Shown one piece after another: positions 1 to 64,000 of a stretch of DNA of 64,000 nt (position 1 is its first letter; each line of letters opens with the position of its first letter). The stretch is from the NCBI GenBank assembly GCA_963708295.1, contig CAVPSJ010000004.1, positions 768,001 through 832,000 of the forward strand. Reading direction: 5' to 3'. Position numbers and translations under genes: made by a program. This DNA comes from an uncultured delta proteobacterium. GTDB taxonomy: Bacteria > Desulfobacterota > BSN033 > UBA1163. The notes below the pieces were generated by a model. That model worked only from the letters and a program-made list of their open reading frames with translations. It was not told the origin of the DNA and ran no database searches.

Positions 1-2164
1 GCGGTGGGCAGAAGAGATCGAAAAATCCAAAGCGACCTGGGGGCAGAAACAGGCAGAGCGGTTAGTCTTAGAAGAGACCTTGAGACAGGACCGCTCTCGT
101 TACCTTTCTCTCAAAGAACTCCAGGAAAATTTTGAAGGGTTCGAAAAAGGCGTCAAGTCTATACTTCTGAGGAAGAGGGAAGAAGGGGAAAAGTGGGAAC
201 GGATCTTGGGAGTGGTCGCTGATATTTTCGAACCGGACCCGCAACATGAAATTGCCTTAGAAGCCATTTTAGGACAACGATTGCAGTATCTCATCGTGGA
301 AGGAGAAAAAGATGGCCTGGAGGCCATGACTTTTCTTAAACGAGAGGCCCTCGGCAGGGGGAGCTTCATACCGAAAGGAGTCCAGGGGATCGAGAAGGGA
401 GTTCCAGCTTCTCACGAAGAGGGGGCGCCCAATTCCCTGTTACATTTCGTGAAGGTGAAGGAAGGGTTTTCCCACCTGGCGGAGTTCTTGATCGGGGGCG
501 TCGGTGTCGTCAAGCACCTGGAGGAAGCGCTTCTCTGGATCGGGAAAGAAGAGAGGTTCAAAACCCTGGTCAGCTTAGAAGGGGATATGGTAGAGCGCTC
601 CGGAGTGATATCCGGCGGCAGCCATGATCAGGGCCTTGGGATTTTAGAGAGAAGGAGGGAGATCAAGGACCTGGAAAAGAAAATTGAAGATAGGGAGGAG
701 GTCTGCCGAAAGGCCAACGAAGAAGAGGATCTTCTCCGAAAAGAGATTGCTGGAAGGGAAGGCCAGCTTGAAAACAGGAAGAGAGAGATTCAGGAAAAAG
801 AGATTGAACTCCTCCATCAAGAAAGAGATTTGGAGGGATTGAATAAAGAAATTCTCCAATTCCAGCAGAGGAAGGAAGTCCTTCAATTTGAGCAGAACCA
901 ACTTGAAGAGGAAAATCAAGACTTAGAGAAAGAAAAGAAGGAAGTCTCTGCTCAAATGGAGACGGGAGAGACCACAAGGAAAGAAAGGGAAGCGCAAGTC
1001 CAATCCTGGAAAAAGAAGGCAGAGGAGATTGGAGAGGGGACAGAAGAACTTGGAGAAAAGATCACCGGGAAGAAGGTTATTTTAGCCTCCCTCGAGGAGA
1101 AACAGAAGGGACTGGAAGGTCAAATTCAGAATCTCTCGGAGAGCCAGAGGATTTTAAAGGAGCAGATCCTTAAGAAGGTGAAGGAGATCAGGGAATGCCG
1201 GGGAGAAGCGACTTCCCTCCGCGAGAAAGTCCAACAATGGGAAAAGGAGTTGGAAGATGGCCTGAAACAACACCGGTCTAAGGAAGAGACGCTCTCTACC
1301 CAGAAAGAGAAGGTGGAAACGCTTCTTAGCGAATGGAAAGAGATGGAAGCTTCGTCTAAATATCTGCGTCGAGAGTTAGAAGAGGTGAGGCAGAAAATCC
1401 ATGAGGAAGAGACGTTGACCTCGGAGGTCCAGCTGAAACTCTCCGTTCTTCAGGAGTCGATGAAAGAGCGGTATGGTGCAACGCTCTCCGCATCGATCGG
1501 GGCCCCTGGAGAGTTTCCAAAGGAAGAGATGTCCAAACGGCTGGCGGAGTTAAAAAATGCCCTGGAAGGGTTTGGAGAAGTCAACCTGATGGCCATCGAG
1601 GAATATCAGGAATTGAAACAACGACATGACTTCCTGTCAGAACAGCAAACCGACCTTCACCAGGCCCTCGATTCCTTGAAGAAGGCGATTCTCCGGATCA
1701 ATCGGACGACGACCAAGCGATTTTTGGAGACCTTCCATCTGGTCAATGAAAAATTCAAGGAGGTCTTTGGGAGACTCTTCAAGGGCGGGCAGGCAAGCCT
1801 CGTTCTGTTAGACGAACAGGACCCTGCCACCACGGGGATTGATATCATTGCTCAACCTCCTGGAAAGAAACTTCAGAATATCGACCTCCTTTCCGGGGGA
1901 GAGAAGGCTCTGGTCGCCACGGCCTTGCTTTTTGGGATATTTATGATCAAACCCACCCCCTTCTGTTTACTGGATGAGGTGGACGCGCCGCTGGATGATG
2001 CGAACATCAATCGGTTTATCGAATTGGTCAAGGAGTTCTCAAAAACTTCCCAGTTTATCATGATCACCCACAACAAGAACACCATGGAAGCCGCCCAAAC
2101 GCTCTATGGGATTACGATGGAGACCCCCGGGGCGTCGAAGGTCGTTTCGGTCCGATTGAATTAA
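1..2164 (+). CDS. smc: Chromosome segregation protein SMC (hinge plus C-terminal half; 5' end outside window)
   Basis: Frame is open back to base 2. Hinge motif GRGSFIP, long coiled coil, LSGGEKAL signature, Walker B/D-loop LLDEVDAPLD, QFIMITH. Confidence 0.97.
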   Translation, partial: RWAEEIEKSKATWGQKQAERLVLEETLRQDRSRYLSLKELQENFEGFEKGVKSILLRKREEGEKWERILGVVADIFEPDPQHEIALEAILGQRLQYLIVEGEKDGLEAMTFLKREALGRGSFIPKGVQGIEKGVPASHEEGAPNSLLHFVKVKEGFSHLAEFLIGGVGVVKHLEEALLWIGKEERFKTLVSLEGDMVERSGVISGGSHDQGLGILERRREIKDLEKKIEDREEVCRKANEEEDLLRKEIAGREGQLENRKREIQEKEIELLHQERDLEGLNKEILQFQQRKEVLQFEQNQLEEENQDLEKEKKEVSAQMETGETTRKEREAQVQSWKKKAEEIGEGTEELGEKITGKKVILASLEEKQKGLEGQIQNLSESQRILKEQILKKVKEIRECRGEATSLREKVQQWEKELEDGLKQHRSKEETLSTQKEKVETLLSEWKEMEASSKYLRRELEEVRQKIHEEETLTSEVQLKLSVLQESMKERYGATLSASIGAPGEFPKEEMSKRLAELKNALEGFGEVNLMAIEEYQELKQRHDFLSEQQTDLHQALDSLKKAILRINRTTTKRFLETFHLVNEKFKEVFGRLFKGGQASLVLLDEQDPATTGIDIIAQPPGKKLQNIDLLSGGEKALVATALLFGIFMIKPTPFCLLDEVDAPLDDANINRFIELVKEFSKTSQFIMITHNKNTMEAAQTLYGITMETPGASKVVSVRLN

Positions 2165-2311
2165 GCGAAGTTATCGTATTGAATTGTTTTCAGAAAGGAC
2201 AGCGGATCTTTTTCCAAACTCGCTATTCGTCGTCGCACGCCCCGAAGTCCTTATCCTATCATCACAGCGGATCACCCCATTCCGAGAAATATTCCCGGTG
2301 CCGGATAAAAA

Positions 2312-2399
2312 TTGACCCATTCGGCGGCGTCAAGAAGCGCCGCTCAGGGTCAACCCTGACGAAGCCGGGGCCTTCAGGCCGGGGAGTCGAAGGGTTGAC
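2312..2399 (-). mobile_element. Small non-autonomous hairpin element, IS200/IS605-end-like (PATE/REP-like)
   Basis: Minus strand reads GTCAACCCTTCGACTCCCCGGCCTGAAGGCCCCGGCTTCGTCAGGGTTGAC...GAATGGGTCAA: nested inverted repeats ending in GGTCAA, as does the element at 30114. Confidence 0.55.
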
Positions 2400-2632
2400 T
2401 TGAAGAGATGAATTGCGACCGTGTCGACGCTTGCGTCGCCGGCTGGGATTTGTCTCCCTCACGGAACCCGCGGGTTCGGTTTGCTGAGTGAACCAAGAGA
2501 AATAGGAGGGTCGTGAAAAGACCCTATTCGGATCAGGGATAAATCAGTAAAAAGTAAAAAAAGTAAAAGTTGAACAAACATCCGCTTTCTGGTAGCATCG
2601 TTTTGGACGATTCTCTAATCGGGAGGAGAGCG

Positions 2633-3895
2633 ATGAAGGAAAGTTCTAAAAAGGCGCCGAGAATCCATTACGGTTGGATTGTGATCGCCATGGGAACGCT
2701 GACAACCATCGGGGCTCACGGGTTTGGTCGGATGGCCTATACGCTCATTCTGCCGAGCATGAAGGACGGTCTTCATTTCAGTTACGCGGAACTCGGGCTT
2801 TTAGGGACGGGAAACTTCATCGGTTACCTTAGCCTTGCCATTCTCGGAGGGTTCTTAGCTTCTCGATATGGTTCGAGAGTCGTGATCAGTCTTGGCTTGG
2901 TTCTGATGGGGTTAACCATGATTCTTACAGGCTTTGCCCAGAGTTTTTCCTTCGCCTTTATCATGCGACTATTAACAGGGTTCGGGAATGGGGCTGCCTA
3001 TGTGCCGGCAATGGCGCTCGGTTCTGCCTGGTTCGTCTTGAGAAGAAGGGGATTTGCCACTGGCATCGTCTCAGCCGGAATTGGGGGAGGTACCTTGATT
3101 GCCGGTCTGATCGTCCCCCCTCTTTTGAAAGCCTATGGATCAGAGGGCTGGAGGTTTTCTTGGTACTATCTGGGGGGAGGGGTCCTTTTCATCTCATGCC
3201 TGGTCTATGCCCTTGTTCGCAGCCAACCTGAAGAGAAGGGACTCTCTCCCATTGGGTTCGATGAAACAAAAGATTCCCTAAAAACTCCTCCGGTGGAAGA
3301 AAAGGCAAAACCCATACAGTGGGGCCTTGTCTACCGAGTCAAGGAGATATGGTATCTCGGGTTCGTTTATTTCATGTATGGATTCTCGTATATCATTTAT
3401 ATGACTTTTTTTGCTGCCTATCTAACCAAGGAGATGGGGCTGAGCCAGGCCGAAGCAGGTGGTATTTGGGCCATGGTCGGAGGGGTAAGCATTTTTTGTG
3501 GTGTGATCTGGGGTGGAATCTCTGACCTCCTGGGTCGAAAATATGGGTCAGCCTTGGCCTATATTACCTTAGCGACAGCCTATGCCATCTTTGCCTTAGT
3601 GAGGAATCCAACCGGTTTCTACCTCTCTGCGGGTATCTTTGGCCTCACGGCATGGAGCATACCCACTATTATGGCTGCAGCGAGTGGGGATTATTTGGGA
3701 TCGAAACTGGCTCCTGCGGGACTCGGTTTTATCACCCTTTTCTTCGGGGTTGGGCAAGCGTTAGGACCTGCCGTGGGAGGCTACTTGGCGGATGTCACCC
3801 GATCTTTCCTGGTTCCTTTTCTTTTGGCAAGTGGAGTCTCTTTGGCAGGAATGTTTTTCTCTTTCTACCTCAAAAAACCATCATCCTTGAATTAA
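2633..3895 (+). CDS. MFS transporter (YbfB/YjiJ-like)
   Basis: About 12 hydrophobic segments, GFGRMAYTLILPSM N-terminal motif, GGISDLLGRK loop motif, SD GGGAGGAG before ATG 2633. Confidence 0.9.
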   Translation: MKESSKKAPRIHYGWIVIAMGTLTTIGAHGFGRMAYTLILPSMKDGLHFSYAELGLLGTGNFIGYLSLAILGGFLASRYGSRVVISLGLVLMGLTMILTGFAQSFSFAFIMRLLTGFGNGAAYVPAMALGSAWFVLRRRGFATGIVSAGIGGGTLIAGLIVPPLLKAYGSEGWRFSWYYLGGGVLFISCLVYALVRSQPEEKGLSPIGFDETKDSLKTPPVEEKAKPIQWGLVYRVKEIWYLGFVYFMYGFSYIIYMTFFAAYLTKEMGLSQAEAGGIWAMVGGVSIFCGVIWGGISDLLGRKYGSALAYITLATAYAIFALVRNPTGFYLSAGIFGLTAWSIPTIMAAASGDYLGSKLAPAGLGFITLFFGVGQALGPAVGGYLADVTRSFLVPFLLASGVSLAGMFFSFYLKKPSSLN

Positions 3896-3997
3896 AGGTG
3901 GGTCGCGAACAGAGGAGGATCCATCAAATTTGACAAGTTAATTCAATTGTGAGATATTTCTCATTGTTCTGCCTCGGGATTTGGGTGAGCGTCGGTC

Positions 3998-4025
3998 TTG
4001 ACATAAAATCTATATTTGTTATAGT
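3998..4025 (+). promoter_or_regulatory. Sigma70-type promoter upstream of iorA
   Basis: TTGACA-16 nt-TATAGT with TG extended -10. Confidence 0.55.
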
Positions 4026-4230
4026 GGGTTTGGCAATATTAAAGATGTTAAAATAACAAGAGAAAACGGATGACCAGAACAGCCAAAATCACGAAGAACG
4101 AGGATGAGAAGGGAATCACTCAAATAAAATTGTTAAGGTGTTCAGCAAGGGGATGTTATTTTGCAGGGGAGGTCCGTTTGACCATTTTTTAGACTTTTCC
4201 AAGTCAGAATTAAACTTGAAGGAGCGCTTT

Positions 4231-6057
4231 ATGAAAAAGGTAATGACGGGAAATGAAGCCATTGCAAGAGGAGCGTTTGAGGCTGGTGTCAAGGTTGCAG
4301 CGGCGTATCCGGGAACTCCAAGTACGGAGATCCTCGAGACCATCGCAAGAGAATATAAAGATATTTATGCGGAGTGGGCTCCCAATGAAAAGGTAGCATT
4401 GGAAGTTGTCATTGGAGCCTCCTTGGCCGGTGCCCGGACAATGGCTTCGATGAAACATGTCGGGGTGAACGTGGCAGCAGATCCTTTGATGACCCTGTCC
4501 TATGTCGGGGTGAACGGTGGTTTAGTCCTCGTGACTTGTGATGACCCGGAGCTCTATAGCTCGCAGAATGAGCAGGACAATCGCCACTATGCCAGGTTTG
4601 CGAAGATCCCTATGTTTGAACCGAGTGACAGCCAAGAGGCAAAAGACTTTCTAAAATTGGGGTTCGAAGTCAGCGAAACCTTCGATACCCCGGTCATGGT
4701 TCGGGGCGTCACCCGGATCTCTCATTCAAAAGGAGTGGTCGAATTACAAGAACCGGTCGTTTCTCCCATCCCTATCGAGGTCCGGAAGCAGACTGCAAAA
4801 TATACGATGTTGCCTTCCTTCGCCCGGGTGAAACATGGAGTCGTTGAGGAGCGGTTTGTAAAATTGCAGGAATTTGCCGAGAAATTCCCGGGGAATCGCA
4901 TCGAGATCAATGATCCGGCGATTGGAATTATATCCGCAGGTATTTCATATGAGTACGCAAAGGAAGTCTTTCCCAATTATTCTTATCTTAAGCTGGGGAT
5001 GGTATGGCCTTTGCCCAAAAACTTGATCGCCGAGTTTTTCAAAAAAGTAAAGAAAGTCATTGTGATAGAGGAATTGGATCCTTTCCTGGAAGAAAACATC
5101 AGGGCCATGGGGTTCAAACCAAAAGGAGGAAAGAATCTATTCTCCATGTGTGGAGAATTCAACCCGCTCATCGTAGAGAAAGGGATATTGGGAAAAAAGT
5201 TCAAGAGCCCCCAGCCTGTGTTTAAGGAACCTCTTCCCCCCAGGCCGCCCAATCTTTGTCCGGGATGTCCTCATCGGGGGGTATTCTACGCTATAAAGAA
5301 GTTGAAACTTGTTGCCGCGGGCGATATCGGATGTTATACACTGGCCGCCTATCCGCCGTTGAGCTCTCTGGACACCTGCATCTGTATGGGAGCAAGCATT
5401 GGCCAGGCTCATGGGATGGCGAAAGCGCTGGGGGAGGCCGGAAAAGGGAAATTCGTGGGAGTGATCGGAGACTCGACCTTCCTTCATGGCGGGATCGCTC
5501 CCTTGATGAACATGGCCTACAATAAAAGTTACGCAACGGTTATCCTTCTCGACAACCGGACCACCGGCATGACCGGCTCACAGGAACATCCAGGAACTGG
5601 ATATACGATACGGGGGGAAAAAACGCATAAAATCGATTTCGTCCGGCTGGCCGAGGTATTGGGGGTTGAGAATATCAGAACGGTGAACCCCTGGAATTTG
5701 GAGGAGACGGAAAAAGTGATCAAAGAAGAGGTGGAAAAAGACTCGCCGTCGTTGATCCTCACCAAAGGTCCATGCGTTCTTCTTCGAAGAGAGTTTAAAA
5801 AATATAACAAACCCCTGATGGTAGATTCCACCAAATGCATCGGTTGTAAAACCTGTGTCAACCTGGGCTGCCCGGCTATATCGTACCAGAAGGTGGAAGG
5901 TGAGATGGCGTTGACAAAGGACGGGAAGAAACGCAAAGGTATCTCCTATATCGATTCCTCCCTGTGTCCGGGATGCCACCTCTGCTATCAAGTATGCAAA
6001 TTCGGAGCGATTCAAAGTCAGGAAGAGAAGCCCGTATTGGGTTTTGAAACGATGTAG
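4231..6057 (+). CDS. iorA: Indolepyruvate:ferredoxin oxidoreductase alpha subunit
   Basis: GNEAIARGA, YPGTPSTEI, SSQNEQDNR, CPGCPHR, GDIGCY, GDSTF TPP motif, C-terminal 2x[4Fe-4S]; SD AAGGAG. Confidence 0.95.
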   Translation: MKKVMTGNEAIARGAFEAGVKVAAAYPGTPSTEILETIAREYKDIYAEWAPNEKVALEVVIGASLAGARTMASMKHVGVNVAADPLMTLSYVGVNGGLVLVTCDDPELYSSQNEQDNRHYARFAKIPMFEPSDSQEAKDFLKLGFEVSETFDTPVMVRGVTRISHSKGVVELQEPVVSPIPIEVRKQTAKYTMLPSFARVKHGVVEERFVKLQEFAEKFPGNRIEINDPAIGIISAGISYEYAKEVFPNYSYLKLGMVWPLPKNLIAEFFKKVKKVIVIEELDPFLEENIRAMGFKPKGGKNLFSMCGEFNPLIVEKGILGKKFKSPQPVFKEPLPPRPPNLCPGCPHRGVFYAIKKLKLVAAGDIGCYTLAAYPPLSSLDTCICMGASIGQAHGMAKALGEAGKGKFVGVIGDSTFLHGGIAPLMNMAYNKSYATVILLDNRTTGMTGSQEHPGTGYTIRGEKTHKIDFVRLAEVLGVENIRTVNPWNLEETEKVIKEEVEKDSPSLILTKGPCVLLRREFKKYNKPLMVDSTKCIGCKTCVNLGCPAISYQKVEGEMALTKDGKKRKGISYIDSSLCPGCHLCYQVCKFGAIQSQEEKPVLGFETM

Positions 6058-6085
6058 ACGATTCTTAAGAAGAGGAGAAGGGTCT

Positions 6086-6676
6086 ATGGACAATCATACA
6101 ACGAATGTGCTGGTGGTAGGGGTTGGCGGGCAAGGAGTCATCCTGGCGAGTGACATCATGTCCGAAGTCTTCATGGAAGCGGGTTATGATGTCAAGAAAA
6201 GCGAGATTCACGGAATGGCCATGAGGGGAGGCATCGTGAGCTCCCATTTCCGATTTGGCAAGAAAGTTCACTCTCCGCTGATCAAAGAAGGGGAAGCAGA
6301 CATCCTCTTTGCCTTTGAACAACTGGAGGGTCTGCGATGGCTGAACTTTCTGCAACCCAAAGCAAAAATCATTATGAATGATCATAAGGTGAATCCTCCC
6401 ATTGTTAACCTCGGCGACATGGAGTATCCTCAAGGCATTCCCGAGATTATCGGTTCTAAATTCAAAGACTTCTATTTAGTCAAAGGGACAGAGATCGCAC
6501 TCCAGATAGGAGACGCCCGTGCCGCCAATGTCGTGCTCCTCGGGGCTATGTCAAGATTCTTCGACATCAAGGAGGAACTGTGGTTAAACACCATTCTGAA
6601 ATACCTTCCTCCGAAAGTCCACGAGTTGAATAGAAAAGCGTTTGCTACGGGTCGAGGGGAAATTCATCAAGCCTGA
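6086..6676 (+). CDS. iorB: Indolepyruvate:ferredoxin oxidoreductase beta subunit
   Basis: GVGGQGVILAS, SEIHGMAMRGG, ANVVLLGA; directly after iorA. Confidence 0.95.
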   Translation: MDNHTTNVLVVGVGGQGVILASDIMSEVFMEAGYDVKKSEIHGMAMRGGIVSSHFRFGKKVHSPLIKEGEADILFAFEQLEGLRWLNFLQPKAKIIMNDHKVNPPIVNLGDMEYPQGIPEIIGSKFKDFYLVKGTEIALQIGDARAANVVLLGAMSRFFDIKEELWLNTILKYLPPKVHELNRKAFATGRGEIHQA

Positions 6677-6690
6677 GAGAGACTGGATAG

Positions 6691-6736
6691 AAAAGGCGAA
6701 GCCCGGTAGTTGTTTGCGGCTTCGCCTTTTTTTTTT
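6691..6736. terminator. Bidirectional intrinsic terminator between convergent iorB and paaK
   Basis: AAAAGGCGAAGCC-loop-GGCTTCGCCTTTT followed by a T-run. Confidence 0.85.
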
Positions 6737-6792
6737 GGCCTCTTCATTTAATGAATGATTGCAGATTCCCGCCTTGCCAAAGATCGCTCTAT

Positions 6793-8100
6793 TTACATCT
6801 TCCTTTCATCGATCACCCGTTTGGCCTTCCCCTCACTTCGCGTAATGGTTTTGGGCGGCACCAGTCGGATCTTTGTCCCGATGCCGGTCATCCCACGAAT
6901 TTTGCTCTCGACCATCTTCTCAACCTCGGCAATTTTCTTAGGACCTGCATCGTAAGTTTCCTGCCTCGCCTCCACATCCACGTGGAGTTGGTCTAAATAG
7001 CCCTTCTTTTTGACGATGATGACATACTGGGGCTCAATTTCCTTCACATCTAAAAGAATGCTTTCAATCTGGGAGGGGAAGACATTGACCCCGCCGATAA
7101 TGAGCATGTCGTCGCTCCGGCCATAGATTTTATCCATTTTGATGAGCGTTCTCCCGCATTCGCATTTTTCTCTCCGAAGGGTCGTGATATCCCGGGTGCG
7201 ATACCGAACCAGCGGCATCGCCTGACGTTGAATCGCCGTGAAGACCAGCTCACCCTTCGTCCCCAAAGGCAGGACCTCTCCTGTCACCGGATCGATGATT
7301 TCTGCGATGAAGTGATCTTCATTGACATGGAGTCCATCTTGTACCATACAGTCATAGGCTGTCCCCGGACCCCCGAACTCTGTCAAGCCGTAGGCTTCCA
7401 TGGCCTTGATCCCCATCCGCTCCTCGATCTCCTTCCGCATGGCAATCGTCCAGGGTTCCGCCCCAAAGACGCCAATGCGGAGCGGCAGGTCTTCGATCTT
7501 CACTCCCATCTCATCAGCCCTCTCGACAATCGTCAACGCGTAGGTAGGGGTGCAAAGAAGGACGGTGACCCCGAAATCCTGCAGGATCAGGATCTGTCTT
7601 TCTGTCTGGCCCGAAGAGATGGGAATGACCGCGCAACCGACGCGTGTCGCTCCCTGATGGAAGCCCAAACCCCCTGTGAACAGCCCCATTCCGTACGCGT
7701 TCTGGCAGATGTCATTTGAACGGACCCCTGCGGCATAAAGATTCCGGGCCATGCACTCAGTCCACTGATCGAGGTCGTTTTGGGTGTAAGGTCCGGTGAT
7801 GGGCTTTCCGGTAGTGCCAGATGAAGCATGGATCCTGATGACCTCCGCAAGCGGAACTGCACAAAGACCAAAGGGATAATTGTCTCTCAAATCGTTCTTG
7901 GCGGTAAAAGGCAATTTCGAAAGCTCTTCCAGTTCCTTGAGGTCTTCGGGCTTCAACCCTACTTCGTCGAACTTATTTTTGTAAAACGGTACCTTGTCAT
8001 ACACCCATTTTATGGTCTTTTTCAGGTTCTCCAGCTGGAATTTCCTCATTTCCTCTGCGGGCATGGTCTCGATCTTTTCATTCCAGTACTTCATCGTCAT
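6793..8100 (-). CDS. paaK: Phenylacetate-CoA ligase family protein
   Basis: RIHASSGTTGKP, YGMGLFTGGLG, YGLTEFGGPG, RYRTRD, GRSDDMLII.GVNVFPSQIE, GKAKRVID. Confidence 0.92.
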   Translation of the reverse strand: MTMKYWNEKIETMPAEEMRKFQLENLKKTIKWVYDKVPFYKNKFDEVGLKPEDLKELEELSKLPFTAKNDLRDNYPFGLCAVPLAEVIRIHASSGTTGKPITGPYTQNDLDQWTECMARNLYAAGVRSNDICQNAYGMGLFTGGLGFHQGATRVGCAVIPISSGQTERQILILQDFGVTVLLCTPTYALTIVERADEMGVKIEDLPLRIGVFGAEPWTIAMRKEIEERMGIKAMEAYGLTEFGGPGTAYDCMVQDGLHVNEDHFIAEIIDPVTGEVLPLGTKGELVFTAIQRQAMPLVRYRTRDITTLRREKCECGRTLIKMDKIYGRSDDMLIIGGVNVFPSQIESILLDVKEIEPQYVIIVKKKGYLDQLHVDVEARQETYDAGPKKIAEVEKMVESKIRGMTGIGTKIRLVPPKTITRSEGKAKRVIDERKM

Positions 8101-8341
8101 GCCTCCTTCCCTTAGTCAATAACCTCACACGAGAAAGGGCTTCCTTTTTCATGGGATTGGACGTTTTGAATATCAGAAATGGAATAAGTTTTAATTTCAA
8201 TTAGATAATTGACTCAAGCACGCCTGAAAGTGGGAGTCTAAAAGTGAAGCCTCAGACCAAACTTGGCATGTTATCTTTATCACAACCCCCCACTTTGTCA
8301 AGAATTTTTGTTCGAATGGAAGAAAGACCGTGCTACTACAC

Positions 8342-9106
8342 CTATCCAGAACAAACCTCTGGCTTAACACACCCAAAACTCGACGTCGTGTGGGCTAACT
8401 TGAGAAAGTCTTTTAGGGAAAGGACACCCAACCTCTGAACCTCTTTAATCATTTGCTGAAAGATCTGCGCCGTGGCCAAGGCATCCCAAAAAGAGGAATG
8501 GAGTTCCTCGACCGCCACATGATAGCGTTCAGCCATTGCACCTAATGTGTTATCGATTTTCATCGTGGCCATGATCGATGCCGGTGTCTTCTTTGCCAGC
8601 AACGCCTGATCCAAGACGGCTGTATCCACGACAATGTTTTGAATCGGAATGCCGTAAAGGCGGCACATCTCCCGATTGAGGAAGCTCATATCCAGCCATT
8701 CGTGATGGGCCACAAGCACAGACGACCCGATATAAGCGATGAAATTCGGCAAGACGTGCTCGATCGTGGGCTTCCCATTCACCATCCGTGGCAGAATCTC
8801 GTGGATCACAGCTGAAGCCGAGGGGATGTCGCGATCCGGATTAATGATCTCGTGGAAAGCATCCGAAAGGTCGATGCGACCCTCCTTGAGACGCATGGCA
8901 CTGATTGAGAGGATGCGGTCTCCTCTTTTGACGTTTAAGCCGGTGCTCTCTGTGTCAAAGATGACAAACTCTGCCTCGGCGATCGGTTGGTTGAAGTTGA
9001 AGCCATGAAAGGCGTGGAGATAATCTCGCATGACCTGCGGTAAATCCTTCCGCCGCAGGTGACGCTGGTAATATTGATTTCTCAAACGGCGCCAGAGCAT
9101 CTTCAT
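8342..9106 (-). CDS. DEDDh 3'-5' exonuclease (DNA Pol III epsilon-like), DUF294-associated
   Basis: FVIFDTESTGL, LVAHH..LDMSFL, HSSFWDALATAQIF motifs. Confidence 0.88.
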   Translation of the reverse strand: MKMLWRRLRNQYYQRHLRRKDLPQVMRDYLHAFHGFNFNQPIAEAEFVIFDTESTGLNVKRGDRILSISAMRLKEGRIDLSDAFHEIINPDRDIPSASAVIHEILPRMVNGKPTIEHVLPNFIAYIGSSVLVAHHEWLDMSFLNREMCRLYGIPIQNIVVDTAVLDQALLAKKTPASIMATMKIDNTLGAMAERYHVAVEELHSSFWDALATAQIFQQMIKEVQRLGVLSLKDFLKLAHTTSSFGCVKPEVCSG

Positions 9107-9140
9107 GACGGTTCACTCAGCTCCTGATCCCAAATGCACC

Positions 9141-11082
9141 TTATGCCTTTATATCATAGCGCAATTCCAAAAGCCCCTGCAGTCGATCGATGGTCTTAAA
9201 GGCTTCCTTAAGCATGGTCCTCTGGATGATGCTCAACTCATCCGGGTTGACGTAGTTGTCCGGAACGCCTCCCTGGCGGAGGACATCGACGTGATGCCGT
9301 ACCCGGGTGAGCATGATGACATTGAACGCATCTCTCAGGTCGTCGGCCTCGGCAGGGGTGAGAATCTCTTTTTCAACGAGGGCAGAAATTCGGTCGAGGG
9401 TGTTCGTTTCGAACACCTTTTGGTCCGAGGGCGAGTGTCCGGATGGCATCGACCAGGGGAGTCAAGCCGTTCAGCTTCAGATTCAGCTTATTCTTGTGCT
9501 CTCCGGACTTTTCGACGACCAGCCTCTTAAAGAAGCCCAGGGGCGTTTCGTGAAGAATAGCGGTCTTGGCCATTTCTCTCGCAAAGCTATTTCCCTCACT
9601 AAGTAGCTCCAAGATATGCCTTGCTGTCTCGGTCACCAGCTCATATTGACCGTAGATGGGGCGGCAATCGAAAAAGACGAAGGTGGCCAGGACCTCCTCG
9701 GCGGGGTAGTCCACATCGAGGATCCAGTGCCTGAAGTACTCTTTCCACACATGAAGGGGCTGGCACCACTTGGGGTTGATGGCCATCACCCCACCCTTGC
9801 AGCGTGGGAACCCACACCGCTCCAGCCCTGAAACCACCTTTTCAGCAAGGTTGAGAAAATAACTTCGAGCTTCCTCCTCCACCTCGGGCGAGTGATCCAC
9901 GAAAATAAGCGCATTGTCCTGGTCGGTCCTCAGCGTCTGCTCGCGACGCCCTTCACTCCCGAGGGCCAGCCACGCATATGGGAGCGGCGGCCTGCCATTT
10001 CCTTCTCCCACCATGGCCTCCTCGGCCAGAGCGATGATTTTTCGCGTCAGGTGGTCGTTGAGCGTCGTAATCAGCTCACAGACATCTTTCGCCATCCCTC
10101 CGTGCTCCAGGATGACGTTCATTGCGAGATCGATGTTTCTTCTGATGAGAACCACCTGCTCGATCGTGGTCGCCTGCTGAATCCCCTTAATCACCGCAAC
10201 AGGGTTATTCCCCTGGGAGACCATCAGGTCATGTTCGGAGATGATGCCCACGAGCTTCATCCCATCCATGACAGGGAGATACTTGATCCGGTTGGTGGTC
10301 ATGGAAAGAATAGCTTCAAAGCAGAAATCGTCGGGAGCAACGCACTGAACCGGCCGGTTCATCACATCGATCACCGGCTGGTTGATGAGTTTCCCGGATG
10401 CCAGCACCTTGCTCCTAAGGTCGCCGTCCGTCAGGATTCCCATGGGAATCCCGATATCGTCCACCACAATCACAGAGCCAACCCCTCGTTCCGTCATCCG
10501 CCGAGCGACACCCACGACCGTTTCTTCCGGCGGGCAGGTCAATACATTGGTGTGCATCACTTCTTTGATCCGGCCGGTGAAGAGAACCTGCTCCGCTCCC
10601 GGCTCTCCTCTTGCAAGGGGATCCATGGGCAGCGATCCAGTGTCAAACTGTTTAAATCCCTTGCTCGGCCCCGATGTAAAATAGAGGAAGACATCGGGAT
10701 ACTCCCCGATGAGTTTCTTAAAGACCTCCTTCCTGACGAGGTAGCAGAGGGTATCTTCCTCTGCCACAATCGTGAAAGGAGAGGGTTCTCCGCTCAATAG
10801 GGAAATCAGCCCGAAGAAATCTCCTTCATCCCGGTAGTCGTAGACCCTGTCCCCTCCCTTGCCGTCTTTTTCTGACAGCAGAAATCTTACACCCCCCGAG
10901 CGGATGATATAGAGAAACTGCGTGGGCGATCTCGTAGGACTTAAGATCGTGTTTCCTTTGGGGAAGTATTCGATGATGAGAGTGCGCACAAATTCATCCA
11001 TGGCCTTTCGGGAAAGGAGATGGAAAGGTGGGACCGTTTTGATAAAATCACTCAATTTTTCTAAGGGTAAGGCCTCAGGCAT
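9141..11082 (-). CDS. cNMP-binding + CBS pair + DUF294 nucleotidyltransferase-like protein (one +1 frameshift near 9428)
   Basis: N-terminal cNMP domain, CBS pair (GILTDGDLR, GIISEHDL), LGSEGRREQTLRTDQDNAL, GFPRCKGGVMAINPKW. Removing one G joins ...RTLAL to DQKVFETNTLDR in ORF 9141..9449. Confidence 0.88.
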
Positions 11083-11168
11083 CTGATCGTCCTGTTTCTC
11101 CGGAGGGACTCAACTTTTCTTAACACAAAAGACGCTATTTTTGAATCGCTTATTTTGATTGGTCCGAG

Positions 11169-11201
11169 AAAAAAAGGGGGCGTGAAGACGCCCCCTTTTT
11201 T
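11169..11201. terminator. Intrinsic terminator after the symporter gene
   Basis: AAAAAAAGGGGGCGT-GAAG-ACGCCCCCTTTTTT perfect hairpin. Confidence 0.8.
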
Positions 11202-11221
11202 ATCTCTCTGTGCCCGTAGGG

Positions 11222-12775
11222 CTACTTCTTTTGTGGAAACAGGAGGTTGAGGGTTTTCTCTGAAGGCGGTTTCGTCATAAAACTGACGACGAAGTAGATT
11301 ACTCCACAGCCTATCACGAGAATCCACTCCATTGTCCCCATTCCGATCGTCTTCTTGAAAAGGACTGCATATCCGCCGTAAAGGGTCATCGCCGTTCCGT
11401 AGATGACGGTACAGACTGCGCCCCATTTGGTGGCGCCTTTCCAGTAGTAGGAAATTGCGGTGACGAAGAAGAAGACAGCTCCGAGTCCCATCGCTGCCAT
11501 GCCCATGAAGATTGAGAGCAGGGGGGGCGGACTCACCAAGGTCCAGTAGAAGGGAAGGAAGAGGAAGAGGGCGATCAGGAAGTAACCCAGCATCAGCATG
11601 CTCTGGTCCGTTACCTTCGGGACCCAGAGTTTAATGACATCCCGAGTGATATTGGCGCTCATGATGAAGACCATTCCTGCCAGGGTTGACAGGGCTGCCG
11701 AGAAAAGGCCTGCCGTGTATAAGGCGAGCATCGGTGATCCACCCAAGGCATGAGCAAGCATCGGTGCAGCAAGGTCTCCTCCCCAGGGTTTGATCTTAAG
11801 AAGCTGGTCGCCGTAGAGCATCCTGGCCACCAGCCCGTTGCTCGAACAGTCGAGCATGATAGGAATGCCTGTAAACAACCAGACAATCGCAACCATCCAG
11901 AAATAATCCTTCTTGGTCATCTTCCTCATCCCGAGAAACCGGCTGACGTTGTGAGGAAAGCCGACCGCCATGGTGAAGAAAATGACAGGGGTCGCAAATA
12001 TACCTACAAGGCTTGACATCAGCTGAGGAGACCCCAGCTTGGGCAGATCCGGCCTGATCAGATCCAACAGCTTCGGATTTTGAGCGACCAATTTGGAAGT
12101 GAGTTCGTAAAACCCACCACTTTGGACGATCGCCACGACCCCAATCAGGGTCCCAACAACGGCAAAAACGAGCCCCTGGAGGGCCATGGCATACTGGTTT
12201 CCGACATATCCTCCCATCGCCATATAGAGCCATGCGATGAAGATGGAGAGTAATAGGCACCAGAGGGGTGAGAGTCCGGTCAGCGCATACCAAACGCCCG
12301 CTCCAGCCTTCAGTTGGCCAACGGAATACATAAACAGGAAGAAAAGCATGGAAATGGCGATGACGGTCTGGAGCATTTTGGACTCAAATCGCTTGCCGAT
12401 CGTTTCGGGAACAGTGGTTGCCCCTAGCTTTACCGAAAATTCTCTTGTCTTGACCGATGCAAGCCAGATACAGGGGATGATCCCGACAAGACTCCATATC
12501 CCCGCAAACCACATCCCTGAAAAACCGAGGGTATAGACAATCCCCGTGCTCCCGCAGAAAGCCCAGCCGGAAATGTAGGAGGCGGAAAGGGCGGCGCCGG
12601 TGATGAGGGGGCCGATGTCTCTGTGGCCCACGAGATACTCATCAAAGGACTTCCATTTCTTCTTTCCCAAAACGCCGAGGATGGCAGAGAGCAGCAGCAA
12701 GAGCGCAAGGGCGATGACTCCCCAAATAATCATGTCGGCGGTTGGCTTCGGTACAGGTATATATTGTGGACTCAT
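11222..12775 (-). CDS. Sodium:solute symporter (SSS/SLC5) family protein
   Basis: About 13 TM segments, ASYISGWAFCG, GFPHNVSRF, FSAALSTL. Start ATG overlaps the stop of the upstream microprotein (ATGA). Confidence 0.92.
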   Translation of the reverse strand: MSPQYIPVPKPTADMIIWGVIALALLLLLSAILGVLGKKKWKSFDEYLVGHRDIGPLITGAALSASYISGWAFCGSTGIVYTLGFSGMWFAGIWSLVGIIPCIWLASVKTREFSVKLGATTVPETIGKRFESKMLQTVIAISMLFFLFMYSVGQLKAGAGVWYALTGLSPLWCLLLSIFIAWLYMAMGGYVGNQYAMALQGLVFAVVGTLIGVVAIVQSGGFYELTSKLVAQNPKLLDLIRPDLPKLGSPQLMSSLVGIFATPVIFFTMAVGFPHNVSRFLGMRKMTKKDYFWMVAIVWLFTGIPIMLDCSSNGLVARMLYGDQLLKIKPWGGDLAAPMLAHALGGSPMLALYTAGLFSAALSTLAGMVFIMSANITRDVIKLWVPKVTDQSMLMLGYFLIALFLFLPFYWTLVSPPPLLSIFMGMAAMGLGAVFFFVTAISYYWKGATKWGAVCTVIYGTAMTLYGGYAVLFKKTIGMGTMEWILVIGCGVIYFVVSFMTKPPSEKTLNLLFPQKK

Positions 12776-12897
12776 TCTTCCCACCTCCTTTTCTTAATGA
12801 TGATCCATGTCCCGATGAAGGTCATGAGAAATGTGAAAACAAATATCGCACCCCACACATACCAGGCAAACATATAAGCGGACACATCCGGTTGCAT
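12772..12897 (-). CDS. 41-aa single-TM symporter accessory microprotein (not in ORF track)
   Basis: Translates as MQPDVSAYMFAWYVWGAIFVFTFLMTFIGTWIIIKKRRWEE*. SD AAGGAGGTG; TGA overlaps the symporter ATG. Confidence 0.8.
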   Translation of the reverse strand: MQPDVSAYMFAWYVWGAIFVFTFLMTFIGTWIIIKKRRWEE

Positions 12898-12975
12898 AAG
12901 ACACCTCCTTTCATGTTTCATTGTTTTTTCTTTTCCACGCCGAAGTGATTATATGAACCTTCCACCCCCCTTCCG

Positions 12976-13025
12976 AAAAAAAAGCCCGGCACCCTATTCT
13001 ATGAACGCCAGGCTCTTTCAATCAT
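12976..13025 (-). promoter_or_regulatory. Leader terminator hairpin overlapped by an 8-codon uORF (possible attenuator)
   Basis: Minus-strand stem AGCCTGGCGT/GTGCCGGGCT plus T7. uORF MIERAWRS* at 13025..12999 follows a purine-rich SD-like tract. Confidence 0.5.
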
Positions 13026-13142
13026 CTCCACCTCTCCCTCCTCTGAAAAGGTGAAAATCTGAACTGCCAAATGGTGTAAAATAAGAAAAAACTCAATCGA
13101 TAGAGTCTTTTAAAGATCAGGAAGGAATAAACGTTGCGGACC

Positions 13143-13171
13143 ATTAGATACATAAAAATAGTTTTTGTCAA
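13143..13171 (-). promoter_or_regulatory. Sigma70-type promoter for the symporter operon
   Basis: Minus strand TTGACA-17 nt-TCTAAT. Confidence 0.45.
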
Positions 13172-13395
13172 GAAATTTTTGGGATTTGAGTTAGAAAAGT
13201 GGAGACTCCCCTTATGCGGATCGTTTGGAAAATCCGACGGAAGTGTCATTTCGATCAAAGCCCTCCCGTGTTCCCCCTTGTTTCGCCATCCCCTGAGGAA
13301 CTACTGAAAGGGTTCTTTTAGGTTGAAAAAGATAGAGAAATATTGCACTGGGTATCCGGATTTGCTATAAACTCTTTCAGGAAGGAGGATTTATT

Positions 13396-14979
13396 ATGAG
13401 GAGCCCGCATGCACATATAGGAGAAATACTGGCAAGAAACGCGCGGTTGTATCCGGACGATGTGGCTCTCGTTGAGAGAACACCCGGCGAGAAGAAGAGG
13501 AGTGAAATCACCTGGAAGCAGTTTGATGATCAGGTGAATCGTTTTGCCAATGTTCTGATTCACAAAGGGATAAAAAAAGGAGACAAGGTGGTTCATCTCA
13601 TGATGAACTCCATTGACTGGCTGATTGCCTATTTCGGAATCATCCGCACGGGTGCGTGGGCGGTTCCCCTGAACTTTCGTTTCACAGGCACGGAGATCGA
13701 ATACTGCAGTAGCGTTGCGGAACCCAAATGCTTTGTGTTCAGTCAGGAATTTATCGATCGAATCGATGGAATCAGGAGTGATCTTTCGACCGTCAAAGAT
13801 TTCATCGCGGTGGGGAAAGAAATTCCAAAGTATGCAGAGTCCTTTGAAACATTGCTTGAAAAAGCCTCTGCCCAACCTTCCAACATTGAAATCACTTATG
13901 ATGACCCCTGCGGTCTCTATTTTACGTCGGGAACGACGGGGCAACCTAAGCCCATCCTGTTGACCCACGGGAACATGGTCTCAGCTTGCATCACAGAGAA
14001 TGCCCATCACCATCAGACGAGGGAAGACAATTTCATCCTGATCCCTCCGCTGTATCATACCGGTGCAAAGATGCACTGGTTTGGAAGCTTCATCGTGGGA
14101 GGACGGGCTGTCATTCTGAAGGGGGTTACACCAGAATGGATTCTCGAGGCCATCAGCGAAGAAAAAGGGACAGTCATCTTTCTTCTGGTTCCCTGGGCAA
14201 ACGATATCCTTTTAAAAATCGATAGCGGCGAGATTAAACTGAAGGATTACAATATCAAACAGTGGAGACTCATGCACATCGGCGCTCAACCGGTACCTCC
14301 CTCTCTGGTCAGGCATTGGAAAGAGCGCTTTCCAGAGATGTCTTATGATACGAACTACGGCTTAAGCGAATCGACCGGACCGGGTTGTGTTCATCTTGGA
14401 ATAGAGAACGAGCATAAGGTAGGGGCCATCGGGCTTCCCGGTTTCAACTGGGAGACGAACATTGTGAACGAGGACGGGGACCCCGTTAAAAAGGGAGAGG
14501 TCGGAGAGCTGGTCGTTCGTGGTGACGGCGTGATGAGGGAGTATTATAAAAACCCCGAAGCCACGGCCAGGGCGTTAAGAAACGGGTGGCTCTTCACGGG
14601 AGATATGGCAAAGCAGGACGAAGATGGTTTTATCTATCTGGTTGATCGGAAGAAAGACCTGATCATCAGCGGAGGGGAGAATGTTTTCCCGGTGGAGGTA
14701 GAGGATTTCCTTCACACCCATCCGAGCATCAAAGATGTTGCCGCCATCGGTTGTCCTGATGAACGTTTAGGTGAAACAGTAGCCGTCATTATAGAAGTCA
14801 AGCCGGGAAAGTCACTGACCGAGGAAGAGGTCATAAAATTCTGCGAACAATTGGCCAAATACAAACGTCCTAAGAAGATTTTCTTTGACGTGGTTCCCCG
14901 AAACCCTACGGGAAAAATAGAAAAGCCAAAGCTGAGGAAAAGGTACGCGGGGATGGAAGAATCCTTTAAGGTTGGTTAG
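13396..14979 (+). CDS. Acyl-CoA synthetase / class I adenylate-forming enzyme
   Basis: YFTSGTTGQPK, NYGLSES, GWLFTGD, DRKKDLIISGGENVFP, PRNPTGKI; SD AAGGAGG. Confidence 0.93.
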   Translation: MRSPHAHIGEILARNARLYPDDVALVERTPGEKKRSEITWKQFDDQVNRFANVLIHKGIKKGDKVVHLMMNSIDWLIAYFGIIRTGAWAVPLNFRFTGTEIEYCSSVAEPKCFVFSQEFIDRIDGIRSDLSTVKDFIAVGKEIPKYAESFETLLEKASAQPSNIEITYDDPCGLYFTSGTTGQPKPILLTHGNMVSACITENAHHHQTREDNFILIPPLYHTGAKMHWFGSFIVGGRAVILKGVTPEWILEAISEEKGTVIFLLVPWANDILLKIDSGEIKLKDYNIKQWRLMHIGAQPVPPSLVRHWKERFPEMSYDTNYGLSESTGPGCVHLGIENEHKVGAIGLPGFNWETNIVNEDGDPVKKGEVGELVVRGDGVMREYYKNPEATARALRNGWLFTGDMAKQDEDGFIYLVDRKKDLIISGGENVFPVEVEDFLHTHPSIKDVAAIGCPDERLGETVAVIIEVKPGKSLTEEEVIKFCEQLAKYKRPKKIFFDVVPRNPTGKIEKPKLRKRYAGMEESFKVG

Positions 14980-15025
14980 CCTCCCTTCTGCACCCGGACC
15001 TGACGCTCGTGCAAAAGAAACCGAC

Positions 15026-16531
15026 TCAGGGGGACTCCTCCAGAGTAGAAAGTTTCTTTCGCTGGGTGATGATGGGGACGACCAAAAGCAGTACGGCGAC
15101 AATCAGGAAACCCAGCGTAATGGGCCGGGTGACGAAAATAGAAAAATCCCCGCGAGACAACATCAATGACTGTCGAAGGGAAGATTCGAGTTCTCCTCCG
15201 AGGACCAATGCCAGAATTAACGGAGGGGCGTCATAGCGGAACTTTCTCATCAGGTATCCTACGATCCCAAAAATCAGCATGATAATCACATCCGCGGTGT
15301 TATTCCCAATGCTGTAAGCTCCGATCATACAGAATAGAAGTATCAGGGGATAGAGAAGGTAGTAAGGGACTCTGAGAACCATCACCCACAGAGGGATGAG
15401 AGGGAGGTTGAGAACCAGAAGCATCCCATTGCCGATATACATACTCACGATAGTCCCCCAGAAAATATCCGGAGCTCTTGTCATGAGGAGCGGTCCCGGC
15501 TGCAATCCATGAATCATCAAAGCCCCCAGGAAAATAGCCATGATCGCATTGGATGGGATTCCAAGGGTAAGAAGGGGGATGAAGGAAGCGCCGGCCGCGG
15601 CATTGTTTGCTGCCTCAGGGCCTGCCACTCCTTGAATGGCCCCTTTTCCGAATTCCTCAGGATGTTTGGACACCTTCTTCTCAATCGCATAGGAGGCAAA
15701 AGATGCGACAATGGCTCCACCTCCGGGAATGATGCCAAGGAAGAAGCCCAGGACACTGCCCCGAATGATGGGCCAAAAGGAGGTGGCCCAGTCTTTGAGG
15801 TTTGGGAGGAGATTCTTAATCTTATCTGTTAGGATCTGTCGCTTGATTTCAGTTTCGAGGTTCTCGATCACTTCCGCGATACCGAAGAGGCCCATAACCA
15901 CGGGGACGAGCCCTACGCCGTCCAATAGCGCCTGGACGTTGAATGTAAACCGGTATTTTCCGCTGATCGAATCCATTCCGGCCCCGCCGAGGGTCAACCC
16001 CACTGCGGCCATCATCAGGGCCTTGAGCATGGATCCGCTGCTCAGGAAGGTCAGGACCATAATCCCTACGAGCATCAGAGCGAAAAATTCCGGCGGTCCG
16101 AAACGAAGCGCAATGCCAGCCAGAAGAGGCCCGACAAATGTCAGGGCAATGACGGCTAATGTCCCGGCGATGAAGGAACCGAAAGCTGCAATCCCCAGAG
16201 CTGGGCCCGCCCTTCCTTTCAATGCCATCTGGTGGCCATCGATACAGGTCACGACGGAGGCTGCCTCGCCAGGAATATTGACTAAGATGGAGGTTGTCGA
16301 CCCTCCGTACATGGCTCCGTAATAGATCCCCGCCAGCATGATCACGCCTGAAACCGGGGTCGACTTGAAAGTCGTGGGAAGAAGCAGGGCAATCGCAGCC
16401 GCTGGTCCGAGACCCGGCAGAACGCCCACTAACGTGCCGATCAGCACTCCGAAGAAGCAGTAGACCAAATTGAGGGGCTGAAGTGCCACCTGAAATCCGT
16501 AGAGCACACTCTGAAGGATATCCATATCCAT
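15026..16531 (-). CDS. tctA: Tripartite tricarboxylate transporter large permease
   Basis: GVLPGLGP, YYGAMYGGSTTSILVNIPG, PEAANNA, PLLTLGIP. Confidence 0.95.
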   Translation of the reverse strand: MDMDILQSVLYGFQVALQPLNLVYCFFGVLIGTLVGVLPGLGPAAAIALLLPTTFKSTPVSGVIMLAGIYYGAMYGGSTTSILVNIPGEAASVVTCIDGHQMALKGRAGPALGIAAFGSFIAGTLAVIALTFVGPLLAGIALRFGPPEFFALMLVGIMVLTFLSSGSMLKALMMAAVGLTLGGAGMDSISGKYRFTFNVQALLDGVGLVPVVMGLFGIAEVIENLETEIKRQILTDKIKNLLPNLKDWATSFWPIIRGSVLGFFLGIIPGGGAIVASFASYAIEKKVSKHPEEFGKGAIQGVAGPEAANNAAAGASFIPLLTLGIPSNAIMAIFLGALMIHGLQPGPLLMTRAPDIFWGTIVSMYIGNGMLLVLNLPLIPLWVMVLRVPYYLLYPLILLFCMIGAYSIGNNTADVIIMLIFGIVGYLMRKFRYDAPPLILALVLGGELESSLRQSLMLSRGDFSIFVTRPITLGFLIVAVLLLVVPIITQRKKLSTLEESP

Positions 16532-16549
16532 ACGTTCTACCGACCTTTC

Positions 16550-17017
16550 TTAGAATCTCAAAAACTCCAACAACCCCTTCGGTAGCTGAGACTGGAGCCA
16601 CGTCTCAAAAATCAAATAAGAAATCACCGTCACCAGAATGCTAACAAAGGCAGTATAATACCATTTTCTCTTCTCAATGATCCCCAGGAGAAAAATAAAG
16701 AGCAGCAGTGTAACCGGAATGAAACCAATGGTTTCCATGAGCAGGGCATAGAGGAAAAGGGAGATCAAGACAAAAATGATCTTTGAAACATTTTGAGTGC
16801 CGAAGATGGCGGGTTGAGGTATCTCTCCCTTCTTGCCTACCCATGCCCTAATAAGGACGACCAGAGACATGATTCCCAGGACGATGTTAACCCAGAAGAA
16901 GAGGAAACCCGGGCCGGGTTTGTGCAAAGTTCCTAACCCCAGGTGGTACGATTGAATAATGAATAGGACTGCGAAGCACAACCAGAAGATTCCACTGATC
17001 CGATCCGCTTTGCCCAT
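16550..17017 (-). CDS. tctB: Tripartite tricarboxylate transporter small permease
   Basis: Four TM segments, PGPGF and LPKG motifs, adjacent to tctA. Confidence 0.88.
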   Translation of the reverse strand: MGKADRISGIFWLCFAVLFIIQSYHLGLGTLHKPGPGFLFFWVNIVLGIMSLVVLIRAWVGKKGEIPQPAIFGTQNVSKIIFVLISLFLYALLMETIGFIPVTLLLFIFLLGIIEKRKWYYTAFVSILVTVISYLIFETWLQSQLPKGLLEFLRF

Positions 17018-17037
17018 CCGAAACCCTCCCTCGGTAT

Positions 17038-17197
17038 CTAGCAGGCTGCTGAAAAACGCCCATCTGCTTTGTTTCCCTCATCCTTCGTCATTGCGACGTA
17101 CCTCCAAGTACGCCTCATTCCTCAGGATTTCTGGAGCCTTGCATCTGGGCATTTTTGAGCAGCCTGAGATAAAATCGCTTTTTCAGCAACATGCTAG
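17038..17197. mobile_element. MITE with terminal inverted repeats bounded by CTAG (IS5/IS4-like ends)
   Basis: Left TAGCAGGCTGCTGAAAAA pairs with right TTTTTCAGCAACATGCTA (16/18). An inner second right end TGGGCATTTTTGAGCAGCCTG is present. CTAG at both edges. Confidence 0.7.
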
Positions 17198-17221
17198 TAT
17201 CTTTTCAATCGCCTCTATTAT

Positions 17222-18196
17222 TTATTTCCGCAGGCCCATTTTAGTGGCTAAGGCATTGGCGATTTCATACTCTTCCTTTTTCAGTCTACTCAATTCCGCC
17301 GGAGACTTATAATCAACTACGTAACCCATTTTGTCAACCTTCGCTTTTAATTCCGGATTCTTGACTGCCTTTTCGATGGCTGTGACCAGAGTTTTCTTAA
17401 CATCCTCCGGCAATCCGGAAGGACCGTAAAAAGCAAACCACGTAGAAAGAAGCCCCTGTTTGTACCCTAGTTCGGCCGCCGTGGGAATACTGGGATAGCC
17501 AGACATCTTCTTGCTGACCAGAAGGATCCTTAGCTTTCCTGAATCGACATGAGGGATGATTTTACCGAAGGCGTCGAAGGTGACTTCGACATGTCCTCCT
17601 AACAGGGCAGTAATGACAGATTCCCCTCCTTTGAAGGGAATCATCGTGAACTGCGCGCCGGTCATCGCCTGCATCACTTCGAGGTTGAAATGATCAATCG
17701 CTCCCACCCCGATGGTGCTGACGCGGAGTTTTCCCGGATTTTTCTTGGCATAGTCGATCAATTCATCAAAAGTTTTCCAAGGGGAACTTGCCTGAACCGC
17801 AGCAGTTAATGGCACGAACAGATGCAAACCTAAAGGCTCCAAATCCATGTCCGGGTCGTAAGGAAACGTCTCCGGATGAGTGATTCGGGTATAGATGAGA
17901 CCGGAGGCGCTGATATAACCGAGGGTATAACCATCCTTCTTGCTCTTGGTGACAAAATCGGTCCCGAAAATCGATGCACCTCCGGGTTTCGTTACGACGA
18001 CAATTTGGGTGCCAAGGAGCTTTCCCAAGTCATCGGATAACACTCTGGCATTGATATCCATGATCGAACCCGGGACATTGGGAATGATCAGCTGAATGGG
18101 ACGACTGGGATAAGATTGTCCAAGGGATGTTGAAACTCCGGGACCTAATCCGTACACGATCACCAGGAGACCAACTAAACAAATTGACCGCTTCAT
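17222..18196 (-). CDS. tctC: Tripartite tricarboxylate transporter substrate-binding protein (Bug/TctC), copy 1
   Basis: Signal peptide, YPSRPIQLIIP, KPGGAS, PFKGGESVITALLGGHV. Confidence 0.92.
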   Translation of the reverse strand: MKRSICLVGLLVIVYGLGPGVSTSLGQSYPSRPIQLIIPNVPGSIMDINARVLSDDLGKLLGTQIVVVTKPGGASIFGTDFVTKSKKDGYTLGYISASGLIYTRITHPETFPYDPDMDLEPLGLHLFVPLTAAVQASSPWKTFDELIDYAKKNPGKLRVSTIGVGAIDHFNLEVMQAMTGAQFTMIPFKGGESVITALLGGHVEVTFDAFGKIIPHVDSGKLRILLVSKKMSGYPSIPTAAELGYKQGLLSTWFAFYGPSGLPEDVKKTLVTAIEKAVKNPELKAKVDKMGYVVDYKSPAELSRLKKEEYEIANALATKMGLRK

Positions 18197-18249
18197 GATT
18201 TTTCTCCTTTAATTGGGTTCAACCCATTTGGAAGCCGATCTCATCCAAC

Positions 18250-19245
18250 TCACTTGCTACGCAGTCCAACCTTAATAGCGATTGCAACCGCTTTCTCATA
18301 CTCATCCGCTGCAAGCTTCTTCTGCTCCGCGGGGGGTTTGTATTGAACCACAAAATCCATCTTCTCAACTTTTGCCTTTAGCTCCGGGTTCTTCACTGCC
18401 TTCTCAACGGCAGGGATGAGCACATTTTTCACTTCCTCCGGTAGTCCGGCGGGTCCATACATTCCAAACCAGGAAGTGAAGAGTTCCTGCTTATAACCTA
18501 ATTCGGTGAGGGTCGGGATATTGGGTAAGTCCGGAACTTTACTCGTCGAAAGAAGAATCCTCATCTTCCCGGATTCGACATGAGGTTTGATCTTACTGAC
18601 CGCATCAAAGGTCATCTCGACATGCCCTCCCAGCAGGGCGGTGATCACGGATTCTCCTCCTTTGAAAGGAATGTGTGTGAATTGGGCTCCGGTCAAGGAT
18701 TGGATGATCTCCAAATTGAAATGGGAGGTAGACCCTGTGCCGGTGGTGCTCACACGAAGCTTATTGGGATTCTTCTTGGCAAAGTCCAGTAACTCCCCAA
18801 AATTCTTCCATGGAGCGCTTGCCTGCACGGCGATTGCATTCGGAAAGAAGAGGTGAAGTCCTAGGGGATCTAAATCTTTATCCGGATCGTACGGAACGGT
18901 CTCGGGATTCAAAACTCGCGTGAAGACAATGGCCGCAGAGTTTGTATAAGCAAGTGTATAACCATCCTTTTTGCTCCGGGCCACAAAATCAGTCCCCAGA
19001 GTAAATCCTGCTCCCGGTTTGACCACGGGCACAAGTTGCGCCCCGAGGATTTTCCCCAGTTCATCGCCCGTGAGTCGACCGGCAATATCCAGGATGGACC
19101 CCGCCGCGCCGGGAATGATCAACTGAATGGGACGATTCGGGTACGGCTGGGCGAACGTAGTGGCAGCTCCCAGAATGAATCCGAACGCCACGAGCAAGAA
19201 ACCAACAAAAAAAATGGGTCGCTTCATCATTTCCCTCCTTTTCAT
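18250..19245 (-). CDS. tctC: Bug/TctC substrate-binding protein, copy 2
   Basis: YPNRPIQLIIP, KPGAG, PFKGGESVITALLGGHV. Confidence 0.92.
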   Translation of the reverse strand: MKRREMMKRPIFFVGFLLVAFGFILGAATTFAQPYPNRPIQLIIPGAAGSILDIAGRLTGDELGKILGAQLVPVVKPGAGFTLGTDFVARSKKDGYTLAYTNSAAIVFTRVLNPETVPYDPDKDLDPLGLHLFFPNAIAVQASAPWKNFGELLDFAKKNPNKLRVSTTGTGSTSHFNLEIIQSLTGAQFTHIPFKGGESVITALLGGHVEMTFDAVSKIKPHVESGKMRILLSTSKVPDLPNIPTLTELGYKQELFTSWFGMYGPAGLPEEVKNVLIPAVEKAVKNPELKAKVEKMDFVVQYKPPAEQKKLAADEYEKAVAIAIKVGLRSK

Positions 19246-19256
19246 GAAAATCCAGT

Positions 19257-20234
19257 CTAATCTTTTTTGCGTAAACCTACTTTATCGGCTATTTGAACCG
19301 CTCTTTCGTACTCCTCCGCCACCCTCTTCTTCATCTCCGCAGGAGATTTGTAATCAACAATAAATTTCATCTTCTCAATTTTGGCCTTCGATTCGGGATT
19401 TTTGATCGCCTTTTCGACAGCCGGCACCAAGACCTTTTTCACCTCCTCCGGCAATCCTGAAGGGGCATACATGGCAAACCATGTAGAAACGAGATCTTGC
19501 TTGTAACCCAAGTCGGTGATCGTGGGGACATTGGGGAAGTCGGCCATTTTATACGTCAACAAAAGAATCCTGAGCTTTCCGGATTCGACATGAGGATAGA
19601 TCTTGTTGATTGCATCGTAGGTCATCTCGAGATGTCCTCCCAGGAGAGCGGTGATCACAGATTCTCCACCCTTGAATGGAACGTGGGTGAATTGGGCCCC
19701 GGTCAAGGATTGAATGATCTCTAAGTTGAAATGGGCCGGTGACCCGATCCCGATGGTATCGACTCGAAGCTTCCCGGGGTTCTTTTTGGCATAGTCAAGC
19801 AGTTCGTTAAATGTTTTCCAGGGTGCGTCGGCTCGCACCGCAATGGCCAGTGGCACGAGGAGATGCAAGCCCAAAGGCTCGATATCCTTCTCTGGATCAA
19901 AATGCATCGTATCTGGATTGAGAATCCGGGCATAGACAATCGCATTGCTCGCATAGCCGATGGTATAGCCATCCCTTTTACTCTTTGCCAAAGCATCCGT
20001 ACCCAGGGTTGTTGCCGCCCCCGGTTTGTTGATGGGAACAATCTGCGTACCAAGAATCTTTCCAAGATCCTCTGATAAGATCCTTGAATTAATATCCATG
20101 ATCGAACCCGGAACATTCGGGATGATCAGCTGAATGGGACGACTGGGATAAGGCTGGGCCTGGACCTGATGGATTCCGAGAGGAAGACCCAAGCTGGCCG
20201 CGGACAGAATTGCCACGACGATGAAACGTTTCAT
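19257..20234 (-). CDS. tctC: Bug/TctC substrate-binding protein, copy 3
   Basis: Signal peptide, YPSRPIQLIIPNVPGSIMDIN, PFKGGESVITALLGGHL. Confidence 0.92.
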   Translation of the reverse strand: MKRFIVVAILSAASLGLPLGIHQVQAQPYPSRPIQLIIPNVPGSIMDINSRILSEDLGKILGTQIVPINKPGAATTLGTDALAKSKRDGYTIGYASNAIVYARILNPDTMHFDPEKDIEPLGLHLLVPLAIAVRADAPWKTFNELLDYAKKNPGKLRVDTIGIGSPAHFNLEIIQSLTGAQFTHVPFKGGESVITALLGGHLEMTYDAINKIYPHVESGKLRILLLTYKMADFPNVPTITDLGYKQDLVSTWFAMYAPSGLPEEVKKVLVPAVEKAIKNPESKAKIEKMKFIVDYKSPAEMKKRVAEEYERAVQIADKVGLRKKD

Positions 20235-20406
20235 ATTCCCTCCTTTTTACACGAAAGGCGGTTGCCATTCTGAGTTTTTAAAGTCTATATCATCTGATTT
20301 ATTTTCTCAAGCCCATTTTGAAGCGCGAAATCGAGGTGCTGTTTCGCCATCCGCCCCGATCTCTTTGGTTCTTGGGAAAGGAGAGACCTATCGTCAACAG
20401 CCTATC

Positions 20407-21804
20407 TTATCTCCAAAGGCCCTCCTGGGGGAGGGGCCGCCCTCTCTTTCCGGTGGGCATCAGGAAAATAAGGGGAATCGTCAATAACAGCCCCAAACCG
20501 AAAGAGAGAAAGGTAGCGCTGAAACCACGGGCAGGGGTGGAACTCGAATGGAGGATCATCGTGATGAGTGAAATTCCGAACGCTCCTCCGACAGACCTAA
20601 ACATTCCTCGAAGCCCTGTAATCGTAGCCACCTTTTCGGGCATCAGTTCAATACATGCATTGTTGGAAGCGGGAAGGGCAATTCCAATACCGATTCCAGT
20701 CATCATGATCAGGACCGCTAGGATTTCAGCGACTCCCAAATGAATACCGATCGCTCTCAGCAACCGGAGTCCGTGGCTGTCGAGGAGAAGGGTGGAAATG
20801 GAAACGATGGTCAAACCCAGGAGCATGGGCGGTCGGTAGCCCCATCGCTTAAGAAGAAAGCTGGTGATTGCCGAGGCGGGAATGATTCCGAGAGAGCGGG
20901 GAGTGAGGATCATCCCGCTTGCCAGCGTGGATAACTGATGCACGGTGGTCGCATAGAGTGGGATAAAGGCGAAGGTTCCGAACACTGCGGCACCTACGAT
21001 CATGTTATAGAGGTTTGCTGCCAGAAAAGGCTTTGATCTCAACAAGGCCATGTCGAGAATGGGGTTAGAATCCTTTTTCTCTTGATAAACAAAGAGGGAA
21101 AAGAAAGAAAAACTGACGAATAGGAAAACGACGGTTAAGAGAAGGGACAAAGTGGAGGAGCTCTCGGCAATAAGGTTAAGGCCCAGCATGAGGAAAAGTA
21201 TTGCTCCAAAGAAAAAGGAAGCTCCTACAAAGTCAATGTGGGGCCGAGAAAGAATCTTTGAGTCTTTGAGTAACATCATGATCAGAATTGCCAAGCCGAT
21301 CCCGATCGGTAGATTAATATAAAAAATATACCGCCAGGAATATCGGGTGACGATCCAGCCGCCTAAGTTTGGGCCGACAATACCACCGATGGGAAAGATA
21401 CTTGTAAAAAGGCCAATGGCCCTCTCCCGATGGCCGGGAAACTGATCACTCACGATGCCGGCTGCGGTAGGGAGAAAGCTTGCCCCTCCAACGCCCTGCA
21501 GGAACCGAAATGCCACTAGGCTGTAGATATTGGGCGCAAGGCCGCAGGCGAGGGAACTGGCCGTAAAGAGGAGCAGAGAGATCAGAAAGACCTTCTTGCG
21601 GCCAAAGCCATCGCTCAGGTTGCCCATCAACGGCATCACGCTCGTCACCGCAATCAGGTAAATTGAAATGGTCCATGCCGCCCAGAGGACATTGGTGTTG
21701 AAATCCTTTATAAAATTGGGGAACGCGACAGCCACCACGGTACTGTCGATGGAGTACATCAAAAGGCCCAAACCGGCAGAAGCAAAAATGAAGTAACGAC
21801 GCAT
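20407..21804 (-). CDS. MFS transporter, DHA2 (14-TM, EmrB/QacA-like)
   Basis: IDSTVVAVAFP, GNLSDGFGRKK, FRFLQGVGG, WRYIFYINLPIG. Start is ATG 21804 or 21852. Confidence 0.88.
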   Translation of the reverse strand: MRRYFIFASAGLGLLMYSIDSTVVAVAFPNFIKDFNTNVLWAAWTISIYLIAVTSVMPLMGNLSDGFGRKKVFLISLLLFTASSLACGLAPNIYSLVAFRFLQGVGGASFLPTAAGIVSDQFPGHRERAIGLFTSIFPIGGIVGPNLGGWIVTRYSWRYIFYINLPIGIGLAILIMMLLKDSKILSRPHIDFVGASFFFGAILFLMLGLNLIAESSSTLSLLLTVVFLFVSFSFFSLFVYQEKKDSNPILDMALLRSKPFLAANLYNMIVGAAVFGTFAFIPLYATTVHQLSTLASGMILTPRSLGIIPASAITSFLLKRWGYRPPMLLGLTIVSISTLLLDSHGLRLLRAIGIHLGVAEILAVLIMMTGIGIGIALPASNNACIELMPEKVATITGLRGMFRSVGGAFGISLITMILHSSSTPARGFSATFLSFGLGLLLTIPLIFLMPTGKRGRPLPQEGLWR

Positions 21805-22116
21805 CTTAACAATGATCCGTAAGGTTCGAGGGTACTCAATAACAGGCCACATTATAATGGGAGTTCACGCAATTGTCCAAATGCAGTTCCGAACGAAAAC
21901 GAGGTCAGCCCGTTGACATTTGACGCCCCTGTTTTTCTAACCCAAGGAATCCATTCAATCCAATTTGCCGCGACTAATCCCCAGCTAGGCCTGACACAGA
22001 AGTCCACACCCCCATCAGCTCATTTATTCCCCCCCAGGAAGAATTCATTTTCAGAGAAGGCAGTTTTTCTTGACTTTTCATCAAGAGACTGAATAGAATG
22101 TTTTTTGGAGAAAAGA

Positions 22117-22866
22117 ATGAATGTTCGGAAGCTTGAAGATCTTCTGAGAAAAGTAAGATCGGGAAAGACGACGCTCGATGAGGCCATGGCGGAATTGAAG
22201 TCTCTTCCCTTTGAAGACCTTGGATTTACCAGGATTGATCATCATCGCAGTCTTCGAAAGGGCTTTCCGGAGGTGATCTGGGGACAAGGAAAAACCTCCC
22301 GACAAATTCTCTCCATCATGAAGCTGTTGAAGAGGAAAGGGCAGAACATACTCATCACGCGGTTGGAAGAAAAAAAGGTTAAAGCAATACAAAAGGTTTT
22401 TCCAAAGAGCCGGTACTACCCGAAATCTCGGGTCCTGACCTATCTCACCCACGCCATCCAGTCTGAAGGGAAAGGAACGATTCTGGTCATTACAGCAGGA
22501 ACGACAGACATCCCTGTTGCCGAGGAAGCCGCGGTCACGGCTCAATTCATGGGGAATCGTACGGAGACCCTTTATGATGTGGGTGTCGCGGGGATTCACC
22601 GACTCCTTTCCGAGAGGCAGAAATTAGAAGCCGCGCGCGTCCTGGTCGTGGTCGCTGGAATGGAGGGAGCTTTGCCCAGCGTTATCGGGGGATTGGTGGA
22701 CCGACCTGTCATTGCTGTTCCTACAAGCGTCGGGTACGGGACCAGTTTCGGAGGAATCACCGCACTGCTGGCCATGTTGAATTCATGCGCCTCAGGTGTG
22801 GCCGTCGTCAATATTGATAACGGATTTGGCGCTGGCTATCTGGCCGGCCTGATCAATCGACTATGA
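22117..22866 (+). CDS. larB: Nickel-pincer cofactor biosynthesis protein LarB (AIR carboxylase family)
   Basis: IDHHRSLRKGFPEV, AGTTDIPVAEEA, DVGVAGIHRL, AGMEGALPS, PTSVGYG, VVNIDNGFGA. Confidence 0.92.
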   Translation: MNVRKLEDLLRKVRSGKTTLDEAMAELKSLPFEDLGFTRIDHHRSLRKGFPEVIWGQGKTSRQILSIMKLLKRKGQNILITRLEEKKVKAIQKVFPKSRYYPKSRVLTYLTHAIQSEGKGTILVITAGTTDIPVAEEAAVTAQFMGNRTETLYDVGVAGIHRLLSERQKLEAARVLVVVAGMEGALPSVIGGLVDRPVIAVPTSVGYGTSFGGITALLAMLNSCASGVAVVNIDNGFGAGYLAGLINRL

Positions 22867-22945
22867 ACCCTATTCCCTCCTCCAGTCCTCTCTGCATCGA
22901 GAGGGATGGGGGAGGGATGTCGCAGGAAAAAGAAGGAAGGACGTT

Positions 22946-23578
22946 GTGAATTGGCTTAAGGTCGTCAATGAAGGAATTCCTTTAATTCTTCTTATCGGCA
23001 TAGGCTTTGTCCTCTACCGAGGACTCAGAATTAACCAGAGGATTCTCTCGGAAAGAGAGGAGTTGTTAAAGCGTTATCTTCTCTTTCGAGGAGACAGACA
23101 GGTCCGCTTGAAGATTTACGGAGCGGATGAAAAGGTCTATAGGGACCTCCTCCGGAACATTTCGAGCAGCTGGAAAAACTTCAAGAAGGCCTACGATGAG
23201 TGTCTCCTTTCTTTAGCGAAGAATACCACGAGGACGAAACGCTTCTTACAGCTCATCACCTTGGGCCTTTTGATCAACACGGCGAGGCTTTTTGTAGAAG
23301 ACTGCTACTTTTTTGGTTTGGATGTCCACTTTTTCTATACGATGGCAAGAGAACTGTCCAGCTATGTTCTGGTGGTACTCAGTTTCTTTCTGTTGAGGAG
23401 CCAGACTCAGACTTTCCTGACCCTGAAAGGGGAGGTCGTGAGGATGGATCGGGAGATCCTATTCTTCTCGAACAATATAGACAATCAGGAAGAACATGAG
23501 GGTCTTTTCAATGAATTTGATCCTCTGGAGGAAAAAGGAACGGATGATGGGAAAGAAGATCAGAATCCTCGTGAGTGA
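22946..23578 (+). CDS. Hypothetical membrane protein
   Basis: 210-aa ORF with three hydrophobic segments, SD AAGGA before GTG, same orientation as neighbours. Confidence 0.7.
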   Translation: MNWLKVVNEGIPLILLIGIGFVLYRGLRINQRILSEREELLKRYLLFRGDRQVRLKIYGADEKVYRDLLRNISSSWKNFKKAYDECLLSLAKNTTRTKRFLQLITLGLLINTARLFVEDCYFFGLDVHFFYTMARELSSYVLVVLSFFLLRSQTQTFLTLKGEVVRMDREILFFSNNIDNQEEHEGLFNEFDPLEEKGTDDGKEDQNPRE

Positions 23579-23921
23579 GCTAAAGGTCGAAGCCGAGCTG
23601 AATGCATCGAAAACAGCCCAACTGATCTGGGAATCTCTTCCGATCGAAGGAAAAGCTAATCTCTGGGGCGAGGAGATCTACTTCCCCATTCCGGTAAAGA
23701 CCGGACTGGAGACGGGGTCAAGGGAGGTCGTCTCGGCAGGAGAATTGGGATATTGGCCGACCGGGCATGCCTTCTGCATCTTTTTCGGACCCACTCCCGC
23801 AAGCCGGGGAGACGAGATTCGAGCAGCCAGTCCAGTCAATATCCTTGGAAAGGTCTTATCCGACCCCAACGTTTTCCTCAAGGTGAAAGAGGGAGCTAAA
23901 ATCACGTTGGAAAAAGTCTAG
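23544..23921 (+). CDS. Cyclophilin-like fold protein (TM1367/DUF369-like)
   Basis: LPIEGKANLWGEEIYF and GELGYWPTGHAFCIFFGPTP motifs. Confidence 0.85.
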   Translation: MMGKKIRILVSELKVEAELNASKTAQLIWESLPIEGKANLWGEEIYFPIPVKTGLETGSREVVSAGELGYWPTGHAFCIFFGPTPASRGDEIRAASPVNILGKVLSDPNVFLKVKEGAKITLEKV

Positions 23922-24054
23922 GGTTCGGAACAAAATTCCAAATCCCGAATTCCAGTTTCCAAATAAGCTCCAAGTTCCAATTTCAAATGATCGAAACGTT
24001 TTTGTTTAAATTGAGTAGGGTGGAGTTTGCACTTCGGGAAGAAAATGAGCCAGA

Positions 24055-24537
24055 TTATTTTAAGGAAGATTTGGATCTATAACGTTCCAATTTTGCTCCA
24101 TTGATCAACACCTCGCGTAGACTCCTCTGCACCGCTTCATCATCGATTTCCCGGAGAAGATTTTCAATTCGGTCCAAAGTCCCCTGGTCAAGGGGCTCGT
24201 CTTCCCTCAAAAGGGTTTTGGGAGGGGCCGGGAGGGTTGGGGAAACCTTCCCCAATTTGAATCGGATGTCTTGGATCAGAGGTTCCTGCAAGAAGGCGTT
24301 CACCTGGTCCAGAAGAGTAGGTTTGAGAAACTGGAGTTGCTGCATCCAGGTGGAATGGCTGACATCGACGAAGAGGATCCGATTTCGAATGGAACGGGGT
24401 TGGGAATGTTCTGCCACGGACTCCCCTACAATTTCATTCCACACTCCCAGGATGGAATGGGTCTTCAACGGAACATCAATCTCCAGGGTCTTCAAGGTTT
24501 TCTCAAGAATGGATTGGATGGATTGGGGCTTCTTCAT
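24055..24537 (-). CDS. DUF721/DciA-family protein
   Basis: WNEIVGESVAEHSQP...LFVDVSHSTWMQQLQF...IRF pattern. Confidence 0.85.
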   Translation of the reverse strand: MKKPQSIQSILEKTLKTLEIDVPLKTHSILGVWNEIVGESVAEHSQPRSIRNRILFVDVSHSTWMQQLQFLKPTLLDQVNAFLQEPLIQDIRFKLGKVSPTLPAPPKTLLREDEPLDQGTLDRIENLLREIDDEAVQRSLREVLINGAKLERYRSKSSLK

Positions 24538-24551
24538 AGGTTATTAAGAAG

Positions 24552-24690
24552 AAAACCCGAAATCCGAATATTGAAATCCGAAACAAATTCAAAATTCCAA
24601 TTTCAAAATTCTAGACTTTATGTTTGGGAAATTGACATTTCGAACATTCGGGCTTGTTTCGAATTTCGGATTTCGTGCTTCGAATTTAGA
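24552..24690. repeat. Intergenic inverted repeat built from about 7-nt AAAT(n)C units
   Basis: GAAATCCGAATATTGAAATCCGAAACAA faces TTGTTTCGAATTTCGGATTTCGTGCTTCGAATTT. Related tracts lie at about 23932-24010, 46066-46112 and 48190-48295. Confidence 0.65.
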
Positions 24691-24701
24691 ACTTCCACTT
24701 A

Positions 24702-26270
24702 TTATTCAAATGAGATCTTTGCGGGATCAATCCGTGGAAAGAGAGGACTGGGTTTGGCCACCTTCCTTCCTGGCTTCAGGCCCCCCCACTTTCCGTTCTC
24801 CTTTATCTTCTGCTCCCAAATATTTTCCTCCACGCCGAGTTGGGCCCATATCTTCTCAGAGGTGGACGGTATGAAGGCAGCGAGCAGCAGGGCACTGAGT
24901 CGAATAGATTCCAGCGCGTAATAAAGCACCGTTCCAAGCCGTGACCGATCTTTTTCAGACTTGGCCAAGGCCCACGGGGCTGTTTCATCGATATATTTAT
25001 TGCCGGCGTTTACAATCTCCCAGATCGTGACGAGGGCTTTATTGAAGGCCAGATCATCCATCTGCTGCGAGATTTGGGGGAAAACTTTTTCAGAGACTTC
25101 TTGAAGTCCCCGATCTACATCCTGTGGGTCGGAAGGGCTTGGAATGAGACCGTTAAAATACTTGACGACCATGGCGAGCGCTCGGCTGAAGAGGTTACCC
25201 AGGTCATTTGCTAAATCGCTATTAATCCGATGAATCACAGCCGCATGGGAGAAATCGCCATCCATTCCGAACGAGACTTCTCGCATGAGAAAATACCTGA
25301 CCGCATCCACCCCGTAAGTATCAATCAGCCGATTCGGCTCCACCACATTCTGAAGGGATTTGGACATCTTTTTCCCTTCGATCGTCCACCAGCCATGGGC
25401 GAATACCATTTTAGGAGGCGGCAAGCCAATGGCCTTCAGCATGGTGGGCCAGTAGACGGCGTGGGTGGTGAGGATGTCCTTGCCGATCAGATGAGTTGCC
25501 TCCGGCCAAAATCGGGAGAAGAGATCTTCCCGAGAGCCGTAAGCAATCCCACTGATATAATTGATCAGGGCGTCAAACCAGACATAAGTCACGTATTCGG
25601 CATCAAATGGAATCTCAATTCCCCATTTCAACCGCTTCTTCGGTCTCGAAATACAGAGGTCTTCCAGGGGACTTTGGAGAAACCCCAAGATCTCATTCCT
25701 TCGCGAAACGGGAAAGATAAACCGCTCACTCTTTTCGATGGTTTCCACCAGCCAGGATTGATACTGGCTCATCCGAAAAAAATAATTCTTCTCTGAGATC
25801 TCAATCACCGGACGAAGACAATCCGGACATTTCCCTTCGATCAGATCCTTTTCGGTCCAGAACCGTTCGCAGGGGACACAGTACCATCCGTTATAATTGT
25901 CCTGGTAGATTTCTCCACGATCGTAAAGATCCTGAAGAATCTTCTGAACGACTTCTTTGTGGCGCGTTTCTGTCGTCCGGATGAAATCATTGTTGGAAAT
26001 GTTTAGTCTTTTCCAGAGGGACTGGAATCGCACCACCATTTCATCGCAGTGAGCCTTCGGATCAACCCCGCGCTCCTGAGCGGCTTTTTCCACCTTCTGC
26101 CCATGTTCGTCCGTGCCCGTGAGAAAAAAAACCTGATACCCCTCCAAGCGTTTATAACGGGCCAGGATGTCAGCCGCCACCGTCGTATAGGCATGGCCGA
26201 TATGGGGGATATCGTTCACATAATAGATGGGGGTGGTGATGTAGAATGACTTCTCAGAGTTGAGAGGCAT
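24702..26270 (-). CDS. metG: Methionyl-tRNA synthetase (short form without C-terminal tRNA-binding domain)
   Basis: YITTPIYYVN..PHIGH, LTGTDEHGQK, CVPC/CPDC knuckle, YVWFDAL, KMSKS, LFPRI. Confidence 0.97.
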   Translation of the reverse strand: MPLNSEKSFYITTPIYYVNDIPHIGHAYTTVAADILARYKRLEGYQVFFLTGTDEHGQKVEKAAQERGVDPKAHCDEMVVRFQSLWKRLNISNNDFIRTTETRHKEVVQKILQDLYDRGEIYQDNYNGWYCVPCERFWTEKDLIEGKCPDCLRPVIEISEKNYFFRMSQYQSWLVETIEKSERFIFPVSRRNEILGFLQSPLEDLCISRPKKRLKWGIEIPFDAEYVTYVWFDALINYISGIAYGSREDLFSRFWPEATHLIGKDILTTHAVYWPTMLKAIGLPPPKMVFAHGWWTIEGKKMSKSLQNVVEPNRLIDTYGVDAVRYFLMREVSFGMDGDFSHAAVIHRINSDLANDLGNLFSRALAMVVKYFNGLIPSPSDPQDVDRGLQEVSEKVFPQISQQMDDLAFNKALVTIWEIVNAGNKYIDETAPWALAKSEKDRSRLGTVLYYALESIRLSALLLAAFIPSTSEKIWAQLGVEENIWEQKIKENGKWGGLKPGRKVAKPSPLFPRIDPAKISFE

Positions 26271-27039
26271 GGATGGTAATCTCTCCCCCTTCCTCCAGTT
26301 CAACGGTCACGGTTTGGCTGAGGACATTTTGACGAATGACCTTTCCCTTGCCGGAGCGAGTCATGATATACTTACCCACTTTGGGGAGATCCTTTTTTAG
26401 ATCGACATAAGTTGGAAATTCATAGGCCAGGCAGCACATCAGACGGCCGCAGACTCCGGAGATCTTCGTCGGGTTGAGGGCCAGGTTCTGTTCCTTGGCC
26501 ATTTTGACAGAGACCAGTTCGAATCGGTTCATGAATTTGGCGCAACAGAGCTCCCTCCCGCAAGTTCCGAGGCCGCACACCATTTTGGCCTCGTCCCTGA
26601 CTCCAATCTGCCGCATCTCGATCCGCATCCTGAATTCCGAGGCCAAATCCTTGACCAGCTCCCGAAAATCAATGCGCTTTTCAGAGGTGAAATAGAAGAG
26701 CGCCTTCGAGCGGTCTAAGAGGATCTCTGTCTTGACCAGCTTCATCATCAGATTCTTCTCCTTAATTTTCTGGAGACAGAATTGAAAAGCCTCTTTCTCC
26801 AACTGCTGGTTTCCCTTGTATTGTTCCAGGTCTTCAGCCGTGGCTTTCCGGGTCACCTTTCTTGGAGATTTCAGGAAGAAACGCTTTTCTTTCTCATGCG
26901 GTGCAGAGAGAATCTTTCCCAGGACCAACCCCTTTTCAGTCTCTACGATCACGTCTTCCCCTGCTTCGAGGGAAAGTTGGGTTGCATCGAACTCTTCTGT
27001 TTTCCCGTTAGGTAATTTGACAAAAACCAAGCGAATCAT
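26254..27039 (-). CDS. PSP1/RicT (YaaT) family protein
   Basis: RIDFRELVKDLA, RIEMRQIGVRDEAK, CGRELCC, KISGVCGRLMCCL. Confidence 0.93.
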   Translation of the reverse strand: MIRLVFVKLPNGKTEEFDATQLSLEAGEDVIVETEKGLVLGKILSAPHEKEKRFFLKSPRKVTRKATAEDLEQYKGNQQLEKEAFQFCLQKIKEKNLMMKLVKTEILLDRSKALFYFTSEKRIDFRELVKDLASEFRMRIEMRQIGVRDEAKMVCGLGTCGRELCCAKFMNRFELVSVKMAKEQNLALNPTKISGVCGRLMCCLAYEFPTYVDLKKDLPKVGKYIMTRSGKGKVIRQNVLSQTVTVELEEGGEITIHASQL

Positions 27040-27044
27040 CTTTT

Positions 27045-28028
27045 CTATCCTTCAGCCCATGAGAGCATCATGGCTTCAAGGGCTAAGCCCGTATTGGCAT
27101 TGGCTTTGATGGCCAGCGTGGTCTGATGAAGAGTTTCCATCCGTTTCAAAAGAGACGGAAGACTCCAGGTCATCGCCATGGACTCCATCACCTGCAGGAG
27201 GTCCGAATGGATCAGGTTGGCCCCTTTTTTCAAAGTTTTCACCATCACTAAATCTCTCAACAAAGTCTTCGTCACTTCGAGGATCAATACGAGATTGTCT
27301 CGTTGAGAGGGCAAGGACTCCACCCAATTGCCGATCCTTTCAAAGGAAAGAGATTTCATTCCCGCCCAGTCCTTCAAGAGGGCTTCTCTGGGAATCTGGC
27401 GGATCTCTTCCTGGATCTCCAAGGCCTTTCCGGGACTCCCTTCCGAAAGAGTAGCCAGAAGATGGGCTTCCGCCTGATCGAAGCCTTTACCCTCCATCAA
27501 CCATTTTGAAACCAGGGGGATGGCCAGAGGATTGAATCGCACCGGCTGGCATCGTGAAAGGATCGTGGGGAGTATGAACCTGGAGTTATTGGCCAGGAGA
27601 ATGATCACCGTATGGAGGGGAGGTTCCTCGAGTGTTTTAAGGAGAGTATTCGGAATATGAGGAGCCATCCGGTCTGCAGCCGTGAGGATACAGACACGAC
27701 GCTTCCCCTCGTAGGGCCTGTAAGCCAGTTCCTTCTGCAACTGCCTGACCTGATCGACCTTGATGTTTTGTCCTTCCCGTTCAATGACCAGGACGTCGGG
27801 ATGAAGACCGTGGTCAATCTTCTTGCACGAAATGCAATGATCACAGGCATCTCCTCCCTCCCCTTCTCCGAGACAGTTCAGTGCCTTGGCAAATTGGAGA
27901 GCCACGTACTTCTTCCCGATCCCTTCACTTCCCAAAAAAAGATAGCTGTTAACGACCTTCTCGTTTGTGATCGCACGCCGCAGTAATGTAATGGCCCTGG
28001 AATGTCCTAAAACGTCCTTGAATGCCAT
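27045..28028 (-). CDS. holB: DNA polymerase III delta' subunit
   Basis: YLFLG..GIGK, CDHCISC zinc module, HPD, LLKTLEEPP, LPTILSRC. Confidence 0.95.
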   Translation of the reverse strand: MAFKDVLGHSRAITLLRRAITNEKVVNSYLFLGSEGIGKKYVALQFAKALNCLGEGEGGDACDHCISCKKIDHGLHPDVLVIEREGQNIKVDQVRQLQKELAYRPYEGKRRVCILTAADRMAPHIPNTLLKTLEEPPLHTVIILLANNSRFILPTILSRCQPVRFNPLAIPLVSKWLMEGKGFDQAEAHLLATLSEGSPGKALEIQEEIRQIPREALLKDWAGMKSLSFERIGNWVESLPSQRDNLVLILEVTKTLLRDLVMVKTLKKGANLIHSDLLQVMESMAMTWSLPSLLKRMETLHQTTLAIKANANTGLALEAMMLSWAEG

Positions 28029-28042
28029 GGTTTTCCGCTATT

Positions 28043-28191
28043 TAGTATCTGTCCATAATCCGTCATGCCGGACTTGATCCCGCATCCAGAGACCCTCGAA
28101 AATACTGGATTCCGGCTGGAGTTTACCCCGATGAAAATCGGGGCCGCAATGACACTTCTCTATTGAAACTTTAGTTTATGGACAGACGCTA
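28043..28191. mobile_element. MITE with 16-bp TIR enclosing a REP-like palindrome
   Basis: TAGTATCTGTCCATAA pairs with TTATGGACAGACGCTA (14/16). Interior is GTCATGCCGGACTTGATCCCGCATCCAG...CTGGATTCCGGC...GCAATGAC. Confidence 0.65.
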
Positions 28192-28843
28192 TTGAGTTCC
28201 TATTCTTTCCACTCATCAAATTATCAACGATTTTTTGAATCTTTTCAAAGACTTTTTCTTCCCCTTGCCGGGTATCAATCACCTTCACCCGGCGGGGTTC
28301 TTTCCTGGCTATGGCAAGATATCCTTTCCTGACCCGGCGGTGAAATTGAATCTCTTCCCTTTCAAAACGTTCTTCTCTTTCTCGTTTCAGCGCCCGATTC
28401 CTTTGAATCGCCCTTTTCAATCCTACATCGGAAGGACAATCCAGAAGGAAGGTGACATCGGGCCGGATGCCGTGCGAGGAGAGATGATTGAGGCGTTCAA
28501 TCCATTTCAAATCGATCCTTCGCCCATAGCCCTGATAGGCAAGGGTGGCATCACTGAAACGGTCACAAAGGACGACCCCTTCCTTTTCTACAAAGGGCTT
28601 GATGATTTCTATCACATGTTGTGCCCTGGCTGCTTCGTAGAGGAGAAGCTCCGTCATCGGGACCATCTCGCGATGGTCCGGGTTGAGAAGGATTTTCCTT
28701 ATCTTTTCGCCAATCGGGCACCCTCCTGGTTCTCGGGTTACTTTACAGTGGATGCCTTTATGGGTGAGATATTTTTTCAGGCGTTGAATCTGAGTGGTCT
28801 TACCGCTCCCCTCGACCCCTTCGAAAGTAATAAAGAGAAACAA
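28160..28843 (-). CDS. tmk: Thymidylate kinase
   Basis: FITFEGVEGSGKTTQ, TREPGG, CDRFSDATLAYQG. Confidence 0.96.
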   Translation of the reverse strand: MFLFITFEGVEGSGKTTQIQRLKKYLTHKGIHCKVTREPGGCPIGEKIRKILLNPDHREMVPMTELLLYEAARAQHVIEIIKPFVEKEGVVLCDRFSDATLAYQGYGRRIDLKWIERLNHLSSHGIRPDVTFLLDCPSDVGLKRAIQRNRALKREREERFEREEIQFHRRVRKGYLAIARKEPRRVKVIDTRQGEEKVFEKIQKIVDNLMSGKNRNSIASVHKLKFQ

Positions 28844-29024
28844 TTCTGTGACCTCCAGATGAATAAATCATCGTAAAGAAAACATTCTTAAATCTAATCT
28901 ATTCCCGGAAAAAAACCGATGACTCTCTTTCGAAATACTAACTCATTTCTTTCTATTTTTCCTTGTGCTTCACGGACGCAGAGGCATCTTCAGATTCCAC
29001 AGAGGATCGCCCCGTCCAACATAT

Positions 29025-30080
29025 TCAGATCAAATAGCTCCACCCGTATGGATCTGGTTTTTCTCCATACTGGATTCCCGTAATCTCATCATAGAGCTTC
29101 TGAGAAAGAGGCCCGATCTTTCCCTTATTGATGATGACTCGCTTCTTGTTATGATGAATCTCACCCACAGGAGAGATGACGGCCGCCGTCCCACTCCCGA
29201 ATGCCTCCTTTAGTTTCCTCTCCTTTGAAGTTTTGAAGATTTCGTCAATAGAGATCATCCGTTCAAGCACTTTAATATTCCAATCTTTTGCCAGGTGGAT
29301 CACCGAATCCCGTGTGACTCCGGGGAGAATCGTGCCTCCCAAAGGAGGGGTGATTAATTTATCGCCGACATAAAAGAAGAGATTCATTGTTCCTACCTCT
29401 TCAACATATTTTCTCTTTATTCCATCCAGCCATAGAACCTGGGTGAAGCCCTTCTTTTTGGCTTCCTCAGCCGGCAAAAGGGTCGCCGCGTAATTGGCGG
29501 GGGTTTTTGCAGCCCCGAGCCCCCCTTTTGCTGCACGGATATATTCTCCCGGCGTGATCAGTTTCACGGGATTGATCCCTTCTTTGTAATAGGCCCCTAC
29601 GGGAGAGGTGATGATCATAAAACGATAAGTCTCAGAGACTTTCACACCGAGAAAATTCTCAGTCGCAAAGACGAATGGGCGAATATAGAGGGAGTACCCC
29701 CTTTTTCTCGGGACCCATTCCTGATCGAGTCTCACCAGCTCTTTCAATCCGTCCATGAAGATGTCAAAACCGATCTCGGGGATACAGAGCCTCCGGCAAG
29801 ACCGGTTCATCCGTTCATGGTATTTTTGAGGTCGGAAAATATTAATTGCCCCCATTCGGGTATAAAATGCTTTGAGACCCTCAAAGATCATCTGCCCGTA
29901 ATGGAATGAGCACATCGCGGGGAAGACCTCAATCGTCCCATAGGGAAGGATTTGGGGTGGACCCCATTCCCCATCTCTATAGTCCATGATCAACATGTGA
30001 TCTGAAAAGACCTCCCCAAAACCCAAATTTTCGAAATCGATTTGTTCTCTTCTGCTGTGGTCTGTTTTCGTGATTTCCAT
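29025..30080 (-). CDS. ilvE: Branched-chain amino acid aminotransferase
   Basis: FSDHM, HYGQMIFEGLKA, LYIRP, KTPANY, EEVGTMN, ILPGVTR, GSGTAA; SD AAGGAG before ATG 30080. Confidence 0.95.
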   Translation of the reverse strand: MEITKTDHSRREQIDFENLGFGEVFSDHMLIMDYRDGEWGPPQILPYGTIEVFPAMCSFHYGQMIFEGLKAFYTRMGAINIFRPQKYHERMNRSCRRLCIPEIGFDIFMDGLKELVRLDQEWVPRKRGYSLYIRPFVFATENFLGVKVSETYRFMIITSPVGAYYKEGINPVKLITPGEYIRAAKGGLGAAKTPANYAATLLPAEEAKKKGFTQVLWLDGIKRKYVEEVGTMNLFFYVGDKLITPPLGGTILPGVTRDSVIHLAKDWNIKVLERMISIDEIFKTSKERKLKEAFGSGTAAVISPVGEIHHNKKRVIINKGKIGPLSQKLYDEITGIQYGEKPDPYGWSYLI

Positions 30081-30113
30081 TTGTGAGCACTCCTTCTGAC
30101 AGCAACGGTCGGT

Positions 30114-30243
30114 TTGACCGGCAAGTGCCCCGAAAGCCCGCCTTGTAAGCAGGGTCCAGGGGCACAATCAAAAAAGTTTTTCCTTACCGGGAAGCCCCGG
30201 CGTGCCTGTCCCGTCCTGACGGGGTGGCCGGGAGCTTTAATAA
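30114..30243 (-). mobile_element. Non-autonomous IS200/IS605-like miniature element (two subterminal hairpins)
   Basis: Minus strand: AAGCTCCCGGC...GCCGGGGCTT hairpin, then GTGCCCC...GGGGCAC hairpin, ending in GGTCAA. No transposase. Confidence 0.6.
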
Positions 30244-30353
30244 GGGCAGATTCCTAGCAGAACCTTTTAATGGCGACTATTATACCCTTATGATGAATGA
30301 AAATGAAATCTAAAATCAAGAGGGGACGGGATGAGGGCTTTTAACTTGCCTAA

Positions 30354-30382
30354 TTGACAACATTCATATACAACCATAGTAT
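30354..30382 (+). promoter_or_regulatory. Sigma70-type promoter of the selenoprotein gene
   Basis: TTGACA-17 nt-TAGTAT. Confidence 0.65.
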
Positions 30383-30434
30383 AAGTGATATTTATTGGCG
30401 ATGGAGTCAATTTCAATGAATTGAGGAGGAGGGT

Positions 30435-31337
30435 ATGGAGCAAGGGGAAAAAACAGTCGATGGGTTTCGGTTTCTTCCGCCCGGGTTAGCTGCGTGGATT
30501 CGAAGATTCATTCCTGACGAAGAATTCAAAGGATTCATTCCCTGGACACCCATGGCCAAACCCTTGAGCCAGACGACGCTTGCTTTGGTGACCAGTGCTG
30601 GGATCAGTTTAAAGACAGATCCTCCTTTTGATATGGGAAGGGAAAAAAGGGAAGCCATCTGGGGTGATCGGTCTTATCGAGCGATACCGAGAGGGACAAC
30701 CGAAAAGGATATCGAAGTGAATCACCTCCATATCAATACGAACTACATCAAACGGGATATCAATGTTATCCTCCCCATGGCTCGAATGGCTGAATTTGAG
30801 GAAGAGAAAATTATCGGCCGCCTTGCGCCCACTGCTTACTCATTTTATGGATTCCAGTGGCAGAATACCGATTTCTTAAAGGAAGCCATCGAACCCATTT
30901 CCAGAAAGATGAAACTTGAAGGGGTCGAGTCAGTCCTTATGACTCCGGCCTGACCTTTCTGCTGTCAGTCGGTCGGACTGGCTGCGAGATTCTTAGAAGA
31001 GGCCGGTTTTTCAACCGTTGTCCTCACACCTACCTATGAATTTCATCGGGCAGTAGGGATTCCGAGATCGGCGGCGATCGAATATCCTTATGGTAGGCCA
31101 GTGGGTGAAGTGGGAGACAGGGAAGGTCAGAGGAAAGTTCTTCTGAAAACTCTTCAAGTACTTGAAAAAGCCGAGCAACCCGGAGAGGTCTGGCATCTTC
31201 CGTTTATCTGGCAGGAAGAACCCAAGAAGACAGATTGGCAACCCCCCGAGATGTCTCCTCTCATCAAGTTCTATTTGGAAGATATTAAGAAAGCCAGAAG
31301 AGAACAGGAAGAACGAGCAGCGAAAACGAAGGATTGA
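30435..31337 (+). CDS. PrdB/GrdB-family (glycine/proline reductase selenoprotein B-like) selenoprotein, 300 aa, Sec at codon 173
   Basis: ALVTSAG, D.SYRAIP and DINVILP motifs. TGA at 30951-53 is followed by an open frame PFCCQSVGLAARFLEEAGFSTVVLT...PRSAAIEYPYGRP that runs into ORF 31101..31337 in the same frame. U-P-F-C motif; SECIS-like hairpin; SD GAGGAGG. Confidence 0.88.
30964..30982 (+). promoter_or_regulatory. Bacterial SECIS-like hairpin
   Basis: GTCAGTC-GGTCG-GACTGGC: a 7-bp stem with a G-led loop, starting 10 nt after the in-frame UGA. Confidence 0.72.
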
Positions 31338-31556
31338 TTTTGGAGAGAGTGTCAAATCAGGTTCCGGCTAGTTATTTCACCTACTCCTAATTTCAATATA
31401 ACTCCGGCAGCTAACAATTACGGGTAGAAACATGAACAATAAGAAAAGAAAGAACAGTGCTTTCCTTAATCGAAATCCTTGACCATCTCCCGCTTTTCGG
31501 ATCCAGAAAGTTTTATATAACTGCCGGGTAAAATGTTCTATTTAACTTTATCTAAT

Positions 31557-32045
31557 CTATTTTTTCGCTGTTTTTTTATATCTCTGTTGGGATTGTTTTA
31601 TTATTCGAATAGCTGATTCACGATCCTCCCAGCCCTCTACTCCGATTTTTTTCTCCTCCAGCTCCTTGTAGATTGAGAAAAAATGCTCTATTTCTTTCAA
31701 TAGATGCGGAGTGACATCGGAGAGGGACTCTATATGATTCCAAAGTGGGTCGTAAAGAGGAACACAGAGAATTTTTTCATCTGGCCCTTTTTCATCCCGC
31801 ATCTTGAACAATCCCACCGGTTTTGCATCAATGATACAACCTGGGAAGGTGGGTTCCCAGACCAACACAAGAGCGTCAAGAGCATCTCCGTCCAGTGCTA
31901 ACGTTTTCTGGATAAAGCCATAATCAGTTGGGTAATGCACCGGGGAAAAAAGCATTCGATCGAACTTAAGTGTCTTTTTCCCTTTGTCATATTCATATTT
32001 ATTTCGACTCCCTTTAGGGATTTCGATCATGACACTTACAATCAT
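31557..32045 (-). CDS. ppa: Family I inorganic pyrophosphatase
   Basis: IEIPKGSRNKYE, YPTDYGF, DGDALD, DEKGPDEKIL, HFFSIYKELE. Confidence 0.95.
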   Translation of the reverse strand: MIVSVMIEIPKGSRNKYEYDKGKKTLKFDRMLFSPVHYPTDYGFIQKTLALDGDALDALVLVWEPTFPGCIIDAKPVGLFKMRDEKGPDEKILCVPLYDPLWNHIESLSDVTPHLLKEIEHFFSIYKELEEKKIGVEGWEDRESAIRIIKQSQQRYKKTAKK

Positions 32046-32218
32046 CTAGATCTCCTTCTTAAGGAATTTGCAAATAAAAGCTGCTCGTCCTATTCTACTT
32101 TCTCTGGGAAAGGTCAAGTTGAAATCTACACGCTTTCATGAAACCTGTCAACAACGACTTCAGGAACACAACGACTTGAGGAAGTAGTCTAGTATGGCGA
32201 GATAGATGGGATTCAAGT

Positions 32219-32981
32219 CTATTTTTTGAAGAGGATATCACCGTAATAGGCGGTGGCGGACTCGCCGGTGTTGTCGGTGTCGGTCATGATGGCAATGCCT
32301 GAGATCATCGGCGGTTCTTGGCCAAAAGCCTTCTTATAGTCCTCAAAGATGTTTCTTTCTTCGTTGACCCATTGATTGAGTTTAGACGGTCCACTTTCCA
32401 CCACAAACATCATGACCCGATCGGTAAAGGGGTTGGGGACCATTGTCCCAATGGGAGATTTGCTTTCCCAGATATAGTTAATTGCAGCCAGAGGTGGGTA
32501 CTCCCCGTATAGCAATCGGATGGCTTCGTATTTCGCTTTTTGAAGAAAGCTCAATTTGGAGGGATCGTATTCAAAAGTGATATAAATTCTGGCCGGGTAG
32601 TCGTCACCCTCCTTTCGGTGTACATCACCCTTTTTCAGGATGTTCATCACTTTCCAACGCCATTGCACGACTGGATATTCTTTGGGATTGATCTTAATCT
32701 CCCGGGTCAGGCCGGAGGCCGAAGCCTCTGCCACAGCCTTGATGACCACGGTATTGTCGTCCTTGACGAGTGTATAAGTTGTATGCTTTTCGATCTTCTT
32801 AAAAGCAAGGGGTTTCCAGCCAGTCGGGAAGGCCCTGGCCTACTGTTGCCGCAGAGAACTTCCCAACTTCAATGATATTCTGCAGTTGAGCGGAGGCGCT
32901 CCTAGAAAAATTGAACAAGGCGATCACCAAGGCTGGAACCACAACCGCAACAGCGATATGAAGTTTTGGGCGCAGATTCAT
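32219..32981 (-). CDS. DUF3047-domain secreted protein (one +1 frameshift near 32823)
   Basis: Signal peptide in 32799..32981 continues as (G)WKPLAF...WRWKV...GDDYPARIY...IAIMTDTDNTG in 32219..32749. Confidence 0.8.
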
Positions 32982-33060
32982 TTCTCGTCTGATGTGAGGA
33001 AGGTCTTTCTACCCATTTTACTTAGGCGTGGATTCACATTCAAGAAGTATCTTTTGGATT

Positions 33061-33204
33061 ACAAGTCAGTCCATCATGTCCGGACATCGGCCCTCTAATC
33101 CCTCCTCTCCTCCCTTTGCAAAAGGGAGGAACTTCCCCTCGTTGGCAAAGAGGGGGCAGGGGAGATTCTCTGAACGATGTCTTCTCAAATAATGGACCCT
33201 TAGT
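33061..33204. mobile_element. MITE/REP element, GTCCAT-AT terminal family
   Basis: Right end ATGTCTTCTCAAATAATGGACCCTTAGT is related to the 61589 element. Interior has CTCCCTTTGCAAAAGGGAG and CCCCTC..GAGGGG hairpins. Confidence 0.55.
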
Positions 33205-33313
33205 CAGGCATTGTCCCGCGTTGAGAATGATACACAGGCATGGTGCTGAATGGCGTCGTGTGGGAATATCTAAGACATAAACGCATTTCTTGATGAGGAG
33301 ACAGGTGAAATCG

Positions 33314-33351
33314 AAAAAAGCGGGGGTCCGATGAAGTCGATCCCCCGCTTT
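33314..33351 (-). terminator. Intrinsic terminator after msrAB
   Basis: Minus strand AAAGCGGGGG-loop-CCCCCGCTTTTTT. Confidence 0.75.
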
Positions 33352-33356
33352 GGAAT

Positions 33357-34487
33357 TTACTTCTTAATGAAAAGCTTTGAATACTCCCCGTAGCCCTCCT
33401 TTTCCAAATCCTCCTTGGGGATGAACCTCAGGGCTGCGGAATTCATGCAATAACGAAGCCCTGTGGGCGGTGGCCCGTCGTTAAATACATGGCCGAGGTG
33501 CGAATCGCCATGCTTGCTCCTTACCTCGATGCGCTTCATGAAAAAGCTTCTGTCTTCCTTCTCAACGATGTTGTTCGGGCTCAAGAGGTCTTGTAAAGCT
33601 CGGCCATCCCGTCCCCGAATCGAACTTATCCAAAGAACTGAATAGAGGCTCACCGGAGACGATATCCACGTAGATTCCTTCCTTATGGTTATCCCAGTAC
33701 TCATTTTGGAAGGGCTCTCTCCGTTCCGTTTTTCTGGGTCACCTCGTATTGAAGGGAAGTCAATTTCTTTTTCAAGGTTGCATCATCAGGTTTCTGATAG
33801 GATTTTTCTTCTTTGGGTTTCACGGTCTCCATTTGCTTTCCCCATGTCTTCTCCAAGAACTGGTCACGACCAGACCCGTATCGGTAAAATTTGTATTTGA
33901 GTGAATGGGTCTTGTAGTAATCTTGATGGTAATCTTCTGCTTCATAGAATTTGGTGAATTTAAGGATCTCTGTGACAATCGGTTTATTGAACTTTCCGGA
34001 TTTGCTCAGCGCTTCCTTTGACTTCTCCGCTAATCGCTTCTGGTCTTCGTCATGATAAAAGATGACGCTTCGGTATTGGGCGCCTCGATCTACAAACTGC
34101 CCGCCTGCATCTGTGGGATCGACATGTTTCCAGAAGTAGTCGAGCAATTCCTCATAGGTAATCTTTGAGGGGTCATAATAGACTTGCACGGCTTCGACAT
34201 GGCCGGTCGTTCCGGAAGATACCTCCGCATAGGTCGGGTTCTCCTTGTTCCCACCGGTATAACCCGATATCACCTTCACCACTCCAGGTAGTTTCTCGAA
34301 ATCAGATTCCGTGCACCAGAAACAGCCACCGGCAAATGTGGCTTTCCGCAGGTTCATCTCTTCCTTTGCCGTATCCGTCTTCATCTCCCTTCTGAACAGC
34401 TTCGGAGCGTTGGTTTCCCATCATGAAAAATAATACCACTCCAATTATGAAAAACAGGCCCATTCCAATATATAATAAAGTCTTCAT
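33357..34487 (-). CDS. msrAB: Exported bifunctional methionine sulfoxide reductase MsrA-MsrB (three +1 frameshifts)
   Basis: N-terminal TM/signal, then [21 protein letters not shown] (MsrA). Across the frames come GTER(P)[25 protein letters not shown] and [23 protein letters not shown] (MsrB). Confidence 0.9.
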
Positions 34488-34569
34488 AAACTTCACCTCC
34501 GTTTTCTATCCCTTGGCCGATCATCTTCTGGCTTTATTCTGCCATCCGAACGGCTATCAGGTTTTTCAA

Positions 34570-35728
34570 TCAAATGATAATCACGAATGCCGGGAATTCA
34601 ATAAAGAAGATGTAAAGAGCTGTGTAAAGATTATGTAAAGATCTTCGTGAGGTTGGAAGGTCTACAGCAGGGAGGGAAAACCAGATCCGGGTTTCGTCTT
34701 CAGAAATCTCGGCTCCAACATGTCCATCGTGAGCCTCGATCAACTCTTTCACGATGGCCAGACCGATGCCAGCACCACCATGCTCACGGGATCGCGATTT
34801 CTCACCCCGGTAGAATCGTTCAAAGATGAAAGGAAGATCTTTTTGAGAGAGTTCTCCACCTGTATTGGCGAAGACGACCTTCATCTCCCCTGAGGCTTGC
34901 TCAGTGTAGATTCTGACAAATCCCCCTGTCGGAGTGTACTGACAGGCATTTTGCAAGAGATTGGTCACGACCTGGGATATCTTATCCGGATCAGCGAGAA
35001 CTCTATCCGCACCTTTGCCGAATTGGGTCTCAATCCGAATTTTTTTTGAGTCAAACTGAGGTCGGAAGATGTCGAGTTCCTGAAGGATCAGATCTTTAAT
35101 CCGGACTCTCCGTCTTGTGAAGGTCCATTCGGGCAGCATCTGCCTTGGCCAGCCGTAAGACGTCTTCCACGAGGTGGACCAATCGCATGGTTTCCTCCTG
35201 AAGCAGTTCAAAAGTCTCCTTTGTGGGAGCCGCCACTCCATCTGTCAGAGCTTCGAGATACCCTCTGATGTTGGTTAAAGGGGTCCTGAGTTCATGGGCG
35301 ACGTCAATCATCAACGTCTTTCGAAGGCCTTCGATGCGACGGAGGCTTTCTGCCATCCGGTTGAAAGAGGCGGCGAGTTGTCCCACTTCGTCCCCCGAGA
35401 CAAAAGGGACTTGGCCCGAGTAGTCGCCCGTCGAAATTTTCTGGGCAATCGTCGTCATCTGTCTGAGAGGACCCAATACTTTTCTCATCAGCAAAAAGCT
35501 GAGGACCACAGCCAGGAACAGTGCAGCCAGGCTGGCCCAGATGAGGTATCGATGGACGGCGCTCACAAACATCTGGTGACTTGATGTGGGTGATATATTA
35601 TATTTTTCCATCAAGGCCATGAAATAACCGGCAGCGAGGTAGTCGATCGCCATCCATACAATGACGATGACAGAACCGATGACCAGGATATTTATTCCGA
35701 GGAGTTTCCAGAGAAGGGTTCTTGTCAT
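34570..35728 (-). CDS. HAMP-domain sensor histidine kinase (one +1 frameshift near 35108)
   Basis: Two TM segments, HAMP (DEVGQLAASFNRMA), H-box VAHELRTPL; HATPase NLLQNA, FERFYR and GAGIGLAI in 34570..35241. Confidence 0.9.
34600..34641. promoter_or_regulatory. Four tandem TGTAAAGA-like direct repeats, probable OmpR-family operator for msrAB
   Basis: AATAAAGA (34600) and TGTAAAGA at 34611, 34623 and 34634; 11-12 bp spacing; about 110 bp upstream of the msrAB start. Confidence 0.55.
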
Positions 35729-36456
35729 GAGGATTTCCTCTCCGCAAACTGATATCCGATTCCTCTCACGGTCAAGATATACCGGGGATTGGACGGGTCC
35801 TTCTCGATCTTTTGTCTCAGTTTTCCCATATGAACATCGACGACGCGGCCAATGACGGTGGCTTCGTGACGGGGATAGAGACGATCCAGAAGCTCCTCCC
35901 GGGCGAAGACCTTCCCTGGGGCGGCCATGAGCGTTTGTAACAGCTTGAACTCATGGGGTGTAAGCAGAACAGGGCGCCCCTCCAGAGTCACCTTGTGTTT
36001 TTCGAGATCTAAAGTCAGGTCTTCAAAAGAAAGAACTTTCTCCTGGTTGGCAACCTCCAGCCGCCCTCTCCGAAGAATCGCCTTCACACGGGCAACCAGT
36101 TCCCGGGGGCTGAAAGGTTTCACGACATAATCATCTGCCCCTAAGGTCAATCCGGAGACGCGGTCTATTTCCTCTCCTCGGGCGGTAAGCATCAGGATGG
36201 GAACGTCAGAGGATTGTCTGAGCCGTCTGCACACCTCCCAGCCATCCAGTAGAGGGAGCATCAAATCGAGAATGACAAAGATCGGCCTATGTTGCTCGGC
36301 CAGTTTGAGGGCTTGCTGACCATCGTACGCAATGACGGTCTGAAATCCTTCACGCTCCAAATAAAGCCTTATCAGAGATGCCGTCTTCTTATCATCTTCA
36401 ACAACCAGAATCTTATCCGTCATACAATGAATGATCCTTGTTTCGTGGGAATTCAT
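35725..36456 (-). CDS. OmpR/PhoB-family response regulator
   Basis: LVVEDD, ILDLMLP..DG, GADDYVVKPFSPREL, VDVH..KLR.KIE, TVRGIGY. True start may be ATG 36423. Confidence 0.95.
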   Translation of the reverse strand: MNSHETRIIHCMTDKILVVEDDKKTASLIRLYLEREGFQTVIAYDGQQALKLAEQHRPIFVILDLMLPLLDGWEVCRRLRQSSDVPILMLTARGEEIDRVSGLTLGADDYVVKPFSPRELVARVKAILRRGRLEVANQEKVLSFEDLTLDLEKHKVTLEGRPVLLTPHEFKLLQTLMAAPGKVFAREELLDRLYPRHEATVIGRVVDVHMGKLRQKIEKDPSNPRYILTVRGIGYQFAERKSS

Positions 36457-36865
36457 TTAACATTTTACCACAAATCTTTAGGAGATTTCGGTTAATCAAC
36501 AAGGAAGCATGTCTGTGCTGCCTTCCTGTATCAGGATGCTTACGGCGTCATCGTTTAAGTAAACAGCGGTGATTTATTTGGAACCAAGAGATGGATGGCA
36601 TTGGTGACGATTCTATTTGCCTTGATCAGTGCAGTTGCCGGAATCTATGGCTGGTAAGGAAATTCACGGGTGTGAATGGAATCACCGATCTAAACAAGGA
36701 GATGTTCACTCCGTGACTTATTCGACGAAGGGCGATGCGTTGGGATCAAAAGGATTCAGAGTTTCTAGCGTCCCTTCTGGGGGGTCGCGTGGGTCCAAAT
36801 AACAAATGGATTGAACAATTTAAGGAATCCTGATAACTTAGGAATGAGAAGGAGGGAGAAGGGCA

Positions 36866-37102
36866 ATGATTAAGTTCATCATGGGAGTGATCGTGGGGAT
36901 CCTCCTCTTCTTTTTGTTCATCTACTTCGGGGGCAGTAAGACGATGAAGAAGGTCGGGGAGGAGTTAACGGACACCGGGAAGAAAATGGAGGTCATGGAG
37001 CAGATGATCAAGAAGGAAAAAGGAGAGGTGGAGAGGGATGTGAAGAGAAAAATATTAAAAGAAGATAAGGGAACTACCAAAAAGACAGAAACTCTGCGGT
37101 AA
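36866..37102 (+). CDS. Small single-pass membrane protein with charged helical tail
   Basis: Strong SD AAGGAGG, N-terminal TM segment, K/E-rich coiled tail. Confidence 0.7.
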   Translation: MIKFIMGVIVGILLFFLFIYFGGSKTMKKVGEELTDTGKKMEVMEQMIKKEKGEVERDVKRKILKEDKGTTKKTETLR

Positions 37103-37192
37103 CTGAGCTTGGACTTTCCAGGGCACGCAGTGGCGAGAAGGACGCGAGCAAATGGAATTCTGTTTTATACCCTTCCCCCCGGCCGCGGACGG

Positions 37193-37471
37193 TCAATAAG
37201 TAACAGAGAAGTCTTCAAACTCACCCGTAAAATTTCCCCAGGTTAAATAAACTTTCGTCACCTTTGCTTCAGATGGGCCACGGTGGCACCACTGGATGAT
37301 CTGATCCACTCGTTCCTGATCACCCTCAAAAACGGCCTCTACACAGCCATCCCTGCGGTTCTTGACCCAACCCACTACCCCCAGTTTAAAAGCCATCTCT
37401 TGAGTATGGTGGCGAAAAAAGACTCCTTGGACCCTCCCTTCAATGATAACGTGTACCCTCACCTTATCCAT
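37193..37471 (-). CDS. acyP: Acylphosphatase
   Basis: GRVQGVFFR, GWVKN..DG.VE, GPSEAKV. Confidence 0.93.
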   Translation of the reverse strand: MDKVRVHVIIEGRVQGVFFRHHTQEMAFKLGVVGWVKNRRDGCVEAVFEGDQERVDQIIQWCHRGPSEAKVTKVYLTWGNFTGEFEDFSVTY

Positions 37472-37682
37472 ATCGGTTTGAAGGCTACCACAGGATCGTC
37501 CTAAAATCAATGACCATATCCAGTCTTGCCCACGCCAGTCTTTTTTCTATGGACAGGATAGTTATCAACTGGGGGTGGGCAAGCATATCCAGTCGGACGA
37601 GGGAGAATTAAACTTGAAAAGTCGAACTGGAATCGATTAGAATTCAAGAATTATTTGATTTGAGGGGGTTTGGCATAAGGAA

Positions 37683-40600
37683 ATGAAGTCACTTTATCTG
37701 GGCATTGATATTGGGTCGGTCAGCACCAATACCATTATCATGGATGATCATCGGAATGTGCTGGAGGAGCACTATACGCGTATCAAGGGACAGCCTCTCC
37801 AGACCGTTCAAAAAGTATTGGAAGAGATCCTGCGCCGGATTTCGCATGAACAATTTCATTCTGTCTCTTTCACCGGGACCGGAGGAAAACTTCTCGCTGA
37901 ACTCTTAGGCGGGAATTTTATCAATGAGATTATCGCCCAGGCCAGGGCGGTTCAGTATTTCTATCCACAGGTCAGGACGATCATTGACATGGGAGGTGAG
38001 GATTCCAAGCTGATCTTCATCGAAGAAGAGGAAGATCGCTTTAAAATCAGCGATTTTTCGATGAACACCCTCTGCGCTGCCGGCACCGGATCGTTCCTAG
38101 ACCAGCAGGCTAGCCGATTGGGCCTGACCATTGAGGAATTTGGGCATCTCGCCCTGAAATCAACAAACCCACCTCGGATTGCAGGCCGATGCAGTGTCTT
38201 TGCCAAATCCGATATGATCCATCTTCAACAAATCGCCACCCCGGATTACGATATCGTCGCCGGTCTCTGTTATGCCTTAGCCAGAAATTTCAAGAGTAAC
38301 ATCGGCAAGGGAAAAAAGTTTGTGAAGCCCATCTCCTTCCAGGGAGGAGTGGCAGCCAATGCGGGGATGCGAAAGGCCTTTTTGGATGTACTGGAGGTTT
38401 CCGACGGAGAACTCATCGTTCCAAATCATTTTGCTTCGATGGGGGCCATCGGCGCTGTTTTAGTGGCTCTGGAAGACAAGAAGAGCAGGAAGGAGTGGCT
38501 CGGCCTCAACCGCCTCAATCAATATCTCAACGATCATCGGGAAGAAAAGCCTTCGTTAAAACCCCTTTCTCTTTCGCCCCATCATCTGATCCGGCGAGGG
38601 CAAATCAGCCTTCCCTCCGAGAGTCCGGGCGGAGAGAAGATCGAAGCTTATCTGGGGTTGGATGTCGGATCAATCAGCACCAATCTGGTCGTCATCGACC
38701 GGGAAAAGAAGGTTCTTGCGAAACGCTATCTGATGACTGCAGGCCGGCCGATCGAGGCCGTTCGCGTTGGACTTCAGGAGATCGGTGAGGAGATCGGAGA
38801 CCGCGTGGAGATTAGAGGGGTTGGGACGACTGGCTCCGGGCGTTACCTCACGGCAGATTTTGTGGGAGCGGATCTGGTGCGAAATGAGATCACGGCTCAG
38901 GCCACCGCAGCCATCTATATTGATCCAAAAGTGGATACCATCTTTGAGATTGGCGGACAGGACTCGAAATACATCAGCATCGATAACGGGGTGGTCGTTG
39001 ATTTTGAGATGAATAAGGTCTGCGCCGCCGGGACGGGGTCTTTTCTGGAAGAGCAGGCAGAAAAGCTGGATGTCTCCATCAAGGAAGAATTCGGAGCCCT
39101 TGCCCTCTCTGCCGGGGACCCGGTGAGGATGGGAGAACGGTGCACGGTCTTCATCGAATCCGACCTGGTTCACCACCAACAGAGTGGCGCCCAGAGAGAT
39201 GACCTCATCGCCGGACTCAGTTACTCCATCGTTCAGAATTATCTCAATCGTGTGGTGGGAGACCGGCGTGTCGGGAATCGAATCTTCTTCCAGGGGGGGA
39301 CGGCTTTCAACAAAGGAGTGGTGGCGGCTTTTGAAAAAGTCCTGGATAAGGAGATCATCGTTCCGGAGAATCATGATGTGACCGGGGCGATCGGTGTTGC
39401 TCTCTTGGCCTTGGAAGAGCGGGCATGGGAGCGATCAGGTTTCAAAGGGTTCGACCTGAGTCAGCGGCATTATGAGCAGACGTCTTTTGAATGCAAGGGT
39501 TGCCCCAATCTTTGTCTTATTCGAAAGGTGAGTGTCGAGGGGGAAAAGCCCCTCTTTTACGGAAGCCGATGTGAGAAATACGATGTCATTAAACGGACGA
39601 AGGGCTCGGGGATACCCGATCTTTTTGAAGAAAGAGAGAAGATGCTTCTTGCGCCCTATGAAGGGGAAGAAAAGCTTCCGCCCGATGCTCCGGAGATCGG
39701 TATCCCGCAGATTCTCAATTTCCACGAGATGTTACCCTTCTGGAAGGCCTTCTTCTCGGAGTTGGGTTATCGCGTTGTCCTTTCGGACGTCACGAACAAA
39801 GAGTTGATCCGGAAGGGAGTGGAGAATGTCGTCTCTGAAACCTGTTTCCCCATTAAAGTGAGTCACGGCCATGTCCTCAACCTTTTGGAAAAAGGGGTGA
39901 AGAAGATTTTCCTGCCGAGCATTGTCAATCTTAAACCCTCTCATCTGGAGATTCCAAATAGTTCAGCGTGTCCCTATGCCCAATCCTTCCCCTATGCCGT
40001 CCCTTCTTCCATCGATTTCAAGAAAGCCCATGCGAAAGTTCTTCAACCTATCCTTCACTTCGGTGAGGGAAGGGACTATCTGGAGAAGGAACTGGTTGAT
40101 TTTGGGAGATCCCTCGGCTGCAAACCGAAGGGCATCAAGAGAGCTTATGAGAAGGCCGAGCGATTCCAAGCCAGATTTTATCAATCCCTGCTCAATCGCG
40201 GAAAGCAGGTATTGGATCGGGTTGGACCGAATGAAAAGGTGATGGTCATTGTAGGAAGGCCTTACAATTCCTGCGATTCCGGAGTCAACCTGGAGATTCC
40301 AAAAAAATTGCGGGATCTGGGGGTCCTTGCCATCCCCATGGATTTTCTTCCACTCGAATCGGTGCCAGCCACCGAAGAAATTAAAGAGATGTACTGGCGA
40401 TACGGGCAGAGGATCCTGGCTGCGGGAAAGATCATCAAGGATGACCCGAGGCTCTATGCGGTCTATATCACCAATTTCGGCTGTGGTCCGGATTCCTTCA
40501 TCAACCATTTCTTCAGGGATTTATCGAAAGGGAAACCATACCTACAATTGGAGATTGATGAACACAGTGCTGACGCCGGGGCGATCACGCGGTGCGAGGC

Positions 40601-41873
40601 CTTTTTAGACAGCCTGAAGAATGTGAAGGCCGTCAAGGCCATCGCATTGAAACGGGAGAAAGTGAAAACCGACCGCACCAAGAAGATCTACATTCCGTAC
40701 ATGTGTGACCACTCCTTTGCTGTGGCAGCGGCTTTTCAAGCGTGTGGCGTGGATGCGGATGTGTTCCCAGAATCGGACGAAGAAACCCTTTACTGGGGAA
40801 GGAAACTCACTTCCGGCAAAGAATGTTATCCCTGCATCCTTACCACGGGGGATATGGTGAAACTGGTCAAGGACCCCAATTTTGATCATCAACGAGCCGC
40901 CTTCTTCATGCCTTCGGGCAATGGGCCCTGTCGGTTCGGACAATATCATCGTTTTCATCGTCTTGTTCTCGACGACCTCGGATTCCACCAAGTCCCCATC
41001 TACTCGCCCAATCAAGACGAGACACTCTATAGCGATCTAGGTATCATGGGTTCCCAATTCACACGATTAGGCTGGCAAGGCATTGTGGCAGTGGACCTTC
41101 TCATGAAGAAACTCCTGGAGACGCGACCCTATGAGAAGGAGAAGGGAAAGTCGGACCAAACTTATCAGGCGTCTTTAAAAAAGGTTTGCAAGGCGATACA
41201 ACAAAAAGGCGATTTGGAAGAAACCCTCCGGAAGTGCCTTGAGGACTTCAATCAGATTGAAGTAGAGAAACCTGGCACCAAGCCTCTCATTGGCATTGTG
41301 GGAGAGATCTTTGTCCGCCTCAATCGGTTTGCCAATGAGGATGTCATCCGGAAGATTGAGCAATTTGGGGGAGAGGCCTGGATCGCACCTCTGACAGAGT
41401 GGATCCTCTATGTGAACACCATTTCAAAAAAGAGAAGTTTAAGGAAGAAGTCCTTTTCAAATCTGCTGAAGGTTTTTCTTACCGATTATTATCAGAAAAA
41501 GGATGAACACACGCTAGAAAAGGTCTTCAAACATCAACTCCGGCACGCCGGTGAGCCGAAGACGAAATCGATTTTTAGAAAGGCTAAACCCTATCTCGAC
41601 TCCTCCTTTGAAGGGGAGGCCGTCCTTTCGATGGGAAAGACGATAGATTTTGCCAGGAGAGGAGCGAGCGGGGTGGTCAATATCATGCCGTTTACTTGTA
41701 TGCCCGGGACGATTGTGAGTACGCTGCTTAAACGATATCAGGAAGAAAACAGTAACATCCCCATCCTCAACATGGCCTATGACGGACAAGAGCAAACCAA
41801 CACGTTAACCCGCCTTGAAGCCTTCATGTTTCAAGCCAAGGATTTCCAGAGCAGAAAGAATAATAGAACTTAA
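37683..41873 (+). CDS. CoA-substrate-specific enzyme activase fusion (two BadF/HgdC-type ASKHA domains + DUF2229 + dehydratase-like C-terminus)
   Basis: Two copies each of GxDxGS and xGGxDSK...MN..CAAGTGSFL; RCSVF/RCTVF; CKGCPNLC; CFPIKV.HGH; NFGCGPDS; GPCRFGQY; PFTCMPG. Confidence 0.92.
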   Translation: MKSLYLGIDIGSVSTNTIIMDDHRNVLEEHYTRIKGQPLQTVQKVLEEILRRISHEQFHSVSFTGTGGKLLAELLGGNFINEIIAQARAVQYFYPQVRTIIDMGGEDSKLIFIEEEEDRFKISDFSMNTLCAAGTGSFLDQQASRLGLTIEEFGHLALKSTNPPRIAGRCSVFAKSDMIHLQQIATPDYDIVAGLCYALARNFKSNIGKGKKFVKPISFQGGVAANAGMRKAFLDVLEVSDGELIVPNHFASMGAIGAVLVALEDKKSRKEWLGLNRLNQYLNDHREEKPSLKPLSLSPHHLIRRGQISLPSESPGGEKIEAYLGLDVGSISTNLVVIDREKKVLAKRYLMTAGRPIEAVRVGLQEIGEEIGDRVEIRGVGTTGSGRYLTADFVGADLVRNEITAQATAAIYIDPKVDTIFEIGGQDSKYISIDNGVVVDFEMNKVCAAGTGSFLEEQAEKLDVSIKEEFGALALSAGDPVRMGERCTVFIESDLVHHQQSGAQRDDLIAGLSYSIVQNYLNRVVGDRRVGNRIFFQGGTAFNKGVVAAFEKVLDKEIIVPENHDVTGAIGVALLALEERAWERSGFKGFDLSQRHYEQTSFECKGCPNLCLIRKVSVEGEKPLFYGSRCEKYDVIKRTKGSGIPDLFEEREKMLLAPYEGEEKLPPDAPEIGIPQILNFHEMLPFWKAFFSELGYRVVLSDVTNKELIRKGVENVVSETCFPIKVSHGHVLNLLEKGVKKIFLPSIVNLKPSHLEIPNSSACPYAQSFPYAVPSSIDFKKAHAKVLQPILHFGEGRDYLEKELVDFGRSLGCKPKGIKRAYEKAERFQARFYQSLLNRGKQVLDRVGPNEKVMVIVGRPYNSCDSGVNLEIPKKLRDLGVLAIPMDFLPLESVPATEEIKEMYWRYGQRILAAGKIIKDDPRLYAVYITNFGCGPDSFINHFFRDLSKGKPYLQLEIDEHSADAGAITRCEAFLDSLKNVKAVKAIALKREKVKTDRTKKIYIPYMCDHSFAVAAAFQACGVDADVFPESDEETLYWGRKLTSGKECYPCILTTGDMVKLVKDPNFDHQRAAFFMPSGNGPCRFGQYHRFHRLVLDDLGFHQVPIYSPNQDETLYSDLGIMGSQFTRLGWQGIVAVDLLMKKLLETRPYEKEKGKSDQTYQASLKKVCKAIQQKGDLEETLRKCLEDFNQIEVEKPGTKPLIGIVGEIFVRLNRFANEDVIRKIEQFGGEAWIAPLTEWILYVNTISKKRSLRKKSFSNLLKVFLTDYYQKKDEHTLEKVFKHQLRHAGEPKTKSIFRKAKPYLDSSFEGEAVLSMGKTIDFARRGASGVVNIMPFTCMPGTIVSTLLKRYQEENSNIPILNMAYDGQEQTNTLTRLEAFMFQAKDFQSRKNNRT

Positions 41874-42000
41874 CTCGCTGGAAACTAAGTAGGTTTATTT
41901 GCCATCTACTTTGTTAAAAAAATCACATTTTTCTATTGACTTTCCTGAAAAAGAGGTGGTATAAGGTGAATCATCTTTATTTCACAGAAGATCACGAAAT

Positions 42001-42303
42001 ATGACAGGGATTCAATTTCTGCTGATTCTTTTTTTGGTTCCGGGTCTTCCTCTGTTTCAAGTAGATCAGACCGTAGATATTGCATGGTTGGTTTGCGAAA
42101 ATTCGGTTGTTGTGAAGCTAGAAGTCGGGGGACCTTTAGTTGATCAGAATTTGTCATTCAATCCAGAACCTCCGTCTTGTACTTTCAATCAAGGCAAGTC
42201 TTTCTCTCAGTTGAAGAATCCTTTATGCGTTTTGCTTTCCTATTTCCAAGGGCCCTCTCCTTTCTGGAGACCCCCGCCGGGCTTTCATCCCTTTCTTTCT
42301 TGA
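42001..42303 (+). CDS. Putative leader protein with hydrophobic N-terminus and C-terminal WRPPP
   Basis: 100-aa ORF just after a TTGACT..TGGTATAAG promoter-like sequence; ends SPFWRPPPGFHPFLS; weak SD. Confidence 0.5.
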   Translation: MTGIQFLLILFLVPGLPLFQVDQTVDIAWLVCENSVVVKLEVGGPLVDQNLSFNPEPPSCTFNQGKSFSQLKNPLCVLLSYFQGPSPFWRPPPGFHPFLS

Positions 42304-42374
42304 TCACCTTTAGAATGGAAGGGGTTTGAGATTTAAGGAAGACCTTTCTCTATATCAACCGGAGGTAAGCGAAT

Positions 42375-42512
42375 ATGAAAATGGATAACTGGACGTTTGG
42401 AATCACGATGATCATTGTCGGAATGGGGGGCACGCTACTGACCCTTTGGATCTTGAGCCTCCTCATGAGTCTCATGAAGAAGATTTTCCCTTATGCAAAA
42501 GAAGAAAACTAA
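42375..42512 (+). CDS. oadG: OadG/GcdD-type small subunit of a Na+-translocating decarboxylase (45 aa, not in ORF track)
   Basis: Translates as MKMDNWTFGITMIIVGMGGTLLTLWILSLLMSLMKKIFPYAKEEN*. SD GGAGGT; directly upstream of the beta subunit. Confidence 0.8.
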   Translation: MKMDNWTFGITMIIVGMGGTLLTLWILSLLMSLMKKIFPYAKEEN

Positions 42513-42540
42513 AATTGGCTTTGTAAAGGAGGAATAAAAG

Positions 42541-43683
42541 ATGTCAGAGGCTATTTTAAACGGATTAAATGGGCTCGTTGCCGGATTTCAAAGTATGCAC
42601 TGGTCAAATCCGATCATGATCGTGGTGGGTATCATTCTCCTCTACCTGGGCATCAAAAAAGATATTGAGCCCGTGCTCCTTGTTCCCATTGGATTCGGAT
42701 GCATCCTGGTCAATATCCCCTTAGCGGGACTGATGGATAAGGATGGGTTTCTTCGAGATTATCTATGAGGCAGGTATTACGACAGAATTATTTCCGCTTC
42801 TCATCTTTGTCGGGATTGGAGCCATGACCGATTTTGGGCCTCTCCTGGAGAATCCAAAGATCTTCCTTCTCGGTGCTGCAGGACAGTTTGGAATTTTCTT
42901 AACCTTGGCCTTGGCCCTGGCTTTGGGTTTCACAAAATTAGAAGCGGTTTCCATCGGGATCATCGGCGCCTGTGATGGACCGACAGCCATTTATGTGACG
43001 TCTCAATATGCCCCGGCATCTTCTGGGAGCCGTCTCGGTGGCTGCCTATTGCTATATGTCTCTCGTTCCTATCATCCAGCCCCCGATCATGAGGGCGTTG
43101 ACGACCAAAGAAGAGAGAACGATCAATATGGGCACCGTGAAAAAATCCGTCTTCAAAGACGACGAGGCTCCTCTTCCCATTGGTCGTGACCATCTTCGGG
43201 GGACTCATCGCGCCCAAAGGCTTGCCTCTTTTGGGAACGATCATGCTGGGAAATTTTATGAAGGAAAGCGGCGTCGTGAGCCGACTCACCAAGGCATCTG
43301 AAAACGAGATCGCCAATATTGTTACCCTTCTCTTAGGGATTTCGATCGGGGCCACCATGGATGGTAAGGTCTTTTTGACATCCCAAACTCTCATCATCTT
43401 GGTCTTGGGATTTGTGGCTATCTGCCTCGATACCGCCTGTGGAGTCCTTTTTGGAAAACTAATGAAAGTTCTCACAGGCGGGAAGATTAATCCTCTCATC
43501 GGAGCGGCAGGGATTTCAGCCTATCCCATGTCAGCGAGGGTGGTCCAGAAAGAGGGACAGAAATACGATAAGAAGAATTTTCTCCTCATGCATGCCATGG
43601 GAGCCAACACGGGTGGTCAGGTCGGGTCTGTGCTGGCTGCAGCCGTCATGCTTTCTGTGCTGAAGGGAATGGGGGTTATTTAA
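42541..43683 (+). CDS. oadB: Na+-translocating decarboxylase beta subunit (three +1 frameshifts)
   Basis: EPVLLVPIGFG, FPLLIFVGIGAMTDF, GAAGQFGIF, IGIIGACDGPTAI, AAYCYMSLVPIIQPP, NPLIGAAGISAYPMSARV and LLMHAMG, spread over four ORF pieces. Confidence 0.9.
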
Positions 43684-43736
43684 ATTGCATGCGAATTTGA
43701 AATAGGGAATGATATTATCCGCAGAAGAGACCTCTA

Positions 43737-43774
43737 AAAAATAGCCCCAGGTTGATAAAGCCTGGGGCTATTTT
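43737..43774. terminator. Intrinsic terminator after oadB
   Basis: AAAATAGCCCCAGG-loop-CCTGGGGCTATTTT perfect stem. Confidence 0.8.
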
Positions 43775-43879
43775 GTACTTGACAATGAAATTATTTGTGT
43801 CTATATACATTCGCATTGAAACGTTGGCGGTCAAAGCAATTATCGCGAAGTAACTGAGGAAGAGAGAGGAGAACGAGCA

Positions 43880-44689
43880 ATGAACTTCATTACCATTTCC
43901 GAAATGCTTGGAACGAATGGTGAAGCAATTGCCAAAGAGGTTGCCAAGATAATGGATTATCCCTTTTATGGCAAAGAGGAGCTATTTAAAGCTGCAGACG
44001 AGATGGGCTTGCTTCATGATATTGAAAAAGTGGAGATGAAAAGCCCGTCATTACTTGAGAAGATTTTCAGCGATCAGCCAAAAATCTATCTCGACCGATT
44101 TCAGTCTGTTATTTACGAGGTGGCCAAGAAAGGCAATGCCGTTTTCTTTGGAAAGGGAAGCACCATTCTTCTCCGCTCTTTTAATTGTGCACTTCACGTT
44201 CTGGTCATAGGGTCTATGGAGAAACGAATCCAGAGAGTTATGGAGACGAATCACGTTGGAAAAGAAGTGGCTGAAAAGATGGTTCAAACCTCTGATCATG
44301 AGAAAAGAGGTTTCATAAGGTATGCCTTTGATGAAGACTGGCCCAACCCCCTGCTTTACGTTTTGACTTTAAATACAGACGCACTGACCATTGCTACTGC
44401 TGTTAAGATTATCGTCGATGCTGCCAAAGCTGAGGAAGTTAAAGCCTGCGGCGTGGATGCTATTAACTTGCTTGGAAAATTTTCTCTTCAACGCCGAATT
44501 GAATCTGCGCTCCTTGAAGCAGGATTTATGAATCCCCATCTTTTTTTCGAACTAGAGGATACAGATTCGGTCCGGCTCTTTGGTTCTGTGGGTTCCTCGG
44601 CAGAGAAAAAAGAAATTATGGAAATTTTGAAAGGGATAAAAGAAATAAAGAAGATTAAAGATGATTTAACAGTATTGACAATGCGATAG
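43880..44689 (+). CDS. Cytidylate-kinase-like family protein with BON-like C-terminal domain
   Basis: ITISEMLGTNGEAIAKEVA, GNAVFFGKG, SDHEKRGF, LTLNT; C-terminal VRLFG.V...IKKIKDDL. Confidence 0.75.
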   Translation: MNFITISEMLGTNGEAIAKEVAKIMDYPFYGKEELFKAADEMGLLHDIEKVEMKSPSLLEKIFSDQPKIYLDRFQSVIYEVAKKGNAVFFGKGSTILLRSFNCALHVLVIGSMEKRIQRVMETNHVGKEVAEKMVQTSDHEKRGFIRYAFDEDWPNPLLYVLTLNTDALTIATAVKIIVDAAKAEEVKACGVDAINLLGKFSLQRRIESALLEAGFMNPHLFFELEDTDSVRLFGSVGSSAEKKEIMEILKGIKEIKKIKDDLTVLTMR

Positions 44690-44982
44690 TCGGGCGGGCT
44701 CAACTCCTCTGATGCCATTCCCATTTTTAAAGGTTGCCCATCTGGAACAGCCAAAATTTCAGCCAATCCCAAGTCATCGAAAGTAATCCAAGAGGGGTCC
44801 AGTAATATAACCCCCAAAATTGTCTCTTTGCGGATGCCATGGGAGCCCCTGGGCTCCTTTAAACCCAAGCCCCTTTTTTTACTTGAAATTTGATTTTGTA
44901 TAGGATATAAGACATTTGGTTTTATAGTATCCTCTTGACCAATCCAATACAACAACAGAAAAATCCATAGGCGGGGAAACGA

Positions 44983-45946
44983 ATGCAGTTTGACCTGAGT
45001 TTTGTATATGTCATTGTGCAGGTCATCTTTTTGGAAGGCATCCTCTCCATCGACAATGCTGCCGTCTTGGGGGCAATGGTCTCCGTTCTTCCGAAAGATA
45101 AAATGGTCCCTTGGCCGGGACCCCTTAAATTCCTTGGACCTCCGGTCCACCGCCTCCTTGGCGGCGAACGCCCGGCCGCCCTTAAAGTCGGCCTCCTGGG
45201 TGCCTATCTTGGCCGTGGTCTCATGCTTGTGATTGCCAACTTTGTCATCCACAACCCCTACCTTAAGATCCTGGGTGCGGCCTACCTCATTAAACTGGCT
45301 TTTGAGAACCTTGGAGAACCAGAACCTGGAGAGGAGAGTCAGACGAAGGCCAGGAGTTTGGAGGGCAAGGGTTTCTGGGGTGTCGTTTTAGCCGTGGAGT
45401 TAGCTGATCTTGCCTTTTCTCTCGACAATGTGGTAGCTGTGGTCGCCCTGTCAGACAACCTTTATATTGTGATGTTTGGTGTGGCGATCGGCATTATCAC
45501 CATGCGCTTTGCGGCAGGGCATATTCACGCTGATGATTATGAAGGAGCCCATCCTCAAGCCGGCTGCGTATATCGTTGTGTTTAATATTGGCACAGAATT
45601 GTTGTTAGATGAGTTTGCTCACATTCAGTTTGGGAGTGCCTTGAAGTTCATGATTTCTGCTGGTACATTGATCCTGGCTGTGGTTTATGCCCACATCAAA
45701 CCGCTGCATGTGATTCAACCTCTCTTCACTTGGTTCGGCCAGGGGATGGACAACGTTAATGAGCTTCTGGATTGGGTGTTAAAGCCAGTATGGCTGGTCT
45801 TCAAGATCTTCTTCAAGATCATTGGCCTTATTCTCCGTCCCATCATTGCTCTCTTCCCTCATGAATCAGAAATTGTATCACACGAAGACCAAGTGGCTTT
45901 CGGTAGCGATTGTGATAAGGAAAAAGAGGCAGGAGGCAAACAATAG
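44983..45946 (+). CDS. TerC-family membrane protein (one +1 frameshift near 45519)
   Basis: LEGILSIDNAAVL, GLLGAYLGR, VELADLAFSLDNVVAVV, GIITMRFAAG, continuing as IFTLMI. Confidence 0.87.
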
Positions 45947-45983
45947 TTCACCCGTCAAATATTTGCTTGAGTAATCTTTGAAT

Positions 45984-46017
45984 AAGCCCTCTCGATTCTT
46001 TCTGGAGAGGGTTTTTT
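45984..46017 (+). terminator. Intrinsic terminator after the terC-like gene
   Basis: AAGCCCTCTC-loop-GAGAGGGTTTTTT. Confidence 0.7.
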
Positions 46018-46160
46018 ATTCTCTTGTGAAAATCTCCTTGATTTTTTAAGATAGTAGTTGATACTTCAATTCCAAATTTCAAAATTCAAATGTCAAATGA
46101 ATATTAAATATCAGGACCGTTAGCCTTCGACATTTCAGGAATAACGGTTGGGAGGGGGGT

Positions 46161-46664
46161 ATGAAGAAAAAGCCTTTGGTTGGAATTCTGATGGGAAGCG
46201 AGAGTGATCTGCCAGTCATGGAAAAGGCAGAAGAAGTCTTAAAGGAGATGGGCGTCCCTTACGAGATGGAGATTAGCTCAGCCCATCGCCTGCCTGAGAA
46301 GACCGCCCGGTATGCGAAGACAGCAAGGAAGCGAGGAGTCGAAGTATTGATTGCAGGAGCGGGGATGGCGGCTCATCTCGCGGGGGCTTTAGCTAGCCAT
46401 ACGACTCTCCCCGTTATCGGTGTTCCCATAAAATCGGGGGCCCTCAATGGAGCGGATGCCCTTTATTCCACCGTACAGATGCCCCCGGGAGTTCCGGTCG
46501 CTACCGTAGGGATTGATGGCGCAAAGAATGCAGCTTATCTGGCCTGTGAAATCCTCTCGATCAAATATCCTGAAATGGCCAAAAAATTGGAGGATTTCAG
46601 ATCCAAGACGAGAAAATCATTGGAAGAGAAATCGAAGGCCATCAAAAAGGGAAGATCTGGATGA
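46161..46664 (+). CDS. purE: N5-CAIR mutase
   Basis: [42 protein letters not shown]. Confidence 0.96.
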
Positions 46665-47617
46665 AGGATGCCGAGGCCATTCGTCAAGCCGCAGAGATCA
46701 TCCGGCAAGGAGGGATCGTTGCTTTTCCGACAGAGACGGTTTATGGTTTGGGAGCGGATGCCTATAATCCTCTTGCCGTGGCTCGCATCTTTGAAGTCAA
46801 GAGAAGGCCCTCCTTCGATCCCCTGATTGTCCATATCGCGGATCCAGTTCATCTAAGAAAATTGGTCAAAGAAATTCCGTCGGGTGTCAGGAGATTGACG
46901 GAGAAATTCTGGCCCGGGCCACTCACCGTTGTTCTCCTAAAGGAAGAAAACATTCCTGATATGGTGACCGCCGGTCTTCCCACGGTTGCCGTCCGGATGC
47001 CCGATCACCCCATGGCGCTCTCTCTGATCAAAGACTCCAAATGTCCCATTGCTGCACCGAGCGCCAATCTCTTTGGTTATTTGAGTCCGACCACGGCTGA
47101 GCATGTTCGGGAGCAACTGGGTGACCAAGTCGATTTCATTCTGAATGGAGGACCTTGCAGCGTTGGCGTCGAATCCACGATCGTCTCTTTTTTGAAAAAT
47201 AAGCCAAGACTATTAAGACCCGGTGGGGTTACGCTCGAAGAGATTGAATCGATCGTCGGCAAGGTTGAGATCAACTCAATCAAAGACAATCCCTCTGCCC
47301 CGGGAATGTTCCCCAGGCACTATGCTCCACGAACGCCGATCGTGCTCGATTGGGAGGAGAAGCCTCTTGATTCCTATGAAGATAAAAAGGTTGGATTTCT
47401 TGCATTCCAGGAACCCGGCCGTTTTCTGAAATTCGAGCACATTGAAGTTCTGTCGAAAAAGGGGGATTTCAAAGAAGCCGCAGCAAACCTCTTTTCTGCG
47501 ATCCGTCGATTGGATGCCCTCGATTTAGACTTGATACTGGCCGAGGCCGTTCCTGAAGCTGGATTGGGACGGGCCATCATGGACCGTCTTCGCCGTGCAA
47601 CCTCCAAAGGGGAATAA
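46661..47617 (+). CDS. sua5: L-threonylcarbamoyladenylate synthase (Sua5 form)
   Basis: [50 protein letters not shown]. Confidence 0.94.
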
Positions 47618-47622
47618 AATCC

Positions 47623-48180
47623 ATGAGAAAATATATTTTTGCTCTTTTATTTGTTTTTGTCCTTTCGACTTTATACCTTCCGCGTGCCATTGGAATGCCG
47701 GCGGAGGATGTCCGGCTGGTAACGGACACCCAGTACTTTCAGGTTGCAAAGACAATGATTCAGGAAGCGAAGCATTCGATTCAGGTGATGATGTTTGAGA
47801 TGGGATATTATGATCGAAATCCTAACACCCCTTCGAATCTTCTGATCAGGGAGCTGATCAACGCCAAGAAAAGGGGGGTGAAAGTTGAAGTCCTATTGGA
47901 AGTAAGAGAAGGGGAGGATCGGACGGCAAAACGAAATCGTCACACTGGAAAGATCTTGTCAGATGGAGGGGTCGAAGTGATCTATGATTCTCTTTTCAAA
48001 ACAACCCACGCAAAATGTATGGTCGTTGACGGGAAGCTTACTCTTCTAGGCAGCACCAATTGGACGTACTCCGCATTAACCAACAACAATGAAGCTTCTG
48101 TCCTTATTCAATCAAAACAAGTAGCCAAGGCCCTCGTAGATTATTTCAATCAAGTGAAAATCACCGGCAGCAAAAAATAA
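47623..48180 (+). CDS. Secreted single-HKD phospholipase D/Nuc-like protein
   Basis: Signal peptide; HAKCMVVD...GSTNW...N.E motif. Confidence 0.88.
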   Translation: MRKYIFALLFVFVLSTLYLPRAIGMPAEDVRLVTDTQYFQVAKTMIQEAKHSIQVMMFEMGYYDRNPNTPSNLLIRELINAKKRGVKVEVLLEVREGEDRTAKRNRHTGKILSDGGVEVIYDSLFKTTHAKCMVVDGKLTLLGSTNWTYSALTNNNEASVLIQSKQVAKALVDYFNQVKITGSKK

Positions 48181-48302
48181 CCATCTCAAGGAAATGTCAA
48201 ATGCCAAAATCAAAAGTTTGGAATAGAGGTTAAGGCTGAGGTTGCTCTGAATTTTGACATTCCTTTGACATTTGTCATTTGATATTTGAAATTGATCTTC
48301 GG

Positions 48303-49073
48303 ATGATGCTCATCGATTCCCATGCCCATTTAGAGATGCCAGATTTCAAAAGGGATCTGGAACAGGTGATCCAAAGAGCGAAAGAATCCGGCGTCGGATA
48401 TATCTTTACCGTCGGAACAGAGAAAAAGGACTGGAAGAGGACCCTTGAGATTGCCGATTCGCACCCTTCGATCTATGCGATTCTGGGTGTTCATCCGCAC
48501 AACGCAAAGGAGATCGACGATCAGACCTATTCCACTTTGAGAGAACTCTGCCGAAATGGGAAAGTGAAGGCCTATGGCGAGATTGGTCTGGACTTTTTCA
48601 GAAATCTGTCGCCACGCGATATTCAGCTGAGGAGATTCAGGGAGCAGATTGGGCTAGCAAAAGAGTTAGGACTTCCCATCGTGGTACACGATCGAGAGGC
48701 TCATCAGGAAACGCTGGAGATATTGAAATCGGAGAAGGCGGAAGAGTGCGGAGGGATCATCCATTGTTTTTCAGGGGACTATGAGATGGCCAAGGCCTGC
48801 ATGGACATGGGATTCTACATCTCTATTCCCGGCAGCATCACCTTTAAGAATGCGGAGGGTTTTAGGGAGATTGTCAAGAGAATTCCTTTGGAATCGCTTC
48901 TTGTCGAGACCGATGCTCCATTTCTAACTCCCGAGCCCTTTCGAGGAAAGAGGAATGAGCCAAGTTATGTTCGGTATACAGCACAAAAGGTGGCAGAGAT
49001 CAAGAAGATTTCTTTTGAAAAGGTGGCAGAAGTAACCACTGAAAACGCCCTCCGTGTTTATAGAGTATTGTAA
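48303..49073 (+). CDS. tatD: TatD-family hydrolase
   Basis: IDSHAHL, GVHPH, GEIGLDF, VHDREA, HCFSG, ETDAPFL. Confidence 0.95.
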   Translation: MMLIDSHAHLEMPDFKRDLEQVIQRAKESGVGYIFTVGTEKKDWKRTLEIADSHPSIYAILGVHPHNAKEIDDQTYSTLRELCRNGKVKAYGEIGLDFFRNLSPRDIQLRRFREQIGLAKELGLPIVVHDREAHQETLEILKSEKAEECGGIIHCFSGDYEMAKACMDMGFYISIPGSITFKNAEGFREIVKRIPLESLLVETDAPFLTPEPFRGKRNEPSYVRYTAQKVAEIKKISFEKVAEVTTENALRVYRVL

Positions 49074-49130
49074 ATTTCGGACACGAGACACCCGACACGG
49101 TCACGATTATTTTACATTTAAGGAGCACGG

Positions 49131-49694
49131 ATGAAGCCAGCAATCATTGTCGTGGATATGTTGAAAGATAATTTCAAAGAGAGTCCTCGGAATCCATACT
49201 ATCAAGAAGGAAAAGAGATTATACCCAATCTTCAGAAGCTCTTAAAGGAGGGCCGAAAAAGAGGTTTCCCCGTCGTCTTTGCCTGCGACAGTTTTCTGGA
49301 GGGGGATTTCATTTTTAAGGGAAGGATGAAGGTTCACGCCGTTCGTGGGACCAAAGGCGCAGAGGTCATCGATGATTTAGAACCGGAACGGACAGATATC
49401 ATCTTACCCAAGAGACGATTTAGTGCCTTCTTCAAAACCGACCTGGACCAGACGCTTCGCACTCTCGGTATTGACACGATCGTCGTCACAGGGATGACGA
49501 TGGAGGTCTGTGTATTGATGACGGCCTTCGAAGGTCTCTGTCAGGATTTCTCTGTGGTCATCCTGGAGGACTGTACGGCCAGTCGCAGCAAGGAGTTGCG
49601 CAAAGGGTGTCTCAATCTCTATCGGGAAAATGTCCTCGATCCTTTGTTGAGGATTATGACCCTTGATGAGTTTCTAAAAGAGGTATCGTCATAG
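49131..49694 (+). CDS. Isochorismatase-family cysteine hydrolase
   Basis: IVVDMLKD, KRRFSAFF.TDL, TG...EVCV. Confidence 0.9.
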   Translation: MKPAIIVVDMLKDNFKESPRNPYYQEGKEIIPNLQKLLKEGRKRGFPVVFACDSFLEGDFIFKGRMKVHAVRGTKGAEVIDDLEPERTDIILPKRRFSAFFKTDLDQTLRTLGIDTIVVTGMTMEVCVLMTAFEGLCQDFSVVILEDCTASRSKELRKGCLNLYRENVLDPLLRIMTLDEFLKEVSS

Positions 49695-49763
49695 GGAGCG
49701 GTCAAGTTACCTGAAGTGATGAAGAACTCGTCAGGTTGCGGAAACGGATCACGGAATTTTGAA

Positions 49764-50351
49764 ATGAACTCTTGCGAAAAAGATTTCATTGATCAGATCA
49801 GGACAATCCTTTCTTCAAGAAAAAGGAGAGTCATTGAACATCCCCCATTTTCCCATGCGGCAGTTCTGGTCCCCCTCTTTAAGAAAGGGGAGGATTGTCA
49901 TCTTCTCTTCACCAAGAGATCGGATCAGGTCAAGTATCACAAAGGCGAGATCTCTTTCCCGGGAGGGGTCGTTGACGAAGAAGATTTGGAACTGATAAAT
50001 ACCGCACTCCGGGAGGCCCATGAGGAGATTGGGCTCAAGCGGAGTGATGTTCAGATCATCGGGATATTAGATGACATCGTGACCATCACCGAGTTCATCG
50101 TTACCCCGATTGTGGGTCTCTTCCCCTATCCCTATCCTTTTAAGGTAAGCGAAGTAGAGATTGCGGAATTGATCGAAGTCCCTCTCTCGTCCTTACTCCA
50201 TGAAGAGTGTTTCAGTGAAAAGGAGATTATCCGAGGCGGTCAGAAGGAAGTCGTCTACGCCTATCAATATGGAAAACATATCATCTGGGGAGCGACTGCC
50301 CGGATCCTGAAACAGTTTTTGGATTTGATCCCGTCCACAAAAGACACTTAA
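49764..50351 (+). CDS. CoA pyrophosphatase (Nudix)
   Basis: AAVLVP, LFTKRS, HKGEISFPGG, ALREAHEEIG, IWGATA. Confidence 0.92.
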   Translation: MNSCEKDFIDQIRTILSSRKRRVIEHPPFSHAAVLVPLFKKGEDCHLLFTKRSDQVKYHKGEISFPGGVVDEEDLELINTALREAHEEIGLKRSDVQIIGILDDIVTITEFIVTPIVGLFPYPYPFKVSEVEIAELIEVPLSSLLHEECFSEKEIIRGGQKEVVYAYQYGKHIIWGATARILKQFLDLIPSTKDT

Positions 50352-50422
50352 TATTCCCTCCCGATTCATTGTTGCCTGCTTAACCCAATACAATGCTATA
50401 ATATTCGCTGGGAGAATGTTCA

Positions 50423-50962
50423 TTGGGTAGGTTTAAAAAGTGGGCACAGCATAAATATAGTAAGAAGCAACGGATGATCGCGGTGATTTTTGGGGGTGTT
50501 ATTTTCTGGTTGGTCATCCCATTTTTGATCATCGTTGTGTCGTCTTACATTGACCAAAAGCTTGACCTTCCAAAATTCTATGATGGACCAATAAACCCTG
50601 TCATTGGTTTGCTATTCATTGTTGCAGGTTGGCTGTTTGCCAACTGGACAGTCAAAGCTCAATTTTCATTGGGGAAAGGAACTCCGATACCCTTCATGGC
50701 AACCCAAAAACTGGTGATGAAGGGACCCTATAGGCACTGCCGAAACCCAATGACCTTAGGAACAACCATCTTCTATCTCGGAGTCGCGATCTGGCTGGGG
50801 TCCTTTTCTGCGGTAGGTTTGGGTCTGGTCTATCCAGTGGGGATTTTAATATACATTAAGCTGATTGAAGAGAAGGAATTAGAGGAACGATTCGGTTCGG
50901 AATACTTGGAATATAAGAAAAGTACTCCTTTCTTGATACCCCGCTTGGGAAAAAAGGATTGA
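50423..50962 (+). CDS. Isoprenylcysteine carboxyl methyltransferase (ICMT/PEMT)-family membrane protein
   Basis: GTPIP, LV.KGPYRHCRNPM, EEKELEERFG.EY..YK...P.LIP. Confidence 0.88.
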   Translation: MGRFKKWAQHKYSKKQRMIAVIFGGVIFWLVIPFLIIVVSSYIDQKLDLPKFYDGPINPVIGLLFIVAGWLFANWTVKAQFSLGKGTPIPFMATQKLVMKGPYRHCRNPMTLGTTIFYLGVAIWLGSFSAVGLGLVYPVGILIYIKLIEEKELEERFGSEYLEYKKSTPFLIPRLGKKD

Positions 50963-51445
50963 TGAAATGAGATTCCGCTGAAATTCTTAAACTCGTAGCA
51001 AGCGTTATTCTTTGTCAATTGGCAGGTTTTTTGGGTTCTCTTTTCACCACTCCAGCCATACCAACCTGGTATGCGACATTAAAGAAACCTTTCTTCACGC
51101 CTCCTCAATTGGATATTTAGTCCGGTCTGGATCAGTCTATTCATCCTCATGGGAATATCTCTTTCTTATGTCTGGCGAAGGCCAGATCATCCAGAGTTCA
51201 AGAAGGCTTTCATTTTCTTCTTTGTTCAATTGATTCTAAACGTCCTTTGGTCATTGGCTTTTTTTGGGCTCCGGTTACCTCTTCTTGGGCTCGTTGATAT
51301 CATCCTTCTCTGGATGGCCATTCTCTTGACGATTCAACATTTCTCGAAAGTTTCGAAATTTGCGGGAGCGCTCCTTCTCCCCTATCTCATTTGGGTTAGT
51401 TTTGCAGCCCTATTGAACTTTTCTCTGTGGATACTGAATCGCTAA
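50962..51445 (+). CDS. tspO: TspO/MBR tryptophan-rich sensory protein (frameshifted near 51107; start uncertain)
   Basis: WYATLKKPFFTPP|(N)WIFSPVW, then QLILNVLWS..FF and LLPYLIWVSFA..LN. Confidence 0.85.
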
Positions 51446-51450
51446 GAGAA

Positions 51451-52825
51451 ATGATCCAGAAAGAAAGAATTAAGGCACTTAATAAAAAAGAGGTAAACAA
51501 AGGAGCATACGTCCTTTACTGGATGCAGGCGTCTCAAAGGGCTGAATATAATCATGCCCTGGAATATGCCATATCAAAAGGCAACGAGCTGCACCAGCCC
51601 GTCATTGTATTCTTTGGAATGACAGACCATTTTCCTGAGGCAAACGAAAGACATTATACCTTTATGCTGGAGGGGCTCAGAGAGGTGAAGCAGTCTCTTG
51701 AAAAAAGAGGCATTCGGATGGTCATTCTACACAAATCCCCTGAAATGGGTGCCATTCAGTTGGCCAAAAGAGCCTCTCTTGCGTTATAGTGGATCGGGGT
51801 TACTTGAAATACAGAAGACAATGGAGAAATGATGTCGCCAACAAAATGAGATTGTCCTTGATTCAGGTTGAAAGCTGATGTCATCGTTCCTGTAGAAGAA
51901 ACCTCACCAAAAGAGGAATACGCAGCGGCAACGATCAGGTCGAAAATTCATAAAAAGTTAAACCATTTTCTTGTCCCTTTGAAGCAGAGCGATCCCGCTG
52001 TCGAATCCCTTTCTCTTGATTTTGATTCTTTTGATATCAATGATGTAGGCAAAGCGATTTCAAAACTTCACATTGATCGAAGTGTTCAAAAGGTAAGTTC
52101 TTTTCAGGGGGGGACGAAAGAGGCTCGAAACCACCTTGAGGTCTTTCTGGAAGGAAAGTTGGATCAGTTCCCAGAACTGAGAAATGATCCCACCCTTGAT
52201 TATCTTTCCCATATGAGTCCTTACTCTACATTTCGGACAGATCTCACCCCTGTTCATTGCTCTGAAAGCGTTAGAAACCAAAAGCCCCGGGACAGAAGCC
52301 TTTCTTGAAGAACTTATTGTCAGAAGAGAGCTGAGCATGAATTTTGTGTTTTATAATGAAAAGTACGATTCATTTGAGGCAGTTCCTGAATGGGCGAAGA
52401 AGACCTTAAGGGCTCACAAGAAAGACAAACGTCAATACACCTATACCCTTGAAGAGCTGGAGCCAGCCAAAACCCATGACCCTTACTGGAATGCCGCCCA
52501 GAAAGAGATGGTGATCAAAGGCAAGATGCACGGGTATATGAGAATGTATTGGGGAAAGAAAATCATCGAATGGAGCAAAACGCCTGAAGGAGCCTTTCGA
52601 AATGCTCTTTATCTGAACAACAAATATGAATTGGACGGCAGGGACCCCAATGGGTTTACGGGCGTGGCCTGGTGCTTTGGAAAGCATGACCGCCCCTGGG
52701 GAGAAAGGCCGATCTTTGGAAATGTCAGATATATGAATGACAAGGGGTTAAAAAGGAAATTTGATGCGGATGGATATGTGAAGATGATGGGCAAGCTTAA
52801 CGGAAAACATGAAGACAGTTTTTGA
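51451..52825 (+). CDS. phr: Class II CPD photolyase (several frameshifts)
   Basis: [70 protein letters not shown] and FG.HDRPW across fragments. Confidence 0.9.
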
Positions 52826-52884
52826 AGTTGTATTATGCTGGGCAGATGAGTATATTGAAATTAATGAATTTGATCTAAGGAGGA

Positions 52885-53277
52885 ATGATGATGAAATTGA
52901 GCGAATATTTTGAAAAGACAAAAGGTCGAGGGGTTTTTGCTACTTCAGATTCAAAAGGAAAAGTGGGTACGGCTGTCTATGGAAGACCTCATTTCATTAA
53001 TGAAAAAACCGTAGCCTTTATCATGGCCGATCGTTTGATGCATAAGAATCTTCAGTCCAATCCTTATGCCTCCTATCTGTTTATGGAATCCAAGGAAAGA
53101 TATGTTGGAAAGAGGTTGTATCTGACAAAAATTAAGGAGGAAAAGGATCCTGCCTTCATCGATAAGATCCGTCGAAGAGAGAGCTGCCCTGTTTACACGG
53201 CTTATAAAAACCAAATCAGATATCTCGTCTATTTTCGCATTGACAAGGTTTTGCCTCTGATCGGAGAGAAAAAATAG
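52885..53277 (+). CDS. Pyridoxamine 5'-phosphate oxidase-like FMN-binding protein
   Basis: ATSD..G.V, RPH, NLQSNP.A.YLF, GKRLYL; SD AAGGAGG. Confidence 0.8.
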   Translation: MMMKLSEYFEKTKGRGVFATSDSKGKVGTAVYGRPHFINEKTVAFIMADRLMHKNLQSNPYASYLFMESKERYVGKRLYLTKIKEEKDPAFIDKIRRRESCPVYTAYKNQIRYLVYFRIDKVLPLIGEKK

Positions 53278-53335
53278 GATTCGACGGAGCTCCGAATAGA
53301 GCTTCAGAGCTGAATTTTTCAAAAGGGGAAGCAAA

Positions 53336-54244
53336 GTGAAGATCCTGATGACAGGTGGTACAGGTTTCGTCGGAACCCAACTGACATCCCGTTTGATTCA
53401 GGATGGAAATGAAGTGACGATTCTGACCCGGTCCCCAAAAGGACCGGAAAAAGGGGCCGCGGGAATTTCTTATTTGCAAGGAGATCCTACGCAGAAGGGT
53501 CCTTGGCAGGAAGCGATTAAGAACCACGACGCCATCATCAATCTTGCAGGCGCCTCCATCTTCAGCAAGTGGACAGATGAACACAAGAAAGCAATCAGAG
53601 AGAGTCGTGTCAGCACCACCCGGAATATCGTCGAGGGAATACCTTCCCATCCTGAAAGGAAAATCACTCTGTTCAGCACCTCCGCCGTGGGTTATTATGG
53701 CTTCCATGGAGACGAAGAGCTTTTCGAGGAATCCCCTCCGGGAAATGATTTTCTAGCCCAGATTGCTTTGGAATGGGAAGGAGAGGCGTTGAAAGCCAAA
53801 GACAAAGGGGCCCGGGTTGTCATCACCCGTTTTGGCATTGTCCTGGGAGAAAAAGGAGGAGCCCTCAGCCAGATGATTCCTCTTTTTAAGAAATATATCG
53901 GAGGGCCGATCGGAAGCGGAAAGCAGTGGTTCTCCTGGGTTCATATCAAAGACCTTGCAGAGGCCTTTGTTTTCCTGATGAAACACCCAGAGATTTCAGG
54001 CCCTGTCAATGTATGCTCTCCGAATCCGGTGAGGAATAAAGATCTGGCAAAGGCGCTTGGAAAAGCCCTTCACAGACCTTCCTTCATGCCAGCCCCAGGG
54101 TTTATGGTAAAGCTTGTTCTGGGAGAATTCGGTTCGGTCATCCTCGAAGGCCAGAAGGTTATTCCCAAAATGCTATTGGAGAACGGTTTTGTCTTTCAAT
54201 ATGCCGATATCCATAAAACTTTGCAGGGCATCGTGGGTCAATAA
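53336..54244 (+). CDS. TIGR01777-family NAD-dependent epimerase/oxidoreductase
   Basis: TGGTGFVG, INLAGA, ESRV, SAVGYYG, RFGIVL, GSGKQW.SWVH. Confidence 0.92.
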   Translation: MKILMTGGTGFVGTQLTSRLIQDGNEVTILTRSPKGPEKGAAGISYLQGDPTQKGPWQEAIKNHDAIINLAGASIFSKWTDEHKKAIRESRVSTTRNIVEGIPSHPERKITLFSTSAVGYYGFHGDEELFEESPPGNDFLAQIALEWEGEALKAKDKGARVVITRFGIVLGEKGGALSQMIPLFKKYIGGPIGSGKQWFSWVHIKDLAEAFVFLMKHPEISGPVNVCSPNPVRNKDLAKALGKALHRPSFMPAPGFMVKLVLGEFGSVILEGQKVIPKMLLENGFVFQYADIHKTLQGIVGQ

Positions 54245-54323
54245 ACCTTAATATATCAAGCCGAATCCATATTCCAGTTTTCTGTCAAGTAGGCAAAGGG
54301 GGATCCTTATTCAATAATTAATC

Positions 54324-55442
54324 ATGATTCCAATGAAACTATATCTCCTCTTCTTTTTTTGGTTCTTGGGTTTTATTTTTTTATGGAAAATCCCGGCGCT
54401 TAAGAAAGGGAAAAACCTTAATCAACTTTCATTTAAGATATCCATCCTCATCCCCGCCCGAAACGAAGAAAGAACCCTCGGTCAGTTACTCCACTCCATT
54501 GCGCATCAGACCTTAAAACCCCATGAGATCATCGTCATCGATGACCATTCTGAAGATGCCACCACCGAGGTTGCAAGAAGAGCAGGTGGCATCGTGATGA
54601 CATCAACCGACTTGCCAGAAGGCTGGGCCGGAAAACCCTGGGCATGCTGGCAGGGAGCCCAGAAGGCCACAGGAGATATTTTTCTTTTTTTAGATGCCGA
54701 CACTTTCTTGGAGCCCGAGGGCCTTTCAAAAATTGTGTCGACCTATCTCGAAAAAGGGGGTCTTCTCTCGGTCCAACCCTTTCATAAAATGAAAAGAAGG
54801 TATGAACGGCTGTCAGCTCTCTTTAATCTCATCACCATGGCAGGCATGAATGTGTTTACCCCTTTCGGGCCAAAGCTGAAACCCACTGGTGCCTTTGGTC
54901 CCTGTATGATATGTTCGAGGGAAGATTATTTCAGGGTGGGGGGACATGAAAAGGCCCGGGGAGAGGTGCTGGAGAGCCTTGCCATCGGCAAGGAGTTCCT
55001 GAGGTCGAACCGAAAAGTTCACTGCTATGGAGGAAAAGACACCATTTCATTTCGAATGTACCCAGAGGGATTTCAGTCGCTTGTGGAAGGATTTGGCAAA
55101 GGTTTTGGGACCGGTGCCAATGCGATGTCAATGGTAAGCTTTTTCATGATCGCGGGATGGGTATTTGGGGGAGTCTCGGTGACAAGACACGTCATCCAAT
55201 CGGCTATCATGGGTAATCCGGCAGAACTTGTGGGATGGTTGGTTTTAGATGTGTTCTATATCTTTCAGATCCACTGGATGCTTTTCCGGATTGGAAATTT
55301 TGGGTTCTCCACGGCCCTTCTCTTCCAAATCCCCCTCATCTTTTTCGTTGTTGTTTTTGCATACTCGATCGTTCGCATCTTCTTGGTGCGAAAGGTACGC
55401 TGGAAAGGGAGGGATGTCAAGACTGCGAGAGGGAAAGATTAG
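54324..55442 (+). CDS. GT2 glycosyltransferase, CrtQ-like
   Basis: IPARNEE, DDHSED.T, LPEGWAGKPWAC, FLDAD, AFGPC, GGH, FRMYP; C-terminal TM segments and WKGR. Confidence 0.85.
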   Translation: MIPMKLYLLFFFWFLGFIFLWKIPALKKGKNLNQLSFKISILIPARNEERTLGQLLHSIAHQTLKPHEIIVIDDHSEDATTEVARRAGGIVMTSTDLPEGWAGKPWACWQGAQKATGDIFLFLDADTFLEPEGLSKIVSTYLEKGGLLSVQPFHKMKRRYERLSALFNLITMAGMNVFTPFGPKLKPTGAFGPCMICSREDYFRVGGHEKARGEVLESLAIGKEFLRSNRKVHCYGGKDTISFRMYPEGFQSLVEGFGKGFGTGANAMSMVSFFMIAGWVFGGVSVTRHVIQSAIMGNPAELVGWLVLDVFYIFQIHWMLFRIGNFGFSTALLFQIPLIFFVVVFAYSIVRIFLVRKVRWKGRDVKTARGKD

Positions 55443-55446
55443 ACTC

Positions 55447-55942
55447 ATGAGACTCATCTATCTCCCCACTTTCTGGACGATTGTCATCGATTTCATTGCT
55501 TGGTTCATCATTCACATCGGTGTCGTGGCCATGATGGTTACAATTCCCGCGAAGCATTTCAATCCGAATCATTGGCTGTACAGGAGCAGGAAATGGGAGG
55601 GAGAGGGGAATGTCTATCAGGACGTTTTTAAAATTAAAAAATGGAAACAACATCTCCCCGATGGAGCACGGGTCCTCGGACGTCTTGGGCTTTCAGAAGA
55701 AGCAACTAAACAATAAGAGCATGGAATACTTCGAGGCTTTCCAAATTGAGACCTGCCGGGCTGAGTTGACACACTGGATGATTATTCTTTTTGCGCCTTT
55801 TTTCTTTCTATGGAATCGCCCGGGGGTCGGCCTTTTCATGATTTTCTATGCCCTCCTTGAAAATATTCCATTCATTATTGCTCAGAGGTATAATCGACAT
55901 CGGTTCAAACGTCTTTTGGAACAGAATAGACTGAAATCTTAA
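55447..55942 (+). CDS. CrtO-like glycosyl-carotenoid acyltransferase (frameshift near 55680)
   Basis: WE....Y...KIKKWK..LPDG, then ETCRAELTHW...N.PFII.QRYNR.R. Confidence 0.8.
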
Positions 55943-55948
55943 GTCCTG

Positions 55949-56896
55949 ATGATGAAGACATCCATTCTTATTGTAGAAGATCTGTGGAAACGCTACGCCC
56001 AGACCGATGCGGTGCGGGGGCTAACCTTCGAAATTTCCAAAGGGGAGTTTTTCGGTCTCCTGGGCCCCAATGGCGCCGGTAAAACAACCTCGATTGGACT
56101 CTTATCCGGGTTGATCAAACCCACCCGAGGACGTATCTCAATCGCCGGGGTCGATCTTTTTTCAAGACCCATGGAGGCAAAGGCCAGACTGGGTTTGGTC
56201 CCTCAAAGTTTTGCCCTATACCCCAGCTTGTGTGCCCGTGATAATTTGGTCTTCTTTGGAAGAATCTATGGGTTGAAGGGAAAGCGTTTAAAAGAACGAA
56301 TGAGCCCGTGTCCTGGAGATCGTTGAGTTCACGGATCGTGCCAAACAAACCGTGTCAACCTTTTCCACCGGGATGAAGCGACGACTCAATATCGCTGCAG
56401 GGCTTCTTCATGAACCGGATATTCTTATTCTTGATGAACCAACGGTCGGCGTCGATCCACAGAGTCGAAATGCGATTCTTGAAAGTATCAAATCCTTGAA
56501 TCAGTCCGGAGTCACGGTTTTGTACACCACCCATTATATCGAGGAAGCCCAGCGCCTGTGTGACCGTGTTGCCATTATCGACCAGGGAAAGATCATTGCG
56601 CTCGATCAGCCCGGCTCGGCTGATCCGAGATTTGGGAAAGGCGAATATCCATATGGAGTTTAACATCAGGTATCGATCACGAGCTCCTGAGTCAATTGGA
56701 ACATATCGGGTTGGTCAGGGTCATCGATGATCAAAGGAGGAAGATCCATGTTGAAACGAATCGCATTGATGAAGCTTCAAGAGAGCTTCTGGAATTGATG
56801 AAGACACGGGATGGACTCATCAAGACCTTAGACATTTCAGAGCCGAATTTGGAGACCGTTTTTATCCATTTGACAGGCAGAAATCTGAGGGATTAG
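55949..56896 (+). CDS. ABC-2 exporter ATP-binding protein (frameshifted)
   Basis: GPNGAGKTT, FSTGMKRR, LDEPTVGVDPQSR, YTTHY, EPNLETVF across pieces. Confidence 0.85.
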
Positions 56897-56928
56897 AAGA
56901 AGAAAGGAATATCCATACGTTTAGAAGA

Positions 56929-58170
56929 ATGATTTACCAGATCATTGCCATCACTCTCAAGGAACTGAAGGTCCTTTGGCTGGATCGTGAAGCCCTGGCT
57001 TTGCTTTTTGCCATGCCTATGTTTTTTATTCTCGTGATGAGCTTCGCTTTAGAAGGAGTTTTTCAAGCAGGGAGCAAAGGTCATCCCATTGAAATCTTGG
57101 CTGTTCACCAAAATGGGGGCTGGTTGGCTGACCAGACGATTGCGGATCTCAAACGCATGGAAGGTTTGATCCTGACCGAGACCTATGAGGGAATTCCCCT
57201 TACCCCTGACAAGGCAGAGCAATTGATCGGCAAGGGTGTCCATTCTTTAGCCCTTGTTTTCCCAGAAGGGCTATACAGAACAGGTTCTAAAAACATCGAA
57301 GGACCCCCGGAAGGAGAAGGCCACCGTCTATCTGGTCAGCGATCCGGCGATCAACCTTCAACTCTTGGCCACCGTGAAAGGAGCGATCCAGGGAGCGATC
57401 GAGCGTCAGGTTTTATTAGCAAGAATACCCCAACGGCTCAAAGAGATCTTCGGGACACTCGAGGGGATGGAGGGGCAGCTTGACAGCATGCTGGGAAATA
57501 CGAATATCAGTGAACATGAAAGGTCTCGTGTTGATTTGATCCACACATTTCCAAAAGGGTTTAACGCCGGAAGACGCCCTACCGCCACGGAGCAGAATGT
57601 TCCGGCTTATACTATTTTTGGTGTCTTTTTCATCGTTCTGACCTTGGCCTCGAGTTTCTTGCAGGAAAAGAAGGATGGTACATTCCAGAGAATTCTGGCG
57701 GCCCCATTATCCAAAACAGCCCTTCTCATCGGGAAACTCTTCCCTTACTATCTTGTGAACTTGATTCAAATTGGACTGATGTTCAGTATTGGCGTCGTGG
57801 TGTTCGGAATAAGCTCGGACATCTCCCGGCATTGGTCATTGTTTCCTTAGCCTTGGCAGCGGCAGCGAACGGTTTAGGACTCTTGGTAGCGGCTCTGGGC
57901 AAGACCGAGCCGCAGGTAAATGCTCTATCGGTTCTTCTGGCCATCACCCTTTCTGCCCTAGGAGGGATGATGGTGCCTACTTTTATCATGCCCGATCTGA
58001 TGAAGACCCTTTCTCTTTTTACGCCCCATGCCTGGGCCTTGGCAGGATATCATGACGTGATCATCCGAGGTCTGGAAGTGAAAGACGTCTTGACCGAAAT
58101 GCTCGTGCTTTTGGGGTTCGCTTCTTTTTTCTTCGTCATAGCGCTTTGGCGTTTCCGGTTTGATGAGTGA
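56929..58170 (+). CDS. ABC-2 exporter permease (frameshifted)
   Basis: KELK...D...LALLFAMP, EKKDGT..R....P, LGGMMVP and TPHAWAL across three pieces. Confidence 0.82.
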
Positions 58171-58419
58171 GTTAACCTCACCGTCGCAGAAACAGACGAG
58201 GAAATACCGATCAATGATCTTAGTTTCTTGAGATGGACATGGAGTCCATCCCGTTTCGATCCCTCATCCGTGATCCGGTTTGGGGCCGGCGGAAAAAGTC
58301 AACAGGGACAAATTTTTTAGGGACGTTTGAGTAAACTCTTAAGACGGGGACAAGAACTGAGGAAAGCCATCTCTCTTCCCTTTCGTGATATGCCTTGATG
58401 AACCCGACTGTTATGCCGA

Positions 58420-59308
58420 TCAAATCCATGTCACGCTCTTCAGCTCTCTTCTTATTCCCCTTTGATAATGATGCTTAGGGTAGCCTAAGATCATCGAGGC
58501 TACCACCTGGTTGCCCTCTGGAATCGAAAACATTTTTCTCAGCTCCGGGCTGTGCTGTATCGCCGGGGGAATAATATCCATGGCCGAACCGCCTAATCCC
58601 AGGGCATGAGCCGCCAGGAACCCATAGGTCAGAGCAACGTAAGCATCCGCCTCATAATTCTCCGCGGTTTTGCTGGCATGAAACACGATCATCGCAGGCG
58701 CATGTCTCGTCAAGGTATCTTCTTCTCCTCTTTTCAATTCGGGCAATCGGCTTTTCATGAGTGGAACGACATGATTCTTAATGGTGTTGAACTTTTCTTT
58801 TCCTACTTCGCGGCGGATGAAAAAGCGTCCGATGGGGTTGCCCATGGCCTTTACCAGATCGTCATAAAGCTTTATCATATAGGGCAATGCTTTGCGGATG
58901 ATTTCAGTATCTTGAACAACCACGATTTCCGTTTTGATAGGGGTAAAACCAGGAGGCGCAAAGGTGATCGCCTGAACGACTTTCTCCAATACCTCCTTTG
59001 GCACAGGTTGATCTTTGAAATTTCGTATGGCCCGTCGGGTTGAGATCATGTTGAAGAAAGGAGCTTCCACAGCGAACTTTTCCGGAATCTCGAAGAAATC
59101 CCTGGAATAAGACAAACCCTCGATCCGGATGGATTTTGTCGGGCAAATGGCCATGCATTGGCCGCACTTCATGCAAAACTGCAGCCTGTCCTGGCGAAAG
59201 GTGATTCTGCCCAAGAGGGTTCTTCAACAGGATCTTGTTCGGACAGACCTCGCCGCATAACCCACAAGCTTTGCACGTCTGTTGATCGATGCTAATGGAA
59301 TTGTCCAT
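58420..59308 (-). CDS. Nitroreductase with N-terminal 2x[4Fe-4S] ferredoxin domain (frameshift near 59215)
   Basis: CKACGLCGEVCP, CMKCGQCMAICP, RRAIRNF, LAAHALGLG, LGYP. Confidence 0.88.
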
Positions 59309-59562
59309 AAAGCGCATCTTTGGGAAAATACTTTTTTGGGAAAATACCTTACCCTATCACGCTCCTGTTCCGTCTATTGTGTAAACGTGCCGCCGCGGTG
59401 GCGTATTCATTCGACCAGCATAACATACACTTTTTTGGAGCTTTTTGGAAGCGCACAGCCCCATCTCCAACCTCTTCTTTTTTACTTCCACTGGACATTC
59501 ATGTTATAATTTTGGCCTTGTGTGGATAGGTCGATGTTTTGTTTTGGGCTGAGGTAAGGGAT

Positions 59563-60714
59563 TTGGACCTGGCACTTTCGATAAAGCAGAAACAACTGCG
59601 ACGGGTGGCACGCCAATTCGCCAAGACGGAGCTCGCTCCCATCGCCAAGGAGATCGACGAAGAAGGCCGTTTCCCGTGGGAAGCGGTTGAAAAGATGGGA
59701 TCCCTTAATCTCTTCGGGATTCAGGCTCCCAGAAAATACGGTGGTGCCGAAACAGACTCCATCTCTTATTGCCTTGTGATTGAGGAGATTTCCCGTGTAT
59801 GTGCATCCATGGGGCTGATGTTGGCCGTTCATAACGGCGTTGTGGTCCACCCCATCCATCAGTTCGGAAAGGATGAGCAGAAGGCAAAATTCCTTTCCCC
59901 TCTGACGGCAGGCGAAAAGATCGGCGCATTTTGTCTCACCGAGCCCAATGCAGGCTCAGATGCCATGGCCATCGAATCAACCGCCCTCAGGGAGGGCGAT
60001 TCATACATTGTCAATGCCAATAAGATATTCGTCACCAACGGCGGGGTGGCCGACATCTTGATTATTTTTACTTCGGTAGATCCGGGCAATGTCAAGAAAG
60101 GCTTTAGTGCCATTCTCGTGGAACGCGGCACCCCGGGATTTGAGGTGGGCCTCCTCGAAAATAATTGCGGGATGCGTGCCAATCCTGTTAGCTCGATCAT
60201 CTTGAACGACTGTCGAGTGCCGAAGACCAACCTACTGGGCCGGGAAGGAGAAGGATTTAAGGTGGCGATGGCGGCTTTGGATAACGGTCGAATTGGTATT
60301 GCGGCTCAGGCTGTGGGAATCGCTCAAGGTGCTCTGGATGTTTCCCTCAAGTATGCGAAAGAACGTATTCAATTCCGCGTCCCTCTGGCGCAGCATCAGG
60401 CCATTCAATTGATGCTCGCCGACATGGGCACGATGGTAGAAGCGGCGAGGCTGCTGACATTGAACGCTGCCCATGTCAAAGATCAGGGAGGCGATCTCGC
60501 CGCTCCGTCTGCAATGGCCAAGCTCTTTGCCGGCCGAACCGCTTCAAAGGTCGCCTCGTTGGGTGTACAGATTCACGGAGGCTATGGATACAGCAAAGAT
60601 TACCCCATCGAGCGCTATTTCCGCGATGCCCGGGCTACGGAGATTTATGAAGGCACCAATGAGATTCAACAGATCGTCATTGCACGAGAGTTGTTAAAGC
60701 GAGGCGAGGAGTGA
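59563..60714 (+). CDS. Acyl-CoA dehydrogenase (butyryl-CoA dehydrogenase-like)
   Basis: FCLTEPNAGSD, KIFVTNG, LDNGRIGIAAQA, QIHGGYGY, IYEGTNEIQ; TTG start after GAGG. Confidence 0.94.
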   Translation: MDLALSIKQKQLRRVARQFAKTELAPIAKEIDEEGRFPWEAVEKMGSLNLFGIQAPRKYGGAETDSISYCLVIEEISRVCASMGLMLAVHNGVVVHPIHQFGKDEQKAKFLSPLTAGEKIGAFCLTEPNAGSDAMAIESTALREGDSYIVNANKIFVTNGGVADILIIFTSVDPGNVKKGFSAILVERGTPGFEVGLLENNCGMRANPVSSIILNDCRVPKTNLLGREGEGFKVAMAALDNGRIGIAAQAVGIAQGALDVSLKYAKERIQFRVPLAQHQAIQLMLADMGTMVEAARLLTLNAAHVKDQGGDLAAPSAMAKLFAGRTASKVASLGVQIHGGYGYSKDYPIERYFRDARATEIYEGTNEIQQIVIARELLKRGEE

Positions 60715-61499
60715 TGGACATCATTGTATGCATTAAGCAGGTCGTGGCCGGGGACCGCGTGAAGATCGATCCGCGAACATATAGTCTCGTCCGCTCCTCA
60801 GAATTCTCCTATATCAATCCTTTCGATCTATTTGCTCTCGAGATGGCAATGCGACTGAAGAAGGAGCATTCTGGCTCCATCACGGCAGTAACGATGGGAC
60901 CGAAGATCAGCGAAGAGGTGCTCTGGGAGGCTTTGACCCTGGGGGCTGACCGGGCCATACTCCTCTCCGACCCGCGGTTTTCCGCAAGCGATACCCTGGC
61001 CACATCGTACGTACTGGGCATGGGCATCCGAAAGATCGGAAAATTTGACCTGATCCTTTGCGGAATGCGAACAACGGACGGAGATACCGGGCAGGTAGGT
61101 CCCCAATTGGCCGAGGAATTGGACCTTCCCTGCATCAGCGCCGTAGAGAAATTGGAGAGAGGGAAAGGCTCCTTCCGTGTAGAAAGAGTTTCCGACGGTT
61201 TTAGGGAAATCGTAGAAGTCTCCGCACCTGCATTACTCACGGTCTCTTCAAAGACGGCGGTGCGCCTCCCGAGCTTAATGGACATCCAAGACACCTTCAC
61301 GCGAAACTCCATCGGGTGCTGGAATTTGGAGGACTTGAACGCGGATCCAAACAAGGTGGGTCGCGTTGGATCCGGGACGTGGGTGGAGGGATTGACCCCG
61401 GCCGCCCAGAAGAAATCCTGTATTTTTATTGAAGGGGACGCGCGAGAGCAAGCCAGGGTGCTTTTGTCAAAACTGATCGAGAAGAATCTGTTCTCTTAA
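60711..61499 (+). CDS. etfB: Electron transfer flavoprotein beta subunit
   Basis: IVCIKQV, NPFD..ALE, TMGP, SDTLATS, DGDTGQVGP. Confidence 0.94.
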   Translation: MMDIIVCIKQVVAGDRVKIDPRTYSLVRSSEFSYINPFDLFALEMAMRLKKEHSGSITAVTMGPKISEEVLWEALTLGADRAILLSDPRFSASDTLATSYVLGMGIRKIGKFDLILCGMRTTDGDTGQVGPQLAEELDLPCISAVEKLERGKGSFRVERVSDGFREIVEVSAPALLTVSSKTAVRLPSLMDIQDTFTRNSIGCWNLEDLNADPNKVGRVGSGTWVEGLTPAAQKKSCIFIEGDAREQARVLLSKLIEKNLFS

Positions 61500-61588
61500 T
61501 CGTTGCATCAGTCGCGTTGCTGGAGGTAGGTGAATGCGTGGGAAGTTCTGCTTTATAGAGTTTTGGAAGCACACTCACCGGCTGACTT

Positions 61589-61757
61589 ACTAATGAATAC
61601 ATAATTGAGAAGACATAATGATACTACCCTCACACCCCCCATCCCCCTCCTAACCCCCCCCTTGAAGGGGGAGGAACATTACGATTTCCCTCCCCTTCAG
61701 GGGGAGGGGACGGGTGGGGGTGGGATTAATTCAGATGTCTATTCAATTATGGACCTA
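61589..61757. mobile_element. MITE/REP element between etfB and etfA
   Basis: CATAATTGAGAAGACAT pairs with ATGTCTATTCAATTATG. Interior has CCCCCTTGAAGGGGG and CTCCCCTTCAGGGGGAG hairpins. Confidence 0.65.
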
Positions 61758-61788
61758 TTCATAATCCGGCGGTAGGTTATCTTAAAAA

Positions 61789-63375
61789 ATGGCTATGAAA
61801 AAAGATTTGGAGATTTGGGTATTTGGAGACCATCGCCGTCACCCTAAGGATCGTTTGACTCTGCAGGTGTTGGGGCATGCCCGGGCTCTTTCCGGCGACG
61901 GAGGAAGAGTGACGGCAGTGATCCTGGGAAATCAGGTGGAAGAAGTCGCCAGGGAATATATTGCCTGTGGTGCCCAGCGCATCCTGCTCGTAGATCATCC
62001 GCAACTGGCTCTTTATCGCGCGGATCTATTCACCGCCATCATCAGTGATCTGATTCGGGAGCATCAGCCGGACGTCTTTCTGACGGGAGCTTCGGAATTT
62101 GGCAAAGAATTGGCAGCCGGAATCGCCAAGCGAATCGGGGTGGGACTCGGCGCGGATTGCGTCTCGATAAATTGGGATGAAGAGAAGAAGAGCCTGATCG
62201 GGTTCAGTCCGGCCTTCGGCGGCAACTTCTTGGCACGAATTGTCTGGAGTTCTTCCAAACCGTGCATGGCCACGTTGAGCTCCGGAACCTTTCCAGAGCG
62301 ACCCCATGATCAGGCTGCTCATGGAGAGATCGTGAAGGTGGAGAAGGATCTGGATTACGTCTCGTCCAGAGTTAAAGTGATTTCCTCTGTTCGCGAACCG
62401 CACCATACCGCCAGACTGGAGGATGCAAGGATCGTCGTTGTGGGTGGTCGAGGGATCAAGAATTTGCAGGGGTTCAACGACATCCGGGAGTTGGCCTTGC
62501 TTTTGGGGGGCGAGGTGGGAGCAACCCGACCCGCCGTCGATGCCCACTGGACTTCGCACGAACAGCTGATCGGGCAGACCGGGAAAGCGATTAAACCCGC
62601 TCTGCTGATCACCTGCGGTACCTCCGGTGCCATCCAATACACCGCCGCTGTCGGAGGGTCCGGGACGATTGTGGCAGTGAACCGGGACCCACGGGCACCG
62701 ATATTCAAGGTGGCTGACTTCGGGATTGTGGCTGACACACTCTCCTTTCTTCCCGCCTTTATTGGGGAGGTAAAAAATCATCTCTTTAGGGAGATTACAG
62801 ATCTTTATCGAATCCAGGTAAAAACCGGCAGAGATCAGATGACGGTCTCCTTTGGCCAGCGGATCAAGAAGCTAAGGGAAGACCGAAAAATGAGCATGGC
62901 AGATTTGGCGGAAAAAACTGGCCAGCCGCCGGAGTTCATCGAGCAAGTCGAATCGGACAGCCTGACGCCTCCGGTTTCCTTTTTGTTGCAGCTCTCCAAT
63001 GCCCTTCAAATTGACCCCAGTAACTTTCTGACCGACCAGGAAAAGATTCAAATTGACGGAAAGAGGCAGGAAAGCTTTGCGAAGCGCACTCAGAACTATT
63101 CTTACCGAACCCTGACCCCGGGGGCTGCGGATAAACATCTCCGGTCGTTCATGGTCACCATTGAACCCAAAGAGAAGCATAAGATGGTGGAGTACAAGCA
63201 TCCGGGAGAGGAGTTTATCTTTGTCTATAAGGGGGAGCTGGAGCTCACCCTGGGAAACAAAGTGATCTTTTTGAAACAGGGAGAAACGATGCATTTCGAT
63301 TCCGAAACCAAACACAAGCTCCGAAACGTTACGGATGAAAAATGTGAACTCATCGTCACGCTGTACACCCCTTAG
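61789..63375 (+). CDS. etfA: ETF alpha subunit fused to an XRE HTH + cupin regulator
   Basis: Residues about 1-330 are EtfA (GGRG, GATRPAVD, IGQTGK, GTSGAIQY, AVNRD..APIF..ADFG). Residues about 351-528 are GQRIKKLRE..MS..DLA HTH plus H.GEEF.FV..G cupin. Confidence 0.85.
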   Translation: MAMKKDLEIWVFGDHRRHPKDRLTLQVLGHARALSGDGGRVTAVILGNQVEEVAREYIACGAQRILLVDHPQLALYRADLFTAIISDLIREHQPDVFLTGASEFGKELAAGIAKRIGVGLGADCVSINWDEEKKSLIGFSPAFGGNFLARIVWSSSKPCMATLSSGTFPERPHDQAAHGEIVKVEKDLDYVSSRVKVISSVREPHHTARLEDARIVVVGGRGIKNLQGFNDIRELALLLGGEVGATRPAVDAHWTSHEQLIGQTGKAIKPALLITCGTSGAIQYTAAVGGSGTIVAVNRDPRAPIFKVADFGIVADTLSFLPAFIGEVKNHLFREITDLYRIQVKTGRDQMTVSFGQRIKKLREDRKMSMADLAEKTGQPPEFIEQVESDSLTPPVSFLLQLSNALQIDPSNFLTDQEKIQIDGKRQESFAKRTQNYSYRTLTPGAADKHLRSFMVTIEPKEKHKMVEYKHPGEEFIFVYKGELELTLGNKVIFLKQGETMHFDSETKHKLRNVTDEKCELIVTLYTP

Positions 63376-63437
63376 ACAAAATGGCACGGCAGGTCGTCCC
63401 TTTTTCCCTCTTTCGTCTTTATGCCATGGGTGATCTT

Positions 63438-64000
63438 TCAGACATGATTTCGTAATTGTAGTTCTAAGGGATGGGGGTTTAAATAAACCTGCTCTTTCAG
63501 GTAGGGTTGATCGTATTTTCGGACATAATGTTGAACAAGTGTGATGGGGACAATTAAAGGTATATATTCCTGCCTGTAATTATCAATGACCTCTAACAAT
63601 TCCTGTTTTTCGTCAGCAGACAATTGCTCCCTGAAATAACCCATCATGTGTTGGAGGACATTGGCATTTTTCTTCGGCGTGGTTTTTAATTGAAGGGCTT
63701 CCATGAGAATCGTTTGGTAATGCCGATAAAGTTCCTTGATTGGAAGTTCCTTTGCTTTCGCCACGAGTTTTCCCATCGTTTGATAATGTTTTGGACTGTG
63801 TGAAAGGATCAGCAATTTATGTTTCGTGTGGAAGTCCACAACGTTTCCCAGACTCTCCTTTCTTGTCATGACTTCTCGCCACCTCTTTAAAGTAAAGATC
63901 CTCTCAATGAAATTCTCCCGGAGTGCTGGATCATGGAGACGTCCTTCATCCTCAACAGGCAGGAGAGGAAAATGTTCCATGAATATCCTCGCAAACATGC
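63438..64000 (-). CDS. YbgA-family DUF523/DUF1722 protein (C-terminal part; 5' end outside window)
   Basis: PVEDEGRL.D..LRENFIER, FH..HKL..LSH, NVLQHM.GYF, QVYLNPHP.EL.LRNHV. Confidence 0.9.
   Translation of the reverse strand, partial: MFARIFMEHFPLLPVEDEGRLHDPALRENFIERIFTLKRWREVMTRKESLGNVVDFHTKHKLLILSHSPKHYQTMGKLVAKAKELPIKELYRHYQTILMEALQLKTTPKKNANVLQHMMGYFREQLSADEKQELLEVIDNYRQEYIPLIVPITLVQHYVRKYDQPYLKEQVYLNPHPLELQLRNHV

Follow-up and report, generated by a model that had tools for sequence, protein, structure and literature searches.

Does the in-frame TGA at positions 30951 to 30953 end a gene, or is it read as selenocysteine (Sec) within a longer one, and what kind of protein would then be made? 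An earlier note on the window (the whole 64,000-nucleotide stretch that was analyzed) had claimed that two neighboring open reading frames (ORFs) are one selenoprotein gene, split by ORF calling at a Sec codon. The first part, 30435..30953, closes at the TGA after ...VLMTPA, and the frame beyond it stays open. Translation confirmed the frame that the note described, with 49 open codons after the stop and a join to the ORF 31101..31337. We found that this second ORF begins at the first GTG within the same continuing frame and is not a separate gene. The single frame runs from the ATG at 30435 to a TGA at 31335-31337 and gives 300 amino acids, with the TGA at 30951-30953 as its sole interruption. 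The read-through product reads LMTPA-U-PFCCQSVGLAARFLEEAGFSTV. With the internal TGA read as U, the motif is TPA-U173-P-F-C176-C177, and the U-x-x-C motif with an additional neighboring Cys (U-P-F-C-C) that had been noticed earlier is present in the translation.

We annotated 30435..31337 (+ strand) as the coding sequence of a predicted PrdB-like selenoprotein with Sec at residue 173, from translation, profile matches, colinear homologues, and an AlphaFold2 model. The TGA at 30951..30953 (+) was annotated as the putative Sec codon, U173 in TPA-U-P-F-C-C, from TGA conservation and Cys homologues. The stretch from the TGA to the first start of the next ORF (30954..31100, +) was annotated from codon-variation counts as 49 coding codons; it holds C176, C177, and a conserved helix. 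Just 5' of the ATG at 30435, a Shine-Dalgarno-like sequence, GAGGAGGAGGG, can be read at 30423..30433 (+). A sigma-70-like promoter match, TTGACA-17-TAGTAT, lies at 30354..30382 (+) and agrees with the consensus at 10 of 12 positions. Both of these sequences are present as the earlier note had described them, but the promoter match is no commoner than in shuffled sequence. A promoter scan found 2 sites when 2.0 were expected from shuffled sequence, with no excess in the region. Because shuffled sequence yields as many, TTGACA-17-TAGTAT is a consensus match only and not functional evidence; it is a plausible candidate promoter of the selenoprotein gene.

We compared 18 orthologous loci, namely the window and 17 loci from a scan of genome contigs. 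The 17 belong to metagenome-assembled genomes that carry the label Thermodesulfobacteriota, Syntrophaceae, or Deltaproteobacteria, and in one case Thermodesulfovibrionales. At all 18, the equivalent codon is TGA, and the frame continues with PFCCQSVGLAAR; a frameshift farther 3' of the TGA affects a single locus, L030. The internal stop is always TGA, and the terminal stops of the 16 orthologues in which a stop was located are mixed (10 TAA, 2 TAG, and 4 TGA). Because TGA recurs across independent assemblies, it is not a read error; at none of the 18 loci is TGC or TGT found in its place. Nor is TGA reassigned in this genome, since it is the normal stop for 6 of 16 neighboring ORFs.

We then counted variation in the 49 codons that follow the TGA. 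Variable columns at codon positions 1, 2, and 3 numbered 19, 12, and 47 of 49, respectively, and codon differences from the window reference were 375 synonymous and 59 nonsynonymous. This pattern and the synonymous excess indicate that the 49 codons are under in-frame purifying selection. The other two frames of the stretch contain stops in most sequences.

The TGA is also retained across a wider set of relatives. We found an orthologue with at least 74% identity in 29 of 61 related genomes, including all 14 other genomes of the genus, and the in-frame TGA is found in 29 of 29 of these carriers (14 of 14 for the genus). We also searched 401 genomes, sampled evenly from the phylum, at E ≤ 1e-15; 114 of them had a match, and every site-spanning match listed has the in-frame TGA. 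Matches at orthologue level (at least 58% identity) were found in 23 genomes of this sample, in five families. Among sequencing runs, no RNA run was listed as containing the sequence, and in the best DNA runs a fraction of 0.21 of the sampled words was present.

Protein databases record the same gene differently. We searched a collection of 5.8 billion proteins, and among the best 120 matches, 4 were full length (288 to 296 amino acids) and 116 were fragments (171 to 196 amino acids) that cover exactly the part before the TGA. In the four full-length proteins, the Sec column holds Cys in three (P0003, P0004, and P0005) and Trp in one. Across 67 database homologues of at least 230 amino acids, a set that includes three visibly misaligned rows (P0174, P0192, and P0234), the residues at this column are Cys (43), Ser (9), Gly (5), Trp (3), Asp (2), Thr (2), Asn (1), and Glu (1), with one gap. 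The earlier note had looked to position 173 as a check on its reading; the homologues are colinear, have Cys or TGA there, and are not two genes. We concluded from these comparisons that the TGA at 30951-30953 is a predicted Sec codon, and the claim of one selenoprotein gene split by ORF calling is supported.

The genome has what is needed to decode such a codon. Its assembly (4.95 Mb in 20 contigs, 91.5% complete) contains selB (353 bits in a profile search with a cut-off of 242), selA (625 bits), and two selD genes, each with one in-frame TGA. A tRNA-SeC(tca) gene lies about 5 kb from selA. Each member of the selA, selB, selC, and selD set that the earlier note had named is therefore present. 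All four checks by which the note's reading could have failed thus favored it.

In bacteria, the SECIS element is a stem-loop that closely follows the UGA on its 3' side and has G/U in its apical loop. The minimum-free-energy fold places a SECIS-like stem-loop of 12 pairs, interrupted by a U/U mismatch and a single bulged base, at 30958..30989 (+). Its core is the 7-bp hairpin that had been reported from the sequence, GTCAGTC (30964-30970), loop GGTCG, and GACTGGC (30976-30982), and we confirmed that this core begins 10 nucleotides 3' of the TGA; the extended 12-bp helix begins at 4 nucleotides. We take the hairpin to resemble the SECIS element of Escherichia coli fdhF, in which the loop contains G-U and a U beneath the upper stem is left unpaired. 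The 12-pair helix can form in 99.1% of 216 cells (18 sequences), compared with 14 to 44% when the 3' partner is slid by 1 to 3 columns. Six of the pairs vary, on one side only, and always remain pairable (C-G/U-G or U-A/U-G). In the 5-nucleotide apical loop, synonymous sites vary and G-U is invariant. By structural conservation, this is a well-conserved, correctly placed candidate SECIS hairpin.

The hairpin is not conserved independently of the protein, since the hairpin bases double as codons for the conserved peptide CQSVGLAA, no double compensatory changes were found among the 18 sequences, and a shuffle control of hairpin conservation was uninformative. The folding of a 66-nucleotide stretch was only moderately better than that of shuffled sequences (z = -2.57, with 3 of 200 shuffles equally stable). 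When 30300-31500 was compared with Rfam, with E values up to 10 allowed, there was no SECIS family among the results, which were three chance-level matches. We saw no common sequence between this hairpin and the hairpins downstream of the TGA in the genome's two selD genes.

To which family does the read-through protein belong? The earlier note had claimed homology to PrdB and GrdB, the B subunits of D-proline and glycine reductases, and profile matches bear this out. The Pfam GRDB family (PF07355) matches residues 35-170 with 40.2 bits against a cut-off of 22 (E = 3.3e-10). This match begins at position 214 of the 347-position profile and ends at position 345, which is residue 170, right before the Sec. 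The best NCBIfam match is PrdB (TIGR04483), with 136.9 bits and E = 7.2e-40 over residues 37-260 (profile 20-235 of 238); this score misses the equivalog cut-off of 300 bits. The selenoprotein-B subfamily profile TIGR01918 scores 47.5 against a cut-off of 65.45 and aligns over its C-terminal half only (profile 218-421). Residues 1-36 and 261-300 lie outside the TIGR04483 match and are conserved among the orthologues. As judged from these profiles, the protein clearly belongs to the PF07355 (GRDB) superfamily and is nearest to PrdB.

We built an AlphaFold2 model on the 67-sequence alignment. The whole chain is modeled with a mean pLDDT of 96.6 and a pTM of 0.93 as a Rossmann-like alpha/beta domain, in which U173 sits between a strand (166-170) and a helix (174-189). 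Residues that are invariant or nearly so across the 67 sequences are G56, F65, D78, R82, D108, P114, G139, E188, G191, T194, P210, R211, P218, G220, and G224. In Rossmann-like folds, active sites are usually placed after strands, and in the model G56, G139, P218, and G220 come after predicted strands. The column of Cys176 holds Ser, Asp, or Gly in some distant homologues, so the U-x-x-C couple is not universal in the superfamily. Cys177 is specific to the orthologue group and the close Cys forms; elsewhere this position is commonly His, Asn, or Thr. Paralogues at 30 to 40% identity have U-G-x-C-N-Q or U-P-x-C-T-R at the equivalent site. Among the homologues, P0132 is a fusion to HTH_3, and several forms of 380 to 415 amino acids have an unannotated C-terminal extension; both are functionally uninformative.

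Structure comparison added no specific relative. A sequence search of PDB chains found none, the best match being 2hls at E = 0.34 over the CxxC stretch only, and Foldseek against the PDB gave no match at E ≤ 0.001. A VIA-align wide search returned LacI-type proteins, periplasmic-binding proteins, and short-chain dehydrogenases with best Z scores of 8.4 to 8.0. Generic Rossmann-like matches with Z of about 8 are typical when there is no true match, and they support neither a new fold nor a function.

Known enzymes of this superfamily work with partner subunits, and the earlier note had found no PrdA/GrdE or GrdA gene in the neighborhood. We extended this result to the whole genome. No match to PF09338 (Gly_reductase, the GrdE/PrdA family) was found in the 91.5%-complete assembly, and there was likewise none to GRDA (PF04723), a search that had no positive control. 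PrdC (TIGR04481) was not found above its cut-off in the genome (best score, 39.2 bits against 490). Both PF09338 and PF04723 matched in 0 of 14 control genomes. The PF09338 search itself works, because it gave matches in 11 of the 61 relatives. Among the 29 orthologue carriers, PF09338 matched in 7 and was unmatched in 22. In those 7, the PF09338 gene lies on another contig, where it adjoins a separate GrdB-like match in a frame of 430 to 465 codons. The orthologue gene is single copy in the genome. At 91.5% completeness, a partner could be in an unassembled part, and a subunit of unrelated sequence could have gone unrecognized. The TIGR04483 score below its cut-off, together with the missing PrdA and PrdC matches, argues against a D-proline reductase, and the TIGR04483 and TIGR01918 scores place the protein below the thresholds for membership in PrdB and in GrdB. 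From sequence comparison, we consider it a probable stand-alone PrdB-like protein and not a D-proline reductase.

All of these data taken together suggest, with a probability that we put at roughly 80%, that the locus encodes a monocistronic selenoprotein of 300 amino acids, a member of an orphan PrdB-like clade that works without PrdA/GrdE, GrdA, and PrdC and that would use Sec173 and Cys176 in redox chemistry. According to this model, SelB and tRNA-Sec would decode the UGA at 30951-30953 as Sec, directed by the stem-loop 4 to 10 nucleotides downstream. Sec173, at the end of a strand and the start of a helix in the Rossmann-like alpha/beta fold, would be the nucleophile. Cys176 would resolve the Sec adduct to give a selenenylsulfide, and Cys177 may join the same resolving step. 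A cellular dithiol system, for example thioredoxin, would then reduce the selenenylsulfide. A selenenylsulfide between Sec and Cys has been proposed for both PrdB and GrdB. The most likely role of U173-x-x-C176 is thus that of a selenol/thiol redox center at the start of the helix.

Gene neighborhoods could point to a function for such an enzyme. We examined 43 distinct orthologue loci (47 were fetched, and 4 were duplicates) and 11 paralogue loci. Within the family of the window's genome, the orthologue is divergent from a tmk-holB-PSP1-metG operon (16 of the 43 loci). In another family, a gene of the RNase_H_2 family follows the orthologue (3 loci), and one paralogue group is flanked by genes for a solute-binding protein and a Dioxygenase_C-like protein (3 loci). 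No neighbor is shared between groups among the 43 orthologue and 11 paralogue loci. The earlier note had pointed to ilvE and to a nearby msrAB redox module. The upstream ilvE is real in the window and encodes a genuine branched-chain aminotransferase (453 bits, where the cut-off is 307), but we rejected ilvE as a partner, as it is directly upstream in only 4 of the 43 distinct loci, the window included. The msrAB genes do not form a module with the selenoprotein gene. In 5 of the 43 distinct loci, the orthologue has msrA or msrB no more than 5 kb away; these 5 represent three lineages with three arrangements. In the window, msrAB is convergent and 2 kb away. Three loci of one genus have msr downstream on the same strand, at 265 to 434 nucleotides in two of them and at 4.4 kb in the other. 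In another family, msr is divergent and 141 nucleotides from the orthologue. The window also holds frameshifted genes elsewhere, namely msrAB and a histidine kinase.

With one copy of the gene per genome of about 4 Mb, we would expect chance to bring msr this close less often. The proximity is a lead and not evidence, because the relatives are nonindependent and the count was made post hoc, and we regard it as a weak pointer to function. It is the basis for a further proposal, which we hold tentatively and consider doubtful as it stands: the orphan PrdB-like proteins would represent a distinct class of selenoenzyme with no need of a pyruvoyl partner, perhaps active in the repair of oxidative damage and not in Stickland fermentation, for example as a Sec-based reductase either working with or recycling MsrAB or reducing another oxidized sulfur or selenium compound.

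Alternatively, the protein could serve as subunit B in a reductase complex, together with a carbonyl- or pyruvoyl-bearing partner that is nonhomologous to PrdA/GrdE or is encoded elsewhere. The chemistry would then be like that of proline and glycine reductases, with the Sec attacking a substrate carbon activated by the partner. According to the available portion of one study, PrdB and GrdB, the nearest characterized relatives, require a pyruvoyl subunit in order to act (PMC11229817). The conserved extensions at residues 1-36 and 261-300 could be docking surfaces for such a subunit. However, no neighbor is conserved among the orthologue or paralogue loci, and PF09338 is unmatched both in this genome and in most of the carriers. 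We consider this alternative unlikely.

Could the gene be a genuine prdB, with prdA lying in the unassembled part of the genome? PrdB is the best NCBIfam match, the truncated fragments bear the JGI name "D-proline reductase (dithiol) PrdB," and the assembly is incomplete. Against this, 136.9 bits is far under the equivalog cut-off of 300, PrdA/GrdE was not found in the genome, and PrdC was not found there above its cut-off. The absence of a PF09338 match in 22 of 29 carriers also argues against it, and where PF09338 does occur, it is beside a different GrdB-like frame. In the part of the C. difficile study available to us, prdA and prdB share one gene cluster (PMC11229817). We regard a true PrdB as very improbable. 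The frameshifts in msrAB and the histidine kinase indicate that the assembly or the genome carries lesions, but we dismiss as extremely improbable that the TGA really ends the gene or was introduced by a sequencing error (with two genes, a pseudogene, or a misread Cys codon), because TGA occupies this codon in all 18 independent assemblies and throughout the phylum sample, the 49 codons past it contain no start and are nevertheless under purifying selection, and the full-length fold is predicted with a pLDDT of 96.6 across the junction.

The orphan PrdB-like selenoprotein, which remains our preferred reading, can be compared with three known systems. Its best family match is PrdB (TIGR04483) of Clostridium sticklandii and Clostridioides difficile, which is broadly similar in size. 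It has U-P-F-C where reviews, in the sections available, give UxxC as the Sec motif of PrdB (PMC13188914 and PMC9312934), and a bacterial-type candidate SECIS immediately 3' of the UGA is a further likeness. In contrast to PrdB, it scores under half of the equivalog cut-off, and PrdA and PrdC were not found in its genome. It has 300 amino acids with Sec at 173, whereas the available text of the C. difficile study describes a PrdB U151C protein of 25.7 kDa, with Sec at 151 (PMC11229817). It also differs in its conserved N- and C-terminal extensions, in the extra Cys177, and in its solitary gene, which is not in a prd cluster. The same text reports that a complex of processed PrdA and U151C PrdB is inactive (PMC11229817).

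The GrdB-type proteins GrdB, GrdF, and GrdH (TIGR01917, TIGR01918, and PF07355) share the C-terminal domain, with Sec at the homologous site. Unlike these, the window protein has no N-terminal half of about 210 residues (the full architecture is about 430 amino acids), and its TIGR01918 score is 47.5 against 65.45. GrdA and GrdE were not found in the genome, and where GrdE does occur in this family, a separate GrdB-like match in a frame of 430 to 465 codons lies next to it. Finally, thioredoxin-fold CxxC/UxxC oxidoreductases also place a redox-active U/C-x-x-C where a strand passes into a helix. The sequence is marginally echoed, as TP(A/S)CP(F/Y)C, in the protein disulfide oxidoreductase 2hls (E = 0.34), and there is another marginal match to PDO_seleno_TRX (E = 0.0054). 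These matches are not significant, however, and the fold of the window protein is a larger, Rossmann-like alpha/beta domain, so the likeness is an analogy of mechanism only.

The family itself is not new, because selenoproteome surveys since 2005-2008 already list pfam07355 UxxC selenoproteins under the name PrdB. As far as the available portions of these surveys go, "proline reductase PrdB" (pfam07355, UxxC) is listed in marine metagenome selenoproteomes (PMC1088965 and PMC2398784), and the GOS "PrdB" family has 235 Sec and 110 Cys sequences (PMC2398784, Table 2). Two Deltaproteobacteria, Anaeromyxobacter dehalogenans and Geobacter uraniumreducens, have "proline reductase" in their selenoprotein lists (PMC1794560, Table 3). 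Recent reviews, in the parts available, repeat the PrdB family (PMC9312934 and PMC13188914). The survey "PrdB" (Zhang and Gladyshev 2005, 2006, and 2008) has the same pfam07355 UxxC descriptor as the window protein, a comparison made by description only. In the sections available, the surveys keep orphan PrdB-like proteins together with true PrdB and assign proline reductase function to both. In a literature search with subscription journals outside its scope, we found no paper that treats the orphan PrdB homologues as a separate functional class.

Specialists in selenoproteins are unlikely to be surprised by this finding. Its consequence lies in annotation: 116 of the 120 best database matches are the part before the TGA only, and JGI calls many of them "D-proline reductase PrdB." With the gene split at its predicted Sec codon and named in this way, both the gene model and the Stickland metabolism that the name implies would be wrong for this lineage of the phylum Thermodesulfobacteriota, some genomes of which are labelled Syntrophaceae. 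A confident structural model (pLDDT 96.6) now exists for a protein for which no solved relative was found. There appears to be a large, strictly Sec-using branch of the selenoprotein-B superfamily that does without a pyruvoyl partner, the defining feature of the known enzymes.

At the alignment position of residue 173, the Sec column, we found Trp in three full-length database homologues (P0002, P0193, and P0221). This residue could be a true TGG, or a TGA that the source's gene caller rendered as Trp. At locus L043 (G022:C93), we found a GrdB-like open frame of 461 codons that adjoins GrdE. Its motif is T-U-G-S-S-T-R-C, in which the first Cys after Sec comes at six residues and not at +3, and the frame looks like a bona fide GrdB.

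Paralogues of the PrdB-like selenoprotein were found at three loci of one genus (L033, L035, and L038), with 32 to 34% identity and the motif U-x-I/L-C-N-Q. Each time, a divergent gene for an SBP_bac_1 solute-binding protein lies on one flank, and downstream of the paralogue comes the gene for a small protein that weakly matches Dioxygenase_C or CarboxypepD_reg. The domain also occurs in other forms. In P0132, a metagenome representative of 495 aa, a Cys-form PrdB-like domain is joined to an HTH_3 DNA-binding domain, and several homologues of 380 to 415 aa carry a C-terminal extension of about 170 aa without annotation.

Some genes near the orthologue in the window appear to be broken. The msrA and msrB genes (33357-34384, minus strand) seem to contain two frameshifts (N-terminal half of the MsrB part), with the reading going on in the other two frames. 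An unbroken msrAB fusion of 374 aa is present at locus L047, and the window genes look like a single fused msrAB gene that was frameshifted twice, either as a pseudogene or through assembly indels. Domain matches identified a histidine kinase (34570-35728, minus strand) split into two overlapping ORFs on that strand, one with HAMP and HisKA (35096-35728) and one with HATPase_c (34570-35241). This suggests a further frameshift. The frame of the orthologue itself is disrupted at L030 (L030:6001-6640), where the TGA is kept and the frame is lost about 12 codons past it, so that the product reads GLAAS and then continues as unrelated sequence. This reflects either an assembly error or a frameshift in that genome.

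A DUF3047 gene (window 32219-32749, minus strand) lies within 5 kb of the orthologue, as it does at 10 of the 43 distinct orthologue loci. It is mostly convergent and just downstream, and its recurrence is limited to the family of the window organism, for which common descent alone may account.

We found two selD genes in the window's own genome, at G000:C17:66608-67531 and G000:C4:371872-372792 (loci L009 and L010). Each contains one in-frame TGA, in the context G-U-A-A-K, with a hairpin 3' of it. Thus, the organism makes at least two further selenoproteins.
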